A DNA stretch of 64,000 bases, taken from positions 54,597-118,596 of the forward strand of contig JAMPIG010000002.1 in assembly GCA_023662875.1 (NCBI GenBank), read 5' to 3'. Both the position numbers and the translations under genes were made by a program. Numbering within the stretch: the first letter of the stretch is position 1; each line of letters begins with the position of its first letter. This document shows positions 1 through 64,000 of this stretch, in pieces. The notes beneath the pieces are model-generated. The model was given only the letters and a program-made list of their open reading frames with translations. It searched no databases and had not been told where the DNA came from. The stretch comes from Roseburia sp. Lineage in GTDB: Bacteria; Bacillota; Clostridia; Lachnospirales; Lachnospiraceae.

Positions 1-1
1 T

Positions 2-178
2 TCGATTGGGACGGTAACGCTGACCGGGGAAGATACGGAATGGAGGACAGTGGTTATGAAGTATCCGGTGCGGATTCCGGGAACCACCTTCCTTCTGAAG
101 ACCTTCTTTGCGCAGAGCGGTATGGAGATTCGGGAGCTGAAAATCTCGAAGGCGGAAGAAAAGCAAAAGACCGAATAG
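2..178 (+). CDS. 3' end of a gene truncated by the window edge (product unknown)
   Basis: Open frame SIGTVTLTGEDTEWRTVVMKYPV...KAEEKQKTE ending in TAG at 176-178 and followed by a strong hairpin. Confidence 0.6.
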   Translation, partial: SIGTVTLTGEDTEWRTVVMKYPVRIPGTTFLLKTFFAQSGMEIRELKISKAEEKQKTE

Positions 179-195
179 CGGCAAGGCGAAACGAG

Positions 196-246
196 CCCGC
201 GGAAATTCAGGGATTTTGACAACCTGAATTTCCGCGGGTATTTTTC
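196..246 (+). terminator. Intrinsic terminator-like hairpin
   Basis: Perfect 16-bp inverted repeat CCCGCGGAAATTCAGG (196-211) / CCTGAATTTCCGCGGG (223-238) followed by a T-rich tract. Confidence 0.7.
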
Positions 247-340
247 GTGATATCAAAATCAAAAAGCAGAGTCTATCATCCAAATTTTATTATTTCAATA
301 TCAGGGGTAAAAAATTTTGCTGTGAAATGAAAAAAACCTG

Positions 341-383
341 TTGACAGCTAACTGATTATGCTGTATATATAACATATGAACAG
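341..383 (+). promoter_or_regulatory. Sigma-A promoter with overlapping YtrA-type palindromic operator
   Basis: TTGACA (341-346), N17, TATATA (364-369); imperfect palindrome CTGTATATATAACATATGAACAG (361-383) overlaps the -10, as expected for GntR/YtrA autoregulation. Confidence 0.7.
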
Positions 384-401
384 TTGAAAGAGGTGGCCAC
401 T

Positions 402-776
402 TTGAAACTATTACAAAATTCAGGAGTTCCGATTTATCAGCAGATAGCGGATCAATTAAGAGCTGATATTCTGGCAGGCAAGCTGAAGGAAGGGGATTAT
501 CTCCCCTCGATCCGGGGGCTGGCAAGGGATCTGAAGATCAGCGTGATTACGACGATGAAAGCGTATGAGCAGCTGGCGGAGGAGGGTCTTGTGACGGCGG
601 CGCAGGGAAAGGGGTTTTATGTAAACGCCCAGGACAGCGAGATGCTGCGGGAACAGCACGCCAGAAAGGTAGAGGAAGCCTTGTCGGAGGCGATCAGGGC
701 GGCGAAGGTCGCGGGGATAGGGAACGAGGAGCTGAAAGAAACCCTGGACGCGCTGCTGCGGCTGGAAAACGCATAA
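402..776 (+). CDS. GntR family (YtrA subfamily) transcriptional regulator
   Basis: PIYQQI...LPSIRGLARDLKISVITTMKAYEQL winged HTH; short protein upstream of an ABC exporter; TTG start at 402 with GAGGTG RBS. Confidence 0.9.
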   Translation: MKLLQNSGVPIYQQIADQLRADILAGKLKEGDYLPSIRGLARDLKISVITTMKAYEQLAEEGLVTAAQGKGFYVNAQDSEMLREQHARKVEEALSEAIRAAKVAGIGNEELKETLDALLRLENA

Positions 777-801
777 AATCGGAATGGAAAAGGAGATCGA
801 T

Positions 802-1680
802 ATGGAAGTAAACAGTGTTGTCAAAGGAGAAAACATACTGAAAAAATTTAAGGGCTTTGAGCTTTCCGTGCCGCAGCTGCGGATCCCGAAGGGCTACGCT
901 ACGGCGCTGATCGGGGAGAACGGCGCGGGAAAAACGACGCTTCTGAATCTGCTGACGGGAATCCGCCTGGATTTCAAGGGCGTTATCCGCTATTTTGATA
1001 AAGAGGAAAAGCTGAGCGGAAGCGTGCAGGAGCGCATCGGCTACACCGGCCCGGGGAATTATTTCCTGCCTCATTGGACGATCTGGCAGGTAGAGGAGGT
1101 CAGCGAGGTTTTATTTCAGAATTTTCATAAAGACAGATTTCGGGAAATCTGCGAGGAGCTGAATATTCCGGTGAAGGCGGCGAAGGAGGTAAAAAATCTG
1201 TCCGACGGGAACCGGATTAAGCTGATGCTGGCGGTGGTGCTGGCTCGGGACACGGAGCTGCTGGTTTTGGACGAACCCGCGTCGCCGCTGGATCCGCTGA
1301 TGCGCGACAGGCTCTGCGATATCCTGCGGGACTATCTGGAAAAGGGAGGCGGGGAGCATTCGGTCTTCTTCTCCACCCACAATATTTCCGACATGGAGAA
1401 TGTGACGGATTACGTCATTATTCTGGAGCAGGGAAAGATCGTGGAGGAAGGCTTCACGGAGGAGCTGAAGGAAAAGTATGTCTCGGTCAAGGGAGAGGCG
1501 GGAGACGCCGCGGCGGCGGAGAAGATCCTGTTTACCATGTCGAAGAGCGCTTACGGCTTCGAGGGAATCTGCCTGGCGGAAAATATGGATCAGCTGGCGG
1601 GACTGGATATTTCCGTGGAGACGCCTACGCTGTCGCAGATCAGCGTGGCGGTCATGAAGGCGCACACGAAGCTGCGCTAA
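802..1680 (+). CDS. ABC transporter ATP-binding protein (exporter type)
   Basis: Walker A GENGAGKTT, signature LSDGNRIKL, Walker B LLVLDEP, H-loop STH; AGGAG RBS before ATG 802. Confidence 0.92.
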   Translation: MEVNSVVKGENILKKFKGFELSVPQLRIPKGYATALIGENGAGKTTLLNLLTGIRLDFKGVIRYFDKEEKLSGSVQERIGYTGPGNYFLPHWTIWQVEEVSEVLFQNFHKDRFREICEELNIPVKAAKEVKNLSDGNRIKLMLAVVLARDTELLVLDEPASPLDPLMRDRLCDILRDYLEKGGGEHSVFFSTHNISDMENVTDYVIILEQGKIVEEGFTEELKEKYVSVKGEAGDAAAAEKILFTMSKSAYGFEGICLAENMDQLAGLDISVETPTLSQISVAVMKAHTKLR

Positions 1681-1707
1681 AGGTGCAAAGATTTTCTAAG
1701 CGGCCAA

Positions 1708-1756
1708 GAGGGGGCGTAGCCCACCTCTTTGAGGGGGAGCAGCCCACCTCTTTGAG
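1708..1756. repeat. Two tandem 23-bp units, each hairpin-forming
   Basis: GAGGGGGCGTAGCCCACCTCTTT (1708-1730) and GAGGGGGAGCAGCCCACCTCTTT (1731-1753). Confidence 0.8.
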
Positions 1757-1819
1757 CAGGCGTTCTTCCGGGTTCGCATAAATTGTTTGTGCCGCCGCAA
1801 GCGGCATGGAGGTATCGAA

Positions 1820-2572
1820 ATGAGTATCGGAAAGAGAATAAAAAGCTATTGGGTATTTACCAGTCTGTGGTATCGGCTGATTTTGTACCTGGCGGTTCCG
1901 CTGGCTATGGCGGGGGTTGTCTGGGCTTACGGATGGGCGACGGGAATTTATAGTCTCCTGCCGGTGATATTGCTTCTGATCCTGGTAGAGGTTCTGGCGG
2001 ATCATTGGTTCCTGGGAGGGATTCAGGAGAAGGGCGCGGAGAAGCTGGATTACCTGAAAACCTCTCCCAGGGGAATGGAGGTTATGAAGAGCGCTCTGAT
2101 TCTGGATCTTGCGAGGCGGTTTCTGGAGACACTGGCAATCCTTGTTATCTGCTGTCTGCTGTGCGGATACATGATGACGGGAGGAACCGGCGGACTTGTG
2201 AGAATAGTTATTTCCGGAATGATCGGCGGAAACGCGGAATTAAATGTATCCGGAGCGCTTGAGGCGGTGGGCGGAGCCGCAGAGATCGGCCTATCCGGGG
2301 CGATCGGCAGACTGGCGCTTCAGGCGTTTACGATCTACGGTTTTTCTGTGGCAGGTACGGTTATCACAAGATTCGGAAGCACTTTACAGATCAATTTGAT
2401 TGCGGGGTATATCGCGGCGCTTCTCGGTATTTTGTGCTGTGCCCTGACTGTGGCGGGAATCTGGCCGACAGAGCCGATCTGTTTTATTATGGCTTTCCTG
2501 AGTATCGCGTCCAGCGTCCTGGCGGTAAGAATCGCTATGAAGAGAGTGAAGGAGGGTTATTATGATAAGTGA
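1820..2572 (+). CDS. Integral membrane protein, probable ABC exporter permease
   Basis: About 6 hydrophobic segments; lies in the YtrA/ABC operon; GGAGGT RBS before ATG 1820. Confidence 0.75.
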   Translation: MSIGKRIKSYWVFTSLWYRLILYLAVPLAMAGVVWAYGWATGIYSLLPVILLLILVEVLADHWFLGGIQEKGAEKLDYLKTSPRGMEVMKSALILDLARRFLETLAILVICCLLCGYMMTGGTGGLVRIVISGMIGGNAELNVSGALEAVGGAAEIGLSGAIGRLALQAFTIYGFSVAGTVITRFGSTLQINLIAGYIAALLGILCCALTVAGIWPTEPICFIMAFLSIASSVLAVRIAMKRVKEGYYDK

Positions 2573-3239
2573 TCTGAAATTGGGGTTGAAGCTTTTAAGG
2601 TACGGGCATGGGGTAAAGAATACGGTCGTCTGTTCCATTCTCATAGTATTGCTGGGAATCATAGCGGCGGTGACGGATTTATTGAGTCTGAATACAGGGG
2701 GATTGAACTTTCCCATAGGATATTTTCTGATGCTGGGGGCTATGTTCGCCATACAGCTGTTTTATTCGGTCAACGCGGCGAACCTGATACAGTCCTCGCC
2801 CCTGAAAAAGAAGCTGCAGACGTCTGTTCCGGCGGTACTGATGACATTCATCGCAATGTGCGGTTATCTGATCTCGGTTTTGGCAGGGGCGGTCGGGCTT
2901 ATGATTGCGCCCGAGGCGGCGGGACATTTCTGCCAGCAGCTTTTGTACACGGTTTTGATTATGGCGACGATTCTGCTGTACGCGGCTGTGGCCTATAAGC
3001 TGTTTATCCTGAGTACGATCATGTTCTTTGTGATCTTTTTCTCCACTTTTATGTATTTTACCGACAATGGTTGGCTGAGGAGTCTGGGCGGAGGCACCGG
3101 GATGTTCTGGATGATTGCGGCGGCCGGGGTTGGGATCCTTCTGGTCTGCGGTTTCCTGTATTATCTGCTTTCTCTGGCGGTCTATAAGCGGCCGCTGTCG
3201 AAGAGGGCGCAGGCCGGGGCGCTGAGGCGGGAGATGTAG
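2562..3239 (+). CDS. Integral membrane protein, probable ABC-2-type permease
   Basis: About 6 TM segments; overlaps the previous gene by 11 nt; GGAGG RBS. Confidence 0.75.
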   Translation: MISDLKLGLKLLRYGHGVKNTVVCSILIVLLGIIAAVTDLLSLNTGGLNFPIGYFLMLGAMFAIQLFYSVNAANLIQSSPLKKKLQTSVPAVLMTFIAMCGYLISVLAGAVGLMIAPEAAGHFCQQLLYTVLIMATILLYAAVAYKLFILSTIMFFVIFFSTFMYFTDNGWLRSLGGGTGMFWMIAAAGVGILLVCGFLYYLLSLAVYKRPLSKRAQAGALRREM

Positions 3240-3281
3240 AGAGGAGGGCGATTGCGGCGGCCGAGTTTCGCGGAAAGGGAC

Positions 3282-3421
3282 GGCGGCTGCGGGCGGGCGT
3301 TCCCATGCGGACACGCTCTCGCTTGGGGGCGGAAGCGCAGCGGTACGTAAGCAGGCAGAGTACGCCTGCTAAGTACCGGCGTTCCGCACAGTCCGCCTGA
3401 GAACGCCCGCCCGCAGCCGCC
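3282..3421. repeat. 140-bp MITE/REP-like element with perfect 21-bp terminal inverted repeats
   Basis: GGCGGCTGCGGGCGGGCGTTC (3282-3302) is the exact reverse complement of 3401-3421; internal hairpin at 3341-3378. Confidence 0.75.
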
Positions 3422-3441
3422 TGCTACTTTGCCAGCTGACA

Positions 3442-3524
3442 TTCCCATGCGGATACGCTCTCGCTTGGGGGCGGACACGCAGCGGTGCTTGGCAGGCAAA
3501 GCACGCCTGCTAAGTACCGGCGTT
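3442..3524. repeat. Second, TIR-less copy of the internal ~84 bp of the element above
   Basis: TTCCCATGCGGA(C/T)ACGCTCTCGCTTGGGGGCGGA...GCCTGCTAAGTACCGGCGTT shared between 3300-3383 and 3442-3524. Confidence 0.85.
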
Positions 3525-4549
3525 TATACAGATTCCTCCCAGGCCGCCGTTTTTTCCAGATAGAAGAGAAGCTCCGCGGAGACTGTCGTTGTGTCCGGGG
3601 AAAACGGGGTGTCGATGGCATATCCTTTCAGCGGGAGGCCGTGCGTCCCTGTCTCTTGATCCGGCTTAAGCTGCATGATAAGAAAAGCGGCGCTTCCACT
3701 GTGAGTTTTCGGGTACGACTCTAAAAAGTCCCTGGAATAAAACTGCAGGCTGATATCCCTGCTGCACTCATACTCAATCCCGATATAGCACATTCCCTTC
3801 GGGCAGCTCTGCGTGAGCGCGGCATAGTAATTGCGTTCCATTTCCTGTAATTGCTCCTCTGTAAAGCGTTCCCGGTATTCCGCGTCGTCAAACCGCTTTC
3901 TGGCGTCCTCCCATACATCGATCAGCGTGACATTGTTTATGTGGCATTGCACCTTTTCCCCGTCATGGGCCGTAAATCGGAAGGAAAAAGGCTTTCCGAT
4001 CTCCAGGGTAATTGACTTTGCCCTGTTTAACAGATGCTTCTCAAAGATCGGCTCGTGCCTTATCGTAATCGGCATATCCTGAGAATATTTGGGGAGGCGC
4101 TTCAGGTTCGCGATAGTTAAAGTGATTAACTGCAGTCTGTCCCAATCTTCCTCCTTAAGCCAGTCCGGGATGCTCCAGCCGGCATCCATCATATCGAGAA
4201 ACAGCTTGATTTCCCCATAATTTTCAGAGGTCAGGTCATTGCCGCTGCCGCCCCGTATGCGCAGCTTTTTATTTCCAAGCCTAATTTCCCGCCAGCTGAA
4301 GGAGAGGGGACTTTCCGCCCCCTGTTCTTTCAGAAGCATTCGCTGTGTACGCTCCTTTTTTGGACTGCGCCTTTTCATGGAATTCGGATGGCAGGATCTG
4401 TTCGCCGGTTCAATTACGTAGAGCCTTGCCTCCTCTTCCAGCGTCATTCCGACTATATGATATTTTTTTCCGTCCCGTTCGAACGTTTTGCCAATCACAA
4501 GAAGATCCTTCCACTTTTTACTGACGCCTTCCAGGTGTGAAAATTGCAT
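3524..4549 (-). CDS. Hypothetical soluble protein (341 aa)
   Basis: Long ORF with GGAGG RBS; no motif recognised. Confidence 0.75.
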   Translation of the reverse strand: MQFSHLEGVSKKWKDLLVIGKTFERDGKKYHIVGMTLEEEARLYVIEPANRSCHPNSMKRRSPKKERTQRMLLKEQGAESPLSFSWREIRLGNKKLRIRGGSGNDLTSENYGEIKLFLDMMDAGWSIPDWLKEEDWDRLQLITLTIANLKRLPKYSQDMPITIRHEPIFEKHLLNRAKSITLEIGKPFSFRFTAHDGEKVQCHINNVTLIDVWEDARKRFDDAEYRERFTEEQLQEMERNYYAALTQSCPKGMCYIGIEYECSRDISLQFYSRDFLESYPKTHSGSAAFLIMQLKPDQETGTHGLPLKGYAIDTPFSPDTTTVSAELLFYLEKTAAWEESV

Positions 4550-4646
4550 ATCTGTGTCCTCCGATATAAAGACCTGTTTGTATATCTGTCATTTTCCGAT
4601 ACGAAAACCTGTTTGCGTACTTGTCGTCCTTTGATAAAAAACCTGC
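4544..4646. repeat. Three imperfect 34-35 bp tandem repeats filling the intergenic region
   Basis: Units 4544-4577, 4578-4612 and 4613-4646 share TTG...TGT...GATA...ACCTG. Confidence 0.7.
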
Positions 4647-4647
4647 G

Positions 4648-6645
4648 TCAACGGCGGCGATTCCCTTTTTTCCGCATAATCCTCCGAACCAGCTTTACAA
4701 TCAGCAGGATCAAAAGCGCAAGCAGCACGAGCAACAGCAGGACAACCAGCACAATAATGACCGCGTACTTATTGGGATTCCGGATCAGGTCGAGCAGGTT
4801 CCGGCTGTCCTCGACTACCTTGCGCCCGTGGAGGGAGCCGTAGAGCGCGGGGACGTTGGGGATTCCGTCGCCGTCGGTATCCGCGAAGGTCTCCAGATAT
4901 TCCGCGATAGCGACCCAGGCCTTCAGCTCCTGTCCGTCGGCGGTGACGATGATGGCATCCTCGATGTTTTCGATAGGAGTGCCGTCGGCGAACTTCGGCT
5001 GAATCGACAGGATGCCGAAGGAGACGTCGGTAACCGCTCCCAGCATCTGCCCGCTGTACAGGTCGCAGACCACGCGGTAGAGCCGGTCGTCCTCAATTTC
5101 GACGCGGTTTCCGGACTCGTCGGTGAGATAGCAGTCCGTGATTTTATTCAGAATAATCCGGTGAGGATTGAACGTGAAGCTCATGCCGGAGGTATAGAGC
5201 CTTGCGGCGGTCATCAGGTCGGACACGGAGGCGTCGATTTCCGCGCCGGTCTTCAGCTCCGCGCCAGTGAGATACATGCTGATCAGGGGATAACCGGCGA
5301 CGCCGTCCAGCCCGATTCCCAGCGAGTAGGCGTTAAAGACGTCCTCCACGGTAATATCCCCTGCCGCGAAGGTATCGCGGACGCAGCCGGAGGGCACAAG
5401 GGCGACCGCCACTGGGTTGGAATCCCCCGTATCGGCGTTGTCTACCGCGTATTGAAAGGAATCGGATAACAGGTTGCCCAGGTTATGATCCGTATGGGGA
5501 TAATACAGATCCTCGGAGGTCGCGAAGACAATGTCATTCTGCGCCAGTACACGATCCCTGGTATAGCCGAACCGGGAGAGGTAGGAGGAGTCCACAATTT
5601 CCATAAAGCTGTCGATTTTTTCCTGGGTCGGCTGGTCGGAAGCGATTTCCGGCAGAATCGGGATCAGGGAGTAGGAGGTCATCTCCCAGCGCCCGTCGCT
5701 CTTCCGGGACATGGAGAGGGAGCCCAGGTTCTTGCCATATTCTCCGCAGGAAACGATGTAGGTGTTGCCGTGGCGGATGGGCTGGGTCAGGGTGGTGTGG
5801 GTATGGCCGCTGATGATCAGGTCGATATCCGGCACGTTTTTCGCCAGGATCTCATCCTCGGATTTTTTCTCGTCCTCGCTGGTGCCGCTGTGGGAGACGC
5901 AGACGATCATATCTACGTTTTCCTCCGCCCTGATTTTCGCCACCGTCTCCGCGGCAGCCTCCGAGGCGTCCCGGAATTTCAGGACGCAGGTAGGGGCGCA
6001 GGCCAGGGAATCGACGCCGAAGACTCCCAGCACGGCAATTTTCAGGCCGCCCTTTGTCACGACGGTATAGTCCCGAAAGCCATAGGTATCGAAAGCGTCC
6101 TTAAGCAGCTGCTGTTCTGCGGAGAGTCCTTCCGCCTCCATGGTTTTCCAGTCCACATTGCAGAGCACGATAGACGGGACGGGTTCCCCGCTGGCCGCCG
6201 CGGCGTTCAGGGCCCCGGCCAGCCCGGCGGAGCGGTAGTCGAATTCATGGTTCCCCAGGGTAGTGACGTCGCAGCCTAAGGAACCCAGCATACGGAGCTC
6301 TGCGGCCTCGCTGTCGTATATGGTCTGTACCAGAGTCCCCATGGAAAAATCCCCGGCGTCCAGGATCAGCGTATCCGGATCTCGCTCTACGGCTTCATCG
6401 ATCAGCGTCTTGATCCGGGCAAAGCCGCCCAGGGTAGAAGCCTGGCCGTCCTCCACGGTGACGAAGCTGTCGAGGTGGGAATGCGTATCATGGGTAAAGA
6501 GGACATTCAGCTCCGCTGCGTCCGCGGGAGGCTGCGCCGCCTGACTGGCCGGACAAATCGAAACGAGGAGCAGGAGCGCCGCGGTCAGGCCGAGAGCGGC
6601 GCGCCGTAATATGGGTTTCAGGGAATGCTTCATAGGTGTCACCAT
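4648..6645 (-). CDS. Secreted, C-terminally anchored 5'-nucleotidase / UDP-sugar hydrolase family metallophosphoesterase
   Basis: Signal peptide; motifs HDTHSH, DAGDF, GNHEFD, SHSG and GHTH; C-terminal TM helix with basic tail. Confidence 0.9.
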   Translation of the reverse strand: MVTPMKHSLKPILRRAALGLTAALLLLVSICPASQAAQPPADAAELNVLFTHDTHSHLDSFVTVEDGQASTLGGFARIKTLIDEAVERDPDTLILDAGDFSMGTLVQTIYDSEAAELRMLGSLGCDVTTLGNHEFDYRSAGLAGALNAAAASGEPVPSIVLCNVDWKTMEAEGLSAEQQLLKDAFDTYGFRDYTVVTKGGLKIAVLGVFGVDSLACAPTCVLKFRDASEAAAETVAKIRAEENVDMIVCVSHSGTSEDEKKSEDEILAKNVPDIDLIISGHTHTTLTQPIRHGNTYIVSCGEYGKNLGSLSMSRKSDGRWEMTSYSLIPILPEIASDQPTQEKIDSFMEIVDSSYLSRFGYTRDRVLAQNDIVFATSEDLYYPHTDHNLGNLLSDSFQYAVDNADTGDSNPVAVALVPSGCVRDTFAAGDITVEDVFNAYSLGIGLDGVAGYPLISMYLTGAELKTGAEIDASVSDLMTAARLYTSGMSFTFNPHRIILNKITDCYLTDESGNRVEIEDDRLYRVVCDLYSGQMLGAVTDVSFGILSIQPKFADGTPIENIEDAIIVTADGQELKAWVAIAEYLETFADTDGDGIPNVPALYGSLHGRKVVEDSRNLLDLIRNPNKYAVIIVLVVLLLLVLLALLILLIVKLVRRIMRKKGNRRR

Positions 6646-6687
6646 ACCTTTCTTCTTATCTTTGTGCGTTGTCGATTGAAAAATGAA

Positions 6688-7812
6688 TTATATCTGCCTG
6701 CACTTCTCCACAATATCCGTCATCCGCCGCCACTTTCTTTCCATATCCTCAACCAGCTTGAACTGGGTTCTCGCCCGTTCCAGGTTATGATTTTCCCGAT
6801 GGATTTTAAAGTAGACGTCCCCCTCCAGATAGTCCGTCAGGAAGCGGAGCCCGCATTCATAGGTTATGATTTTCGCGCCCATGGGCAGAAGCCGGATCTC
6901 ATTTTCGGATAAGATATCGCCGCAGCCCTCCAGAAAGCCCTTTGTAAACGCCTCAAAGAGCGTCAGATCCAGCTCCACCAGATTCAGGTCGGTCTCGTCC
7001 TCGGCGGCGGTACTGGCGCCGAAGCGGATGGAGTCGCTGTAGTCATAGAGGGACAGGCCGGGCATCACCGTATCCAGATCGATAATGCAGAGGGCTTTTC
7101 GCGTCGCTTTGTCAAAGAGTATATTGTTCAGCTTCGTATCGTTATGGGTTACCCGCAGGGGCAGCTCGCCCTTTTGCAGAGCGTCCGTCAGAACGGAAGC
7201 CTCCTGCTGCCGGGTCAGGGCGAAGGCGATTTCCGGCGCGGCCAGGGAGGCCCGTCCCGCCCGATCCTCCTGAACCGCCCGCTGAAAGTCCCGGAAGCGG
7301 GAGACGGTGTTATGAAAATTCGGGATGGTTTCGTGGAGGGTTTCCGCCGGATAATCGGTCAGCATCCTCTGAAAGTTTCCAAATGCCGCGCCGCTGTCGT
7401 AAAAGTCCGCGGGGGTTTCCGCCTGATCCAGACAGAGCGTATCTTCGATATAAAAGAGAACGCGCCAGAAGTTATGGCTGGAATCCTCATAATAGCTTGC
7501 CCCGTCCGTCGTCCGGACAACGTTCAGCGTTTCCCGATCCGGGTCGCCGCCCCGGGCCAGGATGACGCCGCGCAGATATTCCGTGACATTTATCACGTTC
7601 TCCATCAGGAGCTGTGGATTTTTAAAAATATTGTGATTCATCCGCTGCAGAATGTAGCGTTTTTGTCCGCATCCTTCCGCCTCGCAGGTAATCAGGAAGG
7701 TATCGTTGATGTGGCCGCCGCCGTAGGGCTGGATTTCCAGCAGCCTGCCTTCCTGAAAATAATGTGAAATAACCTCCCGGATTTCGGCGTGAGCCGGATG
7801 GACTGTCTGCAT
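6688..7812 (-). CDS. Aminoglycoside-phosphotransferase-fold kinase, N-acetylhexosamine 1-kinase-like
   Basis: GGGHINDT, HNDTKLNNILFD (Brenner-type motif) and IIDLDTVMPG; probable ATG at 7812 with purine-rich RBS. Confidence 0.8.
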   Translation of the reverse strand: MQTVHPAHAEIREVISHYFQEGRLLEIQPYGGGHINDTFLITCEAEGCGQKRYILQRMNHNIFKNPQLLMENVINVTEYLRGVILARGGDPDRETLNVVRTTDGASYYEDSSHNFWRVLFYIEDTLCLDQAETPADFYDSGAAFGNFQRMLTDYPAETLHETIPNFHNTVSRFRDFQRAVQEDRAGRASLAAPEIAFALTRQQEASVLTDALQKGELPLRVTHNDTKLNNILFDKATRKALCIIDLDTVMPGLSLYDYSDSIRFGASTAAEDETDLNLVELDLTLFEAFTKGFLEGCGDILSENEIRLLPMGAKIITYECGLRFLTDYLEGDVYFKIHRENHNLERARTQFKLVEDMERKWRRMTDIVEKCRQI

Positions 7813-8190
7813 GGATGATTCCTGCCTTTCCCTGATTGAGTGCCCTTGATTCCTGATAAATTCTTGTGAAGCGCGAATTCTATTGCCTGAGCGATGCCTG
7901 TTCCTGCGAAGGGCAATACTCTGCCGCTTACAGCGGGATTGATGCCGGATGACAAAATGGCACATAATACCATATCTTATATCGGCAGAAAGGTCTGTCT
8001 TCATCAGGGGGGGAGAATTTATTTTATGCTTTTGTCCGCAAAATCCTGTGATTTTGCGGACTTTCGTTATAGAAGTCCTTACTCACAGCCCTGAACAACC
8101 GCTGTACGACGCCTGTGACCATAAGCGCCGGAACTGTTACGGCGGAATTATAAAAATGCCATAAAATAAGGGAAAGAAGGCAGGTGCTTG

Positions 8191-8219
8191 TTGAAATTGT
8201 AAGAAAAATCAAGTACAAT
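8191..8219 (+). promoter_or_regulatory. Sigma-A promoter for the GH3 gene
   Basis: TTGAAA-N17-TACAAT. Confidence 0.55.
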
Positions 8220-8343
8220 AGAAACCACAGAATTGATGTCTCCTGACGGAAGGGAGACCGGCGGGTCCGAGAAAAGCCAGGCGAAAAGGACATTGTCAGA
8301 AAAGCAACAGCCGCAGGAAACCCGCAGAAAGGGAAAAACGAAT

Positions 8344-10773
8344 ATGGAAAGATGGGCCAGAGCAAAGTATCAGCCGGTTCTTCCTCTGGGGGAAGGCGGA
8401 AAGAGAATTACGGGAAGCAGGGAGCATATCACGCTTTCGAAGGATGCGGCGAAGGAGGGCATGGTACTGCTGAAAAATGAAGGCGGTCTGCTGCCGTTAA
8501 AAAAGGGAAGCAAGGTGGCGTTGTTCGGCAAGGCGACCTTTGACTATGTAAAGGGCGGCGGCGGGAGCGGGGACGTAACCGTTGCCTACACCCGCAATCT
8601 GTACGAGGGCCTGCAGGAAAAGAAGGGTCATGTGGAGGTCTTTGAGGAGCTTGCGGATTACTACCGGGAAAATGTGAAGGAGCAGTACGCCGCGGGACGG
8701 CAGCCCGGCATGACGGTGGAGCCGAAGGTGCCGGAGGAGCTGTTGAAAAAGGCGAGGGCGTTCACGGACACGGCGGTGATCAGTATCTGCAGATTTTCCG
8801 GCGAGGGCTGGGATCGAAAGAGCGTTTACGACAAGAAGAAGCCAAAGGACGATATGGTCATCGCGGGGCTGGAGGAGTCCGAGAGCAAGGAGCCGGAGCT
8901 TTTTGAGGACGGGGATTTTTATCTGACCCATGCGGAAAAGGCCATGGTAGAGGCCGTAAAGAGCCGCTTCCCGAAGGTCGCCGTAGTGATGAACGTGGGC
9001 GGCATGGTAGACACGGACTGGTTCGCCGGGGACGACCGGATTCAGTCGGTGCTTATGGCCTGGCAGGGCGGCATCGAGGGAGGTCTGGCGGCTGCGGAGC
9101 TTCTGATCGGGGAGGGAAATCCCTGCGGAAAGCTGTCGGATACCTTCGCGAAGCGCCTGGAGGATTATCCTTCCACCTATAATTTCCATGAATCGGCGGA
9201 TTATGTGGAATACACGGACGACATCTATGTGGGCTATCGCTATTTTGAGACGATTCCCGGAGCGGCGGAGAAAGTAAATTATCCCTTTGGCTTCGGCCTC
9301 TCTTATACGGAGTTTACCGTCTCCGGCAGGAAGGCGGAGCGGCAGGGGGACGATATTTTAGTCACCGCGGACGTCTGCAATATCGGGACAAGGGCGGGAA
9401 AAGAAGTGGTTCAGGTATACTACAGCGCGCCTCAGGGAAAGCTTGGGAAACCGGCCAGGGCGCTGGCGGCATTCTGTAAGACAAGAGAGCTTGCGCCGGG
9501 AGAGACACAGCGGGTTACGATGCGTTTTGCGGTAAGCGACATGGCGTCCTACGACGATCTGGGCAAGGCTGCAAAATCGGCTTACGTACTGGAAAAGGGC
9601 GAGTACCGCTTCTTTGTGGGAACCTCTGTCCGTGACGCCGTGGAGGCGGATTATGTCCTGACGCTGGCGGAGGACGAGGTGGCAAGGCAGCTTTCGCCGA
9701 AGATGGTTCCCGTGCAGCTTGGCAAAAGGATGCTGGCGGACGGCAGCTTTGAGGAGCTTCCCCAGGGAGAGCCGATCGATACGAACGCCAGTGTGTTCCC
9801 CGCGAAGCTGACCCAGGAGGAAGCGGGCGGGGTAACTCCGGAGGTAAGATATCGGTCAAACCGCCATCTCTGGGGACACAGGGATAACAGGCCGAGGCTG
9901 ATCGACGTGGCGGAGGGAAGGCTTACGCTGGAGGAGTTTACGGCGCAGCTGCCGGAGGAGGAGCTGGCGGTGCTGCTGGGCGGGCAGCCGAATACGGGCG
10001 TGGCGAATACCTTCGGGTACGGGAACCTGCCGGACTACGGCGTGCCGAATATTATGACGGCGGACGGGCCTGCGGGGGTAAGAATCGCACCCCAGTGCGG
10101 CGTGTGTACTACGGCCTGGCCCTGCTCCACTATGCTGGCCTGCACCTGGAATCCGGAGCTGGTAGAGCGCGTGGGAGCCGCCGGAGGACTGGAGGCGAAG
10201 GAGAACAATATCGGCGCGTGGCTGACCCCCGCCGTCAACATCCACAGGAGTCCTCTCTGCGGCAGAAACTTTGAATATTATTCCGAGGATCCGGTTCTGG
10301 CCGGAAGGATGGCGGGAGCGATGGTGAAGGGAATCCAGAGCAGCGGGATCGCGGCGACGGTAAAGCACTTCGCTCTGAACAACAAGGAGACGAACCGGGT
10401 GGAGAGCGACTCCCGGGCTTCCGAGCGCGCGATTCGGGAGATTTACCTGAAGGTCTTCGAGATTATTGTAAAGGAGGCGAAGCCCTGGAGTATTATGACC
10501 TCCTACAACATCATCAACGGCTGCAGGGCCTCCGAGAACAGAGAGATGCTGGAGGATATTCTGCGGGGCGAATGGGGCTTTGAGGGAATGGTGACCACGG
10601 ACTGGTGGGCGCACAGCGAGCAGTACAAGGAGGTAAAGGCCGGAAACGACGTCAAGATGGGAACCGGCTTCCCGAGGAGGCTTTTGGAGGCGAAGGAGAA
10701 GGGCGCGCTGACCCGGGAGGAGATGGAGATTTGCGCCCGGAGGATTCTGGGATTGATTTTGAAAATTGACTAA
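8344..10773 (+). CDS. GH3 beta-glucosidase with permuted domain order (sandwich + FnIII first, TIM barrel C-terminal)
   Basis: EGMVLLKNEG, GGGSG, YVGYRYF and PFGFGLSYT are N-terminal; DGPAG, GRNFEYYSEDP, KHFALN and nucleophile VTTDW are C-terminal. Confidence 0.92.
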   Translation: MERWARAKYQPVLPLGEGGKRITGSREHITLSKDAAKEGMVLLKNEGGLLPLKKGSKVALFGKATFDYVKGGGGSGDVTVAYTRNLYEGLQEKKGHVEVFEELADYYRENVKEQYAAGRQPGMTVEPKVPEELLKKARAFTDTAVISICRFSGEGWDRKSVYDKKKPKDDMVIAGLEESESKEPELFEDGDFYLTHAEKAMVEAVKSRFPKVAVVMNVGGMVDTDWFAGDDRIQSVLMAWQGGIEGGLAAAELLIGEGNPCGKLSDTFAKRLEDYPSTYNFHESADYVEYTDDIYVGYRYFETIPGAAEKVNYPFGFGLSYTEFTVSGRKAERQGDDILVTADVCNIGTRAGKEVVQVYYSAPQGKLGKPARALAAFCKTRELAPGETQRVTMRFAVSDMASYDDLGKAAKSAYVLEKGEYRFFVGTSVRDAVEADYVLTLAEDEVARQLSPKMVPVQLGKRMLADGSFEELPQGEPIDTNASVFPAKLTQEEAGGVTPEVRYRSNRHLWGHRDNRPRLIDVAEGRLTLEEFTAQLPEEELAVLLGGQPNTGVANTFGYGNLPDYGVPNIMTADGPAGVRIAPQCGVCTTAWPCSTMLACTWNPELVERVGAAGGLEAKENNIGAWLTPAVNIHRSPLCGRNFEYYSEDPVLAGRMAGAMVKGIQSSGIAATVKHFALNNKETNRVESDSRASERAIREIYLKVFEIIVKEAKPWSIMTSYNIINGCRASENREMLEDILRGEWGFEGMVTTDWWAHSEQYKEVKAGNDVKMGTGFPRRLLEAKEKGALTREEMEICARRILGLILKID

Positions 10774-10972
10774 ATCGGAAGAAGGATTCGAGCGCCTGAT
10801 GCGGTAAGGCGGCATCCGGGCAGGCGGACGGGATCGGCGGAGGAAAGGCCTGAACAGAGTACGGATAGAAGATTGGCTGACGGAATTGGCGCGCAGAAAG
10901 CCGGTCAAAGCCTGGAAAGAAAGACGGCTGACGGAATTGGCGCGGAGAAGCGGAAAACAGGAGGACAGGATA

Positions 10973-11281
10973 ATGGATCTGATTTTAATTATGTTCGTGG
11001 GCGGCGTGTGCGCCTATGTGGCGGGAAAGATTCTCAGCTCCGAGGAGCGCAACAAGGTCTTTAACAAAAGACCCATCGAGGTGGTGGATGTCAAGAAATA
11101 TAACCGTTTTTGCGGGCTTCTGGTGATCGGCTTCGGCGTGGTGGTGGAGGTGACGATTATCGTCAGTCTGATTGTCGGGGGGATTGTCAGCCTCCTCGGT
11201 ACGGTTCTGATTATCCTGGAGGCATTTGCGGTCATGAAGATCTACAATAAAAACGAGATCAAGATGTTGAAGAAACGCTAA
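10973..11281 (+). CDS. Small membrane protein (3 TM)
   Basis: 102 aa hydrophobic ORF with AGGA RBS before ATG 10973. Confidence 0.7.
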   Translation: MDLILIMFVGGVCAYVAGKILSSEERNKVFNKRPIEVVDVKKYNRFCGLLVIGFGVVVEVTIIVSLIVGGIVSLLGTVLIILEAFAVMKIYNKNEIKMLKKR

Positions 11282-11403
11282 ATGGGCAGGAAGCGCGTAA
11301 GGGGTGTAAGTTTGGTAAACTTCCAATGCCAGACCTGTCGGTCTGGCATCCAAAGGCAAATATTGATTGGCAGGCGCGCCGGAGCGCGCAAAGGGGTACA
11401 AGT

Positions 11404-12360
11404 ATGAGAGGGATTTATTTCGATGGAGAAAGGGCGGTTTACCGGGAGGATCTGCCGAAGCCGGTTCCCGGGGAAGGGGAGAGCCTTGTGCGGCTGCTGA
11501 TGGCGGCGGTCTGCAATACGGACAAGGAGATCCTGCGGGGCTACCGGCCGGATTTCAAGGGCGTGATGGGACATGAGTTTGTAGGCGTGGTAGAGGAGTC
11601 ACCGGATGCGTCCCTGCTGGGACGGAGGGTGGTAGGTGAGCTGAACGCCGCCTGCGGAAAATGTATTTACTGCCGCACCGGGAGACCGACCCATTGCTCA
11701 AACCGGCGGGTTTTAGGGATGAAGGAGAAGGACGGGTGCTTTGGCGAGTATATGACGATCCGCACAGAGCTGCTGCATCCCGTGCCGGAGGGCTTGGCAA
11801 CAGAAAAGGCGATTTACACAGAACCCCTGGCAGCAGCTTTCGAAATCATGACACAAGTGTCGCTTGGCAAGGACAGGAATATCGCCGTCCTGGGGGACGG
11901 AAGGCTCGCCTATTGCGTCGTGCAGGCCATGCGGGCGGAAGGGCATGAGGTCACGGTGGTCGGGAAGCATCCGGAGAAGCTGGCGCTGTTTGCACCCTTT
12001 GCCGAGACGACCCTGGAGAGGAAGAAGGAGGGGTATGAGATTGTCGTGGAAGCGACAGGTTCTCCCTCCGGAATCCTGCAGGCGATGGAGATGGTGCGGA
12101 AGAAGGGTACGATTGTACTGAAGAGCACTTATGCGGGGGAAGTTTCCCTGCCCTTAAGCCTGATCGCGGTAAACGAGATCAGTATCGTGGGCAGCAGGTG
12201 CGGCCCCTTTGTCCCGGCGCTGGAGGCACTGGCTTCCGGCCGTGCGCAGTTCCCGGAGATTACTCTCTTTTCCTTGGAGGAGTACGAGAAGGCGTTCGCG
12301 TTTTCCGGTTTTAAGGCGGGATTTCGATTCAATTCCTTTTTGAAATTGTGCGTCCGTTAG
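11404..12360 (+). CDS. Zinc-dependent alcohol dehydrogenase (MDR family)
   Basis: CNTD, GHE, CxxCxxCx7C structural Zn site, LGDG nucleotide-binding loop, VGSRCG. Confidence 0.9.
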   Translation: MRGIYFDGERAVYREDLPKPVPGEGESLVRLLMAAVCNTDKEILRGYRPDFKGVMGHEFVGVVEESPDASLLGRRVVGELNAACGKCIYCRTGRPTHCSNRRVLGMKEKDGCFGEYMTIRTELLHPVPEGLATEKAIYTEPLAAAFEIMTQVSLGKDRNIAVLGDGRLAYCVVQAMRAEGHEVTVVGKHPEKLALFAPFAETTLERKKEGYEIVVEATGSPSGILQAMEMVRKKGTIVLKSTYAGEVSLPLSLIAVNEISIVGSRCGPFVPALEALASGRAQFPEITLFSLEEYEKAFAFSGFKAGFRFNSFLKLCVR

Positions 12361-12410
12361 AAAATAGATTATACTGGCGCGGCAAATCGAGATCGATGGA
12401 GGAAAGGGAA

Positions 12411-12746
12411 ATGGCAATAGATAATACAAATGTAATTGACGGTATGGGAGTAGATAAAAATAGAAAAGCGCTATGCCTGCTATTAACTGACCACTTTGCA
12501 TGGAATGGGAATAATTCACTAAGCGAATATGACCATTTAATTCTTTTGCAAGAGAAAATTAACGCATACATTCGTTATTTGGAAGCAAAACAATACGAGG
12601 AACAGTATCCAAAAGAAAAAATTGTGATGGCAATTATAGAAATACATTTTAAGTATAATATAACAGAGAACTGTGAGAAATTCTTGAATACAGTTCAAAA
12701 CCAAATTGGACAATATGGAATAAAAATAGAAGCACATATTAGTTGA
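12411..12746 (+). CDS. AT-rich small protein, DUF6572-like (possible orphan immunity protein)
   Basis: VIDGMG...LLLTDHFAW...HLILLQEKINAYIRYLE pattern recalled for DUF6572; sharply AT-richer than its flanks. Confidence 0.65.
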   Translation: MAIDNTNVIDGMGVDKNRKALCLLLTDHFAWNGNNSLSEYDHLILLQEKINAYIRYLEAKQYEEQYPKEKIVMAIIEIHFKYNITENCEKFLNTVQNQIGQYGIKIEAHIS

Positions 12747-12860
12747 TAAATTATCTGTTCGCAAAATTGTACAGAGCGTTGAGAATTGTAAGAAGACTTG
12801 CAGAATTTAGAGGAAATGGCAGTGAAGTATTTTTCAAAATAAGAAAGGATAGGTACAGGT

Positions 12861-14012
12861 ATGGAAAAGAGAAAGATGGAAAAACTGGGAATCGAGACGT
12901 CCCTTCTGGGGTTTGGCTGTATGCGGTTTCCGGTGACGAAGGACGGCGGGATCGACGAGCCGGAGGCGGAGAAAATGCTGGATAAGGCTATTGCCGCCGG
13001 TGTCAACTATATTGACACGGCTTATCCGTATCACGGCGGAAAGAGCGAGCCTTTTGTAGGGAAGGTGCTGAAGAAGTACCCGAGAGACAGCTTTTATCTT
13101 GCCACAAAGCTTCCCTGCTGGTCGGTTCAGGAGAAGGAGGACGCGGACAGACTCTTCCAGGAGCAGCTTGACAGGCTGCAGACGGATTACATAGATTTCT
13201 ACCTGCTGCACGCCCTGAACCGGGGAAGCTTCCGGAAGATGGCGGAGCTGGGAGTTGTCGCGCGGCTGGAAGAGCTCAAGGCGGAAGGAAAGATTAAAAA
13301 TCTGGGCTTTTCTTTCCACGACAACTATGAGGCTTTTGAGGAGATTTTGAATTACAGGGATTGGGATTTCTGCCAGATTCAGCTGAATTATATGGACGCC
13401 GCTGAGAAGGAGGAGTTTCAGCAGGCAGGGATGAAGGGATATTTTCTGGCGGAAAAGAAGCAGGTGCCGTTGATTATAATGGAGCCTGTAAAAGGAGGTT
13501 CGCTGGCATCGTTTCCGGAGGATATTACAAATATGTTTCGCAGTCTGGATCCGTCAGCTTCCATGGCAAGCTTTGCACTGCGCTGGGTGGGAAGTCTGCC
13601 AAATGTGAAGGTAGTGCTCAGCGGTATGTCTACCATGGAGCAGGTGGAGGACAATCTGAAAACCTTCGGACAGTTTGTTCCCCTTTCCGATGAAGAGAAG
13701 GCAACCATAGACAGGGTGGTGGCGCTGATCAACAGCAGGATACAGAACGGCTGCACCGGCTGCAGCTACTGTATGCCCTGCCCGGCAGGGGTCAATATTC
13801 CCCAGAACTTCCGCATCTGGAACGTGTATCATATGTACCGGAATTACAATATGGTCAGGGACAGATGGGAAAACGGCGTGGGCGAGGAGCATAAGGCAAA
13901 GAATTGCATCAAGTGCGGCAAGTGCGAGCAGGCCTGCCCTCAGAAGCTCTCGATCAGACAGGATCTGGAGAAGGTTCAGGCGGATCTGGATCGGAAGGAA
14001 TTTGTGCTGTAA
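12861..14012 (+). CDS. Aldo/keto reductase with C-terminal 4Fe-4S cluster domain
   Basis: LGFGCMR, YIDTAYPY, LATK, DFYLLH and GFSFH; CTGCSYCMPCP and CIKCGKCEQACP. Confidence 0.92.
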   Translation: MEKRKMEKLGIETSLLGFGCMRFPVTKDGGIDEPEAEKMLDKAIAAGVNYIDTAYPYHGGKSEPFVGKVLKKYPRDSFYLATKLPCWSVQEKEDADRLFQEQLDRLQTDYIDFYLLHALNRGSFRKMAELGVVARLEELKAEGKIKNLGFSFHDNYEAFEEILNYRDWDFCQIQLNYMDAAEKEEFQQAGMKGYFLAEKKQVPLIIMEPVKGGSLASFPEDITNMFRSLDPSASMASFALRWVGSLPNVKVVLSGMSTMEQVEDNLKTFGQFVPLSDEEKATIDRVVALINSRIQNGCTGCSYCMPCPAGVNIPQNFRIWNVYHMYRNYNMVRDRWENGVGEEHKAKNCIKCGKCEQACPQKLSIRQDLEKVQADLDRKEFVL

Positions 14013-14119
14013 TGCCGGAGCGAAAAACGATTTGTACCGGCCTTTGATGCATGACAATAGAATTTTCGGGAAGAGCGCAGGACAGAGATGACGTGGCAGG
14101 CTCGTTTGGTATAGAAAAG

Positions 14120-15034
14120 ATGGAAAAAGCGTTCAAACTTGATTTTGAAAACGATAAAACAGGAAGCCTTTATGTAAATTGCTGCGGATGCTCCCGGACG
14201 GAGGGGCTCCACAGCTTCGGCCCCGCGTCCAAGCCTCATTACCTGATCCATTATGTCCTGAGCGGCAAGGGGATCTTCCGGTTCCACGATAAGGAATACC
14301 GGCTGGAGGCGGGGTATGGTTTTCTGATACAGCCGGGCGAGCTCGCTTTTTACCAGGCGGACGCTGAGGAACCCTGGAGCTACCTCTGGGTAGGCTTCGG
14401 CGGCTCCCGCGTCCAGGAATATCTGAATTATATGGGATTGTCGGCCAGACATCCCATTTTTTCCTGCGACAGGGACGATGAGCTTTACGCCATCGTGCGG
14501 GATATGATGGAGCACAATACCTACGGCCTGGCGAACGACCTCCGCCGGAACGGTCAGATGGGCGTATTTCTTTCCGTTCTGGCGGAGAGCGCCGGGGTTG
14601 TGGCGAAGGAAGAGGAGGATAAGGGAAATCAGTATGTAAAAAAGGCGGTTTCCTTTATCCAGAGCAACTACTGTAACCCGATTAAGGTAACGGATGTGGC
14701 GGACTACGTCTGTATCAACAGAAGCTATCTGTATACCCTCTTTCAGAGTTACCTGGGGATGTCGCCCCAGCAGTTTCTGACGACCTTCCGGATCACAAAA
14801 GCCCGGGAGCTTCTGGACTCCACGACCTATTCCATCGAGAGTATCGCCCTGTCCTGCGGGTATAGCGACGCGCTCGTCTTTACCAAGGCCTTCCACGCCA
14901 TGAAGGGTATATCGCCCTCTCAGTACCGCAAGCTCAGCCACCGGGAAAGCACGAAGGAGCAGCTTCAGGAGGTGGAGCATCTGATCGAGAAGCTGATTTC
15001 CGGGGGAGAGGAAAGCGAAAATATCTTATCCTGA
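14120..15034 (+). CDS. AraC family transcriptional regulator (cupin + double HTH)
   Basis: HSFGP...HYLIHYVLSGKG cupin; VADYVCINRSYL...CGYSDALVFTKAF...SPSQYR. Confidence 0.9.
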   Translation: MEKAFKLDFENDKTGSLYVNCCGCSRTEGLHSFGPASKPHYLIHYVLSGKGIFRFHDKEYRLEAGYGFLIQPGELAFYQADAEEPWSYLWVGFGGSRVQEYLNYMGLSARHPIFSCDRDDELYAIVRDMMEHNTYGLANDLRRNGQMGVFLSVLAESAGVVAKEEEDKGNQYVKKAVSFIQSNYCNPIKVTDVADYVCINRSYLYTLFQSYLGMSPQQFLTTFRITKARELLDSTTYSIESIALSCGYSDALVFTKAFHAMKGISPSQYRKLSHRESTKEQLQEVEHLIEKLISGGEESENILS

Positions 15035-15073
15035 CCGGAAAGCGCCGCAGGGTCACAATCCCTTTGGGGCGAT

Positions 15074-16054
15074 TCAAGCTTGATGCCCGTGCATCACAGA
15101 TGCACTTTGCTTTGCGGCGGTGTCTTTTTCGTGTTCCCCTATACTCATAATATTCCGGGGATGTCTGTTTAAAAGAATATCCTTCTGCTTTGTATTCGAT
15201 ACATGGGTATAGATTTCTGTTGTGCTGATGGAGCTGTGGCCCAGCATCCGCTGTATGTATCGGATATCTACATCCTGCTCCAGCAGAAGGGTGGCGAAGG
15301 AATGCCGGAACATATGGGGAGTGATATGCTGGCTGATTCCGGCGAGATCCGCGTAGCGGTTGATCATAAAGCGCACAGACTGGTCGGAGAGCTTATGATG
15401 CTGCCGGTTTACAAAAAAATAGCCGCAGGCGGCGATATCTTTCTGAAAGGCTTCCTGATAGAGCGTCAGGGCGGAAACCACATCGGAATTGCCGACCTGA
15501 AGGATTCTTTCCCGGGCACCCTTGCCGTAAATCAGGACGGTATTGCTTTGGAGGTCGATATCTGTCGGCTGCAGGGAGCAGAGCTCCGAGATGCGGACGC
15601 CGGTGGCAAACAGCAGCTCGATCACGGCAATGTCGCGGATGCAGCAGTTTTTCTGATATTCAGAGACTGCTTTTTCTTTTTGACTGTAAAGCGTGGTCAG
15701 GAAGGTCTGAATTGTATGGAAGGGGATGGTCTTCGGCAGAAGCCGGGGTTCCCGGAAGCGGATGTCCAGGCCGATAAAGGGATCCGCGGAAAGCATTTCC
15801 TTGTACTGCAAATAGTGGAAAAAGGCTTTCAGGCTGGCGATCTTGCGCTTTATTGTCTTGGGCTTGTATTGTCTGTGCAGCTGCGTGATAAATTGATCCA
15901 CCGTATCCCGGGCGGAATAGTCGGAGGCTTCCGAACAGAAAAGCTCGTATTGCGCCAGGTCCGCCCGGTAGGACTTCAGGGTTTTGGAATCCAGATGCCT
16001 GCGGTATCTGCAATATTCCATATAACGGTCGATGTTGCTGTGTAAAGTGTCCAT
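15074..16054 (-). CDS. Tyrosine recombinase/integrase (XerC/D-like with N-terminal SAM-like domain)
   Basis: RDIAVIELLFATGVRISEL, GKG and HMFRHSFAT...LGHSSISTTEIY give the full R-K-H-R-H-Y catalytic set. Confidence 0.93.
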   Translation of the reverse strand: MDTLHSNIDRYMEYCRYRRHLDSKTLKSYRADLAQYELFCSEASDYSARDTVDQFITQLHRQYKPKTIKRKIASLKAFFHYLQYKEMLSADPFIGLDIRFREPRLLPKTIPFHTIQTFLTTLYSQKEKAVSEYQKNCCIRDIAVIELLFATGVRISELCSLQPTDIDLQSNTVLIYGKGARERILQVGNSDVVSALTLYQEAFQKDIAACGYFFVNRQHHKLSDQSVRFMINRYADLAGISQHITPHMFRHSFATLLLEQDVDIRYIQRMLGHSSISTTEIYTHVSNTKQKDILLNRHPRNIMSIGEHEKDTAAKQSASVMHGHQA

Positions 16055-16080
16055 AGTCAGGTATGCTCCTTTTTTTAACC

Positions 16081-16109
16081 ATTATGTCCGGCATTTCAGA
16101 GAATGTCTA
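16081..16109 (-). promoter_or_regulatory. Promoter of the recombinase gene
   Basis: TAGACA-N17-CATAAT on the minus strand, embedded in an imperfect inverted repeat at 16080-16123. Confidence 0.5.
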
Positions 16110-16152
16110 TCGGATTTATAATGCGATAAAAAAGTGCTGCCTGACGCGAATC

Positions 16153-17217
16153 CTATTGCTGGAACAGGAGATCATAGTCGTAATTCATGTAATGATCCCA
16201 TACTTCTTCACAGTACGCCTCGTAATTTTCACTGGTCAGTTCGTCTTTTCCCTCATGGAGCCACTGAAGTATTTGGGAATGAAGCGCTCCGCTGTGATGG
16301 GCTACGTCTTTGTAGTTGTCAAGATTTTCGATGGTATCATATTCCGTATAGAAGGAAAACACATGAATATTTTCCTGTGTTAAAAGCAGCTCGATAACAT
16401 ATTTTTCCGCGGCGAGCTGCCGCTCTAATTCTCCCAGCAGGCACCAATAATCCATATAATAAATGCTGTAGGGAGAAATATAAATGTAAAATTGTATTTC
16501 CGGGTTCTCTCTTGCCAGACTGAGGACATTCTGCTCTATATTGTCGTGGATCTTCAGGTAGTCGTCCTCCGTGATGGGAAGCATCTCCTCGGCCTTTACA
16601 ACGGTATCCCTTGCGTAGCGGGCGTCTACGGCCTCTTTTCCAAAGCTGAAGTCATTGCTCCAGTTACAGTATGCGTCAAAGGACGTTGACGGCCTGTCCG
16701 TGAAGGAAGTGAGCAGATTTTGCAGCGCTACCAGGCAGATAGATACGTTGAACAGATAATTTACGTCGTTGAACGGATTATCGTCGTACAGATAGGTAGG
16801 ATAATCCGAGTAATCCAGATCGTCCTTGTCGTCAAAAAAGCGGTTGGCGTCCAGGCATCTGACAATCATTTTGATATTTTCGTTATGCTCCGTGGCGACC
16901 CGCAGGTTGTCGTTTACCTCTTTATAGCTTCCTCCCGAATAGGGAACCTTTATGGAGTTGACGCCGAACAGCTCATCCAACTCGGAGGTCTTAAAGCATT
17001 CCGTCATAGAGCTCCCGGTTATGATGGCGTCGTAATCGAACTGTTTTACGATGCCGTCGTTTTGGTAACGCTCGTTGTCCAAAACATAGTACATGCCGGG
17101 CAGGGGCTTATGGAAATGGAAATAGGGGTCAAGCACAATCATAAAGCAGCCGGTCAGGAGAAGGAAAGTAATAAAAATACATAGAAAAGAAACAATCCAT
17201 TTTTTGCTTTTGCTCAT
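16153..17217 (-). CDS. Membrane-anchored SGNH-like protein (AlgJ/PatB/DltD-type acyltransferase partner)
   Basis: N-terminal TM helix; block I GSS (AIITGSSM) and C-terminal DxxH (DVAH); directly downstream of an MBOAT gene. Confidence 0.7.
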   Translation of the reverse strand: MSKSKKWIVSFLCIFITFLLLTGCFMIVLDPYFHFHKPLPGMYYVLDNERYQNDGIVKQFDYDAIITGSSMTECFKTSELDELFGVNSIKVPYSGGSYKEVNDNLRVATEHNENIKMIVRCLDANRFFDDKDDLDYSDYPTYLYDDNPFNDVNYLFNVSICLVALQNLLTSFTDRPSTSFDAYCNWSNDFSFGKEAVDARYARDTVVKAEEMLPITEDDYLKIHDNIEQNVLSLARENPEIQFYIYISPYSIYYMDYWCLLGELERQLAAEKYVIELLLTQENIHVFSFYTEYDTIENLDNYKDVAHHSGALHSQILQWLHEGKDELTSENYEAYCEEVWDHYMNYDYDLLFQQ

Positions 17218-17233
17218 TATTTACGCCTCCGGA

Positions 17234-18691
17234 TTAGAAATTGAAGTACAGGAATGTGCTCATGCCCGCAAAGGAAAATACGCACCATACCGCCAGGATA
17301 AAGGTCGACAGCATATTCCGGGCGGATGGCTTGAACTGTTCCAGCTTCTCGCAGGAATTGCGGCATCCAAGAATCAGGACTCCAGCCAGGACAAAGAAGG
17401 ATGTGATCAACACAGGCGGATACAGGGACTCGATGCGCAGAGGAGCCAGGAGCTTTTTCAGCTCTATGATTCTGAATAATTGGATAAAAATATCGTCTAT
17501 GGGTTGGAAATTCCAGGAAACAAGCGTCCTTAAAAGAGTAAGGGCCTGCTGGAAGGTCTCGGCTCTGAAAAATACCCACATAACATTGACGAAGGAAAAT
17601 GTAATCAGCCAGTTCAGGGCAGGGTGGAGCTTTTTAAAGAAATTGGAAAAGTGTCTTGTTATCACAACAAACACGCCGTGGCAGAATCCCCAAAATACGA
17701 AATTCCAGCTTGCGCCATGCCATAATCCGCTTAACAGGAAGACGATCATGATATTGACGTAGGTTCTGACCTTGCCCTTTCTGTTGCCGCCAAGCGGTAT
17801 ATAAACGTATTTTGTGAAGAACCTCGTCAGCGTCATATGCCATCTGTCCCAAAACTCTACAATCGTCAGGGACTTATAGGGGGAGTTGAAATTCACTGGC
17901 AAATCGATATTGAACATTTTCCCGAGGCCGATCGCCATATCGCTGTAACCGCTGAAGTCAAAGTATATCTGAAGGGTATATGACAGCATGACAATAAAGG
18001 CGGTCACGGAGGTGAGCTTGTTGAAGGTAGTAAAGCCGTAAGTCACAGCATCCCCGAAGAGATCCGCAAGCAATATCTTTTTCGCCAGACCGATGGTAAA
18101 AATATAGACGCCCTTCGCGAGATTGTCAAAATTCAATCTTTTTTTCCCGCGGTCCGAAAACTGCGGGATGATTTCGTCGTGAGACACGATGGGCCCGGCA
18201 ACCAGCTGAGGGAAAAACGCCACAAAGCAGGCGTAATGCAGAAAATTGTATCTTGGGATATCCTCCCGGTAGGTGTCGATGATAAACGACATTTGCTGGA
18301 AGGTAAAAAAACTGATTCCCAACGGGAGAGCCAGTCTCAAAAACCCGATATTCGATCCGAACAGGGCGTTTGCGTTGGCAATAAAAAAGTCCATATATTT
18401 AAAATAGACCAGGATTCCTATATTGAAGGCCACGCCCGCAAGCATGATGCCCTTACAGAGCTTTCCGCCCCCCCTGAAATGGCTGAGAAGCAGATGGCAA
18501 CCGTAATTCAGCAGGATACTTGTCAGAATGACAGCAAGATACCACGGATTGTAATAGCCGTAGAACCAAAGCGACATTATCAGCAGGAACAGCTGTCCGG
18601 CGGAGTATTTTCCGTAATGATTCAGTGCGAAATAGCCGACCAGGCACAGGGGAAGAAATAACAAAACGAAAATATAGGAATTAAACAGCAT
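17234..18691 (-). CDS. MBOAT family O-acyltransferase (AlgI/PatA/DltB-like)
   Basis: MLFNS start with GGAGGT RBS; FFPQLVAGPI, YFDFSGYSDMAIG, FWDRWHMTL and GLWHGA (catalytic His). Confidence 0.93.
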   Translation of the reverse strand: MLFNSYIFVLLFLPLCLVGYFALNHYGKYSAGQLFLLIMSLWFYGYYNPWYLAVILTSILLNYGCHLLLSHFRGGGKLCKGIMLAGVAFNIGILVYFKYMDFFIANANALFGSNIGFLRLALPLGISFFTFQQMSFIIDTYREDIPRYNFLHYACFVAFFPQLVAGPIVSHDEIIPQFSDRGKKRLNFDNLAKGVYIFTIGLAKKILLADLFGDAVTYGFTTFNKLTSVTAFIVMLSYTLQIYFDFSGYSDMAIGLGKMFNIDLPVNFNSPYKSLTIVEFWDRWHMTLTRFFTKYVYIPLGGNRKGKVRTYVNIMIVFLLSGLWHGASWNFVFWGFCHGVFVVITRHFSNFFKKLHPALNWLITFSFVNVMWVFFRAETFQQALTLLRTLVSWNFQPIDDIFIQLFRIIELKKLLAPLRIESLYPPVLITSFFVLAGVLILGCRNSCEKLEQFKPSARNMLSTFILAVWCVFSFAGMSTFLYFNF

Positions 18692-19001
18692 ACATACCTC
18701 CCGCAGGAATTGATCATTTGCGCCAGAAAGATAGCTCAATTATATATCCTTCCATGAATTAATTCAAGCGTATACTAAAGTAATTTGCCCCGGAGCGCTT
18801 TATCCCTGCAGGCCGGGAAGACCAGCCAATTCCGCGGGAACGATTTTATAAACAAAAAATAAGAATTAAAAATGGTTGTTTACAGCGGAATTTTGCGGTA
18901 TAGTGTAAGTGCAGACACGCAGGGCCGCCGAGGCATGTAGGGGTATAAGTCTGCGTACACATTTTTGACAAAAATGAATTATGGAAGACAAAGGAAAAAA
19001 G

Positions 19002-21311
19002 ATGAGTAGTTGGTTTATCTACGTCGGCATTTTATTTTATATGGAGGCAGTGTTTCATCTGAGATTCTTCGGGCTGCAGTTCGGAAATCCGCTGTTCCCG
19101 TTGGGGCTGCTGTTGCTGGTGGCGTCCGTTCAGACCCTGATCGGCGGCTGCTTTGGCCCGCGGGGAGGAAAGATAGCGTTCCGGATTATGGTATGGATCC
19201 AGTATGCGGTTTTTGCCGCGCAGACGGTTTATTACGGCATATTCCGCCAGCCGCTGCGCATGGCGGCGGCGATGATGGAGGGGCAGGACGCCCTGACGAG
19301 CTATTGGCGCGAGGCGCTGCAGGGTCTTTTGGCCGCGGTTCCGATATTGCTGCTGCTGGCCGCGCCGATAATTCTGGTCGAGGTGCTGCGGAAAAAAGGG
19401 AAATGGGAGTTTGGGGCTTTTACCGGGATGCAGAAGCTGCGGATGGGGCTTGTGTCCTGGGTATGCCTGGTTTATTGCTGCTGTTGCATGGCGATCGGGG
19501 GTATGGTAGAGGCGGCGTATTCGGAGGAATATCAGGAGTATTATGACCCGGAGACGGTAATGTGCAATATGGGAGTCATTACCATGGTACAGCGGGACGG
19601 GGCTTACGAGATCGGAAACCTGATGACCGGTCTGTTTCAGGGAAGCGGTACGATACCGGCTGCAGGAGCGTCCAGGGACGATAGCGTCATGGATCCGAGC
19701 CGGGTCTCGGCGTCCGGCAGGGAAGTCGGCGGCGACGGAAATGGCGCGGGAGGCTCGCAAGGCCGGGCAACAGACGGCGCGGACGGCCAGGAAGCGAATG
19801 GCGCGGACGACGAAAACGCGGACGGCCGGGGAGCGAATGGCGCAGGTGACGGGGATCCTGCGGCGTCGGGCGCAGACGGTATAGGCGGCGGAAATTCGGA
19901 AGGAGCCAGCTCGGACGGCAGCGGCGGTTCGGAAGGCGCAGAGGCGGGCGGCGGGGACCAGAGTCCGGACGCAGCTTTGGCGGAGGAGCCGGATACCTCT
20001 CCCCACGCCTGGGAGCTTGATCTGGCGAAGCTTGCGGAGCTGTCAGGGAGCAGTAAGGAAAAGAAGTGGCTGGCGGATTATATCGCCGGACTGGCGACCA
20101 CGAACCGAAACGAATACACGGGCCTGTTCGAGGGCTATAACCTGATTTATCTGACGGCGGAGGGCTTCTGCACCTATGCGATCCGGGAGGACTTGACGCC
20201 GACCCTTTATAAGATGGTGAATTCCTCCTTCGTGTTTGAGAATTATTATGTTCCTCTCTGGCAGACCAGCACCAGCGACGGGGAGTACGTAAACTGTACC
20301 GGCCTGATTCCCGACGGGCAGCACAGTATGCGGAAGAGCGCGGATATCAATATGGCGTATACCCTGCCCCGATTCTTCAGTACGGAGGGAGTATACAGCC
20401 GGGCCTATCACGACAATACGCTTTCCTATTATGACAGGCATCTGTCCCATCCAAACCTGGGCTACGACTTTAAAGCGGCGAGGCTGGGAAAACTGTCCCG
20501 GGAAGAGTGGGGGGATCAGATCTTTCCCATGGAGAATCCCAAGGCGTGGCCTGCCTCCGATTATGAGATGATGCAGGGGACGATTCCCGAGTACATCGAC
20601 GACGAGAGGTTCCATGTGTATTATATGACAGTGTCGGGACATATGAATTACAACTTTGCGGGAAACCAGATGTCCGCCCGGAATAAGGATGCAGTGGCCG
20701 GGCTGGATATGTCCGAGAACGCGAGGGCCTATATCGCCTGTCATATCGAGCTGGATAAGGCGCTGGCCTATCTCCTGGAGCAGCTGGAGCAGGCCGGGAA
20801 GCTGGAGAATACGGTAATCTGCCTCAGCGCCGATCATTACCCCTACGGGATGACCGAGGAGCAGTACGAGGAGCTGGCGGGAAAGGATCTGTCCGCGGAT
20901 CTGGATCTGTACCGGAACAGCCTGATTCTCTGGAGCGCTTCCATGGAGGAGCCGGTGATTGTGGAGAAAGCCTGCTGTTCGGTGGATATCCTTCCGACGC
21001 TGTTAAACCTGTTTAACTTTGATTATGATTCCAGAATGTACGCCGGCAGGGATATTTTTTCCGACGAGGAGGGGCTTGTCATCTTCAAGGACAAGAGCTT
21101 TGTCTCCGATACGGTGGCGTACGATAAAAAGAAAAAGACGACGACCTGGCTTAAGGAGCTTTCGGCGGAGGAGCAGGACGCTTATATGGATCGGATGAAG
21201 CAGGAGGTCAAGGACCGATATCAGTTCAGCGCCTATATTCTGCGGAACGATTATTACAGCCTGATCGAGCAGTGCCGCCCCAGCGCGGGAGAAGGGGAGC
21301 AGAGTCCATAG
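19002..21311 (+). CDS. LTA synthase family protein (sulfatase-like) with G/A/D/E-rich linker
   Basis: 5 N-terminal TM segments; YLTAEG, TSTSDGEY (catalytic Thr), TVSGH and ADHYPY; start at 19002 (AAAGGA RBS) or 18981. Confidence 0.85.
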   Translation: MSSWFIYVGILFYMEAVFHLRFFGLQFGNPLFPLGLLLLVASVQTLIGGCFGPRGGKIAFRIMVWIQYAVFAAQTVYYGIFRQPLRMAAAMMEGQDALTSYWREALQGLLAAVPILLLLAAPIILVEVLRKKGKWEFGAFTGMQKLRMGLVSWVCLVYCCCCMAIGGMVEAAYSEEYQEYYDPETVMCNMGVITMVQRDGAYEIGNLMTGLFQGSGTIPAAGASRDDSVMDPSRVSASGREVGGDGNGAGGSQGRATDGADGQEANGADDENADGRGANGAGDGDPAASGADGIGGGNSEGASSDGSGGSEGAEAGGGDQSPDAALAEEPDTSPHAWELDLAKLAELSGSSKEKKWLADYIAGLATTNRNEYTGLFEGYNLIYLTAEGFCTYAIREDLTPTLYKMVNSSFVFENYYVPLWQTSTSDGEYVNCTGLIPDGQHSMRKSADINMAYTLPRFFSTEGVYSRAYHDNTLSYYDRHLSHPNLGYDFKAARLGKLSREEWGDQIFPMENPKAWPASDYEMMQGTIPEYIDDERFHVYYMTVSGHMNYNFAGNQMSARNKDAVAGLDMSENARAYIACHIELDKALAYLLEQLEQAGKLENTVICLSADHYPYGMTEEQYEELAGKDLSADLDLYRNSLILWSASMEEPVIVEKACCSVDILPTLLNLFNFDYDSRMYAGRDIFSDEEGLVIFKDKSFVSDTVAYDKKKKTTTWLKELSAEEQDAYMDRMKQEVKDRYQFSAYILRNDYYSLIEQCRPSAGEGEQSP

Positions 21312-21567
21312 CCTCCGCGCGGAATGCTTCCGGACAGTTTTCCCAGAGGCGTATGCACGTTATGCGCCTGTAATATGCTATATTTCCTCTTTTCATGGGG
21401 AGCGCGTTCAGGTATAATAGAGTCAAAAGAGAAGAGCTATACTCAAATTACAACCGGCGGGAGAACGACGGGCGGCAGCGCCGGAAAAGAAGAGCAACGA
21501 AAGAACTTGTAAGCGGGCGGGAAAACTGCGGCGGAGGGCGTTTCAAAACGGAAAAGGGGGTTAAGGC

Positions 21568-21753
21568 ATGGATAAGAGATTGTATAAATCAGACACAAAT
21601 ATAGTAATCATGGGGGTATGCGGCGGAATCGGAGAATTTTTTAATATTGATCCGACCCTGATCCGGCTGGCGTGGGTGATCTTCTGCTTTGCCGGCGGAA
21701 GCGGGATACTGGCGTACATTATAGCGGCGTTCATCATACCCAGGCGGGTATAA
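21568..21753 (+). CDS. pspC: PspC domain-containing protein
   Basis: KRLYKS...GVCGGIGEFFNIDPTLIRLAWV...ILAYIIAAFIIP. Confidence 0.88.
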   Translation: MDKRLYKSDTNIVIMGVCGGIGEFFNIDPTLIRLAWVIFCFAGGSGILAYIIAAFIIPRRV

Positions 21754-21830
21754 CGGGAGTTTGCCTGAAGAAGCGGGATAAAGCGCGTCCGCCTTGTGAG
21801 TCTGGCAAAGAGATATGGAGAAATGGCGGT

Positions 21831-21877
21831 AAAAGAATCCTTTTTATTCGGAAACGGATAACAGGGATTCTTTTTTT
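21831..21877 (+). terminator. Hairpin with T-tract downstream of pspC
   Basis: AAAAGAATCC (21831-21840) / GGATTCTTTT (21865-21874) followed by further T residues. Confidence 0.5.
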
Positions 21878-21905
21878 GCGCAAATAGAATTCTATTTTTT
21901 TGGTA

Positions 21906-21934
21906 TTGACAGCGAGCATCCCATATGATACAGT
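21906..21934 (+). promoter_or_regulatory. Sigma-A promoter with extended -10
   Basis: TTGACA-N17-TACAGT with TG at 21926-21927. Confidence 0.55.
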
Positions 21935-22133
21935 AAAGTATACTTTCTGAAACGTGTTTTTTAAGATTCCTCTGAGGCCAGGTATTTGGCGGATATTTTC
22001 CGGCCGGCCGCCGGATCCGGGTCGGGAGGACGGGGAGTTGCGCGTGATTTTTCGGAATTTTAATGAAAAGTCGACAAAATAAAGTCGGTTTTGAGAGATT
22101 CTGAAGAAAAAACAACAGAAAAGAGGTTAATTT

Positions 22134-22637
22134 ATGATTGTGGAATTGACATCAATTTTAAACTTGGATAAAATTAACGTATCAGGGATGAGTATGCCAA
22201 AACCGGAGAAGCTGAAGTATTACGAGAAATATTTTCTGGAAGAAGGACGCTTTGCCAGCGCTGTAGTTGTGGACGAGGCCTGGAATATCCGTACGGGATA
22301 TGTGACGTACCTGCTGGCGAAGCAATACGGAGTCAGGCCCCGGATCCTTCAGATCCGCTCGTCCAGCCCGCTGATTAAGGCGGTGCGGGGGCGGTATGTG
22401 CGGTACAGGAACTGGAAATGGGATTTCGTGAGCGAAAAAAGCGGTATCTGGCTCTACGGATTGAAGGAACCAGTGGTTCCGGGGGATATCCTGCGGGTGG
22501 AATCCACGAAGGGGACGGCCTGTATTCAGGTGGAGAGCCTGGAATATGTGGATGAAGCCGAAGACTGCGCCAGGATGCGTAAGGTGCTGAAGCATGTCAG
22601 GAGGAATATGTCAGCGGACGGTGAGGCGGGAGCGTAA
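22134..22637 (+). CDS. Hypothetical protein, degenerate ParB/Srx-like N-terminus and small beta-rich C-terminal domain
   Basis: AVVVDEAWNIRTGYVTYLLAKQYG resembles the ParB-like IVV...IDGYxRY motif; C-terminal PGDILRV segment. Confidence 0.6.
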   Translation: MIVELTSILNLDKINVSGMSMPKPEKLKYYEKYFLEEGRFASAVVVDEAWNIRTGYVTYLLAKQYGVRPRILQIRSSSPLIKAVRGRYVRYRNWKWDFVSEKSGIWLYGLKEPVVPGDILRVESTKGTACIQVESLEYVDEAEDCARMRKVLKHVRRNMSADGEAGA

Positions 22638-22648
22638 GGAGGTAAACG

Positions 22649-22945
22649 ATGAGAAGAGCAATGGATTATGTTTTTACCGTTGACAACGAGGAGGTTTTGA
22701 TCGAGGGTCTGCAGAAGGACACCCGGTCGCGCGTTATTGCGGAATATTCAATGTGCCGCAAGGGTAAGAAAATGACGCAGGAGAAGCTGGCGAGGCTTTC
22801 CGGGATATCCCGTCCGAATATCACGCGTTTCGAGAGCGGTTATTATAACCCCTCGCTGGAGATGCTCGTGCGTATCGCGGCAGCGATGGATATGGAGATC
22901 AAGCTGGAGCTGGTTCCCCGGGAGACGCCGGTGACCGGAGCGTGA
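22649..22945 (+). CDS. XRE family helix-turn-helix protein (HigA-antitoxin-like)
   Basis: RKGKKMTQEKLARLSGISRPNITRFESGYYNPSLEMLVRIA; GGAGGT RBS. Confidence 0.88.
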   Translation: MRRAMDYVFTVDNEEVLIEGLQKDTRSRVIAEYSMCRKGKKMTQEKLARLSGISRPNITRFESGYYNPSLEMLVRIAAAMDMEIKLELVPRETPVTGA

Positions 22946-22975
22946 TAAACGTCCGCCAGTTGAATTTTTCATGGA

Positions 22976-24514
22976 ATGAGATACGATTTCCCTATGAAAG
23001 AGCGTCAGAAGACAGAGGAGAGATTTTTTTCCTTCCTGGAAGAAAATGAAATGGTGAATTCCGGGGACAGGATTGTCCTCGGAATTTCCGGCGGGGCAGA
23101 CTCGGTTTGCCTCTTATTTCTGTTGCTGGAATACCGGAAAAAAAAGGATTTCGACCTGATTGCGGTTTACGTTAACCATGGACTCCGGGGAGCTGCTGCG
23201 GCGGAGGACGGAGCGTTTGTGGAGGAGCTCTGTCGGGAGCGGGAGATTCCCTTTCGGCTTGCGGCGGGGGATGTCAGGGCGCTGGCCGCCCGGGAGAGAT
23301 GCTCGGAGGAGGACGCTGGGCGGCGCTTTCGCTACGGTATCTTTCGGGAAATCTGCCGGGAGGAGCGGGGGACGCGGATCGCCGTGGCGCATAACGCCAA
23401 CGACAGGGCGGAGACGGTATTGCTGCATCTCTTTCGGGGGAGCGGCCTGCGGGGGCTCCGCGGGATAGAGCCGGTACAGGGGGACATTATCAGGCCCCTG
23501 CTCTGTCTGGAGCGGGAGGAGATCGAGGAGTATCTGCGGGAGCGGGGAATTTCCTGGCGCACGGACGAAACCAACGCGGAGGACGCTTATGTCCGGAATC
23601 GGATTCGCCATCATATCCTGCCTTACGCGGAGCGGGAGATCTCCCCGGGAGCAGTCGCCCGCCTCTGTAAAACGGCGGATATACTGTCGGAGGCGGAGGA
23701 TTATTTCAGAGAGCAGACTGCGGCGGCCAGGAAAAGATGCGTTGCAGGAGAGACGGACGGCGGAGAGAAGAGCGCGGGAGAGCCGGACGGCGGAGAGAAG
23801 AGCGCAGGCAGGGAGGAAATCGAGGTCGCCGCCTTCCTGGAGCTTCACCCGGCGATCCGCAAGCGCGTGCTTCTGGAGCTTCTGGAGGAGCTGTCGCCGA
23901 CCGGGAAGGATATCTCCGCCGTTCATGTGGAGAGCGTGTTCGCGCTGTTTGAAAAAGAGGGAAACAGAAGCGTCTCCCTTCCCTTCGGAATTTGCTGCAG
24001 CAGGAGGTACGAAAGGGTCGTTTTCAGCCGTTCCGGGGAGGAAGAGGGGGAAGCGGCGCTTCTGCCGGAGCTGGAAAAATCGGAAATAATCATCACAAAT
24101 CGAAAAGAAGTTCCCAAAAAACAGTATACGAAATGGTTTGATTATGATAAAATAAAAGAATCGCCGACGCTGCGTTTTCGGGAGCAGGGGGACTATCTTA
24201 CCATATCGGACGGTAAGGGAGGCTGCCGCCATAAGTCTCTTCAGGATTATCTGGTGACAGAAAAAATTCCCCGGGAGCTGAGAGACCGGATTCCTGTGCT
24301 GGCGGAGGGGAACCATGTGATCTGGCTGGTCGGATACCGGATCAGCGAATATTATAAGGTGGACGGGAATACAAAACGGGTTTTGCAGGTAAAATTAAAA
24401 GGAAGCTGTGAGGACAGCGAAACGGAGGAGAAGGATGGCGGAGCGTATCAGAGTACTTTTATCGGAGGAAGAGGTAGACAGGAGAATCCAGGAGATCGGA
24501 GAACAGATCAGTAA
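22976..24514 (+). CDS. tilS: tRNA(Ile)-lysidine synthetase
   Basis: SGGADS PP-loop, AHNANDRAET, IIRPLL, DETN and RNRIRH; upstream of hpt-ftsH; start may be 22994. Confidence 0.95.
   Translation: MRYDFPMKERQKTEERFFSFLEENEMVNSGDRIVLGISGGADSVCLLFLLLEYRKKKDFDLIAVYVNHGLRGAAAAEDGAFVEELCREREIPFRLAAGDVRALAARERCSEEDAGRRFRYGIFREICREERGTRIAVAHNANDRAETVLLHLFRGSGLRGLRGIEPVQGDIIRPLLCLEREEIEEYLRERGISWRTDETNAEDAYVRNRIRHHILPYAEREISPGAVARLCKTADILSEAEDYFREQTAAARKRCVAGETDGGEKSAGEPDGGEKSAGREEIEVAAFLELHPAIRKRVLLELLEELSPTGKDISAVHVESVFALFEKEGNRSVSLPFGICCSRRYERVVFSRSGEEEGEAALLPELEKSEIIITNRKEVPKKQYTKWFDYDKIKESPTLRFREQGDYLTISDGKGGCRHKSLQDYLVTEKIPRELRDRIPVLAEGNHVIWLVGYRISEYYKVDGNTKRVLQVKLKGSCEDSETEEKDGGAYQSTFIGGRGRQENPGDRRTDQ
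23747..23806 (+). repeat. In-frame 30-bp tandem duplication within tilS
   Basis: GETDGGEKSA / GEPDGGEKSA. Confidence 0.9.
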
Positions 24515-24962
24515 GGAGTATGCGGGCAAAACGGTGCATCTGGTATGTGTGCTGAAGGGCGGCAGCTTCTTTATGTGCGAGCTGTCGAAGAGGATTTCGG
24601 TTCCCGTGACGCTGGATTTTATGTCCGTATCCAGCTACGGAAGCGATACGAAGTCCAGCGGAGTCGTAAAGATTATAAAGGATTTGGACGAGTCGTTGAA
24701 GGACAAGGATGTCATCGTGGTGGAGGACATCGTTGACAGCGGAAGGACGCTGAGCTATCTGCTGGAGATGCTGCGGGACAGAGGGCCTGCGTCCTTAAGT
24801 CTCTGTACGCTGCTTGATAAACCGGACAGGCGTGTTATACCTGTAAATGTGGATTATACGGGGTTCCAGATCCCGGATGAATTTGTGGTGGGCTACGGGC
24901 TGGACTATGACCAGAGATACCGGAACCTGCCGTATATCGGAGTGGTGGAGTTTGACGATTAG
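24435..24962 (+). CDS. hpt: Hypoxanthine phosphoribosyltransferase
   Basis: VLKGG, VVEDIVDSGRTL PRPP-binding motif, FVVGYGLDY and RNLPYI; overlaps the tilS 3' end by 80 nt. Confidence 0.96.
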   Translation: MAERIRVLLSEEEVDRRIQEIGEQISKEYAGKTVHLVCVLKGGSFFMCELSKRISVPVTLDFMSVSSYGSDTKSSGVVKIIKDLDESLKDKDVIVVEDIVDSGRTLSYLLEMLRDRGPASLSLCTLLDKPDRRVIPVNVDYTGFQIPDEFVVGYGLDYDQRYRNLPYIGVVEFDD

Positions 24963-24974
24963 GAGGCTTGCGAG

Positions 24975-26792
24975 TTGAAGCAGGAAAACATAAGGTTTTA
25001 TTCATTTTTTATAACGATCCTTGTGATGCTGGCGTTTGTATTCGTGACGAGTATGGTGAGGCAGCAGAGGGAGAAGGAGGATTATTCCAAGGCGGAGTTT
25101 GTCGCCGATATGGAGGCAGGCAACGTAACCAGGGTGGAGATTCAGCTCAACAAGGAGACTCCTACGGGGGCGCTTTATATTTATCTGAAGGGCGGCGCTG
25201 AAAAAACGCTGTATGTGTCGGATGTGGTGGAGATCGAGAAGACGGCGAGGTCTTACGGCCTGGATCCGATGGTATATGATGTGGAGAGGGAGAGCTGGTT
25301 CCTGACGACGCTGGTGCCCCTGCTGATCGTTATTGTGGCGGGGATGTTCCTGTTTTCGATGATCAACGCACAGAACGCGAACGCCGGGGCGGTCAACGCG
25401 AAATTCGGGAAGAGCCGGGCCAGGCTTTCGATGGGAGACAAGACCGTCACCTTTAACCAGGTAGCCGGGCTGAGGGAGGAAAAGGAAGAGCTGGCGGAGA
25501 TCGTGGATTTCCTGCGGGAGCCGGGAAAGTATAACAGCGTGGGGGCGAGAATCCCCAAGGGCGTTCTGCTGGAGGGCCCGCCCGGAACCGGTAAAACCCT
25601 GCTGGCGAAGGCCGTGGCGGGCGAGGCGAACGTAGCATTCTTCAGCATTTCCGGGTCGGACTTTGTAGAGATGTATGTGGGCGTCGGCGCTTCCCGTGTC
25701 AGGGATCTGTTCGAGGAAGCGAAGAAGCATATACCCTGTATCGTATTTATCGACGAGATCGACGCTGTGGCAAGACGCCGGGGAACCGGTATGGGCGGCG
25801 GGCATGACGAGAGGGAGCAGACGCTGAACCAGCTGCTCGTAGAGATGGACGGCTTCGGCGTCAACGAGGGAATTATCGTTATGGCGGCGACCAACCGGGT
25901 CGATATCCTGGATCCCGCGATCCTGCGCCCGGGTCGTTTTGACCGAAAGATTGCGATCAGTACGCCGGACGTAAGCGGCAGGGAGGAAATCCTTAAGGTT
26001 CACGCGAAGAACAAGCCGCTTTCCGAGGAGGTGGATCTAAAGCAGGTAGCCCAGACGACGTCGGGCTTTACGGGGGCCGATCTGGAAAACCTGATGAACG
26101 AGGCGGCGATCAACGCGGCGAAAAACGGGAAGCGTTACCTTTCCCAGGACGATATCCGGAAAGCCTTTGTCAGGGTCGGTATCGGGACGGAGAAGAAGAG
26201 CCGGATTATCTCCGATAAGGAGAAGAAGATCACGGCATACCACGAGGCAGGCCACGCCATCCTGTTCCATGTGCTGCCGGATGTGGGCCCTGTCTATACG
26301 GTATCGATTATCCCGACCGGACAGGGAGCGGCGGGCTATACCATGCCGCTGCCGGAAAAGGACGAGATGTTTATCACAAAGGGACGGATGATGCAGGATA
26401 TCATGGTGTCCCTAGGCGGCCGGATCGCCGAGGCGATTATCTTTAAGGATATCACCAGCGGCGCTTCCAGCGATATCAAGCACGCGACCAAGGTAGCCAG
26501 GAGGATGGTGACTCGCTTCGGTATGTCGGACAATATCGGCGTAATCTGCTACGACGATGATGACGACGAGGTCTTTATCGGCAGGGATCTGGCCCACGCC
26601 AAATCCCACAGCGAGGTGGTGTCCGGCGAGATCGACAAGGAGGTAAAGGCGATTATCGACGAGTGCTATTCCCGGGCGGAGAAGATTATTCTGGAGCATG
26701 AGGACGTGCTTCACAGGTGCGCGGCGCTCCTGCTGGAGAAGGAAAAGATCGGCCGGGATGAGTTTGAGGCGCTGTTTGCTGCGGAGACCTGA
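24975..26792 (+). CDS. ftsH: ATP-dependent zinc metalloprotease FtsH
   Basis: 2 TM segments; [26 protein letters not shown] and HEAGH. Confidence 0.97.
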
Positions 26793-26902
26793 GGCGGCTG
26801 CAGGATAATATGAGGTTTGATGGGATTTCCGGACAAGCTTCCGGAGGAGAATATGGAGAATCGTTGTCGGCGGGCAATTATGGAGCCGAAATGGCAAAAT
26901 TG

Positions 26903-26928
26903 CACAAAAACAGGCGGCTGTTTTTGTG
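26903..26928. terminator. Perfect 11-bp hairpin downstream of ftsH (terminator or operator)
   Basis: CACAAAAACAG-GCGG-CTGTTTTTGTG. Confidence 0.5.
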
Positions 26929-26982
26929 AAGTTTGTGAATTTTGGAAATAGCAAACAGACAAAGAAAATGCTATTATAATAT

Positions 26983-27076
26983 TCGTAACCCCCCCAATAC
27001 ATTATGGTATTTGTTACACCCCATAAGAAGAAATACCTTCTCTAAAAAGGGCAGTCATATACGGGCTGCCCTTTTT
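26983..27076 (+). ncRNA. Candidate small RNA with three hairpins and C-rich segments
   Basis: TG-C-TATTAT/TATAAT -10 at 26969-26980; stem 26985-27017 with C-rich bulge; stem 27026-27041; terminator 27044-27076; no plausible ORF. Confidence 0.55.
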
Positions 27077-27198
27077 ACTGTAAAAAACTCCATGCGAAGG
27101 GGAGCAGTCTGCCGCGGGGGATTTTTTCTGAAATCCTCTTGAATTAGGACAGTATATTCTGTAAAATAGAGGTATCGGTAAATCGGGAGAATAAGACT

Positions 27199-29310
27199 GT
27201 GGAAGAGAAGCTTGCGTTTGAAAAAATAAAGGCATTACAGAATAATAGACAGTATATTGCGACCATGCGCCCTGTGTTCAACAAGCGCGCCCTGTTTTCG
27301 GATACTACCGGGGAATATCTGATTCCTCCGGAGCCGGGGCCGAACGAGGAGGTTGAGATCCGGTTCCGCACGGCTAAGAATAACGTGGATCGCGTGCTCC
27401 TGCTCTACGGGGGCGAGAAGTACGTTATGGAAAAGGCGGAAAGCGATAAGCATTTTGACTACTATCGCTATGTGGTACGGCTGGGAGAAGAGAAGCTTAC
27501 ATACTGCTTTGAGGTGCAATCCGGCAGACTGAAGGGTTATTATGATGTGAGAGGTCTGGTACAGGATGTGAACGAGTATTACAATTTTGCGGTGATTCCC
27601 GGCTTTCGGACGCCAAAGTGGGCGAAGGGCGCTGTGATGTACCAGATTTATGTGGATCGGTTCCGCAACGGGGATCCCTCGAACGACGTGGAGACCAACG
27701 AGTACTGCTACATCGGAGAGCCGGTGAGGAAGGTGGAGGACTGGGGACGCTATCCGGCCCGTATGGACGTAAGGGATTTTTACGGCGGAGATCTGCAGGG
27801 AGTGATCGATAAGCTGGATTACCTGCAGGATCTGGGGGTCGAGGTGATTTACTTTAACCCTCTGTTTGTCTCCCCCTCCAACCATAAATACGACATTCAG
27901 GATTATGACTATATCGATCCCCACCTTGGCAGGATCGTGGACGACAGGGGGGAGGTTCTTCCGGAAGGCTGGAGGGAGAACCGGCAGGCTTCCCGGTACA
28001 TCAACCGTGTGACGAATCCGGCGAATCTGGAGGCCAGCAACCAGCTCTTTATCGAGCTGGTGGAGGAGGCGCACAGGCGCGGGATCCGCGTTATCATGGA
28101 CGGCGTCTTTAATCATTGCGGCTCCTTTAATAAGTGGCTGGATCGGGAGCGTATTTACGAGGGCGCGGAAGGGTATGAAAAGGGCGCTTATGTCAGCGCG
28201 GAGAGCCCTTACCGGAGCTATTTCCGTTTCTATAACGAGTATGCCTGGCCCTACAATGAAAGCTACGACGGCTGGTGGGGACACAATACGCTGCCGAAGC
28301 TGAATTATGAGGGATCCGCGGAGCTTCGGGATTACATTCTGCGGATCGGGAAAAAGTGGGTGTCGCCGCCCTTCAACGCGGACGGCTGGAGACTGGATGT
28401 GGCGGCGGATTTGGGCTACAGCCAGGAGTTCAATCATCGCTTCTGGCAGGAGTTCCGCAGGGCGGTAAGGGAAGCGAACCCGGAGGCCCTTGTCCTGGCG
28501 GAGCATTACGGGAACGCCAGGGATTGGCTGCAGGGAAACGAGTGGGATACGGTGATGAACTACGACGCGTTTATGGAGCCGCTGACCTGGTTCCTGACGG
28601 GGATGGAGAAGCACAGCGACGACTTCCGGGAGGATCTGCTGGGGAATGCGGAAAGCTTCTGGGGGGCGATGTACCATCACGGTGCCAGCTTTACCATGCC
28701 CAGCTGGCAGGTTGCCATGAATGAGCTGTCGAACCACGATCACTCCCGCTTTCTGACCAGGACGAACCACAGGGTCGGAAGAACGGACAGCGCGGGGCCT
28801 GCGGCGGCGGAGCAGGGTATTAATAAAGCGGTATTCCGGGAGGCGGTTCTGGTTCAGATGACCTGGGTCGGAGCGCCCACGATCTATTACGGGGACGAGG
28901 CCGGTGTTTGCGGCTTTACGGATCCTGACAGCCGGAGAACCTATCCCTGGGGGAATGAGGATCATGGGCTGATCGAGTACCATAAGAGGCTGATCCGAAT
29001 CAGGAGAGAGAATGACGAGCTGCGCACCGGCTCCATCAAGCATGTCGACGGGGACTACAATTTTCTGGCCTACGGGCGGTTTCATCGTAAGGGCCAGTGC
29101 CTGATCGTGGTGAATAATAACGATTATTCTTTAGAGAGGCAGATCTTTGTCTGGGAGCTTGGGACGCCGAAGCACGGCGTGATGCGGGCGTTAGTCTGGA
29201 CGGATGGCGACGGCTTCAGCGAGGGGCAGGAGTTCCCGATCACGGGCGGAAGGATCCAGATAAAGCTTCCCGCAACCTGCGCCGCGGTTTTAAAATATTT
29301 CGAAGCTTAG
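27199..29310 (+). CDS. GH13 alpha-glycosidase (neopullulanase/cyclomaltodextrinase-like) with N-terminal CBM-like domain
   Basis: YQIYVDRF, GGDLQG, DGVFNH, DGWRLDVA (nucleophile), AEHY and NHD. Confidence 0.92.
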   Translation: MEEKLAFEKIKALQNNRQYIATMRPVFNKRALFSDTTGEYLIPPEPGPNEEVEIRFRTAKNNVDRVLLLYGGEKYVMEKAESDKHFDYYRYVVRLGEEKLTYCFEVQSGRLKGYYDVRGLVQDVNEYYNFAVIPGFRTPKWAKGAVMYQIYVDRFRNGDPSNDVETNEYCYIGEPVRKVEDWGRYPARMDVRDFYGGDLQGVIDKLDYLQDLGVEVIYFNPLFVSPSNHKYDIQDYDYIDPHLGRIVDDRGEVLPEGWRENRQASRYINRVTNPANLEASNQLFIELVEEAHRRGIRVIMDGVFNHCGSFNKWLDRERIYEGAEGYEKGAYVSAESPYRSYFRFYNEYAWPYNESYDGWWGHNTLPKLNYEGSAELRDYILRIGKKWVSPPFNADGWRLDVAADLGYSQEFNHRFWQEFRRAVREANPEALVLAEHYGNARDWLQGNEWDTVMNYDAFMEPLTWFLTGMEKHSDDFREDLLGNAESFWGAMYHHGASFTMPSWQVAMNELSNHDHSRFLTRTNHRVGRTDSAGPAAAEQGINKAVFREAVLVQMTWVGAPTIYYGDEAGVCGFTDPDSRRTYPWGNEDHGLIEYHKRLIRIRRENDELRTGSIKHVDGDYNFLAYGRFHRKGQCLIVVNNNDYSLERQIFVWELGTPKHGVMRALVWTDGDGFSEGQEFPITGGRIQIKLPATCAAVLKYFEA

Positions 29311-29547
29311 CTGCTGTTCCGGCTTGATTGTTTATAGAGCGGGCATGCAGAAATGATGCAATCATGAGTTATACTGGCTTTGCGATATGTGTAAAGCCAG
29401 TATTTTTCTTCTAAAAACGGCGTAGAAAAGGTCTGAAAAGCATAGACACAGTTTTCAGGGAAGAATCCGCGTCTTGACCGGAGAGGCGGGAATACCGGGC
29501 GGGAGAACCGGGAAGACGGGCAGGAGAAACAAAAGAGGAGGGATCCG

Positions 29548-30651
29548 GTGAGAAGGAGAATGGTATCGCTGCTGTTGGCGGCGGTTGTCAGTGTGGCATG
29601 GGCTTTTCCTGCGGCGGCCGCGGCGGAGCGGGAGGAGCTGGAGGAAATTATCCGGGCGTACGAGGAATACGAGGCGGCCTTCGCGGCGATTGAGAAGACG
29701 GGAGATATCGGGGAGAACGGTTTTTTCGTCATCGAGGATCAATGCTTTCCCGTCGTGCTGGAATCCTTTCTGGACGGGGAGACAGAGGTCAAGTTTATCC
29801 CGGTGATGTATGAGGAGTATAACCGGCTGGGAATCCTGATTGCGGACGAGAAGGGAAGGGTTCTTTATAAGTCGAATCAGCTGGAGACGAATCATCAATG
29901 GCTGGGGCTTATGGAGCAGCCGAACCGGGGGATTGCGGCGGTCTCCTTCCAGGATCTGGATCGGGACGGGCTGACGGATATTGTTCTGATTACGGACTGC
30001 ATCAACGAAGAAGAGGAGCCTGAAAGGCACTATAAGATCGGCGACGTGCTATTTCAGCGGGACGGTTCCTTTTACCGGGACTGGAGGATTTCTGATAAAA
30101 TCAACCGATTTGGCATGAATAAAAGCGTGGATTTTATTACCTCCTACGTCCGGGACGGGAATTCGACGGAGATTCTGTATACGGCGACTACGCTGGAGGA
30201 GCTGCTCGATAACGGCTTTCAGATGACCCGGGAGCACTGCTATTACCGGAATTTCGAGAAGCAGGGAACCCTGCAGGTAGTGCCGGGAATTATTAAGATG
30301 GCGGAGTATAACGTCTTTATGATTTACCTGGTGAACCGGCAGGGCTATATCGAGTGGAGCTTCCAGCCCATGGCCGACTACGATAACCTGTATGCCCTGA
30401 AGGGAATGGCCTGCAAGGATTTGGACGGGGACGGGATGAAGGATATCGTGGTATTGGGAAGGTACAGTTATTCCGGCCCGGAGAATGAGCTGCTGATCGA
30501 TACAAGATGCTCCATTTACTATCAGAGAACGGACGGATTTGCGGAGGATAAGGAATTTCAGGACTACTATACCTGCACCGGCGCGGATACGGTAAGCGGG
30601 TTGGTACGAATGATTCGGGAATACTGGGGGTGGACGGTAGAAAATGATTAA
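29548..30651 (+). CDS. Secreted protein with two DxDxDG (FG-GAP/VCBS-like) calcium-binding repeats
   Basis: Signal peptide; DLDRDGLTDI and DLDGDGMKDI in two similar halves. Confidence 0.75.
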   Translation: MRRRMVSLLLAAVVSVAWAFPAAAAAEREELEEIIRAYEEYEAAFAAIEKTGDIGENGFFVIEDQCFPVVLESFLDGETEVKFIPVMYEEYNRLGILIADEKGRVLYKSNQLETNHQWLGLMEQPNRGIAAVSFQDLDRDGLTDIVLITDCINEEEEPERHYKIGDVLFQRDGSFYRDWRISDKINRFGMNKSVDFITSYVRDGNSTEILYTATTLEELLDNGFQMTREHCYYRNFEKQGTLQVVPGIIKMAEYNVFMIYLVNRQGYIEWSFQPMADYDNLYALKGMACKDLDGDGMKDIVVLGRYSYSGPENELLIDTRCSIYYQRTDGFAEDKEFQDYYTCTGADTVSGLVRMIREYWGWTVEND

Positions 30652-31297
30652 GATACTGATTGTGGATGACGAGAAACCGATCTGCGACCTGATCGGCATT
30701 AACCTGACGGCAGCGGGGTACGAGTGCACCTCCGTGCAGGATGGGCTGAAGGCCATCGACCTGATCGATCGGGAGCAGTTTGACCTGATTCTGCTGGATA
30801 TCATGCTGCCGGGGGCGGATGGCTACGATATCATCGAATACATCCGGCCGCTGAAAATTCCGGTGATTTTTATTACCGCGAAGCATGAGGTAAAGGATCG
30901 GGTAAAGGGGCTGAAGCTGGGAGCGGAGGACTATCTGGTAAAGCCCTTCGACGTTGTGGAGCTGGTGGCGAGGGTAGAGGTGGTGCTGCGGCGCTACAAC
31001 AAGACGGAGAGCGTGCTCACGGCGGGGGATGTCGTGGTAGACACGGAGGCGAGAAAGGTGACGAAGGCGGGGAAGCCCGTCGTCGTGACCAATAAGGAGT
31101 ACGGCCTGCTGGTTCTTTTTATCCGGAATAAGAATATCGCGCTGTTTCGGGAGAATCTTTATGAGAAAGTCTGGGGGGACGAATATCTGGCGGACAGCCG
31201 GACGCTGGATCTGCACGTGCAGCGTCTGAGGCGCAAGATGGGCTGGGAGGACAACCTTGTGGCGGTATATAAGGTGGGCTACCGGCTGGAGATTTGA
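30644..31297 (+). CDS. OmpR family response regulator
   Basis: VDDE, LLDIMLP, ITAK and DYLVKPF; C-terminal winged helix (RTLDLHVQRLRRK). Confidence 0.95.
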   Translation: MIKILIVDDEKPICDLIGINLTAAGYECTSVQDGLKAIDLIDREQFDLILLDIMLPGADGYDIIEYIRPLKIPVIFITAKHEVKDRVKGLKLGAEDYLVKPFDVVELVARVEVVLRRYNKTESVLTAGDVVVDTEARKVTKAGKPVVVTNKEYGLLVLFIRNKNIALFRENLYEKVWGDEYLADSRTLDLHVQRLRRKMGWEDNLVAVYKVGYRLEI

Positions 31298-31314
31298 GGG
31301 GGCAAGTGCGGGAT

Positions 31315-32745
31315 ATGAAATTTCTCTATAAAATCTTGCTGTGGGTGATTATCATCATGGCGACAGCCCTCGGGCTGAGCGGGTATTTTTTCGTAAATTA
31401 TGTATTCCAGACGGCGCTGGATCGGGAGATCGAGCAGGCGCTGGACGACAGTAATATCCTGCAGTTTGCCTTTGAGACGGCGGCGCTGAACGTGCCTACG
31501 AAATATAATGTGCTCCGGGATACCGCCATAGAACAGATCGGCGCGAAGCTGGAGGGCGGAGGAAACGGCTCCGGGCGGCTGCTGCGGATTTCTGACGAGA
31601 ATAAGAAGGCGCTTTATGTCAGCGAGGGTTTTCCAGAGGATCAGGCGCTCCTGGAGAGCATTACGGAGAATACCAGAAGCTGGCAGGTAATCCGACTGGA
31701 GGAGCATTATTATATCCAGACGGGGATGCCGGTCAACGCGCTTGACAGAAGGCTTTATATGGAGACTATGGAGGATGTGACCGAGGTGTTCGCCGAGCGG
31801 ACGATGGGATTTTCTGTCTACCGGCAGGTGACCCTTGCCATGCTGGCAGCCAGCGCGGCGGTGATGTTCCTGATCGGAACGTTTTTGACAAAGCCCATCC
31901 GGATTTTGGCGGGGGCGACCCGGAAGATGGCGGCGGGAGATTACGGGTATCGGGCCAGGCAGATCAGCAGCGACGAGCTGGGGCAGCTGACCCAGGATTT
32001 TAACAGCATGGCGAACGTACTGGAAGGGACGATCGGGGAGCTGAAGGAGGAGGTTCGGGCCAGGGAGGACTTTATCGCGGCCTTTGCCCATGAGTTGAAG
32101 ACTCCCCTGACGGCGATTATCGGCTACGCGGATCTGCTGCGCTCCAGGAAGCTGGACGACGAGAAGCATTTCCTTTCCTCCAACTATATTTATACGGAGG
32201 GGAAGCGGCTGGAAAATATGTCCTTCCGCCTGTTGGATATCATCGTGACAAAGCGGGAGCAGATTCTGCCACAGAACGTCGAGGCAGGGAAAATTTTTGA
32301 ATATCTGGAAGCGATGTTCGCGGGAAATTCCGAACAGGAGCTGAGGGTTTCCTTCGAAAAGGGGACGGTATGCGCGGAGATTAACCTGATTAAGTCGGTG
32401 CTGCTGAATCTGGTGGATAACGCCTTTAAGGCTTCCGCTTTCGGCGATATTGTAGAGGTATCGGGGCGGAATCTGGAGAAGGGGTACGAGTTCCGCGTCC
32501 GGGATTACGGCGTGGGAATCCCGGCGGAAGAGGTGAAAAAGGTGACGGAGGCCTTTTATATGGTGGATAAGTCGCGGTCGAGGAGCCGAAACGGCGCGGG
32601 GCTGGGACTTGCCCTCTGCGTGGAAATCCTGCGGCTGCACGAAAGCGAGCTTCAGATCGAGAGCAGGGTAGGTCAGGGAACCTGTATCAGCTTTATTCTG
32701 CCGCAGAGAAAGGAGGAGCGGGCCGATGAAAAGAAGGATCGCTAA
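31315..32745 (+). CDS. HAMP-domain sensor histidine kinase
   Basis: 2 TM segments and HAMP; FAHELKTPL H-box, NLVDNA, DYGVGI, FYMVDKSRSR and GAGLGL. Confidence 0.95.
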   Translation: MKFLYKILLWVIIIMATALGLSGYFFVNYVFQTALDREIEQALDDSNILQFAFETAALNVPTKYNVLRDTAIEQIGAKLEGGGNGSGRLLRISDENKKALYVSEGFPEDQALLESITENTRSWQVIRLEEHYYIQTGMPVNALDRRLYMETMEDVTEVFAERTMGFSVYRQVTLAMLAASAAVMFLIGTFLTKPIRILAGATRKMAAGDYGYRARQISSDELGQLTQDFNSMANVLEGTIGELKEEVRAREDFIAAFAHELKTPLTAIIGYADLLRSRKLDDEKHFLSSNYIYTEGKRLENMSFRLLDIIVTKREQILPQNVEAGKIFEYLEAMFAGNSEQELRVSFEKGTVCAEINLIKSVLLNLVDNAFKASAFGDIVEVSGRNLEKGYEFRVRDYGVGIPAEEVKKVTEAFYMVDKSRSRSRNGAGLGLALCVEILRLHESELQIESRVGQGTCISFILPQRKEERADEKKDR

Positions 32746-33559
32746 TTTTCTGCTGCTGCCGCTTGCGGTTATTGTCGTAAGCGCCGCGGTCTGGGGTCCG
32801 GAGGCGCTGGCCGAGTACCGGGATATAAGTATTCTGAATCAGATCAGCAACCGGGAGGCGGAGACCGGAACGGAGGGATATCGTTATTCCCTGAGCGGCA
32901 ACGAGAAGCTGTATATCTTGTCGAAATGCCTGAATAACCAGATTCTGCCGGAGAGTGAGCAGAACGAGTTGACCCGGAACGACAGTCTGAATGTGGATTA
33001 TCAGGAGCTTACGGGCTCCTATGCCCTTGTGGTAAACCGGAAGGACTCCTCCGGGCAGGAGGTTCGGGAGAGCGTGGGAATCGAGCTCTGCAATCAGGCG
33101 GTAGAGGAGCTGAAAGGGCTGGGGATCCTGCCGGACGGGGTACGGCCGCTGCGGGAGGGGGCCTACAGCGCGGTCATGTACTCTGCCATCGATATACCGG
33201 AGCCCCGCAATAACGTGCTGGTCTGGAAAATTTCGCTGGAATCTGGCAAGCAGAACGCCAATAAGGCAAACCGGCTTTTGGACGCCTACGTTGACGCCGA
33301 CACGGGAAAAGCGTATGAGTTTTATGTCCGGATCGACGCTTCCTCCTGGGAGGATATCGACGCCGACGGGCTCATAGAGAAATGGGCGGAATACATGGGG
33401 CTGGAGGCTCCCCGGGAGTACGAGAGTACCAATCCCCTCTCCGAGACAACTCCCTATTTTAAAAAGTATGTCTTTGCGGGGATGGAGGAGGGCAGCACCG
33501 TTGTGACCATCGGTTTTTACGAGGGAATCAACGAACTGTTCCTGAAGATTTCCCGGTAA
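32726..33559 (+). CDS. Membrane-anchored extracellular protein, possible YycH/YycI-like auxiliary protein of the two-component system
   Basis: N-terminal TM segment; overlaps the kinase stop codon; function inferred from context only. Confidence 0.6.
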   Translation: MKRRIANFLLLPLAVIVVSAAVWGPEALAEYRDISILNQISNREAETGTEGYRYSLSGNEKLYILSKCLNNQILPESEQNELTRNDSLNVDYQELTGSYALVVNRKDSSGQEVRESVGIELCNQAVEELKGLGILPDGVRPLREGAYSAVMYSAIDIPEPRNNVLVWKISLESGKQNANKANRLLDAYVDADTGKAYEFYVRIDASSWEDIDADGLIEKWAEYMGLEAPREYESTNPLSETTPYFKKYVFAGMEEGSTVVTIGFYEGINELFLKISR

Positions 33560-33817
33560 AAACCCATGATGCAATTCCGATGGAAAAAAGATGAAATAAA
33601 TATGGAAAAAGGATGATATTTTGACGGGGTCCCCTCGTATCCTGAAGTATGAGAAGAATTTCTGATTACGGCGCGGACGGCTTCACGGAGAATCCGGAGG
33701 CTCGCAGGCTGCGAAAGCAAGCCGCTGAACGCAGGGAAAGGGTATTTTTCTCGGAGGAGGGGATTGCGCATGTACGGACAGGCGGGGAGAAAAGGGTATG
33801 AGGTAAGGCTGGTCAGG

Positions 33818-35218
33818 ATGAACCGGTGGGACGACAGGGTACGAGGCGAGAGAAAGAGCGGTGGAAGGATTGTCGGACGGGCCGCCGTTGTTCTGGCGGC
33901 GATGACTGCGGCCTTCGCGGCCTGCATGTGGATTATCTGGTTCTTAAGCCCGATCGACGCGGAGAAAACGACGATTGTGTCAGAAAAAGAAATGCTTGCC
34001 GCTGCCCCGGAGGCTGGGCCGATACAGGGGCCGGAACCGGAGGCAATCGTGATGGAGGAGCCGGAACCGGAGTCGAAAATCCCCTTGGTCGCGATCGACC
34101 CGGGACACGGCGGGGAGGACGAGGGCTGCAGCGGGGACGGCGTGCAGGAAAAGGATATCAACCTGGAGGTGGCGCAGAGACTTGCGGTCCGGCTGCGGGA
34201 TATGGGTTTTGACGTGATTCTGACCAGGGAGGACGGCGAGAAGGAGATTTCCCTGAAGGAGAGAGTGGATCTGGCGGAGGAAAAGGGAGCTGACATCTTT
34301 GTCAGTATTCATCAGAACGCCAGCGAGAAGGCGGTTTCGTCTGCAAAAGGGATTGAGACCTGGTACTGCGGACGGGACAGGGACTGCAGGCGTCTGGCCC
34401 AGCTGATACACAAGGGAGCCCTGGGAAAGACGAAAGCCCGGGAGAGGGAGCTGCAGGAGAGCCGGGAGCTTTATGTAATCCGGGAGACTTCTATGCCGGC
34501 CTGCCTGATTGAGACCGGATTTCTGACGAACGCGGAGGAGAGAAAGCAGCTCTGCGACGCCGACTATCAGGAGAAGCTGGCGGAGGGAATCGCGGAGGGA
34601 ATCTATTATTATTTTTATCCCAAGACGATGTACCTGACCTTTGACGACGGCCCTTCGGAGGAGAATACCTCGAAAGTGCTGGATATCCTGAAGGAGCGGG
34701 GAATCAAGGCTACCTTTTTTGTGGTGGGGGAAAATGTGCGAATGCACCCGGAGGTCGCCCGCCGGATCGTGGAGGAAGGGCACACCATCGGGATTCACTG
34801 TAACCGTCATGATTACGAGGAGATTTATGAGAGCGCGGAGAGCTATCTGGCGGATTTTCAGGAAGCTTATGACACGGTTCTTGAGATAACCGGGGTAGAA
34901 GTAAAATTCTTCCGCTTCCCGGGCGGCAGTATCAACTGCTACAACGAGGAGGTATATGAGGAGATTATCGCGGAGATGACGGAGCGCGGCTTTACCTATT
35001 TTGACTGGAACGGCAGTCTGGAGGACGCGGTTTCCAAATCAACGCCGGAGAAGCTGGTAGAGAACGCGGTAAAGAGTACCCTGGGCCGGAAGAAGGTCGT
35101 CATGCTGGCCCACGATATTGTCTATAACACGACACTCTGCCTGGAGGAGCTGATCGACAGCTTCCCGGAGTACCGGATGGAGCCGCTGACGGAGGAGGTA
35201 AAGCCGATCCAGTTTTAG
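33818..35218 (+). CDS. Fusion of N-acetylmuramoyl-L-alanine amidase (Amidase_3) and CE4 polysaccharide deacetylase
   Basis: TM anchor; IDPGHGG, E, SIHQN and LIETGF; then TFDDGP, HCNRH, RFPGG and LAHD; start codon uncertain. Confidence 0.88.
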   Translation: MNRWDDRVRGERKSGGRIVGRAAVVLAAMTAAFAACMWIIWFLSPIDAEKTTIVSEKEMLAAAPEAGPIQGPEPEAIVMEEPEPESKIPLVAIDPGHGGEDEGCSGDGVQEKDINLEVAQRLAVRLRDMGFDVILTREDGEKEISLKERVDLAEEKGADIFVSIHQNASEKAVSSAKGIETWYCGRDRDCRRLAQLIHKGALGKTKARERELQESRELYVIRETSMPACLIETGFLTNAEERKQLCDADYQEKLAEGIAEGIYYYFYPKTMYLTFDDGPSEENTSKVLDILKERGIKATFFVVGENVRMHPEVARRIVEEGHTIGIHCNRHDYEEIYESAESYLADFQEAYDTVLEITGVEVKFFRFPGGSINCYNEEVYEEIIAEMTERGFTYFDWNGSLEDAVSKSTPEKLVENAVKSTLGRKKVVMLAHDIVYNTTLCLEELIDSFPEYRMEPLTEEVKPIQF

Positions 35219-35400
35219 GAGTGCAGATACGGAATCGCCTGGGTTTTGCGGCAGGAGAGCGAGGAGCGCGTTTCGCTTCAGACGGAGGGCTTTTTCAACG
35301 GGGGATTTCACGGGGAGGCAAAATTTTTTTGTAAATAGCTATTAAGTAACAGGCCTTCTGTGATACAATGGAATTATTATAGGATCGAAGGTGCGGCGAT

Positions 35401-37086
35401 ATGAACCAGGTAATTTCATTGGGGACACAGAGCTTTGAAAAACTAAGGCAAAATCATTCCTTTTACATTGATAAAACTTTGCTGATTCAGGAATGGTGGG
35501 AGAATCAGGATGATGTGACCCTGATCATGCGCCCGCGCCGTTTTGGGAAGACGCTGAATCTCAACATGCTGGACTGCTTCTTTTCCAACCAATATGCGGG
35601 GCGGGGCGACCTGTTCGAGGGGCTGGCTATCTGGGAGTCGGAGAAGTACAGGCAGCTGCAGGGGACGTATCCTGTCATTTCCGTAAGCTTCGCCACGGTA
35701 AAGGGCGACACCTATGAAACAGCGCGGGACGAAATCGTGCAGATTATCATTAATCTGTATACACAATATTATTTTCTGACACAGGGCGATGCCTTAAGCC
35801 CGATGGAAAAGGCTTATTTTGACTATATTAAAATGGATATGTCCGACTCCGTGGTGACAATGGCCCTGCATCGCCTTTCCATCTGCTTAAGCCATTATTA
35901 TGGGAAAAAGGTTCTTATATTTTTGGATGAATACGATACGCCTCTGCAGGAAGCATATGTGGGTGGGTACTGGGATAAAATGGTAGGGTTTATACGCGGT
36001 ATGTTCAATGCTGCCTTTAAGACAAACCCTTATATAGAACGCGCACTCCTGACGGGGATTACGCGGATAAGCAAAGAGTCCCTTTTCTCAGACCTGAATA
36101 ACCTGACTGTGATAACGACAACTTCCGAAGGGTATAACACACGGTTTGGCTTTACGGAGGAAGAGGTGTTCCACGCCTTAGACTTCTTTGGCGTACCGGA
36201 AGAAAAAGAGCAGGTGAAAGCATGGTACGATGGTTTCACTTTCGGCAGCCGGCATGACATCTATAATCCGTGGTCCATTACAGGATTTCTGAAAGAGAAG
36301 CGGTATAAGCCTTATTGGGCAAACACCAGCTCCAACAGCCTGATTAGTGTCCTGATCCGTGGGGGAAAAGCGGATATCAAAATAACGTTAGAGGATTTAC
36401 TGGATGGGAAGGCGCTGATTGCAGAAATCGATGAGGAAATCGTGTTTAACCAGCTTCAGGGGGAAGTAGGCGCTATCTGGAGCCTGCTTCTGGCAAGCGG
36501 CTACCTAAGGGTGGAAGAACAGACTTTCGACCCGGAAAATGGGACTTTCTTCTACGCGTTAAAGCTGACAAATAAGGAAGTCGCCATTATGTTCCGCAAT
36601 ATAATACGGAAATGGTTTACTGGAGATAGCGTGCCTTACAACGATTTCCTGAAAGCGATGCTGCAGGGCGATGTGAAGGCGATGAACCAGTACATGAACC
36701 AGGTGATCAAGGAGACATTCAGCTCCTTTGATTCCGGGAAGAAGCCTTCGGAGGAGGCACAGCCGGAACGGTTCTACCATGGGTTTGTGCTGGGGCTGAT
36801 GGCAGAGTTCAAAGGAAGATACCGGATTACGTCCAACCGGGAGAGCGGATTTGGGCGGTATGACGTGATGCTGGAGCCTATGAGGGCGGAGGATCCGGCA
36901 TTCGTGCTGGAGTTCAAGGTGCATGACCGGGATGACGGGGCTTCCCTTGCGGACACTGTGGAAGCGGCACGAAAGCAGATTGAGGAGAAAGCTTATGACA
37001 CGGAGCTGACGGCGAGAGGGGTTGCCAAGGAGCGGATTCGGCATTACGGGTTTGCCTTTGAGGGGAAGAAAGTGCTGATCGGGTGA
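35401..37086 (+). CDS. AAA-ATPase-like + PD-(D/E)XK nuclease protein
   Basis: RPRRFGKT, LDEYD, RESGFGRYDV, LEFK and QIEEKAY. Confidence 0.9.
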   Translation: MNQVISLGTQSFEKLRQNHSFYIDKTLLIQEWWENQDDVTLIMRPRRFGKTLNLNMLDCFFSNQYAGRGDLFEGLAIWESEKYRQLQGTYPVISVSFATVKGDTYETARDEIVQIIINLYTQYYFLTQGDALSPMEKAYFDYIKMDMSDSVVTMALHRLSICLSHYYGKKVLIFLDEYDTPLQEAYVGGYWDKMVGFIRGMFNAAFKTNPYIERALLTGITRISKESLFSDLNNLTVITTTSEGYNTRFGFTEEEVFHALDFFGVPEEKEQVKAWYDGFTFGSRHDIYNPWSITGFLKEKRYKPYWANTSSNSLISVLIRGGKADIKITLEDLLDGKALIAEIDEEIVFNQLQGEVGAIWSLLLASGYLRVEEQTFDPENGTFFYALKLTNKEVAIMFRNIIRKWFTGDSVPYNDFLKAMLQGDVKAMNQYMNQVIKETFSSFDSGKKPSEEAQPERFYHGFVLGLMAEFKGRYRITSNRESGFGRYDVMLEPMRAEDPAFVLEFKVHDRDDGASLADTVEAARKQIEEKAYDTELTARGVAKERIRHYGFAFEGKKVLIG

Positions 37087-37160
37087 GGCAGCAGAAAATA
37101 AAGAGCTGACAGGGCTTTGAAATGGGAATGTCAAGCATTTTTGAAGTTAGTGGTTTTTGT

Positions 37161-37188
37161 TTGACAGAAATGAAAATTGGGCTATAAT
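37161..37188 (+). promoter_or_regulatory. Sigma-A promoter of the MATE gene
   Basis: TTGACA-N16-TATAAT. Confidence 0.7.
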
Positions 37189-37221
37189 AGAGTCAAAAGC
37201 AGACTCTATTATTTAAGGGCG

Positions 37222-38607
37222 ATGAGTTTTATGAACAGGGACTTGACCGTAGGAGAACCGGAGAAGGTTTTGTGGCGCTTTTGTCTGCCGCTGTTTGGCA
37301 GCGTTATTTTTCAGCAGCTCTACAATATCGCGGACAGCTTTGTGGTAGGGAAATATGTGGGGGAGAACGCACTGGCGGCGGTGGGGAACAGTTACGAGAT
37401 TACGCTGATCTTTATCGCCTTCGCCTTCGGCTGCAATATCGGCTGTTCGGTGATCGTATCCAGACTTTTCGGGACGAAGGAGTACGGCGAGATGAAGACG
37501 GCGGTATATACCTCGCTGATCGCGACCGGAGCGCTTTGCGTGATTCTGATGTTGTTCGGGATCCTTGGCTGCGGCCGGTTGCTGCAGATAATCAATACGC
37601 CGGACAAGGTATTTGCGGATTCCCTGCTCTACCTTGACATCTATATCTGGGGACTTCCCTTTTTGTTCTTTTATAACGTCTGTACCGGTATCTTCTCCGC
37701 TCTGGGTGATTCGAAAACGCCGTTTTTTTTCCTGGCTGCGTCCTCCCTGGCGAATGTGGGGATGGATATCCTTTTTGTGTGCGCCTTTGATATGGGGGTT
37801 GCGGGAGTCGCCTGGGCGACCTTCCTCTGCCAGGGAGTCAGCTGTATCCTGGCGCTGCTCTTCGTATTGAGGCGGCTGGCGGCGATCCGGACAGAGCGGA
37901 GGGCGGCGGTCTTTTCCTGGAAGCTGTTCCGCAGGATTGCGGTGATTGCGATTCCCAGCATCATGCAGCAAAGCTTTATTTCTGTGGGAAACATTGTGCT
38001 GCAGAGCCTGATCAACGGCTTTGGCCCCGCAGTTATGGCCGGTTACTCCGCGGCGATCAAGCTGAACAACCTGGTGATTACCTCCCTGACGACGCTGGGC
38101 AATGGAATATCTAATTTTACCTCCCAGAATCTGGGTGCCGGGAAGCTTTACCGGGTAAAGCAGGGCTTCCGCGCGGGCGTGAAGATTGTCCTGATGATCT
38201 GTGTCCCCTTCGTCGTCCTTTATCTGGCGGCGGGCCGCTATCTGGTTTACTTGTTTATGGAGGACATTACCGGGACGGCGATTGATACCGGCGTACAGTT
38301 CCTGAAAATTGTTTCGCCCTTCTACCTACTGATTTCGATTAAGCTGGTGGCGGATGGAATCCTGCGGGGAGCGGGGTTGATGGGAAGATTTATGGCGGCG
38401 ACCTTTACCGATCTGATTTTGAGAGTAGTGCTGGCCTTTGTCCTTTCGGCCTCCTTCGGCGTGACGGGAATCTGGAGCGCCTGGCCTCTGGGCTGGATCC
38501 TGGGGATGGCGTTGTCCGTGGCCTTTTATCGGAGCGGCCCCTGGAGGGATGCGGTTGACTCAAAAAGGGAACAAACCATTTCCGGTTCATTCCCTTTCTC
38601 ATCTTAG
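37222..38607 (+). CDS. MATE family efflux transporter
   Basis: QQLYNIADSFVVG, ALGDSKTP and NVGMDILF; about 12 TM segments; start 37222 or 37231. Confidence 0.92.
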   Translation: MSFMNRDLTVGEPEKVLWRFCLPLFGSVIFQQLYNIADSFVVGKYVGENALAAVGNSYEITLIFIAFAFGCNIGCSVIVSRLFGTKEYGEMKTAVYTSLIATGALCVILMLFGILGCGRLLQIINTPDKVFADSLLYLDIYIWGLPFLFFYNVCTGIFSALGDSKTPFFFLAASSLANVGMDILFVCAFDMGVAGVAWATFLCQGVSCILALLFVLRRLAAIRTERRAAVFSWKLFRRIAVIAIPSIMQQSFISVGNIVLQSLINGFGPAVMAGYSAAIKLNNLVITSLTTLGNGISNFTSQNLGAGKLYRVKQGFRAGVKIVLMICVPFVVLYLAAGRYLVYLFMEDITGTAIDTGVQFLKIVSPFYLLISIKLVADGILRGAGLMGRFMAATFTDLILRVVLAFVLSASFGVTGIWSAWPLGWILGMALSVAFYRSGPWRDAVDSKREQTISGSFPFSS

Positions 38608-38793
38608 CCAAAGTACCTGTTCAAAAGTCCCTCGAACGCCGAGGCGTTCGCGATTTAGCCAAAGTACCTGTTCAAAAGCCTCTCAAACGCCGAGGCGTTC
38701 GCGATTTAGCCAAAGTACTTGTTCAAAAGCCCTTCAAACGCCGAGGCGTTTGCGATTTAGCCAAAGTATCTGTTCAGAAGTCCCTCAAACGCC
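38604..38793 (-). repeat. Tandem array of 51-bp units, each a copy of the rubrerythrin 3' end plus a hairpin linker
   Basis: Units start at 38604, 38655, 38706 and 38757; each reads A-F-E-(G/R)-L-L-N-(R/K)-Y-F-G-stop on the minus strand. Confidence 0.95.
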
Positions 38794-39296
38794 TTGCCGT
38801 GTCTCGCCTCATCCCTCGCCATTTCATGTACGGTGTCATGGATCGCATCCAGGCCAAGCTCCTTCGCTCTCTTTGCGAGATCGGTCTTGCCTGCGGTAGC
38901 TCCGTTCTCGGCGTCAACTCTCATCTGCAGGTTCTTCTTGGTGGAATCCGTAACGACCTCACCCAGCAGCTCGGCAAACTTTGCAGCGTGCTCCGCCTCT
39001 TCGTAGGCAGCCTTCTCATAATACATACCAACCTCGGGATAGCCCTCCCGGAAAGCTACTCTTGCCATAGCGAGATACATACCGACCTCGGAGCACTCTC
39101 CGTTAAAGTTATCGCGCAGATCCTTAACGATATCCTCGCGGACGCCCTGCGCAATACCTACAACGTGCTCTGCAGCCCAGGTCTTCTCGCCGGACTGAGC
39201 CGTGAACTTTTCCGCGGGAGCGTGGCAGATCGGGCATTCCGCCGGTGCCGCGTCTCCCTCGTGAACATAACCGCATACCTGACATACATACTTCAT
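38757..39296 (-). CDS. rbr: Reverse rubrerythrin / NADH peroxidase
   Basis: N-terminal rubredoxin CQVCG...CPIC; di-iron motifs EEAEH and DEARH. Confidence 0.93.
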
Positions 39297-39324
39297 AACA
39301 GTTCTCCTTTTCTTTTATAAAATT

Positions 39325-39729
39325 TTAAAGCTTAGAAAGCTTTTTTGACATCATGCAATGCCGACAGACGCCGTAAAAATAAGTGACATGTCCGTCAATT
39401 CGTCCGTCGAAGCCGTCGCCCGCGGTCTCTGTCAGCTCTTCGATACTGTTTATTTTTAAATCCGAGACGCCGCCGCATTCCGTACAGAGAAAATGATAGT
39501 GAGGGGAGGTATCGGCGTCGAAATGGTCTACGCCGTCACCCAGCCGCAGCCGGTTGATCTCTCCGAGATCCGCCAGCAGAGTGAGATTGCGGTAGACTGT
39601 ACCCAGGCTGATATTCGGATTTTGCTGCCGCACATTCCGATAGACCGTATCCGCGGTGGGATGATCCTTTCGGGTCAGCAGAAATTCCTTAATCATTTCC
39701 CGCTGCCTGCTGTATTTTCGAGTAGCCAA
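39325..39729 (-). CDS. perR: Fur family peroxide-stress repressor
   Basis: HPTADTVY, HFDA, HYHFLCTECG and GVCRHC; TTG start with GGAAGGAGA RBS; directly upstream of rbr. Confidence 0.85.
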   Translation of the reverse strand: MATRKYSRQREMIKEFLLTRKDHPTADTVYRNVRQQNPNISLGTVYRNLTLLADLGEINRLRLGDGVDHFDADTSPHYHFLCTECGGVSDLKINSIEELTETAGDGFDGRIDGHVTYFYGVCRHCMMSKKLSKL

Positions 39730-39743
39730 ATCAGTCTCCTTCC

Positions 39744-39795
39744 AAAACAGTAACGATTACTGTTTTTATTATAATAATTTCAAGTAAAATGTCAA
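39744..39795 (-). promoter_or_regulatory. perR promoter with Per/Fur-type operator
   Basis: Perfect 10-3-10 palindrome AAAACAGTAA-CGA-TTACTGTTTT (39744-39766) just downstream of TTGACA-N16-TATAAT (39795-39768, minus strand). Confidence 0.8.
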
Positions 39796-39906
39796 TAGCT
39801 TTTGCAAGGGAAATGCAGATTTCAAGCAGAACTTTACAGTTCGCCCAAAATCGTGTAAAATAGAGAGCAAATCGGCGCTTCGGGCGTCAGAAAAGAGGAA
39901 AATAGT

Positions 39907-41580
39907 ATGAAATTTAAGGATATGCCTTACGAGAGAGTGGACTTCGAGCAGGTGGAGAAGGAATTGAACGGCCTGATGGAGGAGTTCGACGCGGCAAAGA
40001 GCGGCGAGGAGCAGTTTGCGGTGCATCAGAAATTTTATGAGCTGAGCGACAGGGTGGGAACCCTGTTTACCATCGCGCACATCCGCTTTGACATCGATAC
40101 CACGGACGAGTTCTATGAGAAGGAGCATGAGTATTACGACGAAAAGCTGCCTCTGTATCGCAATATGGTGCTGGCCTATGAGAAAAAGCTTTACGATTCG
40201 CCCTACAGGGAGTACCTGGTGAGCAAGATAGGGCCGGTAGCCTTTAAGAATATGGAGATCGCCCAGAAGGCTATGAACGAGAAGCTGATCCCCCTGATGC
40301 AGGAGGAGAACGCGCTTACTATGGAATACGATAAGCTGATCGCGGGGGCGAAGATTCATTTTGACGGCAAGGAGCTGAACCTGTCCCTGCTGCGCCCTTA
40401 CATGGTGAATCCTGACAGGAGTGTCAGAGAGGCTGCCTACAAGGAGTTCAGCGCCTTTTTTGAGGCGAACGCAGAGAAGCTGGACGAGATTTACGATAAG
40501 CTGGTGAAAAACCGCACGGCCCAGGCGAGGACGATGGGGTACAAAAATTATTTGGAATTGGGTTACTATCGGATGGGCCGCAACTGCTACGGTCAGAAAG
40601 AGGTGGAGGCGTTCAGGGAGCAGGTGAAGAAGGATTTCGTTCCCTTTGCGGAGGAGCTTCACGAGCGCAGAAGACAACGTCTGGGGCTGGATAAGCTGAA
40701 ATTTATCGACAATGCGGTATACTTTAAAGAAGGAAATCCCGCGCCCTTCGGAACTCCGGAGGAGATTCTGGCGGCGGGGCAGAAGATGTACGGGGAGCTT
40801 TCTCCCGAGACGAAGGAATTTATGGACTTCATGATGGAGAACGAGCTGTTCGACGTGCTGGGCCGCAAGACGAAGAGGGCGGGAGGATATATGACATACA
40901 TGCCGGTTTACAATTCTCCCTTCGTGTTTGCAAACTTTAACGGGACCAGCGGGGATGTGGACGTGATCACTCACGAGTGCGGCCACGCGTTCCAGGGCTA
41001 TCTGTCCGGCAAGGATCCGATCCGGGAGCATTCCGATATCGGTATGGAGACGGCGGAGATTCATTCCATGTCGATGGAGTTTTTCACGCAGGGGTGGATG
41101 GAGATGTTCTTCGGCGACAGGGCGCAGGACTATATCGAGATGCATCTGGAGGATTCCGCGGCGTTCATCCCTTACGGCTGCATGGTGGACGAGTTCCAGC
41201 ATATCATCTATGAGAACCCGGAAATGACGCCTGCGGAGCGTCACGCGGCGTGGCTGAAGCTGGAGAAGGAGTACAGGCCGCACATGGATTACGGCGACGA
41301 CAAGTTCTTCGGCAAGGGCGGCTACTGGCAGAGGCAGGCGCATATTTACGATTCGCCGCTTTACTATATCGACTATTGTCTGGCGCAGACCTGCGCCCTG
41401 CAGTACAAGGTGAAGATGGACGAGGACTACAAAGCGGCGTGGGAGAGCTATTTGAAGCTCTGCAAGCTTTCCGCCAGCGATTTCTTCACCAACATGATCC
41501 GGGAGGTCGGTCTGGATAATCCGTTTGAACCCGGATGCATGAAAAATATTGTGGAAAAACTTGAAAAATATGTGAAATAA
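39907..41580 (+). CDS. M3 family oligoendopeptidase
   Basis: HECGH zinc motif, AEIHSMSME, HIY...YYIDY. Confidence 0.92.
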   Translation: MKFKDMPYERVDFEQVEKELNGLMEEFDAAKSGEEQFAVHQKFYELSDRVGTLFTIAHIRFDIDTTDEFYEKEHEYYDEKLPLYRNMVLAYEKKLYDSPYREYLVSKIGPVAFKNMEIAQKAMNEKLIPLMQEENALTMEYDKLIAGAKIHFDGKELNLSLLRPYMVNPDRSVREAAYKEFSAFFEANAEKLDEIYDKLVKNRTAQARTMGYKNYLELGYYRMGRNCYGQKEVEAFREQVKKDFVPFAEELHERRRQRLGLDKLKFIDNAVYFKEGNPAPFGTPEEILAAGQKMYGELSPETKEFMDFMMENELFDVLGRKTKRAGGYMTYMPVYNSPFVFANFNGTSGDVDVITHECGHAFQGYLSGKDPIREHSDIGMETAEIHSMSMEFFTQGWMEMFFGDRAQDYIEMHLEDSAAFIPYGCMVDEFQHIIYENPEMTPAERHAAWLKLEKEYRPHMDYGDDKFFGKGGYWQRQAHIYDSPLYYIDYCLAQTCALQYKVKMDEDYKAAWESYLKLCKLSASDFFTNMIREVGLDNPFEPGCMKNIVEKLEKYVK

Positions 41581-41646
41581 CTTGCGCAAGGGTTGAGGCG
41601 TGCGGTATAATGAATCCCATGTAAGTATGGAAGGAGACGTTTTTTA

Positions 41647-43248
41647 ATGTCTAAGAAGGTTACGGAGAACAAAGAAGAAAAAAAGCAGGAGAAGGTTATG
41701 ACCCGATATGACCAGAAGCTGCAGAGAAGAGCCGAGGAGGCGAAAAAGGCGGAGCAGGAGAAGCGGATGAGCACAATCGGCGGGATTTTGATTGTGGCGG
41801 CGCTGGCCTGTCTTGTGGCAAGCTTCCCGATCCGCACCTGGCTCACGGTAAACGGAACCTACATTAAGGTAGGGGGAGAAAGTATCTCCAAGCTGGAGTT
41901 TGATTACAATTATAACATTGTAAAAAACAATTATATCTCTCAGAACGGATATTATCTCAGTATGTTCGGGCTGGATTTGAGCGGCGATCTTTCCGGGCAG
42001 ATGTACTCGGATACGATGACCTGGCAGGATTTCTTCGAGCAGATGGCGGTAGACAGTATCTCCGGCGATATAGCGCTGAGGGATCAGGCGAAGGCGGCGG
42101 GCTTTACCTATGACGTCACGCAGGACTATAAGGAATATCTGGAAACCCTGAAAAACGCGGCGGCGGAAGCGGGATCGACTGTGAAGGACTACTATAAGGA
42201 ATGCTACGGGCCTTATGCTACGGCTTCGCGGTTGAAGGGGCTGATCTGCGAGTCCCTGGAGACCGCCGCCTATTACGGTCAGCTCACGGAGGAGAAGGCT
42301 CCGGGCGATGAGGAGATCGAAGCGTATTACGAGGAGAATAAGGATAGCTATGACTCCGTTGACTATCGCCTGATCACGGTCAATGCTGAGCTTCCTACAG
42401 AGCCCACGGAGCTGGCGGATCCCGTAGAGACCGAGGAAGGCGCGGAGGGAGAAGAGACGGATACCGAGGCGGCATATGAGCCCTCCGAGGCTGAGATTGC
42501 GTTTGCCATGACGGTAGCGCAGAAGGAGGCAGAGAGCGCGCTGGAAACGATTTCCACAGAGGGCGAGCTGCGGGAGAATGTTCTTCGCTCCAGCGTCGTG
42601 AGCCAGCTGAGGGACTGGATGTTTGACAGCGAGAGGAAGGCCGGAGATACGACGGTTGTAGAGAACGAGACAAGCCATCTTTATTATGCGGTTGAATTCG
42701 TAAAGCGTTATCGGGACGAGACCCCCTCCCAGGATGCTAGGATTATCCTTGTAGCGTCTGACGCGGCGGTGCGCGAGGACGCGATTCTGGAAGAGTGGAA
42801 GAGCGGCGAGGCGACGGAGGACAGCTTTGCGGAGATTGCGGACAAGTACGGTTCAGAAATTTCTACGGCCGAAGGCGGACTGTATGAGGGATTGCTTCCC
42901 TCCAACGTATCGGAGGAGCTGGGGAGTTGGCTGAGCGACAGCGCCCGGGTAAAGGGAGATACCGCGGCGATCACGGGAGCGGAGGGAACCACGTCCTATG
43001 TGGTCTATTATGTGGGGCAAAACGATCCTCAGTGGAAGATGAATATCGAAAGTCTTTTGCTGCAGCAGACGATGAGCGATTATATGGAGGAGATTCAGGC
43101 AGGCTATCAGGTAGAGGATCCGAAGGGAAATCTTAACTACCTGAAGGTGCAGGAGGCGTTGGCGGCGGCTTCTGACGACGAGGGAGAAGACGGCGAAAGC
43201 GAAGGGAACGACGCGGCTTCTGACGGCGGAGAAGGCAGCGGAGAGTAA
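41647..43248 (+). CDS. PrsA/SurA-like peptidyl-prolyl isomerase foldase
   Basis: Single TM after a basic N-terminus; parvulin-like SFAEIADKYG...EGGLY; acidic tail. Confidence 0.75.
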   Translation: MSKKVTENKEEKKQEKVMTRYDQKLQRRAEEAKKAEQEKRMSTIGGILIVAALACLVASFPIRTWLTVNGTYIKVGGESISKLEFDYNYNIVKNNYISQNGYYLSMFGLDLSGDLSGQMYSDTMTWQDFFEQMAVDSISGDIALRDQAKAAGFTYDVTQDYKEYLETLKNAAAEAGSTVKDYYKECYGPYATASRLKGLICESLETAAYYGQLTEEKAPGDEEIEAYYEENKDSYDSVDYRLITVNAELPTEPTELADPVETEEGAEGEETDTEAAYEPSEAEIAFAMTVAQKEAESALETISTEGELRENVLRSSVVSQLRDWMFDSERKAGDTTVVENETSHLYYAVEFVKRYRDETPSQDARIILVASDAAVREDAILEEWKSGEATEDSFAEIADKYGSEISTAEGGLYEGLLPSNVSEELGSWLSDSARVKGDTAAITGAEGTTSYVVYYVGQNDPQWKMNIESLLLQQTMSDYMEEIQAGYQVEDPKGNLNYLKVQEALAAASDDEGEDGESEGNDAASDGGEGSGE

Positions 43249-43269
43249 CGCGAAAAATAACGGTCACGG

Positions 43270-43300
43270 AGGGCGGTGGGATTTCTCACCGCCCTTTCTA
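43270..43300 (+). terminator. Intrinsic terminator
   Basis: AGGGCGGTG / CACCGCCCT stem followed by TTCT. Confidence 0.6.
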
Positions 43301-43330
43301 CCCGGACAAGTTTGTACCAATTGTTCTTGG

Positions 43331-43409
43331 CAATAGAATTTAGACAATAGAATCGTCCATCGATTCTATTGTAGAACTTGGATAATAGAAATTACGAAGT
43401 AATTTCTAT
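43331..43409. repeat. Cluster of AT-rich perfect palindromes
   Basis: ACAATAGAATCG-TCCAT-CGATTCTATTGT (43344-43372) and ATAGAAATTAC-GAA-GTAATTTCTAT (43385-43409). Confidence 0.8.
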
Positions 43410-43536
43410 GTGCAACCAGCGGCATGGCGGGAATTGTTTGTATCAGCTATGCCGACATGAAGGGAAGCGCGGGCGGAGAGAGACTTGATACACACCGTTA
43501 TCAACGGCGGCGATTTTGACGGAAGGAAAACAAAAA

Positions 43537-44880
43537 GTGAGCGATATCTGGATAAAGATACCGGATGGGGCAAACTATATAATCGAAACGCTTCAGAGCG
43601 CGGGATTCGAGGCCTACGCGGTGGGAGGGTGCGTCCGGGATTCCGTCCTGGGCCGGGAGCCGCAGGATTGGGATATCACGACCTCCGCCAGACCGGAGCA
43701 GGTCAAGGCCCTTTTTCCCTATACTGTCGACACGGGGCTGCAGCACGGGACGGTGACGGTTCTTCGGGAGAGAGTGGGATACGAGGTTACGACCTACCGT
43801 ATCGACGGCGTTTACGAGGACGGCAGGCATCCGAAAGAGGTCACCTTTACCCCCAGCCTGAGAGAGGATCTGAGGCGGCGGGACTTTACCATAAACGCTA
43901 TGGCCTATAATGACAGAGCGGGGCTGATCGATATCTTCGGCGGGATGGAGGATATTCGGGAGGGTATCATCCGCTGCGTGGGGAGCGCCAGGGAGCGTTT
44001 TGGCGAGGACGCGCTGCGGATGCTGCGGGCGATCCGCTTTTCCGCCCAGCTGGGCTACCGTATCGACGGGGAAGCGCTGGAAGGGATCCGGCAGCTTGCG
44101 TCTGCGCTGCGCAATATCAGCGCGGAACGGATTCAGGCGGAGCTGGTAAAGATTCTGACGTCGCCGCATCCGGATCGGCTCCGGGAGGCGTATTGGCTGG
44201 GGATCACAAAGATTTTTCTGCCGGAGTTCGACCGGGCGATGGAGACGGAGCAGAACCATCCCCACCATAAATACAGCGTCGGGGAGCATATCCTGCAGTC
44301 AATGCTGGCGGTGCGGGCGGATCGGATCCTGCGTCTGACGATGCTGCTGCATGATATCGGCAAGCCTGCAGTCAGGACGGTGGACGACGATGGCATCACG
44401 CATTTCTACGACCACGCGGCGGTCAGCGCGGAGCTTGCCAGGAAGATTCTGCGCAGACTGAAATTTGACAATGAGACGACAGCGAGGGTGTGCAGGCTGG
44501 TGATGTACCACGATTACGGGAACAGCGTGGATCCCACCATGCGGATTCTGCGCCGTGCCCTGAACAGGATCGGAGAGGACGCCTTCCCGGCGCTCTTTGA
44601 GGTAAAGCGGGCGGATCTTGCCGCCCAGAGCGACTATCTGCGCGAGGAGAAGCAGGAGAGGCTTAAAAATTGGGAAGAGATGTATGAGGAAGTACAAAGA
44701 CAGAAGCAGTGCGTGAGCCTGAAGACCCTTGCTGTTTCCGGTTCGGATCTGATCGCGGCGGGAATGAAGCCCGGGCGGGAGCTGGGAGCGGTGCTGCAGG
44801 GGCTGCTGGAGCTGGTGCTGGAGGAGCCGTCCCGGAATACCCGGGAGGAACTGCTGGAGGAAGCGGCAAAAATGATGTGA
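43537..44880 (+). CDS. cca: CCA tRNA nucleotidyltransferase with HD domain
   Basis: VGGCVRD, DWDITT, EDLRRRDFTINAMA, EDALRMLRAIRF and LLHDIGKP; GTG start at 43537. Confidence 0.93.
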   Translation: MSDIWIKIPDGANYIIETLQSAGFEAYAVGGCVRDSVLGREPQDWDITTSARPEQVKALFPYTVDTGLQHGTVTVLRERVGYEVTTYRIDGVYEDGRHPKEVTFTPSLREDLRRRDFTINAMAYNDRAGLIDIFGGMEDIREGIIRCVGSARERFGEDALRMLRAIRFSAQLGYRIDGEALEGIRQLASALRNISAERIQAELVKILTSPHPDRLREAYWLGITKIFLPEFDRAMETEQNHPHHKYSVGEHILQSMLAVRADRILRLTMLLHDIGKPAVRTVDDDGITHFYDHAAVSAELARKILRRLKFDNETTARVCRLVMYHDYGNSVDPTMRILRRALNRIGEDAFPALFEVKRADLAAQSDYLREEKQERLKNWEEMYEEVQRQKQCVSLKTLAVSGSDLIAAGMKPGRELGAVLQGLLELVLEEPSRNTREELLEEAAKMM

Positions 44881-44956
44881 AGCTGGCCTTCATACTTTTC
44901 CGCCCCCCTTCATATGATAGATTAGGTCGGATTCAGGACTATCAGGAGGGGCGGCA

Positions 44957-45946
44957 GTGAACGACAGGGCGGTGGAATTACTGGAACAGTATGATATAGA
45001 GGTGCTTCGAACCAGAAAGGGGCGGGGAACCCTGATCTGCGACACGGATCAGGGCAGCCTGGTTCTGAAGGAATATACCGGTAACAGTGAGCGTATAGAG
45101 CTGCAGAACAGGCTGCTGCAGGCGATCGAGGCGGGAGGCGCTGTGCAGGCGGAGCGAATTATCCCCACCCGGGAGGGAAGCCTTCTGGCGCGGGAAGGGG
45201 ACGGCACCGCGTATGTGCTGAAAACCTGGCGGGACGGCAGAGAGTGCAATATTCAGGATCGGGGAGAATGCGTACAGGCGGTAAGGCTTCTGGCAAAGCT
45301 GCACGGATACCTGGAGCTTCCGGCGGATACGCCGGGACTTCCCGCGGCTTTTTCCCCGGAAAAGGAATATGAGAAGCACAATCGGGAAATCCGGAGGGTG
45401 AGAAAGTTTCTGAAGCAGAAGGGGCAGAAGCAGCAGTTTGAGATCAGCCTGCTGGGGGCCTGCGACTATTTTCTGGAGCAGGCGCTGGAGGTGACGGAGG
45501 ACTGGAAGCAGTACAGCGCCGCCTTCCGGAAGGAACAGGAGCGGGCGGAGACGATAACCTTCTGCCACGGCGACTATCAATATCACAATATCCTGATGGG
45601 GACAGAAGGCTGGTTTATCGTCAACTTCGAGAAGTGCCTGTCGGACGATCCCGTCAGAGATTTATATTTGCTGCTGCGGAAGCTGTTGGAGAAGGGGAAC
45701 TGGTCCGTAGCGCTCGGGAAGGAGCTGCTTAAGGCTTACGAGAGAGAGCGGCCCGTACCGGCGAGAAGCAGGGTGGATCTTTATTATCGGCTGGCTTATC
45801 CGGAGAAGTTCTGGAAGATAGTAAATTTTTATTATAACTCCGGAAAGGCCTGGATTCCCGGGAAAAACCAGGAGAAGCTGGAGAAGCTGATCGCGCAGGA
45901 AAAGGAGAAGCAGCGTTTTCTGGAGGAGGTATTCCGGGAGCTGTAA
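44957..45946 (+). CDS. CotS family spore coat kinase-like protein
   Basis: CHGDYQYHNIL, NFEK and YPEKFWKIVNFYYNS. Confidence 0.85.
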   Translation: MNDRAVELLEQYDIEVLRTRKGRGTLICDTDQGSLVLKEYTGNSERIELQNRLLQAIEAGGAVQAERIIPTREGSLLAREGDGTAYVLKTWRDGRECNIQDRGECVQAVRLLAKLHGYLELPADTPGLPAAFSPEKEYEKHNREIRRVRKFLKQKGQKQQFEISLLGACDYFLEQALEVTEDWKQYSAAFRKEQERAETITFCHGDYQYHNILMGTEGWFIVNFEKCLSDDPVRDLYLLLRKLLEKGNWSVALGKELLKAYERERPVPARSRVDLYYRLAYPEKFWKIVNFYYNSGKAWIPGKNQEKLEKLIAQEKEKQRFLEEVFREL

Positions 45947-46072
45947 GCATATGTACGGCAGAATATTAGAAAAGGTTCTTACAGAGGGCTGCTGACGGGT
46001 CAGGCGACTGTGCCTGCAAAGAATGGATAACGCGGGATTCGTAAGAGGCGAGGATGCGCAAGGGGGTATCAG

Positions 46073-47425
46073 GTGACGGACAAAAGAGAGAAACGAAGAG
46101 ATAGGGTAAGAATCGGGCTGCTGGCATCTCTGGCCGCCGTATTTTTGACGGCCTGTCAGGGGACGCCCTGGCAGGGACGGGAAAACGCGGCGGAGACGCC
46201 GCCGTCCTCTCAGGAAAGAATCGAGACGGGCTTCGTCGTCACGGGCCCGGAGAGCTATGACTCGGCGGATACGGCGATTCTGGTGGACAGAGACCGGCAG
46301 GAGGGAACGCTTACCTTCCTGAATCTGGAGCTGGGGAAGCGCTACACCCTGTCGGCGGACGGTACTACAGGATTTTACGATAAGTATCGGGAGAGCATCT
46401 CTCTTTCCCAGGTTGCTTTGGGGGATATTGTGGATGTGACCTTTCTGAAGGAGAAGAAGCATCTGACGACGCTGCAGCTTTCCCCTTCGGCCTGGAGCTA
46501 TGCGGGGGTGGAGAATTATGAGTTCAATACCGTGCGCGGGGAGGTAAGCATTGGCTCGGAGGTCTATAAGCTGACCTCCAACACGCAGTATTTCTCCGAG
46601 GACAGGAGCATCGACAGCATGGATTTGAACGCGGCGGACGTCCTGGGCTTTCAGGGAATCGGCAGTCAGATTCTGACGGTGAAGGTGGAAAAGGGGCACG
46701 GCTATCTGCGGCTGGTGAACGATGAAAACTTTGTCGGGGGCTGGATTGAAATCGGACAGACCCTGATCCAGAGAATTACGGAGGACATGCTCCTGCTGGT
46801 GCCGGAGGGCAGCTATCAGGTCAGTATCAGCAACAGGGGCGGAGGCGGAGTGAAGAGCGTGATTATCAACCGGAACGAGGAGACCGCCCTGGATATCGGG
46901 GATCTGGAAGTACCGGAGCCTCAGTACGGAACGGTTTTGTTTTCCACGGATCCTTCCTCCACTGAGATTTATATTGACGGCTCTAAAATCGATACCTCGG
47001 GCCCGGCGGAGCTGCTGTACGGGATTCACCAGATGATCGCCAGGGCGGATGGCTATCAGTCCATCACCCAGTATATCCGGGTTGCCCAGGAAACCCTGGC
47101 GATCAATGTGGCTTTGGATCCCAACCGGGACACGGAGGAAAGCTCTTCCGCCTCCTCCTCTTCCGCGGCTACGACGACGGATTACTATAAGGTATATGTG
47201 GACGCGCCGGAGGGCGCGGAGGTTTACCTGGACGGCAATTATGTGGGAATCTCGCCCTGCAGCTTCCGCAAGACGGAGGGAACCCATGTCATCACGCTCC
47301 GCAAGTCCGGCTATGAAACCAGGAGCTATTCCGTACAGATCGACAGCGAGGAGAAGGATATTTCCTACTCCTTTGCGGATTTGGTATACAGCGGGACGGT
47401 ATCCAATAACAGCGCGCAGAACTGA
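46073..47425 (+). CDS. PEGA domain lipoprotein
   Basis: Lipobox FLTAC; PEGA-like repeats (STDPSSTEIYIDG, DAPEGAEVYLDGNYVG). Confidence 0.82.
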   Translation: MTDKREKRRDRVRIGLLASLAAVFLTACQGTPWQGRENAAETPPSSQERIETGFVVTGPESYDSADTAILVDRDRQEGTLTFLNLELGKRYTLSADGTTGFYDKYRESISLSQVALGDIVDVTFLKEKKHLTTLQLSPSAWSYAGVENYEFNTVRGEVSIGSEVYKLTSNTQYFSEDRSIDSMDLNAADVLGFQGIGSQILTVKVEKGHGYLRLVNDENFVGGWIEIGQTLIQRITEDMLLLVPEGSYQVSISNRGGGGVKSVIINRNEETALDIGDLEVPEPQYGTVLFSTDPSSTEIYIDGSKIDTSGPAELLYGIHQMIARADGYQSITQYIRVAQETLAINVALDPNRDTEESSSASSSSAATTTDYYKVYVDAPEGAEVYLDGNYVGISPCSFRKTEGTHVITLRKSGYETRSYSVQIDSEEKDISYSFADLVYSGTVSNNSAQN

Positions 47426-47515
47426 GATGGGCGCGCCGGACTGGGCAGGATGTAGCGAATCGGATGCCGTTTGGTCAAAAACCTTTGAAATATCAATAAG
47501 AATGGGGAAAATACC

Positions 47516-47544
47516 TTGACAAACCGTGTGAAACCAGATATAAA
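47516..47544 (+). promoter_or_regulatory. Sigma-A promoter of the HU gene
   Basis: TTGACA-N17-TATAAA. Confidence 0.75.
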
Positions 47545-47616
47545 TATTAATAGACGTTTCGAGAGAGGCATCTAAAAGAGTACAAACAAGAAAACTCAAT
47601 ACAGGAGGAGTTCAAT

Positions 47617-47889
47617 ATGAACAAAACAGAGTTGGTTGCAGCTATGGCTGAGCAGGCAGGAGTATCCAAGAAGGACGCAGAGAAGGCGCTGAAGGCTTTC
47701 ACGGATGTTGTCGCTGATGAATTGAAGAAGGGCGGAAAGGTTCAGCTGGTTGGTTTCGGTACTTTTGAGGTATCCGAGAGAGCGGCGAGAGAGGGAAGAA
47801 ACCCCCAGACCGGCAAGGCTATGAAGATCAAGGCTTCCAAGGCACCCAGATTTAAGGCTGGTAAGGCTTTAAAGGACATGCTCAACTAA
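47617..47889 (+). CDS. hup: HU family DNA-binding protein
   Basis: MNKTELV...GFGTFEV...RNPQTG...PRFKAGKALKD. Confidence 0.97.
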   Translation: MNKTELVAAMAEQAGVSKKDAEKALKAFTDVVADELKKGGKVQLVGFGTFEVSERAAREGRNPQTGKAMKIKASKAPRFKAGKALKDMLN

Positions 47890-47907
47890 GTTTAACTTTG
47901 AATGCAG

Positions 47908-47934
47908 CGGAGAACCTTCCAGGTTCTCCGTTTT
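47908..47934 (+). terminator. Intrinsic terminator
   Basis: CGGAGAACCT-TCC-AGGTTCTCCG followed by TTTT. Confidence 0.75.
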
Positions 47935-48048
47935 GTCGTTTTGCGCGAAAGGTATTTGACGAGCAACGCGAGCGAGGGAAGCGGCGCTTCCCGAGCCTGC
48001 CTTTCGCGCGAAAGGCAGGAGAATATCCGATAAGGGAGGGAGACAGGC

Positions 48049-48288
48049 TTGAGACTGGATAAATATTTGAAGGTATCGCGGCTGATCAAGCGCCGCACGG
48101 TAGCGAACGAGGCCTGCGACAGCGGACGCGTCATGATTAACGGCAAGCCCGCGAAGGCGTCCGCCAACGTAAAAGAGGGAGATATTCTGACGATTTCCTT
48201 CGGCAATAAGGAGGTAAAAGTAGAAATTCTGGATGTACAGGAGACTGTTAAAAAGGATGAGGCGAAGGAGCTTTTCCGCTATCTTTGA
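48049..48288 (+). CDS. yabO: RNA-binding S4 domain protein
   Basis: MRLDKYLKVSRLIKRRTVANEAC; gene context. Confidence 0.9.
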   Translation: MRLDKYLKVSRLIKRRTVANEACDSGRVMINGKPAKASANVKEGDILTISFGNKEVKVEILDVQETVKKDEAKELFRYL

Positions 48289-48359
48289 CGCATGAACCGG
48301 CCCGGCGGCGCATAGGCTTTATAGAGAGGACTGCTTTGGCAGCGCCGGAGGGAGGGCTT

Positions 48360-48647
48360 ATGGAGGAATTAGGCAGCAGTACACGCGTACATAAGGTAGC
48401 GATGACGAACCGGAAGAATTGCGCGATAAACGGCGTTAAGGATGTACTTTCCTTTGATATACATGAGGTTCTTCTGGAGACGGAGCAGGGGATGCTGATG
48501 ATAAAGGGGGACGATCTGCATGTAAACAGGCTGTCCCTGGATAAGGGAGAAGTAGACGTAGACGGCAGAATCGACAGCTTTACCTATTCGGATGCTGGCG
48601 GAACCGGCCAGAAGAACGAATCGTTCCTGGCGAGACTGTTCCGGTAG
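48360..48647 (+). CDS. yabP: Sporulation protein YabP
   Basis: GVKDVLSFD...LET...LMIKG...LHV...GRID; gene context. Confidence 0.9.
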   Translation: MEELGSSTRVHKVAMTNRKNCAINGVKDVLSFDIHEVLLETEQGMLMIKGDDLHVNRLSLDKGEVDVDGRIDSFTYSDAGGTGQKNESFLARLFR

Positions 48648-48651
48648 ACCT

Positions 48652-49137
48652 ATGGTAAGCGAGAACGTATTTCTGTTCCATGCCCTGTTGATGGGCATAT
48701 ATATCTCATTCATCTACGACATATTGAGAATCCTCCGCAGAGTGATTCCCCATAACGGATTTCTGGTTTCCCTGGAGGATCTGGGCTTCTGGATTTACTG
48801 CGCGGCGGAGGTTTTTCTGCTGATGTATTATGAGAGCAACGGAAATCTACGGTGGTTTGCGGTGCTGGGAGCGCTGGCGGGGATGCTGGCGTATCGCAGG
48901 CTGGTCAGCGGAATCCTTGTGAAGTATGTCTCCCTGCTTCTGAAGCGGCTCCTGGAGATTCTTGGGAGGGCGTTTCGATGGATTCTTGGTCCCTTCGTCC
49001 GTCTGGGGCGAAAGGCGGGCAGAGGGGCGCGGAAGGCGGGGGTCAAAATCGCCCGGATCGCGGGTAGAATCCGAAGAAGAATAAAAAACAGGTTGACGCG
49101 CTTTCTGAAACTGTTTAAAATGAATTTAAGGAAGTAA
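48652..49137 (+). CDS. yabQ: Spore cortex biosynthesis protein YabQ
   Basis: YDILRILR...EDLGFW...NGNLRWF; TM segments; gene context. Confidence 0.88.
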   Translation: MVSENVFLFHALLMGIYISFIYDILRILRRVIPHNGFLVSLEDLGFWIYCAAEVFLLMYYESNGNLRWFAVLGALAGMLAYRRLVSGILVKYVSLLLKRLLEILGRAFRWILGPFVRLGRKAGRGARKAGVKIARIAGRIRRRIKNRLTRFLKLFKMNLRK

Positions 49138-49164
49138 AATAAAAGGAGCCGGAAAGGAGGGCCT

Positions 49165-49488
49165 ATGGCGAAACAGAGATCGAGAAACAGAGTTACATAC
49201 CGCAAGAGAAGCCAAAACCGCTTCAGTATGTTCCTGGTGACGCTGGTGGTCGTGATGATTATGATTGCCGTAGCGGTGCAAAGCGTGGAGCTGCAGAGGA
49301 AGATCGACGTCAAGGTCCAGGAGGAACAGAGGCTGCAGGAACAGATTGATGCGGAAAAGGCCCGCGCGGCGGAGCTGGAGGAATTCGCCACGGAGGTACA
49401 GACCAAGGGCTATATCGAGGATATCGCCAGGGAAAAGCTGGGGCTGGTTTATGAAGGTGAGATTCTTTTTAAAGAAAAGAAGCAGTAG
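49165..49488 (+). CDS. divIC: Septum formation initiator (DivIC family)
   Basis: Basic N-terminus, one TM, coiled coil, YIEDIAREKLGLVYEGE. Confidence 0.85.
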   Translation: MAKQRSRNRVTYRKRSQNRFSMFLVTLVVVMIMIAVAVQSVELQRKIDVKVQEEQRLQEQIDAEKARAAELEEFATEVQTKGYIEDIAREKLGLVYEGEILFKEKKQ

Positions 49489-49513
49489 AAAAGGAGCGCA
49501 GGCTCCTTTTTCT
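49489..49513. terminator. Intrinsic terminator
   Basis: AAAAGGAGC-GCAG-GCTCCTTTTT. Confidence 0.75.
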
Positions 49514-49625
49514 TTGCGTTTTTTGTCGCAAAACTTTAAGGCGTCGGCTCCCGGTTTTGACAAAAAAAGCGGGGAGCGAAATCTATAATCGGGCTTACCG
49601 TTAAAAAAGGGCGGCAGAAAGGCTG

Positions 49626-50807
49626 GTGGATGAAATGAGAACGGAGGAGCGCGAGCTTCGGACAGCGCAGGTATCGGATTTATGCAGACGGAAGCTGCTG
49701 AATTACGCGGACAGCTTTTACGAGCTGGCCCGGAGCTATGACAGGGAGTTCCGGCCGGAGAGCGGGGATCGGCAGGCTGTGCTTTCCGAAAGAAGACTTT
49801 GGGAGAGCAGACAGATTTTAAAAAGTCATCTGAACGAGATGGCGAGGATTATGACGGACGTGGCCTGCGAAGTACTCTGTTACAGGCCGATGGAGGAGAA
49901 AAAGAAACGCCTGCTGACGCACGCCATGCGGGAGGAAGGGATCCGGGTGGAGCAGCCCTGCTATCTGTCCCGTGAGGACGGGGGCGAGGCGGTCGTGCTG
50001 ACTATGAGTACCGATAAAAAGCCGGGGTTTCCGGCGGAGGAGGCGGCGGATATGATCTCTGTCCTGCTGAACCGGCGGCTGAGACTCTCCTCCGCCGGGC
50101 CCTTTTCCATAGGGCGGACGCCCCACAGCTTTATTCTGGAGCGGGAGGCGCGGTTTCTGGTACTGACAGGCTTTTCCAGGGCGATCCGGGAGAATGAGAC
50201 TGTTTCCGGCGATAACTACGCTGTTTTGGGAGGAGAGCGGGAGAAGCTTACGGTTATGCTGTCCGACGGGACGGGCTCCGGCGAGCGGGCCGGAAGGGAC
50301 AGCGAGCAGGTGTTGGATTTGATGGAAAAGTTTCTGGAGGCGGGTTATAGTACGGAGGCCGCGGTCAGGATGATCAATTCGGCGCTGTTTGCCCTGGGGG
50401 AGGACAGAAACCATCCGACTCTGGATATCTGCGATATCAATCTGAGCAGCGGAGCCTGCGAGCTGCTCAAGATAGGCGGCGCGGCGACCTTTCTGAAGCG
50501 CGGGAGAGAGGTAGAGCAGCTGGCGGAGGGAAGCCTGCCGCTGGGCATCTTTCAGCAGGCGCAGGCGGATCCGATCCGCAGGGAGCTGACGGACGGCGAT
50601 TACCTGATTATGGTGTCGGACGGCGTCATAGACGCTTTTGGCGAGCTGGACTATGAAAATACCATGAGCATGGCCGTCGCCGGGATAACGGAGCAAAATC
50701 CGGGGGAAATTGCGGACAGGCTGCTGCGGGAGGCGCTGGTCGCCGCGGGAGGCCGGATTCGGGACGATATGACGATAGGGGTCGTAGGCGTCTGGGAGAT
50801 GGTATGA
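49626..50807 (+). CDS. spoIIE: SpoIIE-family PP2C phosphatase lacking an N-terminal membrane domain
   Basis: SGDNY, SDGTGSG, VSDGV and DDMT; position after divIC. Confidence 0.8.
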   Translation: MDEMRTEERELRTAQVSDLCRRKLLNYADSFYELARSYDREFRPESGDRQAVLSERRLWESRQILKSHLNEMARIMTDVACEVLCYRPMEEKKKRLLTHAMREEGIRVEQPCYLSREDGGEAVVLTMSTDKKPGFPAEEAADMISVLLNRRLRLSSAGPFSIGRTPHSFILEREARFLVLTGFSRAIRENETVSGDNYAVLGGEREKLTVMLSDGTGSGERAGRDSEQVLDLMEKFLEAGYSTEAAVRMINSALFALGEDRNHPTLDICDINLSSGACELLKIGGAATFLKRGREVEQLAEGSLPLGIFQQAQADPIRRELTDGDYLIMVSDGVIDAFGELDYENTMSMAVAGITEQNPGEIADRLLREALVAAGGRIRDDMTIGVVGVWEMV

Positions 50808-51028
50808 GGCGCGGCGGGAAGCGGCTTTTCCTGGAATGAACAGGTTCCGAGGGATAGTTTATGCCGACCGCGCTGGCATGAAAAAGTATGGAGCAAAGGG
50901 TTCGTCTTGGTAAAAATGATCAATTTTGGTATAAATTTTCTACAGAATTCGCCATTGAAAAAATAGACAAACGGAGAAGTTAGCGATAAAATAGAGTAGA
51001 AAATATTTTTACAAGGAAGGGATACTCT

Positions 51029-52186
51029 ATGAAAAAGAAATTAATAGCAGCGCTTGTAATAGCAATGTCGCTGAGCATTTTCGCAGGCTGCGGAGGGGAA
51101 AGCGACGACGACATTTCCCCGGTAACCACGCTGAACCCTGAGCCGATTTCAGAGGAATCGCCGACGACTGCGCCGGAGCCGGAGACTACGCCGGAATCCA
51201 GCGAGACGCCGGAGGAGAATCACGACGGCATGTACCGCAGCGAGATTACCAACGAATGGATCGATGAGAGCCTGAAGGATCAGCGTCCTATCGCCGTACT
51301 GGTTGACAATGAAAAGATTGCCCTGCCTCATTACGGCCTGACGGAAGCGGATGTGGTCTATGAGATCATGAACAGCACCGCCAACGGAAGAATTACCCGT
51401 TTTATGGCGATCGTGAAGGATTGGGGCAATATCACCCAGTTCGGCAGCATCCGAAGCGCGCGCCCTACGAACTTCATGCTCGCGCCGGAGTGGAACGCTG
51501 TGCTGATTCACGACGGCGGCCCTTTTTACATCGACGATTGGGTAAAGAAGAGCTATTCGGCGAACCTGAGCGGCGGTTTTGCGCGGTATGAGAACGGTAA
51601 AAAGACGGAATATACCGAGTATGTGACCTACGACTCCTATACCAACACGACGAAGAACAAGACCTATGACGGTTTGAAGCAGCGCTTTGAGAAGTCAAAG
51701 TATACGACTACCTATAATGATTATTATGAGGGGCCTCACTTCCTGTTCGCGGATGCGGAGATCGACTTTTCGGGCAGGAGCGACGCGAAGGAAGCAAGCA
51801 GGATTGAGTTGCCCTTCCCGCATAATAAATCAACTCTGAAATATAACGACGAGACAGGTACATACGATTATTCCGAGTACGGCGCGAACCATCTGGATCC
51901 GCTGCACGACGACGCACAGCTGACCTTTAAGAACGTAATCCTGCAGAGTACATCGTTCAATCAGCTGGATGACGGCGGATATATGATTTACAATGCGATC
52001 GGCAGCGGCGACGGTTATTATATTACCAACGGCAAGGCGATCGCGGTATCCTGGACGAAGGCTACAGAAAGCGGAATTACGCATTATTACGATAAGCAGA
52101 CGGGGAACGAGATCCAGATCAATACCGGGAAAACCTATATTTCCCTGGTTCCCTCCGATAGTTGGTCAAATCTGGTGATGGAATAA
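51029..52186 (+). CDS. DUF3048 (YerB-like) lipoprotein
   Basis: Lipobox FAGC; RPIAVLVDN, ADVVYE, ITRFMA and GSIRSAR. Confidence 0.85.
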   Translation: MKKKLIAALVIAMSLSIFAGCGGESDDDISPVTTLNPEPISEESPTTAPEPETTPESSETPEENHDGMYRSEITNEWIDESLKDQRPIAVLVDNEKIALPHYGLTEADVVYEIMNSTANGRITRFMAIVKDWGNITQFGSIRSARPTNFMLAPEWNAVLIHDGGPFYIDDWVKKSYSANLSGGFARYENGKKTEYTEYVTYDSYTNTTKNKTYDGLKQRFEKSKYTTTYNDYYEGPHFLFADAEIDFSGRSDAKEASRIELPFPHNKSTLKYNDETGTYDYSEYGANHLDPLHDDAQLTFKNVILQSTSFNQLDDGGYMIYNAIGSGDGYYITNGKAIAVSWTKATESGITHYYDKQTGNEIQINTGKTYISLVPSDSWSNLVME

Positions 52187-52363
52187 CAGAATTCCCGCTT
52201 CGCGAAAATTCTGTTATCATGAATAAAAAAGCGAGCGATGTTTCCGGTAGAAGAAAAGCGCCGACTTCATAAGAAAACATATTTTAAGGCGGATACCGTA
52301 AAATTTTACTGTACAAATCCCTTTATCTGCGAGAAAATATCTTAAGGAAAAGGAGTGCGTAAA

Positions 52364-53755
52364 ATGAAGGGATCCGCTTTAAAAAACCGGGAGGAGATTC
52401 TTCGGGGCAGCTTATGGAAGGCAGTCCTCGCTTTGGCAATACCGGTTATTATCAACAGCTTTCTGCAGACCATGTATAATCTGACGGATACCTACTGGCT
52501 GGGGAAGCTGGGAACGGAACAGCTGGCGGCGATCAATCTGGTGTCGCCGGTGCAGCAGGTAATTGTAAATTTCGGATCCGGTATCACGATGGCCGGTTCC
52601 GTGCTGATTGCACAGTACATCGGCGCGGGCGTCAGAGAAAATGCGAAGAGCATGGCAAACCAGATTTTTGTCTGCGCCATGTGCTTCGCCGCGGCCTGCG
52701 CCGCGCTGTGCTTTCTCTTTACGCCTGCGATCGTAGGCTGGCTGAAGGCGGACGGAGAGACCCGGCTTCACGCGGTGGCCTATCTGCGGGTCGTGATCTG
52801 GGATATGCCATTTTTATACATGGTCAATATTTTTTCCGCCGTCCATCAGGCCCAGGGCGATACGGTAAAGCCCATGTTCCTGAATCTGGGCGGAATCCTC
52901 CTGAACATGGCGCTGGATCCTGCGCTGATCGTTCTCTGCGATCTGGGAGTAGCGGGAGCGGCGCTGGCAACCCTTCTGGCGAAGCTGGCGCCGGCGGTAG
53001 TGGCCTTTTTCCTCCTGACGAGGAAAGAGCAGGAGATCCGGCTGGAGAAGTCCTGTATGCGGCTGGAGAGGGAAAAGGTATCTATGATTGTCCGGATCGG
53101 ACTGCCTACCGCGATCGGGGGAAGCACCATGCAGCTGGGCTTTCTGCTGATGAGCCGAAATGTGTTCGCCTACGGCAGCCAGGCGATGGCGGCCTACGGG
53201 ATCGGGAACAAGATCAACGGACTGATCACGCTGCCCAGCAACGGGATCGGCTCTGCGGTGGCTACGATCGTGGGACAGAATATTGGGGCGGGCCAGACGG
53301 AGAGAGCGGGGAAGGGCTACCGCATCGCCATGCGGATTTCAGTAGTATTTCTCTTTATCGGCGGGATGATTTTATCCCGGGTCGGTATCTCTACGGCGAT
53401 CGCGGGGATTTTTTCCGAGGACGGGGCGGTTATCGGGATGGCGGCGGACTTCCTGCGGGTCATGGCGTTCTGGTGTTTCGCCAACGGCGTCTATAACTCG
53501 ACGATCGGCCTGTTTAACGGAACCGGACATACGGAGGTCACGATGGCGGTAAACGTTTCCAGACTCTGGATTTTCCGCTTCCTGACGCTCTGGTTCTGCG
53601 AGAGCGTCCTTAGGATGGGAGTCAGGAGTATCTGGTACTCTGTCGTGGTGAGCAACGGTATCTGCAGTGCGATCCTGTATCTGCTGTATTTGACCGGACT
53701 TTGGAAGAGACCGAAAATAAAGACCCGGAGGAGCGAGCCGGATCAACGCGGTTGA
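52364..53755 (+). CDS. MATE family efflux transporter
   Basis: QTMYNLTDTYWLG, AQGDTVKP and NMALDP; about 12 TM segments; AGGAG RBS. Confidence 0.92.
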   Translation: MKGSALKNREEILRGSLWKAVLALAIPVIINSFLQTMYNLTDTYWLGKLGTEQLAAINLVSPVQQVIVNFGSGITMAGSVLIAQYIGAGVRENAKSMANQIFVCAMCFAAACAALCFLFTPAIVGWLKADGETRLHAVAYLRVVIWDMPFLYMVNIFSAVHQAQGDTVKPMFLNLGGILLNMALDPALIVLCDLGVAGAALATLLAKLAPAVVAFFLLTRKEQEIRLEKSCMRLEREKVSMIVRIGLPTAIGGSTMQLGFLLMSRNVFAYGSQAMAAYGIGNKINGLITLPSNGIGSAVATIVGQNIGAGQTERAGKGYRIAMRISVVFLFIGGMILSRVGISTAIAGIFSEDGAVIGMAADFLRVMAFWCFANGVYNSTIGLFNGTGHTEVTMAVNVSRLWIFRFLTLWFCESVLRMGVRSIWYSVVVSNGICSAILYLLYLTGLWKRPKIKTRRSEPDQRG

Positions 53756-53926
53756 TTTCCGCGGGCAAGCCGGGTTAATGAGGTTGACTTCCACGGGCAA
53801 TGGGTCGGGTTAGCGCGGCGGCTTTGCGTCGGCGATGAAAGCTAATCAATGGTTGACCTGAACAGTTGGCAAATGTAGAGAATAGCAGTACATGATGTCG
53901 GCAGCAGGATTTTGGGGTTGCGACGT

Positions 53927-55369
53927 ATGCGGCCGGATGAGAAATTGGAGCCTACAAAACAGGAGTTGAGGAGAATAAAAACGAAAGAGGGACAAAGGGA
54001 AAAAGACAGAAGAGGAAAAAGCAAAAGAGGAAGAGGCTGGCTGATTCTCGCGATAGCGGGGTTGATTCTGGCCTTGAATATAGCGGCCTGGAGCAGTACG
54101 GCTTTCTGCGACTGGTATATCGCGCATATCTTTCCGATCTGGGTCAATACCTACGGCCGTATCACGGGGCTTTTCCCCTTTTCCGTAGGGGAGTGGCTGA
54201 TCGCCGCGGGGGTTCTGCTGCTGGGGGCGGCGGCAGTGATCGCGGTTCTCTGCGGCGTCTGCGGCATTGTAAAGCTGGCGGGGCGCGGGAAGCGCATTAA
54301 GGACACCGTTTCCGAAGGCGAGTGTGTGTGCGGGAGTTCGGGAAAAGCGGTCGAAGCTTCGATGCGTGCAGATGCGGCGGCGTCGGCGCAAGTCAGGGAA
54401 AAGCCGCTCAGAGCCGAGAAAGCTTTTCTGAGGTTTGCCGGAAAATTTTACCGCTTCTTCGGCTGGACGCTGCTGGCGGTCTGCCTGATCATGACCCTGA
54501 ACTGCCTGATTTTATACCATGCCTCCACCTTCTCGGAGCATTATTTCGGGGAGGACAACGGGGAATATTCCGCGGCGGAGCTGGTCGCCCTCTACAATAT
54601 GGTGGCGGAGGAGTGCAACCGTCTGGCGGGAGAAATAAAACGAAACGAGGCCGGGGAGGCGGTTTACGAAAGTCCTCAGGGTACGGAAATTTCCGTGCGG
54701 GACGCCGAGGGCTGGAAAAAGGGGCTGGGAGAGATGGCCGATGAGGCAGGCGGCCTGATGCGGCAGCTGGGAGAGCGGTATCCGCAGCTGAGGGGCTGGT
54801 ATCCGCGGCCCAAGGCGCTGGTCTTTTCGGACTTTATGTGCCAGCAGTATATGCAGGGCTACTATTTCCCCTTTTCCATGGAGGCAAATTATAACGACGT
54901 CATGCATATCCTGAATATCCCCTCGACTATGTGCCACGAGCTGGCGCACCTGAGAGGCTATATTTATGAGGATGAGGCAAACTTTATCGGTTATCTGGCC
55001 TGCGTGCAGTCGGAGAATCCTTTCTTTCAATATGCGGGATACCTCAGCGTCTTAAACTACCTGTACAACGACGTATACAAGCTGAGGACGACTGCCCCCG
55101 GGACTTACGAGGCCGCGCTGGCTGTCATTACCCCGGTTACCGTTTCGGAACAGGTCTGGAAGGACAATATCTTTGTGGCTGACGAGGAATGGGATCGAAT
55201 CAACGGCAAGGCGCTGCTGGACACGGAGTTTGTGGACGCGGCGGCGGACGTATTTATCGATACGAACCTGAAGGTGAACGGGGTCGCCGACGGGAAGTTC
55301 AGCTATAATCGGGTAGTGCGGCTGCTGATGCAGTATTACAGGCAGGAGCTGGGAGTTGTTTGGGATTGA
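53927..55369 (+). CDS. DUF3810 family membrane-anchored putative zinc metallopeptidase
   Basis: PFSVGE, GYYFPFSMEANYN, CHELAH (HExxH) and EDEANF; start codon uncertain. Confidence 0.82.
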   Translation: MRPDEKLEPTKQELRRIKTKEGQREKDRRGKSKRGRGWLILAIAGLILALNIAAWSSTAFCDWYIAHIFPIWVNTYGRITGLFPFSVGEWLIAAGVLLLGAAAVIAVLCGVCGIVKLAGRGKRIKDTVSEGECVCGSSGKAVEASMRADAAASAQVREKPLRAEKAFLRFAGKFYRFFGWTLLAVCLIMTLNCLILYHASTFSEHYFGEDNGEYSAAELVALYNMVAEECNRLAGEIKRNEAGEAVYESPQGTEISVRDAEGWKKGLGEMADEAGGLMRQLGERYPQLRGWYPRPKALVFSDFMCQQYMQGYYFPFSMEANYNDVMHILNIPSTMCHELAHLRGYIYEDEANFIGYLACVQSENPFFQYAGYLSVLNYLYNDVYKLRTTAPGTYEAALAVITPVTVSEQVWKDNIFVADEEWDRINGKALLDTEFVDAAADVFIDTNLKVNGVADGKFSYNRVVRLLMQYYRQELGVVWD

Positions 55370-55443
55370 CAAAAAGTATATATTTGCGATGAAAGTAAAA
55401 CGCTTCGTTAAAACAGGAAGAGATAAGGAGAGACAGAATACGG

Positions 55444-56412
55444 ATGGAATATAAGGAAAGAGTTAATTTTCAGGCAAAATTTGAGCCTGAGGGAAATTAT
55501 ATTCTTCACGGGACGGGACAGTATGATATTCTGGAAAAATTCAGTTCTTATGACAGATATCGAAAATGTCTGCCGGAGACTCCGCCGATTATGACGATCG
55601 CCTTTGTGGGACTTTATGATGATGTTCGATATGATCTGTTTGCGGCGTTGATCAATACGCATATTCATTCTTACACAAACAGCAGCTATATATTGCCGCA
55701 GATCGGCGTAGAGTTTTGCAGAGACGAAATGCCGGGGACAAATTACGAGCAGGAGATTGCGGCCGGAAAGCGGGATGAGGAAATCCGCAGATTTATGCGG
55801 GCTATGAAAACGATCGACCGGCCTGTGTTCATTCGTCCCGGCTACGGTTTTAACGGCGAATGGAACGGTTATGATCCTGAGAACTATAAAAAAGCCTTTC
55901 GCAGGATGAAGGATATTGCGGAGGAAGTGGAGTGTCAAAACTGCTGCTTTTCCTGGAATTACAATCCTGCCGCCAGAGAGAAGGACTATATGAAGTATTA
56001 TCCCGGAGACGCGTATGTAGACTGGTGGGGAATCGATATTTTCCAGACGCCGGAGGAGTCCGCGCCATACGCCTATACGTTTTTGGAGGATGCGGAGAAG
56101 CACAGAAAACCGGTTATGCTGGGAGAAGCGACGGCCTACCGATATGGGACAAGCTACGAGGGATGGCAGAAGTGGTTTGTTTCCTATTTTCGTTACATCA
56201 AGCAAAATCCGGTTATCAAGGCGGCGTGCTATATTAATTGGGACTGGACGCAGTATGCCAAGTGGTCTAACTGGGGAGACTGCAGAATAGAGACAAACGA
56301 AGAATTGGTAAAATTATTTAAACAGGAATTATCTACTCCGGTATGGCTTAATGATGTTGACAGGCAGACCGTCCGTAATCTGCTGAAAGTAAGCAAGTGG
56401 GGGTTGGAATGA
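55444..56412 (+). CDS. Cytoplasmic GH26-like protein lacking the acid/base glutamate (probable pseudoenzyme)
   Basis: FEPEGNYILHG, RPGYGFNGEW, YYPGDAYVDWWGID and KPVMLGEAT; no signal peptide; paralogue of 60538-61629. Confidence 0.8.
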   Translation: MEYKERVNFQAKFEPEGNYILHGTGQYDILEKFSSYDRYRKCLPETPPIMTIAFVGLYDDVRYDLFAALINTHIHSYTNSSYILPQIGVEFCRDEMPGTNYEQEIAAGKRDEEIRRFMRAMKTIDRPVFIRPGYGFNGEWNGYDPENYKKAFRRMKDIAEEVECQNCCFSWNYNPAAREKDYMKYYPGDAYVDWWGIDIFQTPEESAPYAYTFLEDAEKHRKPVMLGEATAYRYGTSYEGWQKWFVSYFRYIKQNPVIKAACYINWDWTQYAKWSNWGDCRIETNEELVKLFKQELSTPVWLNDVDRQTVRNLLKVSKWGLE

Positions 56413-57971
56413 GGATACTGATCGTAGGGGAAAATCGCGGCTATGAGGATTTGATACGGGCCACGTCTGCGGGAAAACAGTGTCGGATAAATTTTATGGG
56501 ATATCAGGAGGCACTGGAGATTTCTTTTTCTGCACCTTTGGTGTTTGTGGAGGCAAAGGTGGGGGATCCTCTGGGCTTTAATGTGGGAAGGACAATTTTG
56601 CGGCACTTTCCGGAAACAAATCTGATCTTTTTAATGAAGGAATGTCTTTTTGAATACTCCATGGCGGCTATGCGTATGGGCGCGAAAAATATTCTGGTGG
56701 ATCAGGAGATTAATCCGGAATCTATGGAACAGCTTCTGGAGCGATACGGAGACCTGAAAGAGGATGTGGGGCGCGAAGCGGCGGACAGAAATTTTGAGCG
56801 TATGATTTTCCGGCATAATGACGGGGAAGAGAGAGATTGGAGCATCCGGGCGCTGAATGATATCTTTGGCATGAAGGACGGAGAAAAGAGCTTTTATGTA
56901 ATGATCGTTACCAGCCTGACCTTTGTCCAGAATCAGCTGAAAGAGGATCCCATGAGCAGAAAGGTTTCCTGCGAAAGGGTGAAGGAGCGTCTGAGGCAGT
57001 ATCGAGGCCCGTTTTTTTCGATCCCCTTTGTCTTCTATGTGGATCAGCAGTTTTATATGGTTGTATTATGCCGGGAGGATGGCCTGCCGGAGGAGCCGAA
57101 AAAAAGGATTGAGCTGCTGCAGGAGCGGATTTACGGAGAGGGTCTGGAAGTATTGGGGGAGGATCAGATGATCCTGAGCTCCGGAGAAAAGGAAGACTTT
57201 CGACAATTCGGAGAATGCCTGGATGAATTGGAGCAGATGAAGGAATCCATGCACTGCGGCAGCTATCCCTATATGGTGAGTCGGTATAACAATAGTATTA
57301 AAAACCGTAGTCGTAAAAGGGAGCAAAATCCTGACGAGTGGATCGAGACTGGCCGGAAAGCGCTGGAGATCATGGAGGCGGGCGGCGAATACGAAGCTCA
57401 GATCCGGAAATTGTTTTCTCTGGAAAGTATGGAGGAAATTACCTTTTCACAGTTTATGAAGGTGAAAAAGAGTATGGCGTTTGAGCTGGAATCCTTTTAT
57501 AAAAGGATGCAGGGAGAGATTACGGATGGAAGGCAGGTTGAGGAAGAGCTGGAAAAGCTGCAGCCGTACTGTAATTATATATATGCGAGGGAGCAAATCC
57601 TGAAGATTGCGTCAATGCTGACGGAGCGCTGCGTGAAAAGGTATCATCCACTGGTGGCTCAGTGTATCCGCCGGATATCGGAAACCTACGCTTCCGATAT
57701 CAGTCTCCAGGAAATGGCGGATCAGCTGAATATCAGCAGCGTATATCTCAGCTCACTGTTCCGAAAGGAGACAGGAGAGAAGTTCAGCGCATATGTCAAT
57801 CAATACCGGCTTCAGAAGGCCAAGCTGTTGATTGACGGCGGTCAGCCCTTGAATATGGTTTTTGAAGCGGTTGGGTTCTTAAATCAGCAATATTTCAGTA
57901 ATTGTTTTAAAAAGGCTTACGGTATGACGCCCAGCGAGTATAAAAATCGAATGCAGGGTAGAAACCTGTGA
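56409..57971 (+). CDS. YesN-like AraC regulator with a degenerate (pseudo-)receiver domain
   Basis: N-terminal ILIVGEN...VFVEAK...FEYSMAAMRMGA; C-terminal ISLQEMADQLNISSVYLSSLFRKETG...TPSEYK; ATGA overlap with the upstream gene. Confidence 0.85.
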   Translation: MRILIVGENRGYEDLIRATSAGKQCRINFMGYQEALEISFSAPLVFVEAKVGDPLGFNVGRTILRHFPETNLIFLMKECLFEYSMAAMRMGAKNILVDQEINPESMEQLLERYGDLKEDVGREAADRNFERMIFRHNDGEERDWSIRALNDIFGMKDGEKSFYVMIVTSLTFVQNQLKEDPMSRKVSCERVKERLRQYRGPFFSIPFVFYVDQQFYMVVLCREDGLPEEPKKRIELLQERIYGEGLEVLGEDQMILSSGEKEDFRQFGECLDELEQMKESMHCGSYPYMVSRYNNSIKNRSRKREQNPDEWIETGRKALEIMEAGGEYEAQIRKLFSLESMEEITFSQFMKVKKSMAFELESFYKRMQGEITDGRQVEEELEKLQPYCNYIYAREQILKIASMLTERCVKRYHPLVAQCIRRISETYASDISLQEMADQLNISSVYLSSLFRKETGEKFSAYVNQYRLQKAKLLIDGGQPLNMVFEAVGFLNQQYFSNCFKKAYGMTPSEYKNRMQGRNL

Positions 57972-58012
57972 CATAATGAAAGCGTTTCCTTTTGGAAACG
58001 CTTTCATTATGT
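57971..58012. promoter_or_regulatory. Perfect 19-bp inverted repeat whose arms are cre/LacI-type operators; may also be a terminator
   Basis: ACATAATGAAAGCGTTTCC-TTTT-GGAAACGCTTTCATTATGT. Confidence 0.65.
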
Positions 58013-58132
58013 TAATATGCTGAAAAATTATAAAAAATCCTTGATTTTGTTTGTAGAAAAGGGAAAAGCGTTTTTGTAAGATAAAGATACGAAAGGAAAA
58101 TGCCGAAATGCGGCGGAGACAAGGAGGAGAAG

Positions 58133-59170
58133 ATGAGTAAGGTTAAAAAGATGCTGAACATGTTGTTGGCGCTCTGCCTTTGCGCAGGGCTGCTTTCCGG
58201 ATGCGGGGAGAGAAAGGTTGAGGAGGTCAGGGTAAATCAGCCCTCCATTACGCTGGAGGAGGGGCAGTCGTACCAGCTTTCCACGAAGGTTTTGCCGGAG
58301 GACGCTCCGCAGGAGGTAACGTTTGCTGTATCTGATAACGGCGTGGCTACAGTGGATCAGGAGGGAAACATAACCGCTGTCAGCCCGGGGGAAGCGGTCG
58401 TCAAGGTTATGGCGGGCGATAAAGAAGCGAGCTGCATGATTACCGTAGAAGCGAAGCCGGTGGAGAATGCCCCGGAAAATCTGCCGGTGGCGGATGCGGT
58501 CAATGGGTTCAAGCCTTTTGTACCCGGAGGATTACTTGGCGGCGAGGGCGGAGAGTATTATTCGGTTACGGTATCTCCGGTAGAGGATAATGCCGTTATG
58601 TTTTCAGGAAAAGGAGGATTCAGCTGGCCGGATACGGTAAATATGCCGGTTCCCAGCGCTATGGGAGGTTACTATGACGGGGAGCTTGCTCTGGACGGAT
58701 TAACCTTTACTTACAGACTGGATCAGGAAATGGAGTTTGCGGGAGATCACTGGTATGTCGTCGCGTTGGAGGACAGATGTCAGTTATTCAACAGCTGGAA
58801 CGGTGAAGATCCTTCCAAGACGTTATTTATCATGATCGGTTTCGAAGAAGGAAGGGTTTATTTACAGCCGCATTACAGGGATGTGATCGATTTGGGAGAA
58901 AGCTGGAGCTATTTAGGGAAGAGCGAGGGCGTAGAGTATGCCCAGGGTGATACCGTGACGATACGGCTTGAAAAGGCGGAAGAAGGATATTGTATTTATT
59001 TAAACGAACAGTTGCAGACCTTCGACAACATTAATTCTTCCTATATTACAATTATTCCAGAGCTGTTTCCGGAGGAAAAGGTATGGTTAATGGCGGCGGC
59101 CCATATTGGGAACCCTGAGGATCAATATGAGGGAGAGTATGCATTTACTCTGGGGCTTGTCAGAGATTAA
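58133..59170 (+). CDS. Lipoprotein with bacterial Ig-like (Big_2) domain and an unknown C-terminal domain
   Basis: Lipobox LLSGC; ITLEEGQSYQL...SDNGVATVDQEGNITAVSPGEAVV; aromatic-rich C-terminal domain. Confidence 0.8.
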   Translation: MSKVKKMLNMLLALCLCAGLLSGCGERKVEEVRVNQPSITLEEGQSYQLSTKVLPEDAPQEVTFAVSDNGVATVDQEGNITAVSPGEAVVKVMAGDKEASCMITVEAKPVENAPENLPVADAVNGFKPFVPGGLLGGEGGEYYSVTVSPVEDNAVMFSGKGGFSWPDTVNMPVPSAMGGYYDGELALDGLTFTYRLDQEMEFAGDHWYVVALEDRCQLFNSWNGEDPSKTLFIMIGFEEGRVYLQPHYRDVIDLGESWSYLGKSEGVEYAQGDTVTIRLEKAEEGYCIYLNEQLQTFDNINSSYITIIPELFPEEKVWLMAAAHIGNPEDQYEGEYAFTLGLVRD

Positions 59171-59224
59171 CCGGGTAATGACGATATGTCGGAAGACCCG
59201 CGGAGGCGGGTGATTGGAGCGGGC

Positions 59225-60499
59225 ATGAGGAAAACAGGAATTTTAATTTTTATGTTTTTACTGCTTACAGGCTGTCTGACGGCTTGCGGAGAAAAAGACG
59301 GCGTCGGCGACAGGCTGATGATCTGGAGCTATGATACCACGACGACGGAGGCAATGGTAGAGGAGTATCAGAAGATATATCCTGACACGGAGATTGAGAT
59401 AGTGCCTGTGGATGGCAATTCGTATGAACAGCTGCTTCAGACAGCGCTTTTTGCGGAATCTGAGGTTCCGGATATTATCTGGGGGGATTACTTCAGCAGA
59501 GGGAAAATCTTTTCGCTGGATATCTGCGAGGATCTGTCGCAAGCTCCGTATCAGCTGGATACGAGCCTGGTCAGCCCCTGGGTGCTGGAGCTTTGCCGGG
59601 ATGAGGAAGGAGCGCTTCTGGGGATCGAAAGCGGGCCCGCTCCTACAGGCTTATTATTCAAGCGGGATATTTGCAGGAAATATCTGGGAACGGACAATGA
59701 GGAAGAGCTTTCCGCCATGTTTTCAACATGGGATGGTTTTCTGGAAGCTTGCTGGACGATTTATAACGAAAGCAATCACGAGGTGATTCCTTTCGCCAGC
59801 CTGGGGGATGTGTACTGCGTTGTAGTGGGTATGCTGAACATCCCGTATATGGTTGACGGGGAACAGAATATTGAAAAGGTTTGTGACGGAGTGTTTCCTC
59901 TGATGGAAATTTTTATGAAGGAAGGTCTGTGCGGAAGGATAGATCAGTGGACAGCGGCTTATTACAGCTCCTATAACAATGATAAATATGCTTTTCATAT
60001 CTGTCCGGCATGGTGTCCTGACTATCATATTAAGGAAAATGCCCCGGATCAGGCAGGAAATCTGGGGATCTGTCTGCCTGCAGGCGGGAAAATGTTCAGT
60101 TTCGGGGGAACCAGTTTCAGTATTTATAAAGGCTCGAAAAACAAGGAAGGGGCATGGCGGTTTATTGAGTGGACGCTTTTAAGTGAAGAGGGACAGAGGA
60201 ATGTACAGGCAAATCTGATTTCCCATGGAGGAAGCGGAGGAATTGGAACCCTTGCCACATTATATAAAGACCCTATGTATGATCGGGAGGATGCCTTTTT
60301 TGGCGGACAGAATATCCTGAAATTCTTTTCGGAGAATATGGATAAAGTGAACGGTCGGCCGGTGACAAAGTATGATACGGCATTTGGGGATTCCCTTGGA
60401 CTGGTATTGAATTCCATGAAAAACGGCTTGTCTGCGGAGGAATGTAAAAATAATGTGATGGCGGAGCTGAAGCTGAAGCTGCCGGAGCTTTTCGAGTAG
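59225..60499 (+). CDS. Carbohydrate ABC transporter solute-binding lipoprotein (family 1)
   Basis: Lipobox LLTGC; PDIIW, LLFKRD, GGTSFSI and KEGAWRFIEW. Confidence 0.88.
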   Translation: MRKTGILIFMFLLLTGCLTACGEKDGVGDRLMIWSYDTTTTEAMVEEYQKIYPDTEIEIVPVDGNSYEQLLQTALFAESEVPDIIWGDYFSRGKIFSLDICEDLSQAPYQLDTSLVSPWVLELCRDEEGALLGIESGPAPTGLLFKRDICRKYLGTDNEEELSAMFSTWDGFLEACWTIYNESNHEVIPFASLGDVYCVVVGMLNIPYMVDGEQNIEKVCDGVFPLMEIFMKEGLCGRIDQWTAAYYSSYNNDKYAFHICPAWCPDYHIKENAPDQAGNLGICLPAGGKMFSFGGTSFSIYKGSKNKEGAWRFIEWTLLSEEGQRNVQANLISHGGSGGIGTLATLYKDPMYDREDAFFGGQNILKFFSENMDKVNGRPVTKYDTAFGDSLGLVLNSMKNGLSAEECKNNVMAELKLKLPELFE

Positions 60500-60537
60500 C
60501 GGGGATTCAGAGGCCTTGGAATGAAGTGGAGATTTGA

Positions 60538-61629
60538 ATGAAAAGAATATGGAGAATGGCAGCGGCGATTATGAGTACACTTACTATTTGCGGCAGCCTT
60601 ACCGGCTGCCGGATCCTTTTCGGGGATGGGCAGGATAAGGCTGCGGACAATTTGTCTGAAAATTACGAGACGCGTGTGGATTTTGGAGCTAAATTTGAAC
60701 CAAAGGGAAATTATATCCTTCATGGAGCAGGGCAGGATCAGTCAGGAGTTACCGTCACATTTGACAATTATACGAACATGATGGGTCAGGATAGTATGCC
60801 GGTGATAACGATGGGATATGCGGCTCCCCATCATAACTATGTGGACTGGGCGTCCTATATGAAGAAAGGAATAGAAGCCTACGGAGAAGAAAGCTATCTT
60901 TTTTTGCAGGTAGGGGTTCACTTCAACAGGGACGAGAATCCGGATGAATGTTATTATGACGAGATCGCGGAGGGTAGAATGGATATGGAGCTGAAATCTC
61001 TTATTCTGACACTGAAATCCTTCCAGCGTCCGGTGTTCTGCCGGCCGGGCTTTGAATTTAATGGTGAATGGAACGGATATACGGATGGAGAAATTTATAA
61101 AAAGGCTTTTGCACGCTTCGCGGAGCTGATAGAGGAATGCGAGGCGGAGAACATCGCCTTGCTGTGGTGTTATAACCCGGACGGCGCAGAAAAGGATTAC
61201 ATGAAATATTATCCGGGGGACGACTATGTAGACTGGTGGGCGATCGATATTTTTCGGATCGGGAGCGCTGAATCAGCGGAAACAAAGGCTTTTTTAAATG
61301 ACGCTGTCTTTCATGAGAAACCGGTGATGATTACGGAGGCGACGCCTTACGGATACGACGTTACAAAGGGAGAGGGCTGGGAGGAGTGGTTTGAACCGTA
61401 CTTTCAGTTTATCAGAGAAAATCCTGTAATTAAGGCAACCTGTTATATCAACTGGAAATGGTACGATTATCCTCAGTGGGCGAATTGGGGAGATGCCAGA
61501 TTGGAAGAGGCACCGGAGTCTCTTGCCGAAAAATATCGGGAAGAATTAGGGGATCCGGTTTATTTACATGCGGGAGAGAAAGAAGACATGATCGATTGCC
61601 TGTATGATTGCAGGGATTACGGAAAGTGA
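60538..61629 (+). CDS. GH26 family glycoside hydrolase lipoprotein (catalytically intact)
   Basis: Lipobox SLTGC; RPGFEFNGEW (acid/base Glu), YYPGDDYVDWWAID and KPVMITEAT (nucleophile). Confidence 0.85.
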   Translation: MKRIWRMAAAIMSTLTICGSLTGCRILFGDGQDKAADNLSENYETRVDFGAKFEPKGNYILHGAGQDQSGVTVTFDNYTNMMGQDSMPVITMGYAAPHHNYVDWASYMKKGIEAYGEESYLFLQVGVHFNRDENPDECYYDEIAEGRMDMELKSLILTLKSFQRPVFCRPGFEFNGEWNGYTDGEIYKKAFARFAELIEECEAENIALLWCYNPDGAEKDYMKYYPGDDYVDWWAIDIFRIGSAESAETKAFLNDAVFHEKPVMITEATPYGYDVTKGEGWEEWFEPYFQFIRENPVIKATCYINWKWYDYPQWANWGDARLEEAPESLAEKYREELGDPVYLHAGEKEDMIDCLYDCRDYGK

Positions 61630-61637
61630 GGAGAATT

Positions 61638-62570
61638 ATGGCATCTTCCGACAGAAAAAGCCATCGGACAAATAGAATAGCGCCGTATCTGTTTTGCGCT
61701 CCTTTTTTTATTACTTATTGTGTGTTTACCCTGTTTTCTATGGCTTTTACTTTTGTACTGAGTTTTACGGACTGGAACGGGTTTGGCAGGATTGAGTTTA
61801 TTGGACTGAAAAACTATGCCCGTATGTTTAATCTGTCTGCAGATCCCCGCTTCCTGCAAACCCTGCTGAACACAGCGGTCATCGTAGTAATGACCGTGCC
61901 TGCGGGAATATTTCTGGCGCTGTTTTTATGTTACTTTCTGCAGAAGAGGACGGTCAGGAGGAAACATATTTTTCGGGTTTTGTTTTACTTACCGGCGCTG
62001 ATGACGGCGGTAGCGGTAGGGCTTCTCTGGGCTACGCTTTTTGACTATGAAAGCGGTACGGTCAACTGGCTGCTGAAGGCGCTGCGAATTTCGGCGGGCG
62101 GTATTAATTGGATGGGAAGCGCCTGGGGATGCAGGCTCGTTCTGGCAATTCTGATCGTCTGGTCAAGCTTTGGAAGTACCATGCTCTTTTTTTCATCGGC
62201 ATTGACGTCGGTGTCGGATGATGTGGTGGACGCGGCCCGGATGGACGGCGCGGGATCAGTAAAAATATACTGCAGGATCTGTATCCCTATGATCAGCGAC
62301 GTGATGATATTTGTAATTATTACCAGCCTGATTAATTCATTTCAGCTGTATGATGCGCCGGTGATGCTTTTCAGCTCAGGCCCATCCGGAGGTCTGCCCT
62401 ACGGAGGGGTAGACAGAAGCTGTCTGACGATGGTGATGCTGATTATGGACGAAGCTTTCAGCAATATGCATTATGGCTACGCAGCGGCGCTTTCCTACGG
62501 TATGTTTCTTTTTATCTCGTTTTTTTCATTTATCAGCGTCAGGCTTATGACCAGGGAGAAGGCGGCGTAA
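61638..62570 (+). CDS. Carbohydrate ABC transporter permease
   Basis: PYLFCAP, FIGLKNY, EAA-like DAARMDGAG; 6 TM segments. Confidence 0.92.
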   Translation: MASSDRKSHRTNRIAPYLFCAPFFITYCVFTLFSMAFTFVLSFTDWNGFGRIEFIGLKNYARMFNLSADPRFLQTLLNTAVIVVMTVPAGIFLALFLCYFLQKRTVRRKHIFRVLFYLPALMTAVAVGLLWATLFDYESGTVNWLLKALRISAGGINWMGSAWGCRLVLAILIVWSSFGSTMLFFSSALTSVSDDVVDAARMDGAGSVKIYCRICIPMISDVMIFVIITSLINSFQLYDAPVMLFSSGPSGGLPYGGVDRSCLTMVMLIMDEAFSNMHYGYAAALSYGMFLFISFFSFISVRLMTREKAA

Positions 62571-62637
62571 GGAGAGCCTGAGGGCATCGCAACAAATTCT
62601 GCGAACGGGCGCGCTGAAACGCGTAAGGGGTATATAC

Positions 62638-63462
62638 ATGAAAAAGAAAAAGATGTTTGAGAAGGGGACGGCATATGGCATTTTGGGACTTTTTGCCATA
62701 TCTACGCTGTTTCCGTATTACTGCATGATTGTTATGGGGACGCACAGCAATGCCGGTCTGTTTTCCGGTCTGAAACTCTGGTTCGGAGACAGTCTGAAGG
62801 AGAATTTTACGCGGCTGGTGGAGTCAGGATATATCCGGTATTTTCTGAATTCGCTTATAATTGCCGTACCCGCGACAATATTGACGCTGCTTTCCGGCTC
62901 TATGGGAGGATATGCGCTGGCGAAGTATCAGTTCCGAGGAAAAAGGTTTTTGATATCTTTCGTATATATTACGCTGATGCTTCCGGGATCTCTCGGCACG
63001 ATCGCATGGGTCTGGGAGATGAAAAAATTTGGTTGGATCGATACCTATCTGCCCTTTATTATTCCGGCCATGGGAAATACGTATGCGGTTTACTGGTTTA
63101 TGCAGTTGTCAAAGGGGGCTATCCCGGATGAAATTCTGGACAGCGCCAGAGTGGACGGGGCGGGCGAATACTGTATCTTTTTCCGCATTGCGTCGCCTCA
63201 TCTGCTGGCGGGGGCGGCATCCCTGGGACTGCTGAATTTTGTGGGGGCATGGAACAGCTATCTGGGGCCTTCCCTGATTCTGAAGAAGCAAAGGCTATAT
63301 ACCGTACCGATCGGCATCGCTACTATGGGATCGCAGTTTCGGTCGGAGTACAGCACGCAGATATTGGGAATGACTATTGCGGCGATCCCGCTGATTCTTT
63401 TGTTTGCCTGTACATCCCGCTATTTTGTGGCGGGTATTGTAGGAGGCTCGGTAAAAGGGTAG
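62638..63462 (+). CDS. Carbohydrate ABC transporter permease
   Basis: FLNSL, GYALAKYQFRG and DSARVDGAGEY (EAA motif). Confidence 0.92.
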   Translation: MKKKKMFEKGTAYGILGLFAISTLFPYYCMIVMGTHSNAGLFSGLKLWFGDSLKENFTRLVESGYIRYFLNSLIIAVPATILTLLSGSMGGYALAKYQFRGKRFLISFVYITLMLPGSLGTIAWVWEMKKFGWIDTYLPFIIPAMGNTYAVYWFMQLSKGAIPDEILDSARVDGAGEYCIFFRIASPHLLAGAASLGLLNFVGAWNSYLGPSLILKKQRLYTVPIGIATMGSQFRSEYSTQILGMTIAAIPLILLFACTSRYFVAGIVGGSVKG

Positions 63463-63472
63463 GAAACAGAAT

Positions 63473-64000
63473 ATGAACAGAGCGTATGCCAAAAAGGCGG
63501 CGAAAGCGCTGGTCGCGCAGATGACATTGGAGGAGAAAGCTTCCCAGCTTCTCTACAATTCCCCGGCCATAGAGCGGCTTGGGATAAAGGAATATAACTG
63601 GTGGAACGAGGCGTCCCATGGTGTGGCGAGGGCAGGCACAGCGACGGTATTTCCACATGCGGTCGCCATGGCGGCAACTTTCGACCCCGCGATGATAAAA
63701 ACGGTTGGGGAGGCAGTGGCGGAGGAAGCCAGAGCAAAGTATAATGAGAACAGGAAAGAGGGAGATCGGGATATTTATAAGGGGTTGACTTTCTGGACGC
63801 CAAACCTGAATATCTTTCGGGATCCCCGTTGGGGAAGAGGACAGGAAACCTTTGGGGAGGATCCTTATCTTACCGCTGTAATGGGCTGCGAATATATAAA
63901 CGGCCTGCAGGGGGAGGGAGAGTTCCTGAAATCCGCCGCCTGCGCCAAGCACCTGGCCGCGCACTCCGGGCCGGAAGCCCTGAGGCACAGCTTTGATGCG
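63473..64000 (+). CDS. GH3 beta-xylosidase-like glycoside hydrolase (5' part, runs off the window; absent from the ORF track)
   Basis: MTLEEKASQL...YNWWNEASHGVARAG, GLTFWTPNLNIFRDPRWGRGQETFGEDP and KHLAAHSGPE. Confidence 0.9.
   Translation, partial: MNRAYAKKAAKALVAQMTLEEKASQLLYNSPAIERLGIKEYNWWNEASHGVARAGTATVFPHAVAMAATFDPAMIKTVGEAVAEEARAKYNENRKEGDRDIYKGLTFWTPNLNIFRDPRWGRGQETFGEDPYLTAVMGCEYINGLQGEGEFLKSAACAKHLAAHSGPEALRHSFDA

Follow-up and report, generated by a model that had tools for sequence, protein, structure and literature searches.

The oxidative-stress gene for a reverse rubrerythrin (rbr) in Roseburia sp. is followed by a real, inherited, copy-number-variable minisatellite built from the gene's own end. 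We analysed this array in a window of 64,000 nucleotides (contig JAMPIG010000002.1, positions 54,597 to 118,596, forward strand) and in related genomes. In its general form the repeat unit comprises the last 11 codons of the gene, the stop codon and a linker of 13-19 nt. Our preferred reading, to which we assign a probability of about 0.6, is that the array is an old inherited tandem repeat of variable copy number lying in the rbr 3′ UTR and evolving by crossover and conversion, with junction hairpins that are probably kept at the RNA level.

On the minus strand of the window, the array consists of four head-to-tail 51-bp units, the last one incomplete (37 nt); the unit here is the last 11 codons of the reverse-rubrerythrin gene, TAA and a 15-nt linker. 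The first-pass annotation had described the rbr end as recurring three more times at an exact 51-bp period without indels. This was borne out both by TRF (38604-38793: period 51, 3.7 copies, 91% matches, 0% indels) and by an independent NCBI assembly (GCA_023663605.1), whose 355-kb contig matches the locus at 100% identity along 3540 bp, array included. These two identical assemblies provide the one haplotype seen for the species of the window. Unit-by-unit comparison likewise agreed with the annotation that all differences between units are transitions and that, in the virtual frame, only AGA>AAG (R>K, unit 1) and GGA>AGG (G>R, unit 2) alter an amino acid. The reported overlap of the distal TAA (38606-38604) with the TAG (38605-38607) of the convergent MATE ORF (37177-38607) is also correct. 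The rbr gene is present in a single copy in its genome (tblastn, whole genome) and its product carries an N-terminal rubredoxin-like CxxC...CxxC module. Whole-genome search located the unit and its linker at rbr only, with neither a second unit copy nor a trans-acting RNA in the genome of the window. An Rfam search gave nothing at E<0.7, all matches being far under the gathering score. The features are collected in the Table. The terminator at 38562-38597 is common to relatives without array, and its sequence is also found ~35 nt past the rbr stop in G017 and G001; a simple terminator scan missed it (38597-38562).

Table. Features of the rbr locus and of its 3′ array (coordinates in the window)
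Feature	Position	Strand	Description
Promoter, consensus sigma-70-type, TTGACA-16-TATAAT	39768..39795	-	12/12 match; ahead of the perR-rbr pair, putative role
Fur-family (PerR-like) regulator gene	39325..39729	-	ORF; PF01475 FUR at the identical locus L092
Reverse rubrerythrin gene (rbr), 179 aa	38757..39296	-	ORF; PF21349 and PF02915 at L092
Unit 0	38743..38793	-	G of AAG, expressed last 11 codons, TAA, spacer ATCG, arm CAAACGCC, loop TC
Junction hairpin 1, CAAACGCC-TC-GGCGTTTG	38735..38752	-	7-bp stem and CUCG tetraloop as RNA, -10.7 kcal/mol
Unit 1	38692..38742	-	Untranslated copy; differs by GAA, GGG, TTG, AAG
Junction hairpin 2, CGAACGCC-TC-GGCGTTTG	38684..38701	-	One G-U pair, -11.9 kcal/mol
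Unit 2	38641..38691	-	Untranslated copy; differs by AGG for Gly, TTG, AGG
Junction hairpin 3, CGAACGCC-TC-GGCGTTCG	38633..38650	-	Perfect pairing, -12.9 kcal/mol
Unit 3	38604..38640	-	37-nt last copy, ends at TAA, without linker; differs by TTC, TTG, AGG
MATE-family transporter gene, convergent	37177..38607	+	ORF; PF01554 at L092; abuts the array, not part of it
Strong terminator hairpin and U tract, AAAGGGAAUGAACC..GGUUUGUUCCCUUUUU	38562..38597	-	Fold -19 kcal/mol, z -5.0

The same layout behind rbr was detected by pattern search in 14 of 269 Acetatifactor species (~5%; a reversed control pattern gave 0 matches), and five further Lachnospiraceae MAGs carry the array. Across species the period is 49, 50, 51 or 55 and the linker 13, 14, 15 or 19 nt long. 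Units are gained and lost within species, and arrays collapse to a scar in some genomes. In the G198 species, the alleles g+c1 (L174), g+c2+c3 (L173), g*+c1+c3 (ENA strains) and g+c1+c2+c3 (G198) correspond to 2, 3, 3 and 4 units, each with its own junction sequences, and the G024 species shows 2 versus at least 3 units (one G024-type contig runs into a third unit); all sources being short-read MAGs or metagenome contigs, these absolute copy numbers may be underestimates. The G198-type protein has entries in 128 blocks of the assembly collection. Contraction has left its scar in G190 and G221, where a single rbr is followed by a leftover arm that mismatches its own gene. No precursor with a hairpin and without an extra copy was found in the 269 genomes, the single-copy states being scars only. 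Copies within the arrays of G024, G017 and G180 are identical, consistent with recent duplication.

Homogenisation between the extra copies and the expressed end is partial. Within each species of the G222/G189/G004/G264 group, gene copy and extra copy have synonymous states in common, and these states differ from one species to another. A GAG (gene copy) versus GAA (extra copy) difference is kept across species, and in G004 it is the gene copy that bears the extra-copy states GAA GGA. With an array, turnover is 4-8 times faster in the expressed end than in the gene body: among close pairs, those with arrays had a tail-to-body divergence of 4.4-5.5-fold (p 0.018 to 5e-5) against 0.3-2.0-fold where arrays are absent, and p=7e-4 was obtained for a strain pair with an array. 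Moreover, one strain's expressed end is nearer to the extra copies of its sister strain than to the sister's expressed end. The earlier suggestion of captured alleles or of a cassette reservoir of C-termini therefore retains a kernel at the DNA level, in this resemblance and in the fast turnover, but not at the protein level: the exchanged variation is synonymous and yields no protein diversity. The exact donor of the divergent expressed end of the ENA strain was not found among the loci compared, and two strain differences sit upstream of the repeat unit, without identified donor. A paralogue was rejected as the source of variants, the window genome and 11 of 13 array-bearing genomes having one reverse-rbr gene.

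Differences between copies, pooled over arrays, were synonymous and non-synonymous in a proportion of 40:16 (p=3e-8 versus neutral), an excess that was also significant against a generous ceiling of 0.52 allowing for the expressed lineage (p=0.002). The first search patterns required conserved amino-acid positions; a recount with only the codons left free by a hairpin-only search, hence unconstrained by the searches, gave 26:10 and 14:6. Similarly, proportions of 19:4 were obtained for extra copies only and of 24:5 for single-extra arrays (p=6e-4). The synonymous bias claimed from the window is thus significant when species are pooled but not in the window alone, where 5 of 7 events are synonymous (p=0.06, within neutral expectation); that simple slippage does not explain the bias is right for the pooled data. 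Residues that never vary in the expressed copies are hit by non-synonymous changes in the extra ones: G4>R twice, Y9>C/H and F10>L.

We then consider the junctions. At every one of them the 5′ arm of the linker is reverse-complementary to the beginning of the unit that follows, so that each transcript junction would fold into a 7-bp hairpin with a tetraloop. These hairpins sit 2-8 nt past each TAA and lack the U tract of an intrinsic terminator. Across species, 99% of arm cells are paired, compared with 25-42% in slid controls, and two pairs are compensatory: A-U/G-C (7:7, with 1 G-U) and U-A/C-G (8:7). The covariation score was reached by 0 of 500 shuffles. The junctions of the window, including the one G-T pair, are as first described, yet covariation there rests on a single pair and becomes significant only after pooling. 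In SC0394, MGBC105279, G198 and G004, the arm matches the downstream copy rather than the gene copy, and compensatory switches occur inside a group of orthologous arrays (G222 versus G189/G004/G264). Pairing is almost always perfect in internal hairpins, and of five terminal arms lacking a partner, two have decayed. Single-step intermediates were G-U rather than A-C in a 5:1 proportion, an excess that would favour the RNA level but is not significant (p=0.11). The covariation across species suggests a role of the hairpin at the RNA level. The arm and loop together are the reverse complement of AAGGCRTTYG in the gene, which suggests a templated origin; complementarity inherited from such an origin and kept by DNA-level concerted evolution is an alternative account of the hairpin. 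A general mechanism of hairpin-bounded duplication was rejected for this genome: its other tandem repeats show no hairpin enrichment, apart from an unrelated 39-bp family.

To account for these observations, we propose that unequal crossover and gene conversion would shift unit lineages into and out of the expressed slot. Such slot exchange, together with allele exchange between strains, would expose each unit lineage intermittently to selection at the protein level, which may be why old differences among untranslated copies are synonymous. Amino-acid-changing differences would then be those private to single units, sometimes at invariant residues. This 'time-sharing' account is a population-genetic argument that holds only if point mutation is slower than both unit exchange and inter-strain recombination. 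The hairpin, in turn, would be held by RNA-level selection as a stabilising or insulating structure, either at the end of the rbr mRNA or between rbr and rubredoxin; a 3′-UTR stabiliser, among the readings offered by the first-pass annotation, is our best guess at its function. A stronger version, which we regard as quite unlikely, makes the array a purpose-built 3′-UTR device. The pairing register of each arm would be set by ribosome passage, tuning mRNA stability or rubredoxin expression, and the swapped copies would be under purifying selection. In the predicted folds, backward pairing of an arm with its own unit would enclose the stop and the 11 codons before it (-14 kcal/mol), and forward pairing with the next unit would form the tetraloop hairpin (about -11 kcal/mol). 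If real, such a device would document how selection can act on non-coding DNA by 'time-sharing' of the coding position.

Much of this could in principle arise in a purely neutral minisatellite, from a one-off templated duplication followed by homogenisation at the DNA level, with a hairpin devoid of RNA function and a synonymous bias stemming only from the expressed-copy lineage and from which arrays were findable. The genome of the window is indeed rich in tandem repeats, about 60 of 220 loci overlapping the stop codon of a long ORF; the identical copies in G024, G017 and G180, the match of arm and loop to the gene's own complement, the non-significant excess in the window alone and the changes at invariant residues in extra copies all fit as well. 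We nevertheless consider strict neutrality rather unlikely, because the pooled excess beats the 0.52 ceiling, compensatory switches are found among orthologous arrays, near-perfect internal hairpins stand beside decaying partnerless arms and the other tandem repeats of the genome are without hairpins. At the other extreme, the array might be an artefact in which strain variants from metagenomes were strung together, since every source is a short-read MAG or a metagenome contig and the contigs of one MAG break within the array (L065/L071). This we judge the least credible of all: the same arrays, in other species too, were recovered identically from independent assemblies and by different pipelines, every internal unit has linkers on both sides at a distance spanned by a k-mer or a read, which implies molecules of at least three units, and haplotypes differ in unit-specific junctions, beyond what mere collapse would produce.

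The first-pass annotation had also raised scars of repeated integration or excision at the rbr end. Such scars could come from an integrative element bringing a replacement gene end, or from a tiny hairpin insert generating a long target duplication, with amplification as a later step. The distribution of arrays over the rbr tree is patchy and forces at least 9 changes, and array-bearing rbr genes lie in differing downstream contexts, as expected of mobility. This patchiness is nonetheless accounted for by traceless contraction, which was seen directly. Moreover, each unit directly adjoins the next with no intervening sequence, the linker hairpin is confined to this one place in the genome and hence is not a dispersed family, and the arm is built from the gene's own sequence. 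The array junction had 0 matches in 2.9 million viral contigs and 0 in plasmids. No recombinase-bearing element lies between or beside the repeated 3′ ends, the neighbours being perR, a peptidase M3 gene and the MATE gene. Matches to 'phage' sequences were discarded as attP candidates, as the sequences concerned are gut scaffolds of unverified status, with complete rbr genes and no array. A mobile origin is accordingly improbable, and the integration or excision proposal is not upheld. Translation of the extra copies (by readthrough, frameshift, bypass or re-initiation), or their use as silent cassettes diversifying the C-terminus, is more doubtful still. Its appeal lies in the coding-like variation, in the in-frame ATG held by the G198 linkers and in the in-frame linker, which is a true feature of the 51-bp arrays but is absent from other species with periods of 49, 50 and 55. 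Each of these periods would need a different recoding event; linkers of 13, 14, 15 and 19 nt stand in three frame relations, unlike programmed recoding. As unit lengths are not all multiples of three, readthrough, and with it the predicted readthrough peptides, is excluded as a general property. Moreover, there is no consistent start codon (the linker ATG is in frame only in the G198 type), invariant residues are changed (G>R, Y>C), and silent cassettes would bring no protein diversity, given that exchange with the expressed copy involves synonymous variants.

Comparison with known systems places the array closest to bacterial minisatellites (VNTR), with which it shares head-to-tail units of 49-55 bp, strain-variable copy number, collapse and expansion, and to tandem duplicates under concerted evolution, in that a copy resembles the others of its own genome more than it does those of other species. 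Unlike usual minisatellites, the rbr unit begins in coding sequence and holds a stop codon, and the array combines a conserved covarying junction hairpin with coding-like variation in untranslated copies. REP/BIME elements are intergenic hairpins that stabilise upstream mRNA, as in the malE-malF intercistronic REPs of E. coli; REPs are dispersed at hundreds of loci and mobilised by RAYT transposases. They resemble the rbr hairpins in being small, GC-rich, located just past a stop or between cistrons and sometimes clustered, whereas the rbr hairpin is found at one locus, draws half of its sequence from the codons of the gene itself and is, at 7-8 bp, the shorter one. Gene 3′ ends are also duplicated at att sites, such as those of SCCmec at rlmH and of islands at tRNA or tmRNA genes, where kilobases and an integrase separate the repeats. 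These too are repeated gene ends with synonymous differences, since each copy once completed a working gene, but at rbr the copies adjoin one another, and the search for an element or an attP gave none. In the silent-cassette gene conversion of Neisseria pilE/pilS, unexpressed partial copies similarly exchange sequence with an expressed gene; exchange at rbr, in contrast, is synonymous, spans 11 codons and concerns a cytoplasmic enzyme without sign of diversifying selection. The G/A and C/T differences run both ways (GGG vs GGA, TTG vs CTG) instead of being confined to adenines as for a diversity-generating retroelement, and no reverse transcriptase gene is among the adjacent genes listed at L092. 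The 'spacers' of a CRISPR would here all be copies of the same 33 nt, in place of the unrelated sequences of such an array. A full-text search of the literature gave no description of a layout of repeated gene end plus hairpin.

Should the hairpins have no RNA role, the locus would simply be a neat instance of concerted evolution in a minisatellite. If our preferred reading holds, these arrays would matter for the inference of translation or function from synonymous bias, and for the annotation of MAGs, in which they break contigs. Coding-like variation would then be no proof of translation, as tandem copies taking turns in the expressed slot may mimic selection, and a bacterial gene would build a structured 3′ UTR from its own last codons and keep it for long across species.

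The array lies on the minus strand, where an exact 51-bp period begins at the G of the Lys codon preceding the last 11 codons of rbr, the reverse-rubrerythrin gene (TRF: period 51, 3.7 copies, 0% indels). Each full unit consists, in order, of an 8-nt segment 'a' (GGCGTTTG), the remaining codons with TAA, a 4-nt spacer (ATCG in the window), an 8-nt arm a′ (CAAACGCC or CGAACGCC), which is the reverse complement of 'a', and a 2-nt loop, TC. The first-pass annotation of this array was accurate in all details that we checked. The array occurs once in its genome, and an independent NCBI assembly (355-kb contig) gave 100% identity across 3540 bp. The TAA of the last copy is overlapped by the stop codon of the convergent MATE gene: this ORF (38552-38607 at its end) crosses the bidirectional terminator hairpin and meets its first stop, TAG, at the overlap, and its last ~18 codons may thus have originated incidentally when the array arrived.

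Features of the rbr locus in the window and examples of tandem repeats elsewhere in the same genome (G000; C, contig)
Feature	Position	Strand	Remark
Consensus promoter	39795-39768	minus	ahead of Fur-family PerR-like gene and rbr
Fur-family, PerR-like gene	39325-39729	minus	first gene after promoter; Pfam family on identical locus L092
Reverse rubrerythrin, 179 aa	38757-39296	minus	second gene after promoter; Pfam families on identical locus L092
Array unit 0	38793-38743	minus	51-bp period
Array unit 1	38742-38692	minus	51-bp period
Array unit 2	38691-38641	minus	51-bp period
Last array copy, 37 nt	38640-38604	minus	ends array
Strong terminator	38597-38562	minus	3′ of last copy; -19 kcal/mol, z -5
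AT-rich 39-40-bp family	C142:6751-7035, C151:47004-47179, C11:49967-50139, C14:7005-7181		~20 further loci
Stop-codon-spanning repeat	C89:13204-13461		period 57, 4.5 copies
Stop-codon-spanning repeat	C85:22540-22739
Stop-codon-spanning repeat	C97:10729-10959

In most species of the genus (Acetatifactor per the records) unrelated sequence directly follows rbr, and two genomes, G017 and G001, carry a repeat-free rbr with the same terminator ~35 nt past the stop. The array layout was found 3′ of rbr in 14 of 269 species, and a reversed control pattern in none of the 269. It was also present in other Lachnospiraceae MAGs (loci L052, L065/L071, L084, L089 and L091). Periods were 49, 50, 51 or 55 bp, extra copies numbered from one to three or more, and many arrays sit between rbr and a rubredoxin gene. 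Arrays are scattered over the rbr tree, forcing at least nine changes, and related arrays agree in both period and type of spacer; in the window's clade every period is 51 bp and the spacers are ATCG, CCGG and CTGG. In the G180 species (L035/L067, G180:C6, ~150043-150185), with an Rbr 98% identical to the window's and the spacer CTGG, ~143 nt masked as N separate the stop from two visible units, so that its array probably has 4-5 units. In MAG T1900044674 one contig ends and another begins (L065 and L071) inside a 55-bp-period array with TAG as internal stops; the assembly therefore breaks within this array and shows less than its full length.

At 28 junctions the arm pairs almost perfectly with the beginning of the following unit. 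Among the 15 distinct hairpins used for covariation analysis, 99% of cells were paired; pair 2-17 was A-U in seven, G-C in seven and G-U in one, and pair 5-14 U-A in eight and C-G in seven. None of 500 shuffles reached the covariation score, and sliding the partner by 1-3 columns lowered pairing to 25-42%. Where gene copy and extra copy differ (G198, G004, SC0394 and MGBC105279), the arm tracks the extra copy, indicating that the conserved structure is a local hairpin and not a stem enclosing the coding end. Folded as RNA, the junctions gave stems of 7 bp capped by a CUCG, CUUG or CCCG tetraloop (-10.7 to -12.9 kcal/mol). Single-step intermediates were G-U in five cases and A-C in one, suggestive of tolerance at the RNA level although not significant (p=0.11). 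In our reading of the aligned units, arm plus loop approximates the reverse complement of the gene's AAGGCRTTYG, which points to an arm templated from the gene itself; we derived no simple template-switch path to it. The hairpins are not terminators, having no U tract, and match no Rfam family. They resemble REP-type mRNA-stabilising hairpins in position but lack the dispersal that defines REPs.

We found no hairpin enrichment among 198 other tandem repeats of this genome: 35 had significant hairpins, 23 of them from one unrelated AT-rich 39-bp family. Outside the window, AT-rich arrays of 39-40 bp period (2-7 copies per locus) carry an 11-14-bp hairpin per unit, ATAATAAAATC...GATTTTATTAT, and often begin at a gene's stop codon; their sequence is unrelated to the rbr array. 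The genome yielded 386 TRF rows of period >=25, and in ~60 of 220 merged loci the first unit contains a long ORF's stop codon. One of these, on C89, repeats the last 17 codons plus TAG, and its changes look neutral, at ~3 synonymous to 3 non-synonymous. Our literature search found no paper on conserved tandem arrays of a gene 3′ end whose junction hairpins covary.

The inference drawn at first pass from the synonymous bias would not stand on the window alone: five of its seven events are synonymous, with p=0.06 if transitions are neutral, and its all-transition pattern has p=0.03-0.13. The bias emerged when arrays were pooled. Pooled Nei-Gojobori pN/pS was 0.05 between gene and extra copies and 0.09 among extra copies. 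Because the first search patterns required conserved amino-acid positions, we recounted independent events only at codons left free by a hairpin-only search, obtaining 26 synonymous to 10 non-synonymous within the genus and 14 to 6 outside (p=3e-8 pooled, against a neutral synonymous fraction of 0.30-0.35). By our own derivation, an expressed lineage adding only synonymous changes, with extra copies drifting neutrally, keeps the fraction at or below ~0.52. This ceiling was exceeded by the whole set (40/56, p=0.002), by extra copies only (19/23, p=0.002) and by single-extra arrays (24/29, p=6e-4). Gene conversion alone worsens the discrepancy, since it erases synonymous differences both ways and non-synonymous ones one way only. 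Strictly speaking, the extra copies are not protein-constrained: among their non-synonymous changes are G4>R (twice), Y9>C/H and F10>L, each private to one unit and at residues invariant across all expressed copies seen.

Translation of the extra copies, and with it the readthrough peptides proposed earlier, cannot be the general explanation: with linkers of 13, 14, 15 and 19 nt the copies stand in three different frames with respect to rbr, and a start codon is not consistently present. The suggested integration scars were unsupported, as units are contiguous, no recombinase is adjacent, and the junction has no match in viral contigs or plasmids. The phage-labelled matches are unverified scaffolds that contain entire rbr genes; two from human faeces labelled 'Bacteriophage sp.' (L111, MT835489.1; L112, MT837799.1) hold complete reverse-rubrerythrin genes amid ordinary-looking bacterial genes and are probably bacterial. 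Conversion by a paralogue is excluded because rbr is single-copy, a DGR because the differences are not adenine-specific, and a CRISPR array because the 'spacers' are homologous.

Copy number varies. In the G198 species, assemblies whose protein is identical or almost so differ in unit sets, each with unit-specific junctions: the expressed unit g with extra types c1 (L174), c2+c3 (L173) or c1+c2+c3 (the G198 MAG), and a divergent expressed end g* with c1+c3 (six ENA contigs). One G024-type contig reaches into a third unit; seven other assemblies have two. G190 and G221 have a single rbr copy followed by TAA GG CGAACGCC TC GGC and unrelated sequence; this arm is the scar of a lost copy, as it mismatches their own GGCATTTG. 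In G017 the array stands behind a 27-codon rbr 3′ remnant fused into a 39-aa ORF (L049, G017:C17, ~35800-35960), with one extra copy and then a rubredoxin gene behind it; an intact, array-free perR-rbr lies 8.5 kb away. Array loss by contraction is thus observed. Contraction is traceless when the last unit has no linker, so that numerous independent origins are not needed to account for the patchy distribution. Compared with the ENA strain (L116, OFGA01001101.1), to which it is otherwise 98-100% identical, G198 (L058) has an additional ~5.7 kb upstream of perR-rbr, an apparent indel.

Where close pairs carry arrays, divergence is 4.4-5.5 times as rapid in the final 45 nt of the expressed gene as in its body (p 0.018 to 5e-5), and the G198 strain pair gave p=7e-4; ratios in array-free pairs were 0.3-2.0. 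In the G198 strain pair, neither the extra copies nor the downstream flank show any difference; the 57-nt expressed ends differ at six synonymous sites, equalling the between-species distance, and one strain's expressed end is nearer to the other's extra copies than to the other's expressed end. Among G222, G189, G004 and G264, synonymous states are common to gene and extra copy within each species and differ among species; one difference between gene and extra copy, GAG versus GAA, is retained from species to species, and in G004 the gene copy has taken on the state of the extra copy. Units of a single species show all four combinations at two sites spaced 3 nt apart. The fast tail, fixed extra copies and concerted change together suggest that the expressed slot and the extra copies exchange sequence. 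The array is real, conserved and partly unexplained. We infer that unit lineages enter and leave the expressed position through unequal crossover and conversion; with alleles also exchanged between strains, old variants would have been filtered by selection, and only young non-synonymous variants would survive in untranslated copies. The rbr end behaves like a minisatellite under concerted evolution.

Follow-up and report, generated by a model that had tools for sequence, protein, structure and literature searches.

Glycan recognition in Gram-positive gut and rumen bacteria is far less well understood than in Bacteroides. The AmiC/AmiR system of Pseudomonas aeruginosa, with which NasS/NasT is grouped, places the gene of a cytoplasmic ligand binder beside that of a pseudo-receiver regulator. 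The locus described here has the same arrangement, with a GH26 protein (P0001) as candidate binder and a YesN-type AraC regulator (P0002) as its neighbor. In AmiC/AmiR, the ligand-binding protein controls an aspartate-less receiver regulator via direct contact (PMC4395418 and its ref. 17). That sensor has a periplasmic-binding-protein (PBP) fold and recognizes amides, and its regulator has the output of an ANTAR RNA-binding antiterminator; the corresponding parts here are a GH26 TIM barrel in P0001 and an AraC DNA-binding domain in P0002. The AmiC/AmiR complex is proven, whereas a complex of P0001 and P0002 is a proposal.

The domain order of P0002 (REC, GGDEF-like linker domain and AraC HTH) is that of the YesN/YesM systems and of AraPST (AraT, Geobacillus), which also resemble it in probable role, regulating operons for sugar importers and glycosidases. 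P0002 differs from YesN/YesM in having neither the phosphorylation residues nor an adjacent YesM-type kinase. A receiver fold without the phospho-Asp, together with phosphorylation-independent control, is found in the ALR regulators RitR, HP1043, ChxR and FrzS (PMC4395418). Most of these act alone or via other modifications, and none in that source is paired with an enzyme-derived sensor.

Enzymes that act as regulators are known, as in the sequestration of MalT by MalY (PMC3715855, PMC10427625). In such trigger enzymes and inhibitors (MalY, Aes and MalK on MalT; YciR), an enzyme-fold protein contacts a transcription factor and couples substrate to transcription, much as is proposed here. Trigger enzymes are active, moonlighting proteins, whereas the acid/base residue is missing across the P0001 clade; P0001 would therefore be a dedicated pseudoenzyme sensor. 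The RsgI anti-sigma factors of Clostridium thermocellum use GH10 and GH5 modules as polysaccharide sensors (PMC6852018) and so also represent reuse of a glycoside hydrolase fold for polysaccharide sensing in Clostridia. Those modules are extracellular and fused to a membrane anti-sigma factor that signals through proteolysis to a sigma-I factor, whereas the proposed sensor here is free, cytoplasmic and acts on an AraC regulator.

Our literature searches found no described pair of a dead glycoside hydrolase and an AraC regulator. The first-pass annotation of this DNA had held that no system with this layout was described. That is too broad, since AmiC/AmiR, the trigger enzymes and RsgI share its logic, but the narrower combination of a glycosidase-derived pseudoenzyme partner with a YesN/AraC output does appear to be undescribed.

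The GH26 paralogue and its acid/base position

The elements of P0001 are as follows; coordinates refer to the window, that is, the whole 64-kb stretch of DNA analyzed.

55444..56412, + strand: P0001, GH26 paralogue of 322 aa (Pfam PF02156), cytoplasmic, MLX-xylanase type, without the acid/base residue
55846..55848, + strand: Gly135 codon (GGT), where GH26 enzymes have the acid/base Glu (Glu147 in AlXyn26A), from alignment
56038..56091, + strand: patch of aa 199–216 (IFQTPEESAPYAYTFLED), from conservation comparison
56125..56127, + strand: Glu228 codon (GAA), retained nucleophile (Glu243 of AlXyn26A), from alignment

P0001 matches PF02156 with 35.3 bits (Pfam cut-off 20.2) and lacks a signal peptide. 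It shares 47% identity with its secreted paralogue, the lipoprotein GH26 encoded at 60538–61629. The predicted fold (AF2, pLDDT 95.8) is the (β/α)8 barrel of GH26, as also indicated by Foldseek. The closest solved relative is the mixed-linkage xylanase (MLX-ase) AlXyn26A (7xjr; TM 0.86–0.91, rmsd 1.8 Å); 7xs3 is matched within the same TM range, and other GH26 structures rank after these. Sequence identity to the AlXyn26A/Xyn26A MLX-ases is 34%.

The acid/base Glu that follows β4 in GH26 and clan GH-A is absent from P0001. The segment reads RPGYG135FNGEW, compared with RPGFEFNGEW in the secreted paralogue and YE147FEGDW in AlXyn26A. The nucleophile Glu after β7 is retained, and the equivalent of E228 is invariant in 107/107 homologues. 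Seven of the ten AlXyn26A contacts for X3X4X (subsites -2 to +1) are also kept: Q26, Y134, W140, F200, W268, W274 and W277 correspond to Gln43, Tyr146, Trp152, Phe215, Trp285, Trp296 and Trp299, respectively. The contacts Asp108 and Phe294 are conserved in neither paralogue, and Tyr67 is unmapped in this count. Besides its cytoplasmic location and the Gly, P0001 differs from AlXyn26A in a loop 2 that is shorter by 5 residues and in an active site remodeled at E90, C92, Y58 and A176.

Among 107 homologues, the acid/base residue is Glu in 93, Gly in 12 and Ala in 1. The Gly variants all belong to one clade (12/12), in which Gly is invariant; the clade has tree support of 100/99, a long stem and short internal branches (11 of the 12 variants are in the tree, from which the frameshifted P0013 was left out). 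Gly at this position is more than chance. A sequencing error at codon 135 was considered and rejected because the Gly is conserved in 12 clusters.

Across the Gly clade, P0001 is 66–83% identical and its frame is intact. No other gene of the locus evolves as slowly as that of the pseudoenzyme (81–83% identity, versus 57–71% for the secreted GH26 and 33–54% for the regulator), which is under strong purifying selection. Although one catalytic residue has been lost, as might be expected of a functionless, decaying duplicate, such decay is contradicted by the intact frame and these identities as well as by the very high confidence of the AF2 model, and we give it next to no weight. The patch at residues 199–216 has a conservation of 0.91–0.95 in the Gly clade versus 0.50–0.61 in the secreted paralogues, which makes it a candidate for a new functional surface next to F200 of the +1 subsite.

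The clade also has active-site changes of its own. Glu90, at the end of β3, is invariant in the Gly clade and is His in the secreted paralogues, and C92 takes the place of an Asn. Glu90 might restore some chemistry to P0001. The protein could be an enzyme with an acid/base relocated to that residue, with substrates that carry good leaving groups, or with transglycosylation activity, either processing imported oligosaccharides or forming or degrading the true inducer, as LacZ makes allolactose. These changes and the invariant nucleophile and subsite residues are consistent with altered chemistry of this kind, as is the fact that P0001 is a cytoplasmic endo-type glycoside hydrolase while the other cytoplasmic enzymes of the locus are exo-acting. 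We nevertheless consider it improbable. The E147A mutation abolishes activity of AlXyn26A (PMC10470212), the closest characterized enzyme, and natural glycosides have poor leaving groups, as textbook glycosidase chemistry holds. Furthermore, an acidic β3 residue coexists with a normal acid/base in homologues of the active type (‘other’ group, 15 with Asp), so that this position looks like a sugar ligand and not a catalytic acid. Because the acid/base is missing, hydrolytic activity of P0001 appears unlikely.

The pseudo-receiver of P0002

The regulator overlaps the 3′ end of the GH26 gene and contains the following elements.

56409..57971, + strand: P0002, YesN-type AraC regulator of 520 aa with an aspartate-less receiver (Pfam HTH_18/HTH_AraC; hhalign; AF2/Foldseek)
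56409..56412, + strand: ATGA stop/start overlap of the P0001 and P0002 genes, -1 frame, read from the sequence
56409..56750, + strand: pseudo-receiver, aa 1–114 (hhalign, AF2, alignment)
56610..56714, + strand: receiver β4–α4–β5, aa 68–102, CxFEYSMxAMRMGxxNILVxxEI, from identity comparison
57639..57971, + strand: AraC-type double helix-turn-helix, aa 411–520 (PF12833, 74 bits; PF00165; PDB matches to the AraT and YesN C-terminal domains)

P0002 aligns with YesN-type regulators end to end (1–516 versus 2–532, hhalign). The AF2 model (pLDDT 84) contains a (β-α)5 receiver, a GGDEF-like domain and the HTH, and its Foldseek matches are REC-GGDEF proteins, the AraT REC and the YesN HTH; the receiver fold and GGDEF-like domain expected of a YesN-type protein are thus both present. 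Pfam gave no match to the N-terminal and middle parts up to E = 10, Response_reg included, and the receiver was recovered only via profile–profile alignment and fold.

The residues that support phosphorylation have been replaced throughout the pocket: the Asp-Asp pair by G7-E8, the phospho-Asp by E48 (56550–56552), the Ser/Thr by M76 and the Lys by D98. The nearest canonical relatives of P0002 retain DD, D, T and K. Members of the P0002 family carry E, A or I at the phospho-site. With a receiver fold that lacks a phosphorylatable Asp, P0002 falls in the ALR class as described in PMC4395418. Phosphorylation by a kinase encoded elsewhere was rejected because the acceptor Asp is absent.

The best-conserved part of P0002 is β4–α4–β5, with a mean pairwise identity of 78% versus 71% for the HTH and 42–51% elsewhere; outside this segment the protein evolves fast. 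The motif is retained even in regulators that are only 32–33% identical. This segment is a candidate contact surface, although its conservation could equally reflect an intramolecular or dimer surface.

Linkage of the pair and layout of the locus

The two genes overlap by 4 nt (ATGA), and an overlap of that length also occurs in the related loci L001-3, L004/5 and L042. The overlap is 13 nt in L006 and L038-41, and the genes are separated by gaps of 8 nt in L007 and 23 nt in L044. In every locus with enough flank (L001–L007, L038–L044 and L046, representing about 10 different upstream contexts), a Gly-clade GH26 directly precedes a member of the pseudo-receiver AraC family. The pair keeps its order and close coupling, whereas every other neighbor varies, as does the gene content within the locus. 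Gene fusion offers no evidence for partnership and was rejected as such: among the homologues there is no real P0001–P0002 fusion, the sole case (P0104) being the product of an in-frame deletion.

No kinase lies beside the pair in any of these loci. Among the related loci the nearest one is in L006, where an unrelated OmpR-type pair is encoded on the opposite strand about 6 kb upstream. The window itself contains a histidine kinase (31294–32745, HAMP-HisKA-HATPase_c) with an OmpR-type regulator partner (30644–31297), an unrelated pair 23 kb upstream of P0001/P0002. The same genome encodes three PF06580 kinases, all on other contigs, and its canonical REC-AraC genes retain the Asp-Asp pocket and the phospho-Asp.

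The first-pass annotation had described a GH26 paralogue devoid of signal peptide and acid/base Glu, an ATGA overlap and a YesN-like regulator that had lost its phosphorylation residues, and each of these descriptions holds. Its statement that the window has no histidine kinase gene in or ahead of the locus is incorrect as worded and correct for the surroundings of the pair. It had also suggested checking in homologous loci whether Glu loss, a degenerate receiver and the absence of a kinase go together. The three features co-occur in every locus with enough flank, and neither an active GH26 in the pair position nor a cognate kinase, either of which it had named as counter-evidence, was found in any homologous locus. 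Its further proposal that the pair heads an operon with the genes downstream is correct as to those genes, but a single operon is contradicted by the elements between them, which are listed here with the structural genes.

57969..58014, + strand: perfect hairpin with a 21-bp stem, immediately after the P0002 stop (-31.7 kcal/mol, z = -12)
58019..58056, + strand: operator of the TTAAAAAAWTRCAAAAA-N5-TTAAATGYGTTTSTTG type, immediately next to a weak -35 (PWM, alignment)
58075..58082, + strand: extended -10 (TGTAAGAT), structural-operon promoter, from alignment with TATAAT/TAAAAT boxes
58133..59170, + strand: Big_2 surface lipoprotein (Pfam; start placed at the ATG that follows AAGGAGGAG instead of at 58100)
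59186..60499, + strand: ABC solute-binding lipoprotein (Pfam)
60538..61629, + strand: secreted lipoprotein GH26, both catalytic Glu intact, MLX-xylanase-like (E = 2e-58 to AlXyn26A, phmmer)
61608..63462, + strand: two ABC permease genes, 61608–62570 and 62638–63462 (Pfam)
63473..64000, + strand: GH3 glycosidase of 701 aa, continuing past the window end to about 65578 in contig coordinates (Pfam)

The hairpin is a probable terminator or RNA end between the pair and the structural operon, and T-tailed hairpins occupy the equivalent place in L001, L005, L006, L007 and L038. A consensus terminator and promoter scan called neither this hairpin, which it missed because the T run is absent, nor the activator-dependent promoter. 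With a probable terminator behind it and a separate promoter beyond, the pair is predicted to form a transcription unit of its own. This unit is not purely regulatory, since in one sub-lineage it includes GH52, a real enzyme.

The whole locus moves as a single low-GC island. Of 401 same-family genomes, only 1 has the GH26. Scanning 1.84 billion representatives with an HMM returned about 6 full-length regulator representatives, after which E falls off from 2e-92 to 2e-9. A scan of genome contigs found only two true relatives, both in Oscillospiraceae MAGs; its other 28 loci match in the HTH alone and were used as the operator-matrix background. The pseudoenzyme and regulator families are both small and closed. 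A word-based search with regulator residues 1–410 recovered only a subset of the family.

The two genes could be co-transcribed without any partnership. P0002 would then sense alone, through its GGDEF-like middle domain or pseudo-receiver in the manner of atypical response regulators that bind ligands, or be constitutively active, while the Gly-GH26 would separately bind or buffer imported oligosaccharides, their linkage reflecting island movement only. Aspartate-less receivers often function without a partner, and a phospho-site Glu can act as a phosphomimic (PMC4395418 and its ref. 31). Because the locus travels as one island, linkage alone is weak evidence, and the GH52 gene in the operon of the pair points the same way. 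On the other hand, it is exactly these two genes whose order and coupling are kept amid varying neighbors, the probable terminator sets them apart, and none of the true enzymes in the locus is as strongly constrained as the pseudoenzyme. The occurrence of A or I as well as E at the phospho-site also means that a phosphomimic is not required. We regard independent action of the two proteins, taken as a whole, as unlikely, though well worth keeping in view.

Operator and proposed signaling route

The operator at 58019–58056 is the top PWM match in the 64-kb window, scoring 37.4 against 11.8 for the second. In all loci the same element lies ahead of the structural operon, and TATAAT/TAAAAT boxes lie at a fixed distance from it in 10 promoters. 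It is also found before the pair's own operon in L005, L006, L007, L038, L040, L042 and L044, although the L038 copy, seen by alignment and with the first matrix, was missed by a stricter matrix. The PWM scan detected no operator before the pair in the window itself or in L001. The site is a candidate binding site for P0002.

We tentatively propose, with slightly less than even confidence, that P0001 and P0002 form a kinase-free sensor–regulator module within a horizontally acquired locus for β-1,3/1,4 (or β-1,3) xylan. In this proposal, the secreted lipoprotein GH26 would cut the polymer and the ABC system would import the resulting oligosaccharides. P0001 retains the nucleophile and the -2 to +1 contacts and has Gly at the acid/base position, and would therefore bind a diagnostic oligosaccharide without cleaving it. 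Its occupancy might then alter a contact with the aspartate-less receiver, probably at the invariant β4–α4–β5 face; this signaling step is conjecture. The contact could release a sequestered activator, as in AmiC/AmiR, or could be one of co-activation. P0002 would in turn act at the operator next to the -35 of the structural operon and, in most relatives, would also control its own operon through a copy placed in the same way.

A crippled GH26 may thus serve as a sugar sensor. If so, the evolutionary route would have been to duplicate a degrading enzyme, remove its acid/base and dock it on a kinase-less regulator. A sugar-sensing case with a DNA-binding output would join the very few known partner-controlled pseudo-receivers, and the two genes would make up a compact, portable switch for β-1,3/1,4-xylo-oligosaccharides.

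Somewhat more doubtful is the fuller reading that a glycosidase-derived pseudoenzyme has replaced the kinase of a YesN/YesM system, with the acid/base-null GH26 signaling by contact when it holds a linkage-specific oligosaccharide. Were this replacement true, the locus would exemplify a ‘pseudoenzyme plus pseudo-receiver’ pair in which sensor specificity is inherited from a catabolic enzyme by duplication, and the whole polysaccharide locus would be self-contained for horizontal transfer.

Whatever the mechanism, this is a candidate utilization system for mixed-linkage or β-1,3-xylan in Clostridia from gut and rumen samples. In PMC10470212 and PMC12125979, the characterized systems of this kind come from marine bacteria, and their presence in gut Bacteroides is deduced.

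A GH26-like barrel paired with an aspartate-less receiver

The pair consists of two overlapping genes:

55444–56412, + strand: ORF of P0001, 322 aa, matching Pfam GH26 and without a signal peptide
55846–55848, + strand: GGT codon of P0001 Gly135, aligned to the acid/base Glu147 of AlXyn26A
56409–57971, + strand: ORF of the YesN-type regulator P0002, with its start ATG inside the ATGA overlap with the P0001 gene

P0001 is 47% identical to the secreted lipoprotein GH26 encoded at 60538–61629. Among solved structures, both are closest to AlXyn26A (7xjr/7xs3), a GH26 enzyme that acts specifically on red-algal β-1,3/1,4 mixed-linkage xylan, and in which alanine mutation of either the acid/base Glu147 or the nucleophile Glu243 kills activity (PMC10470212). 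In the alignment, Gly135 of P0001 takes the acid/base position, which is Glu in the secreted paralogue. P0001 keeps the nucleophile (E228) and the counterparts of Gln43, Tyr146, Trp152, Phe215, Trp285, Trp296 and Trp299, the AlXyn26A residues that contact X3X4X at subsites −2 to +1 (PMC10470212). The AF2 model of P0001 (pLDDT 95.8) superimposes on 7xjr with a TM of 0.86–0.91 and an rmsd of 1.8 Å. From the alignment, the kept residues and this superposition, P0001 is an MLX-ase-like barrel, intact but for one missing catalytic residue.

Pfam matches to P0002 are confined to the AraC HTH, and a search with its first 400 residues gave no match even at E = 10. Profile–profile alignment with YesN-type regulators nonetheless runs end to end. 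The AF2 model (pLDDT 84) contains a (βα)5 receiver (residues 1–114), a GGDEF-like α/β domain (~160–291) and the HTH, with Foldseek matches to REC-GGDEF proteins, the AraT receiver and YesN/AraT HTH domains. In the aligned receiver, G7-E8 replaces Asp-Asp, E48 the phospho-Asp, M76 the Ser/Thr and D98 the Lys; all four features are present in the nearest canonical relatives. By alignment and model, this domain is an aspartate-less receiver as defined in PMC4395418. Across the family the phospho-site is occupied by E, A or I, and a phosphomimic Glu is therefore not required. The β4–α4–β5 region (residues 68–102) has a mean pairwise identity of 78%, versus 71% in the HTH and 42–51% in the remainder, and the motif CxFEYSMxAMRMGxxNILVxxEI is kept even in regulators of 32–33% overall identity. 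The first-pass annotation had described a signal-peptide-less GH26 paralogue lacking its acid/base Glu, joined by an ATGA overlap to a YesN-like regulator stripped of its phosphorylation residues, and the ORFs and alignments bear out each of these points.

Co-occurrence and constraint across homologous loci

Among 107 P0001 homologues, the acid/base position is Glu in 93, Gly in 12 and Ala in one. All 12 Gly proteins are cytoplasmic and 66–83% identical to P0001 (55% overall for the frameshifted P0013). The 11 included in the tree are monophyletic (support 100/99), with a long stem and short internal branches, and are sister to secreted Firmicutes-type paralogues. The P0002 family comprises 16 clusters in a set of 5.8 billion proteins. 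When 1.84 billion representatives were scanned exhaustively with an HMM, about six full-length members came back, after which E drops from 2e-92 to 2e-9 and the weaker matches are ordinary receivers; by these searches the regulator family is as closed as the Gly-GH26 clade.

All available contexts, mostly on metagenome contigs, were compared (L001–L003, L004/L005, L006, L007, L038/L039, L040/L041, L042, L043 and L044). In every one the Gly protein gene is followed directly by a pseudo-receiver AraC family member, the two genes overlapping by 4 or 13 nt or standing 8 or 23 nt apart, and upstream neighbours vary by locus (DUF3810, BrkB, PadR, mutarotase, GH32/43, α-amylase or GH52). No kinase adjoins the pair in any locus compared; Glu loss, the degenerate receiver and kinase absence, whose joint occurrence had been proposed as a check, coincide in every context. 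L006 carries an unrelated OmpR-type pair ~6 kb upstream, on the opposite strand. The window had been said to hold no histidine kinase in or before the locus, which is incorrect:

30644–31297: OmpR-type regulator, an ordinary response regulator beside the kinase
31294–32745: HAMP-HisKA-HATPase_c kinase, adjoining the OmpR-type regulator

This pair belongs to a plainly separate system, 23 kb upstream of the GH26/AraC locus.

Identity of proteins from other loci to the window orthologue
Gly-GH26: 81–83% (67% in the GH52 lineage)
Binding protein: 65–80%
Permeases: 66–82%
GH3: 70–82%
Secreted GH26: 57–71%
Big_2 protein: 52–65%
Regulator: 33–54%

By these identities the pseudoenzyme evolves more slowly than any other gene of the locus, and the regulator evolves fastest. 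That P0001 is a decaying relic is contradicted by this conservation and scarcely credible. Residues 199–216, adjoining the Phe that stacks at +1, hardly vary within the Gly clade but do so in secreted paralogues, and several cleft residues are switched between the two (E90/His, C92/Asn, Y58/His and A176/Asp). For P0001 as an enzyme with altered chemistry, Glu90 is the residue that matters most, although other homologues combine Asp there with a normal acid/base; we consider such an enzyme, or one that processes the inducer, improbable. Genes linked without partnership, the regulator being self-sufficient, seem a rather unlikely arrangement. Our preferred, still tentative, reading of P0001 and P0002 is a kinase-free sensor–regulator pair, in which the acid/base-null GH26 would bind an imported linkage-specific oligosaccharide and modulate the aspartate-less receiver by contact, with an effect of either sign.

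L043, on a contig of GCA_023156115.1, is the same locus in a MAG labelled, doubtfully, Bacillus subtilis; its GH52, GH26-like, AraC and Big_2 genes are split by many frameshifts that look like long-read assembly errors. In L046, which otherwise resembles L006 and is intact in its remainder, an in-frame deletion collapses the GH26-like and AraC genes into P0104 (L046:2006–2659; 217 aa), joining pseudoenzyme residues 1–55 to the last ~160 residues of the regulator (HTH); P0104 may be a genuine sensor-less form that arose in nature, or the assembly may be at fault. P0035 (L045:1307–2467), the sole other homologue without the acid/base Glu, has Ala (VGLAFNADFHNY), a signal-like N-terminus and a tandem arrangement with another secreted GH26. 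The short L045 contig carries no AraC gene. In the tree P0035 falls with the Gly clade, but its branch is long (1.24), and its acid/base loss may be shared or independent.

Transcription units and a candidate operator

57969–58014: hairpin after the P0002 stop, −31.7 kcal/mol
58019–58056: candidate operator, on the pattern of ten aligned promoters
58075–58082: TGTAAGAT, the extended −10 of the structural-operon promoter

The pair had been thought to head one operon with the structural genes, but the hairpin and a separate promoter 3′ of it intervene. Terminator hairpins also occupy this position, 3′ of the regulator, in related loci. Ten promoters align on a TTAAAAAAWTRCAAAAA-N5-TTAAATGYGTTTSTTG pattern, which ends beside a weak −35, ~22 nt upstream of the −10. 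With a matrix built from structural-operon sites alone, the structural-operon site is the top match in each locus. The second-best match stands at the expected place before the pair's own operon (L007, 26.7; L040, 25.9; L042, 20.7; L006, 15.6; L005, 15.1; L044, 14.7), in L005, L042 and L044 before GH52. The highest background score, from 540 kb of unrelated loci, is 24.5, followed by one of about 15. The three strongest sites stand clear of the noise; for the weaker ones the main support is their position. Because the candidate operator precedes both operons, the pair is probably autoregulated in most relatives by the factor driving the structural operon, which we infer to be P0002. No copy is detectable before the pair in the window (55370–55443) or in L001 (9915–10000), its closest relative, and both differ in this from the other loci; in these two, expression of the pair may be constitutive or come from read-through of the DUF3810 gene.

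For the Big_2 gene, ATG 58133 (MSKVKKMLNMLLALCLCAGLLSGC, a lipoprotein signal, with AAGGAGGAG in front of it) is a more likely start than 58100, where the first ATG lies. This surface protein ranges from 345 to 1401 aa between loci (window 58133–59170 vs L001:12679–15969 and L007:5709–9914) through repeats of an unannotated ~250-aa module, which may be glycan-binding.

Known systems, substrate and mobility

The logic proposed for the pair is that of AmiC/AmiR, and aspartate-less receivers are already known (PMC4395418), as are enzymes controlling activators (PMC3715855, PMC10427625) and GH modules serving as sensors in RsgI factors (PMC6852018). The layout had been called undescribed: its separate elements are all known, but our literature search turned up no system in which a glycosidase pseudoenzyme, free in the cytoplasm, is coupled to a YesN/AraC pseudo-receiver.

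In one sub-lineage (L004/L005, L042, L044), a GH52 β-xylosidase-family gene heads the pair's operon, with the conserved operator in front of it. The gene after the locus in L007 (14106–15425) is, from its N-terminal sequence, presumably a xylose isomerase, and an FGGY kinase, possibly a xylulokinase, follows the locus in L038 (21205–21551). Because these genes accompany it, the locus is predicted to be a xylan or xylo-oligosaccharide system; together with the AlXyn26A kinship, they point to xylan with β-1,3 linkages as the putative substrate. The β-1,3-xylan regulator known from the literature is of an unrelated XylR type.

The locus (55000–63000) is a low-GC island (0.46–0.49 versus 0.52–0.57 upstream), and the GH26 occurs in only one of 401 genomes from the organism's own taxonomic family. 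Oscillospiraceae MAGs of gut and rumen origin contain the closest loci, and the locus was probably acquired horizontally.
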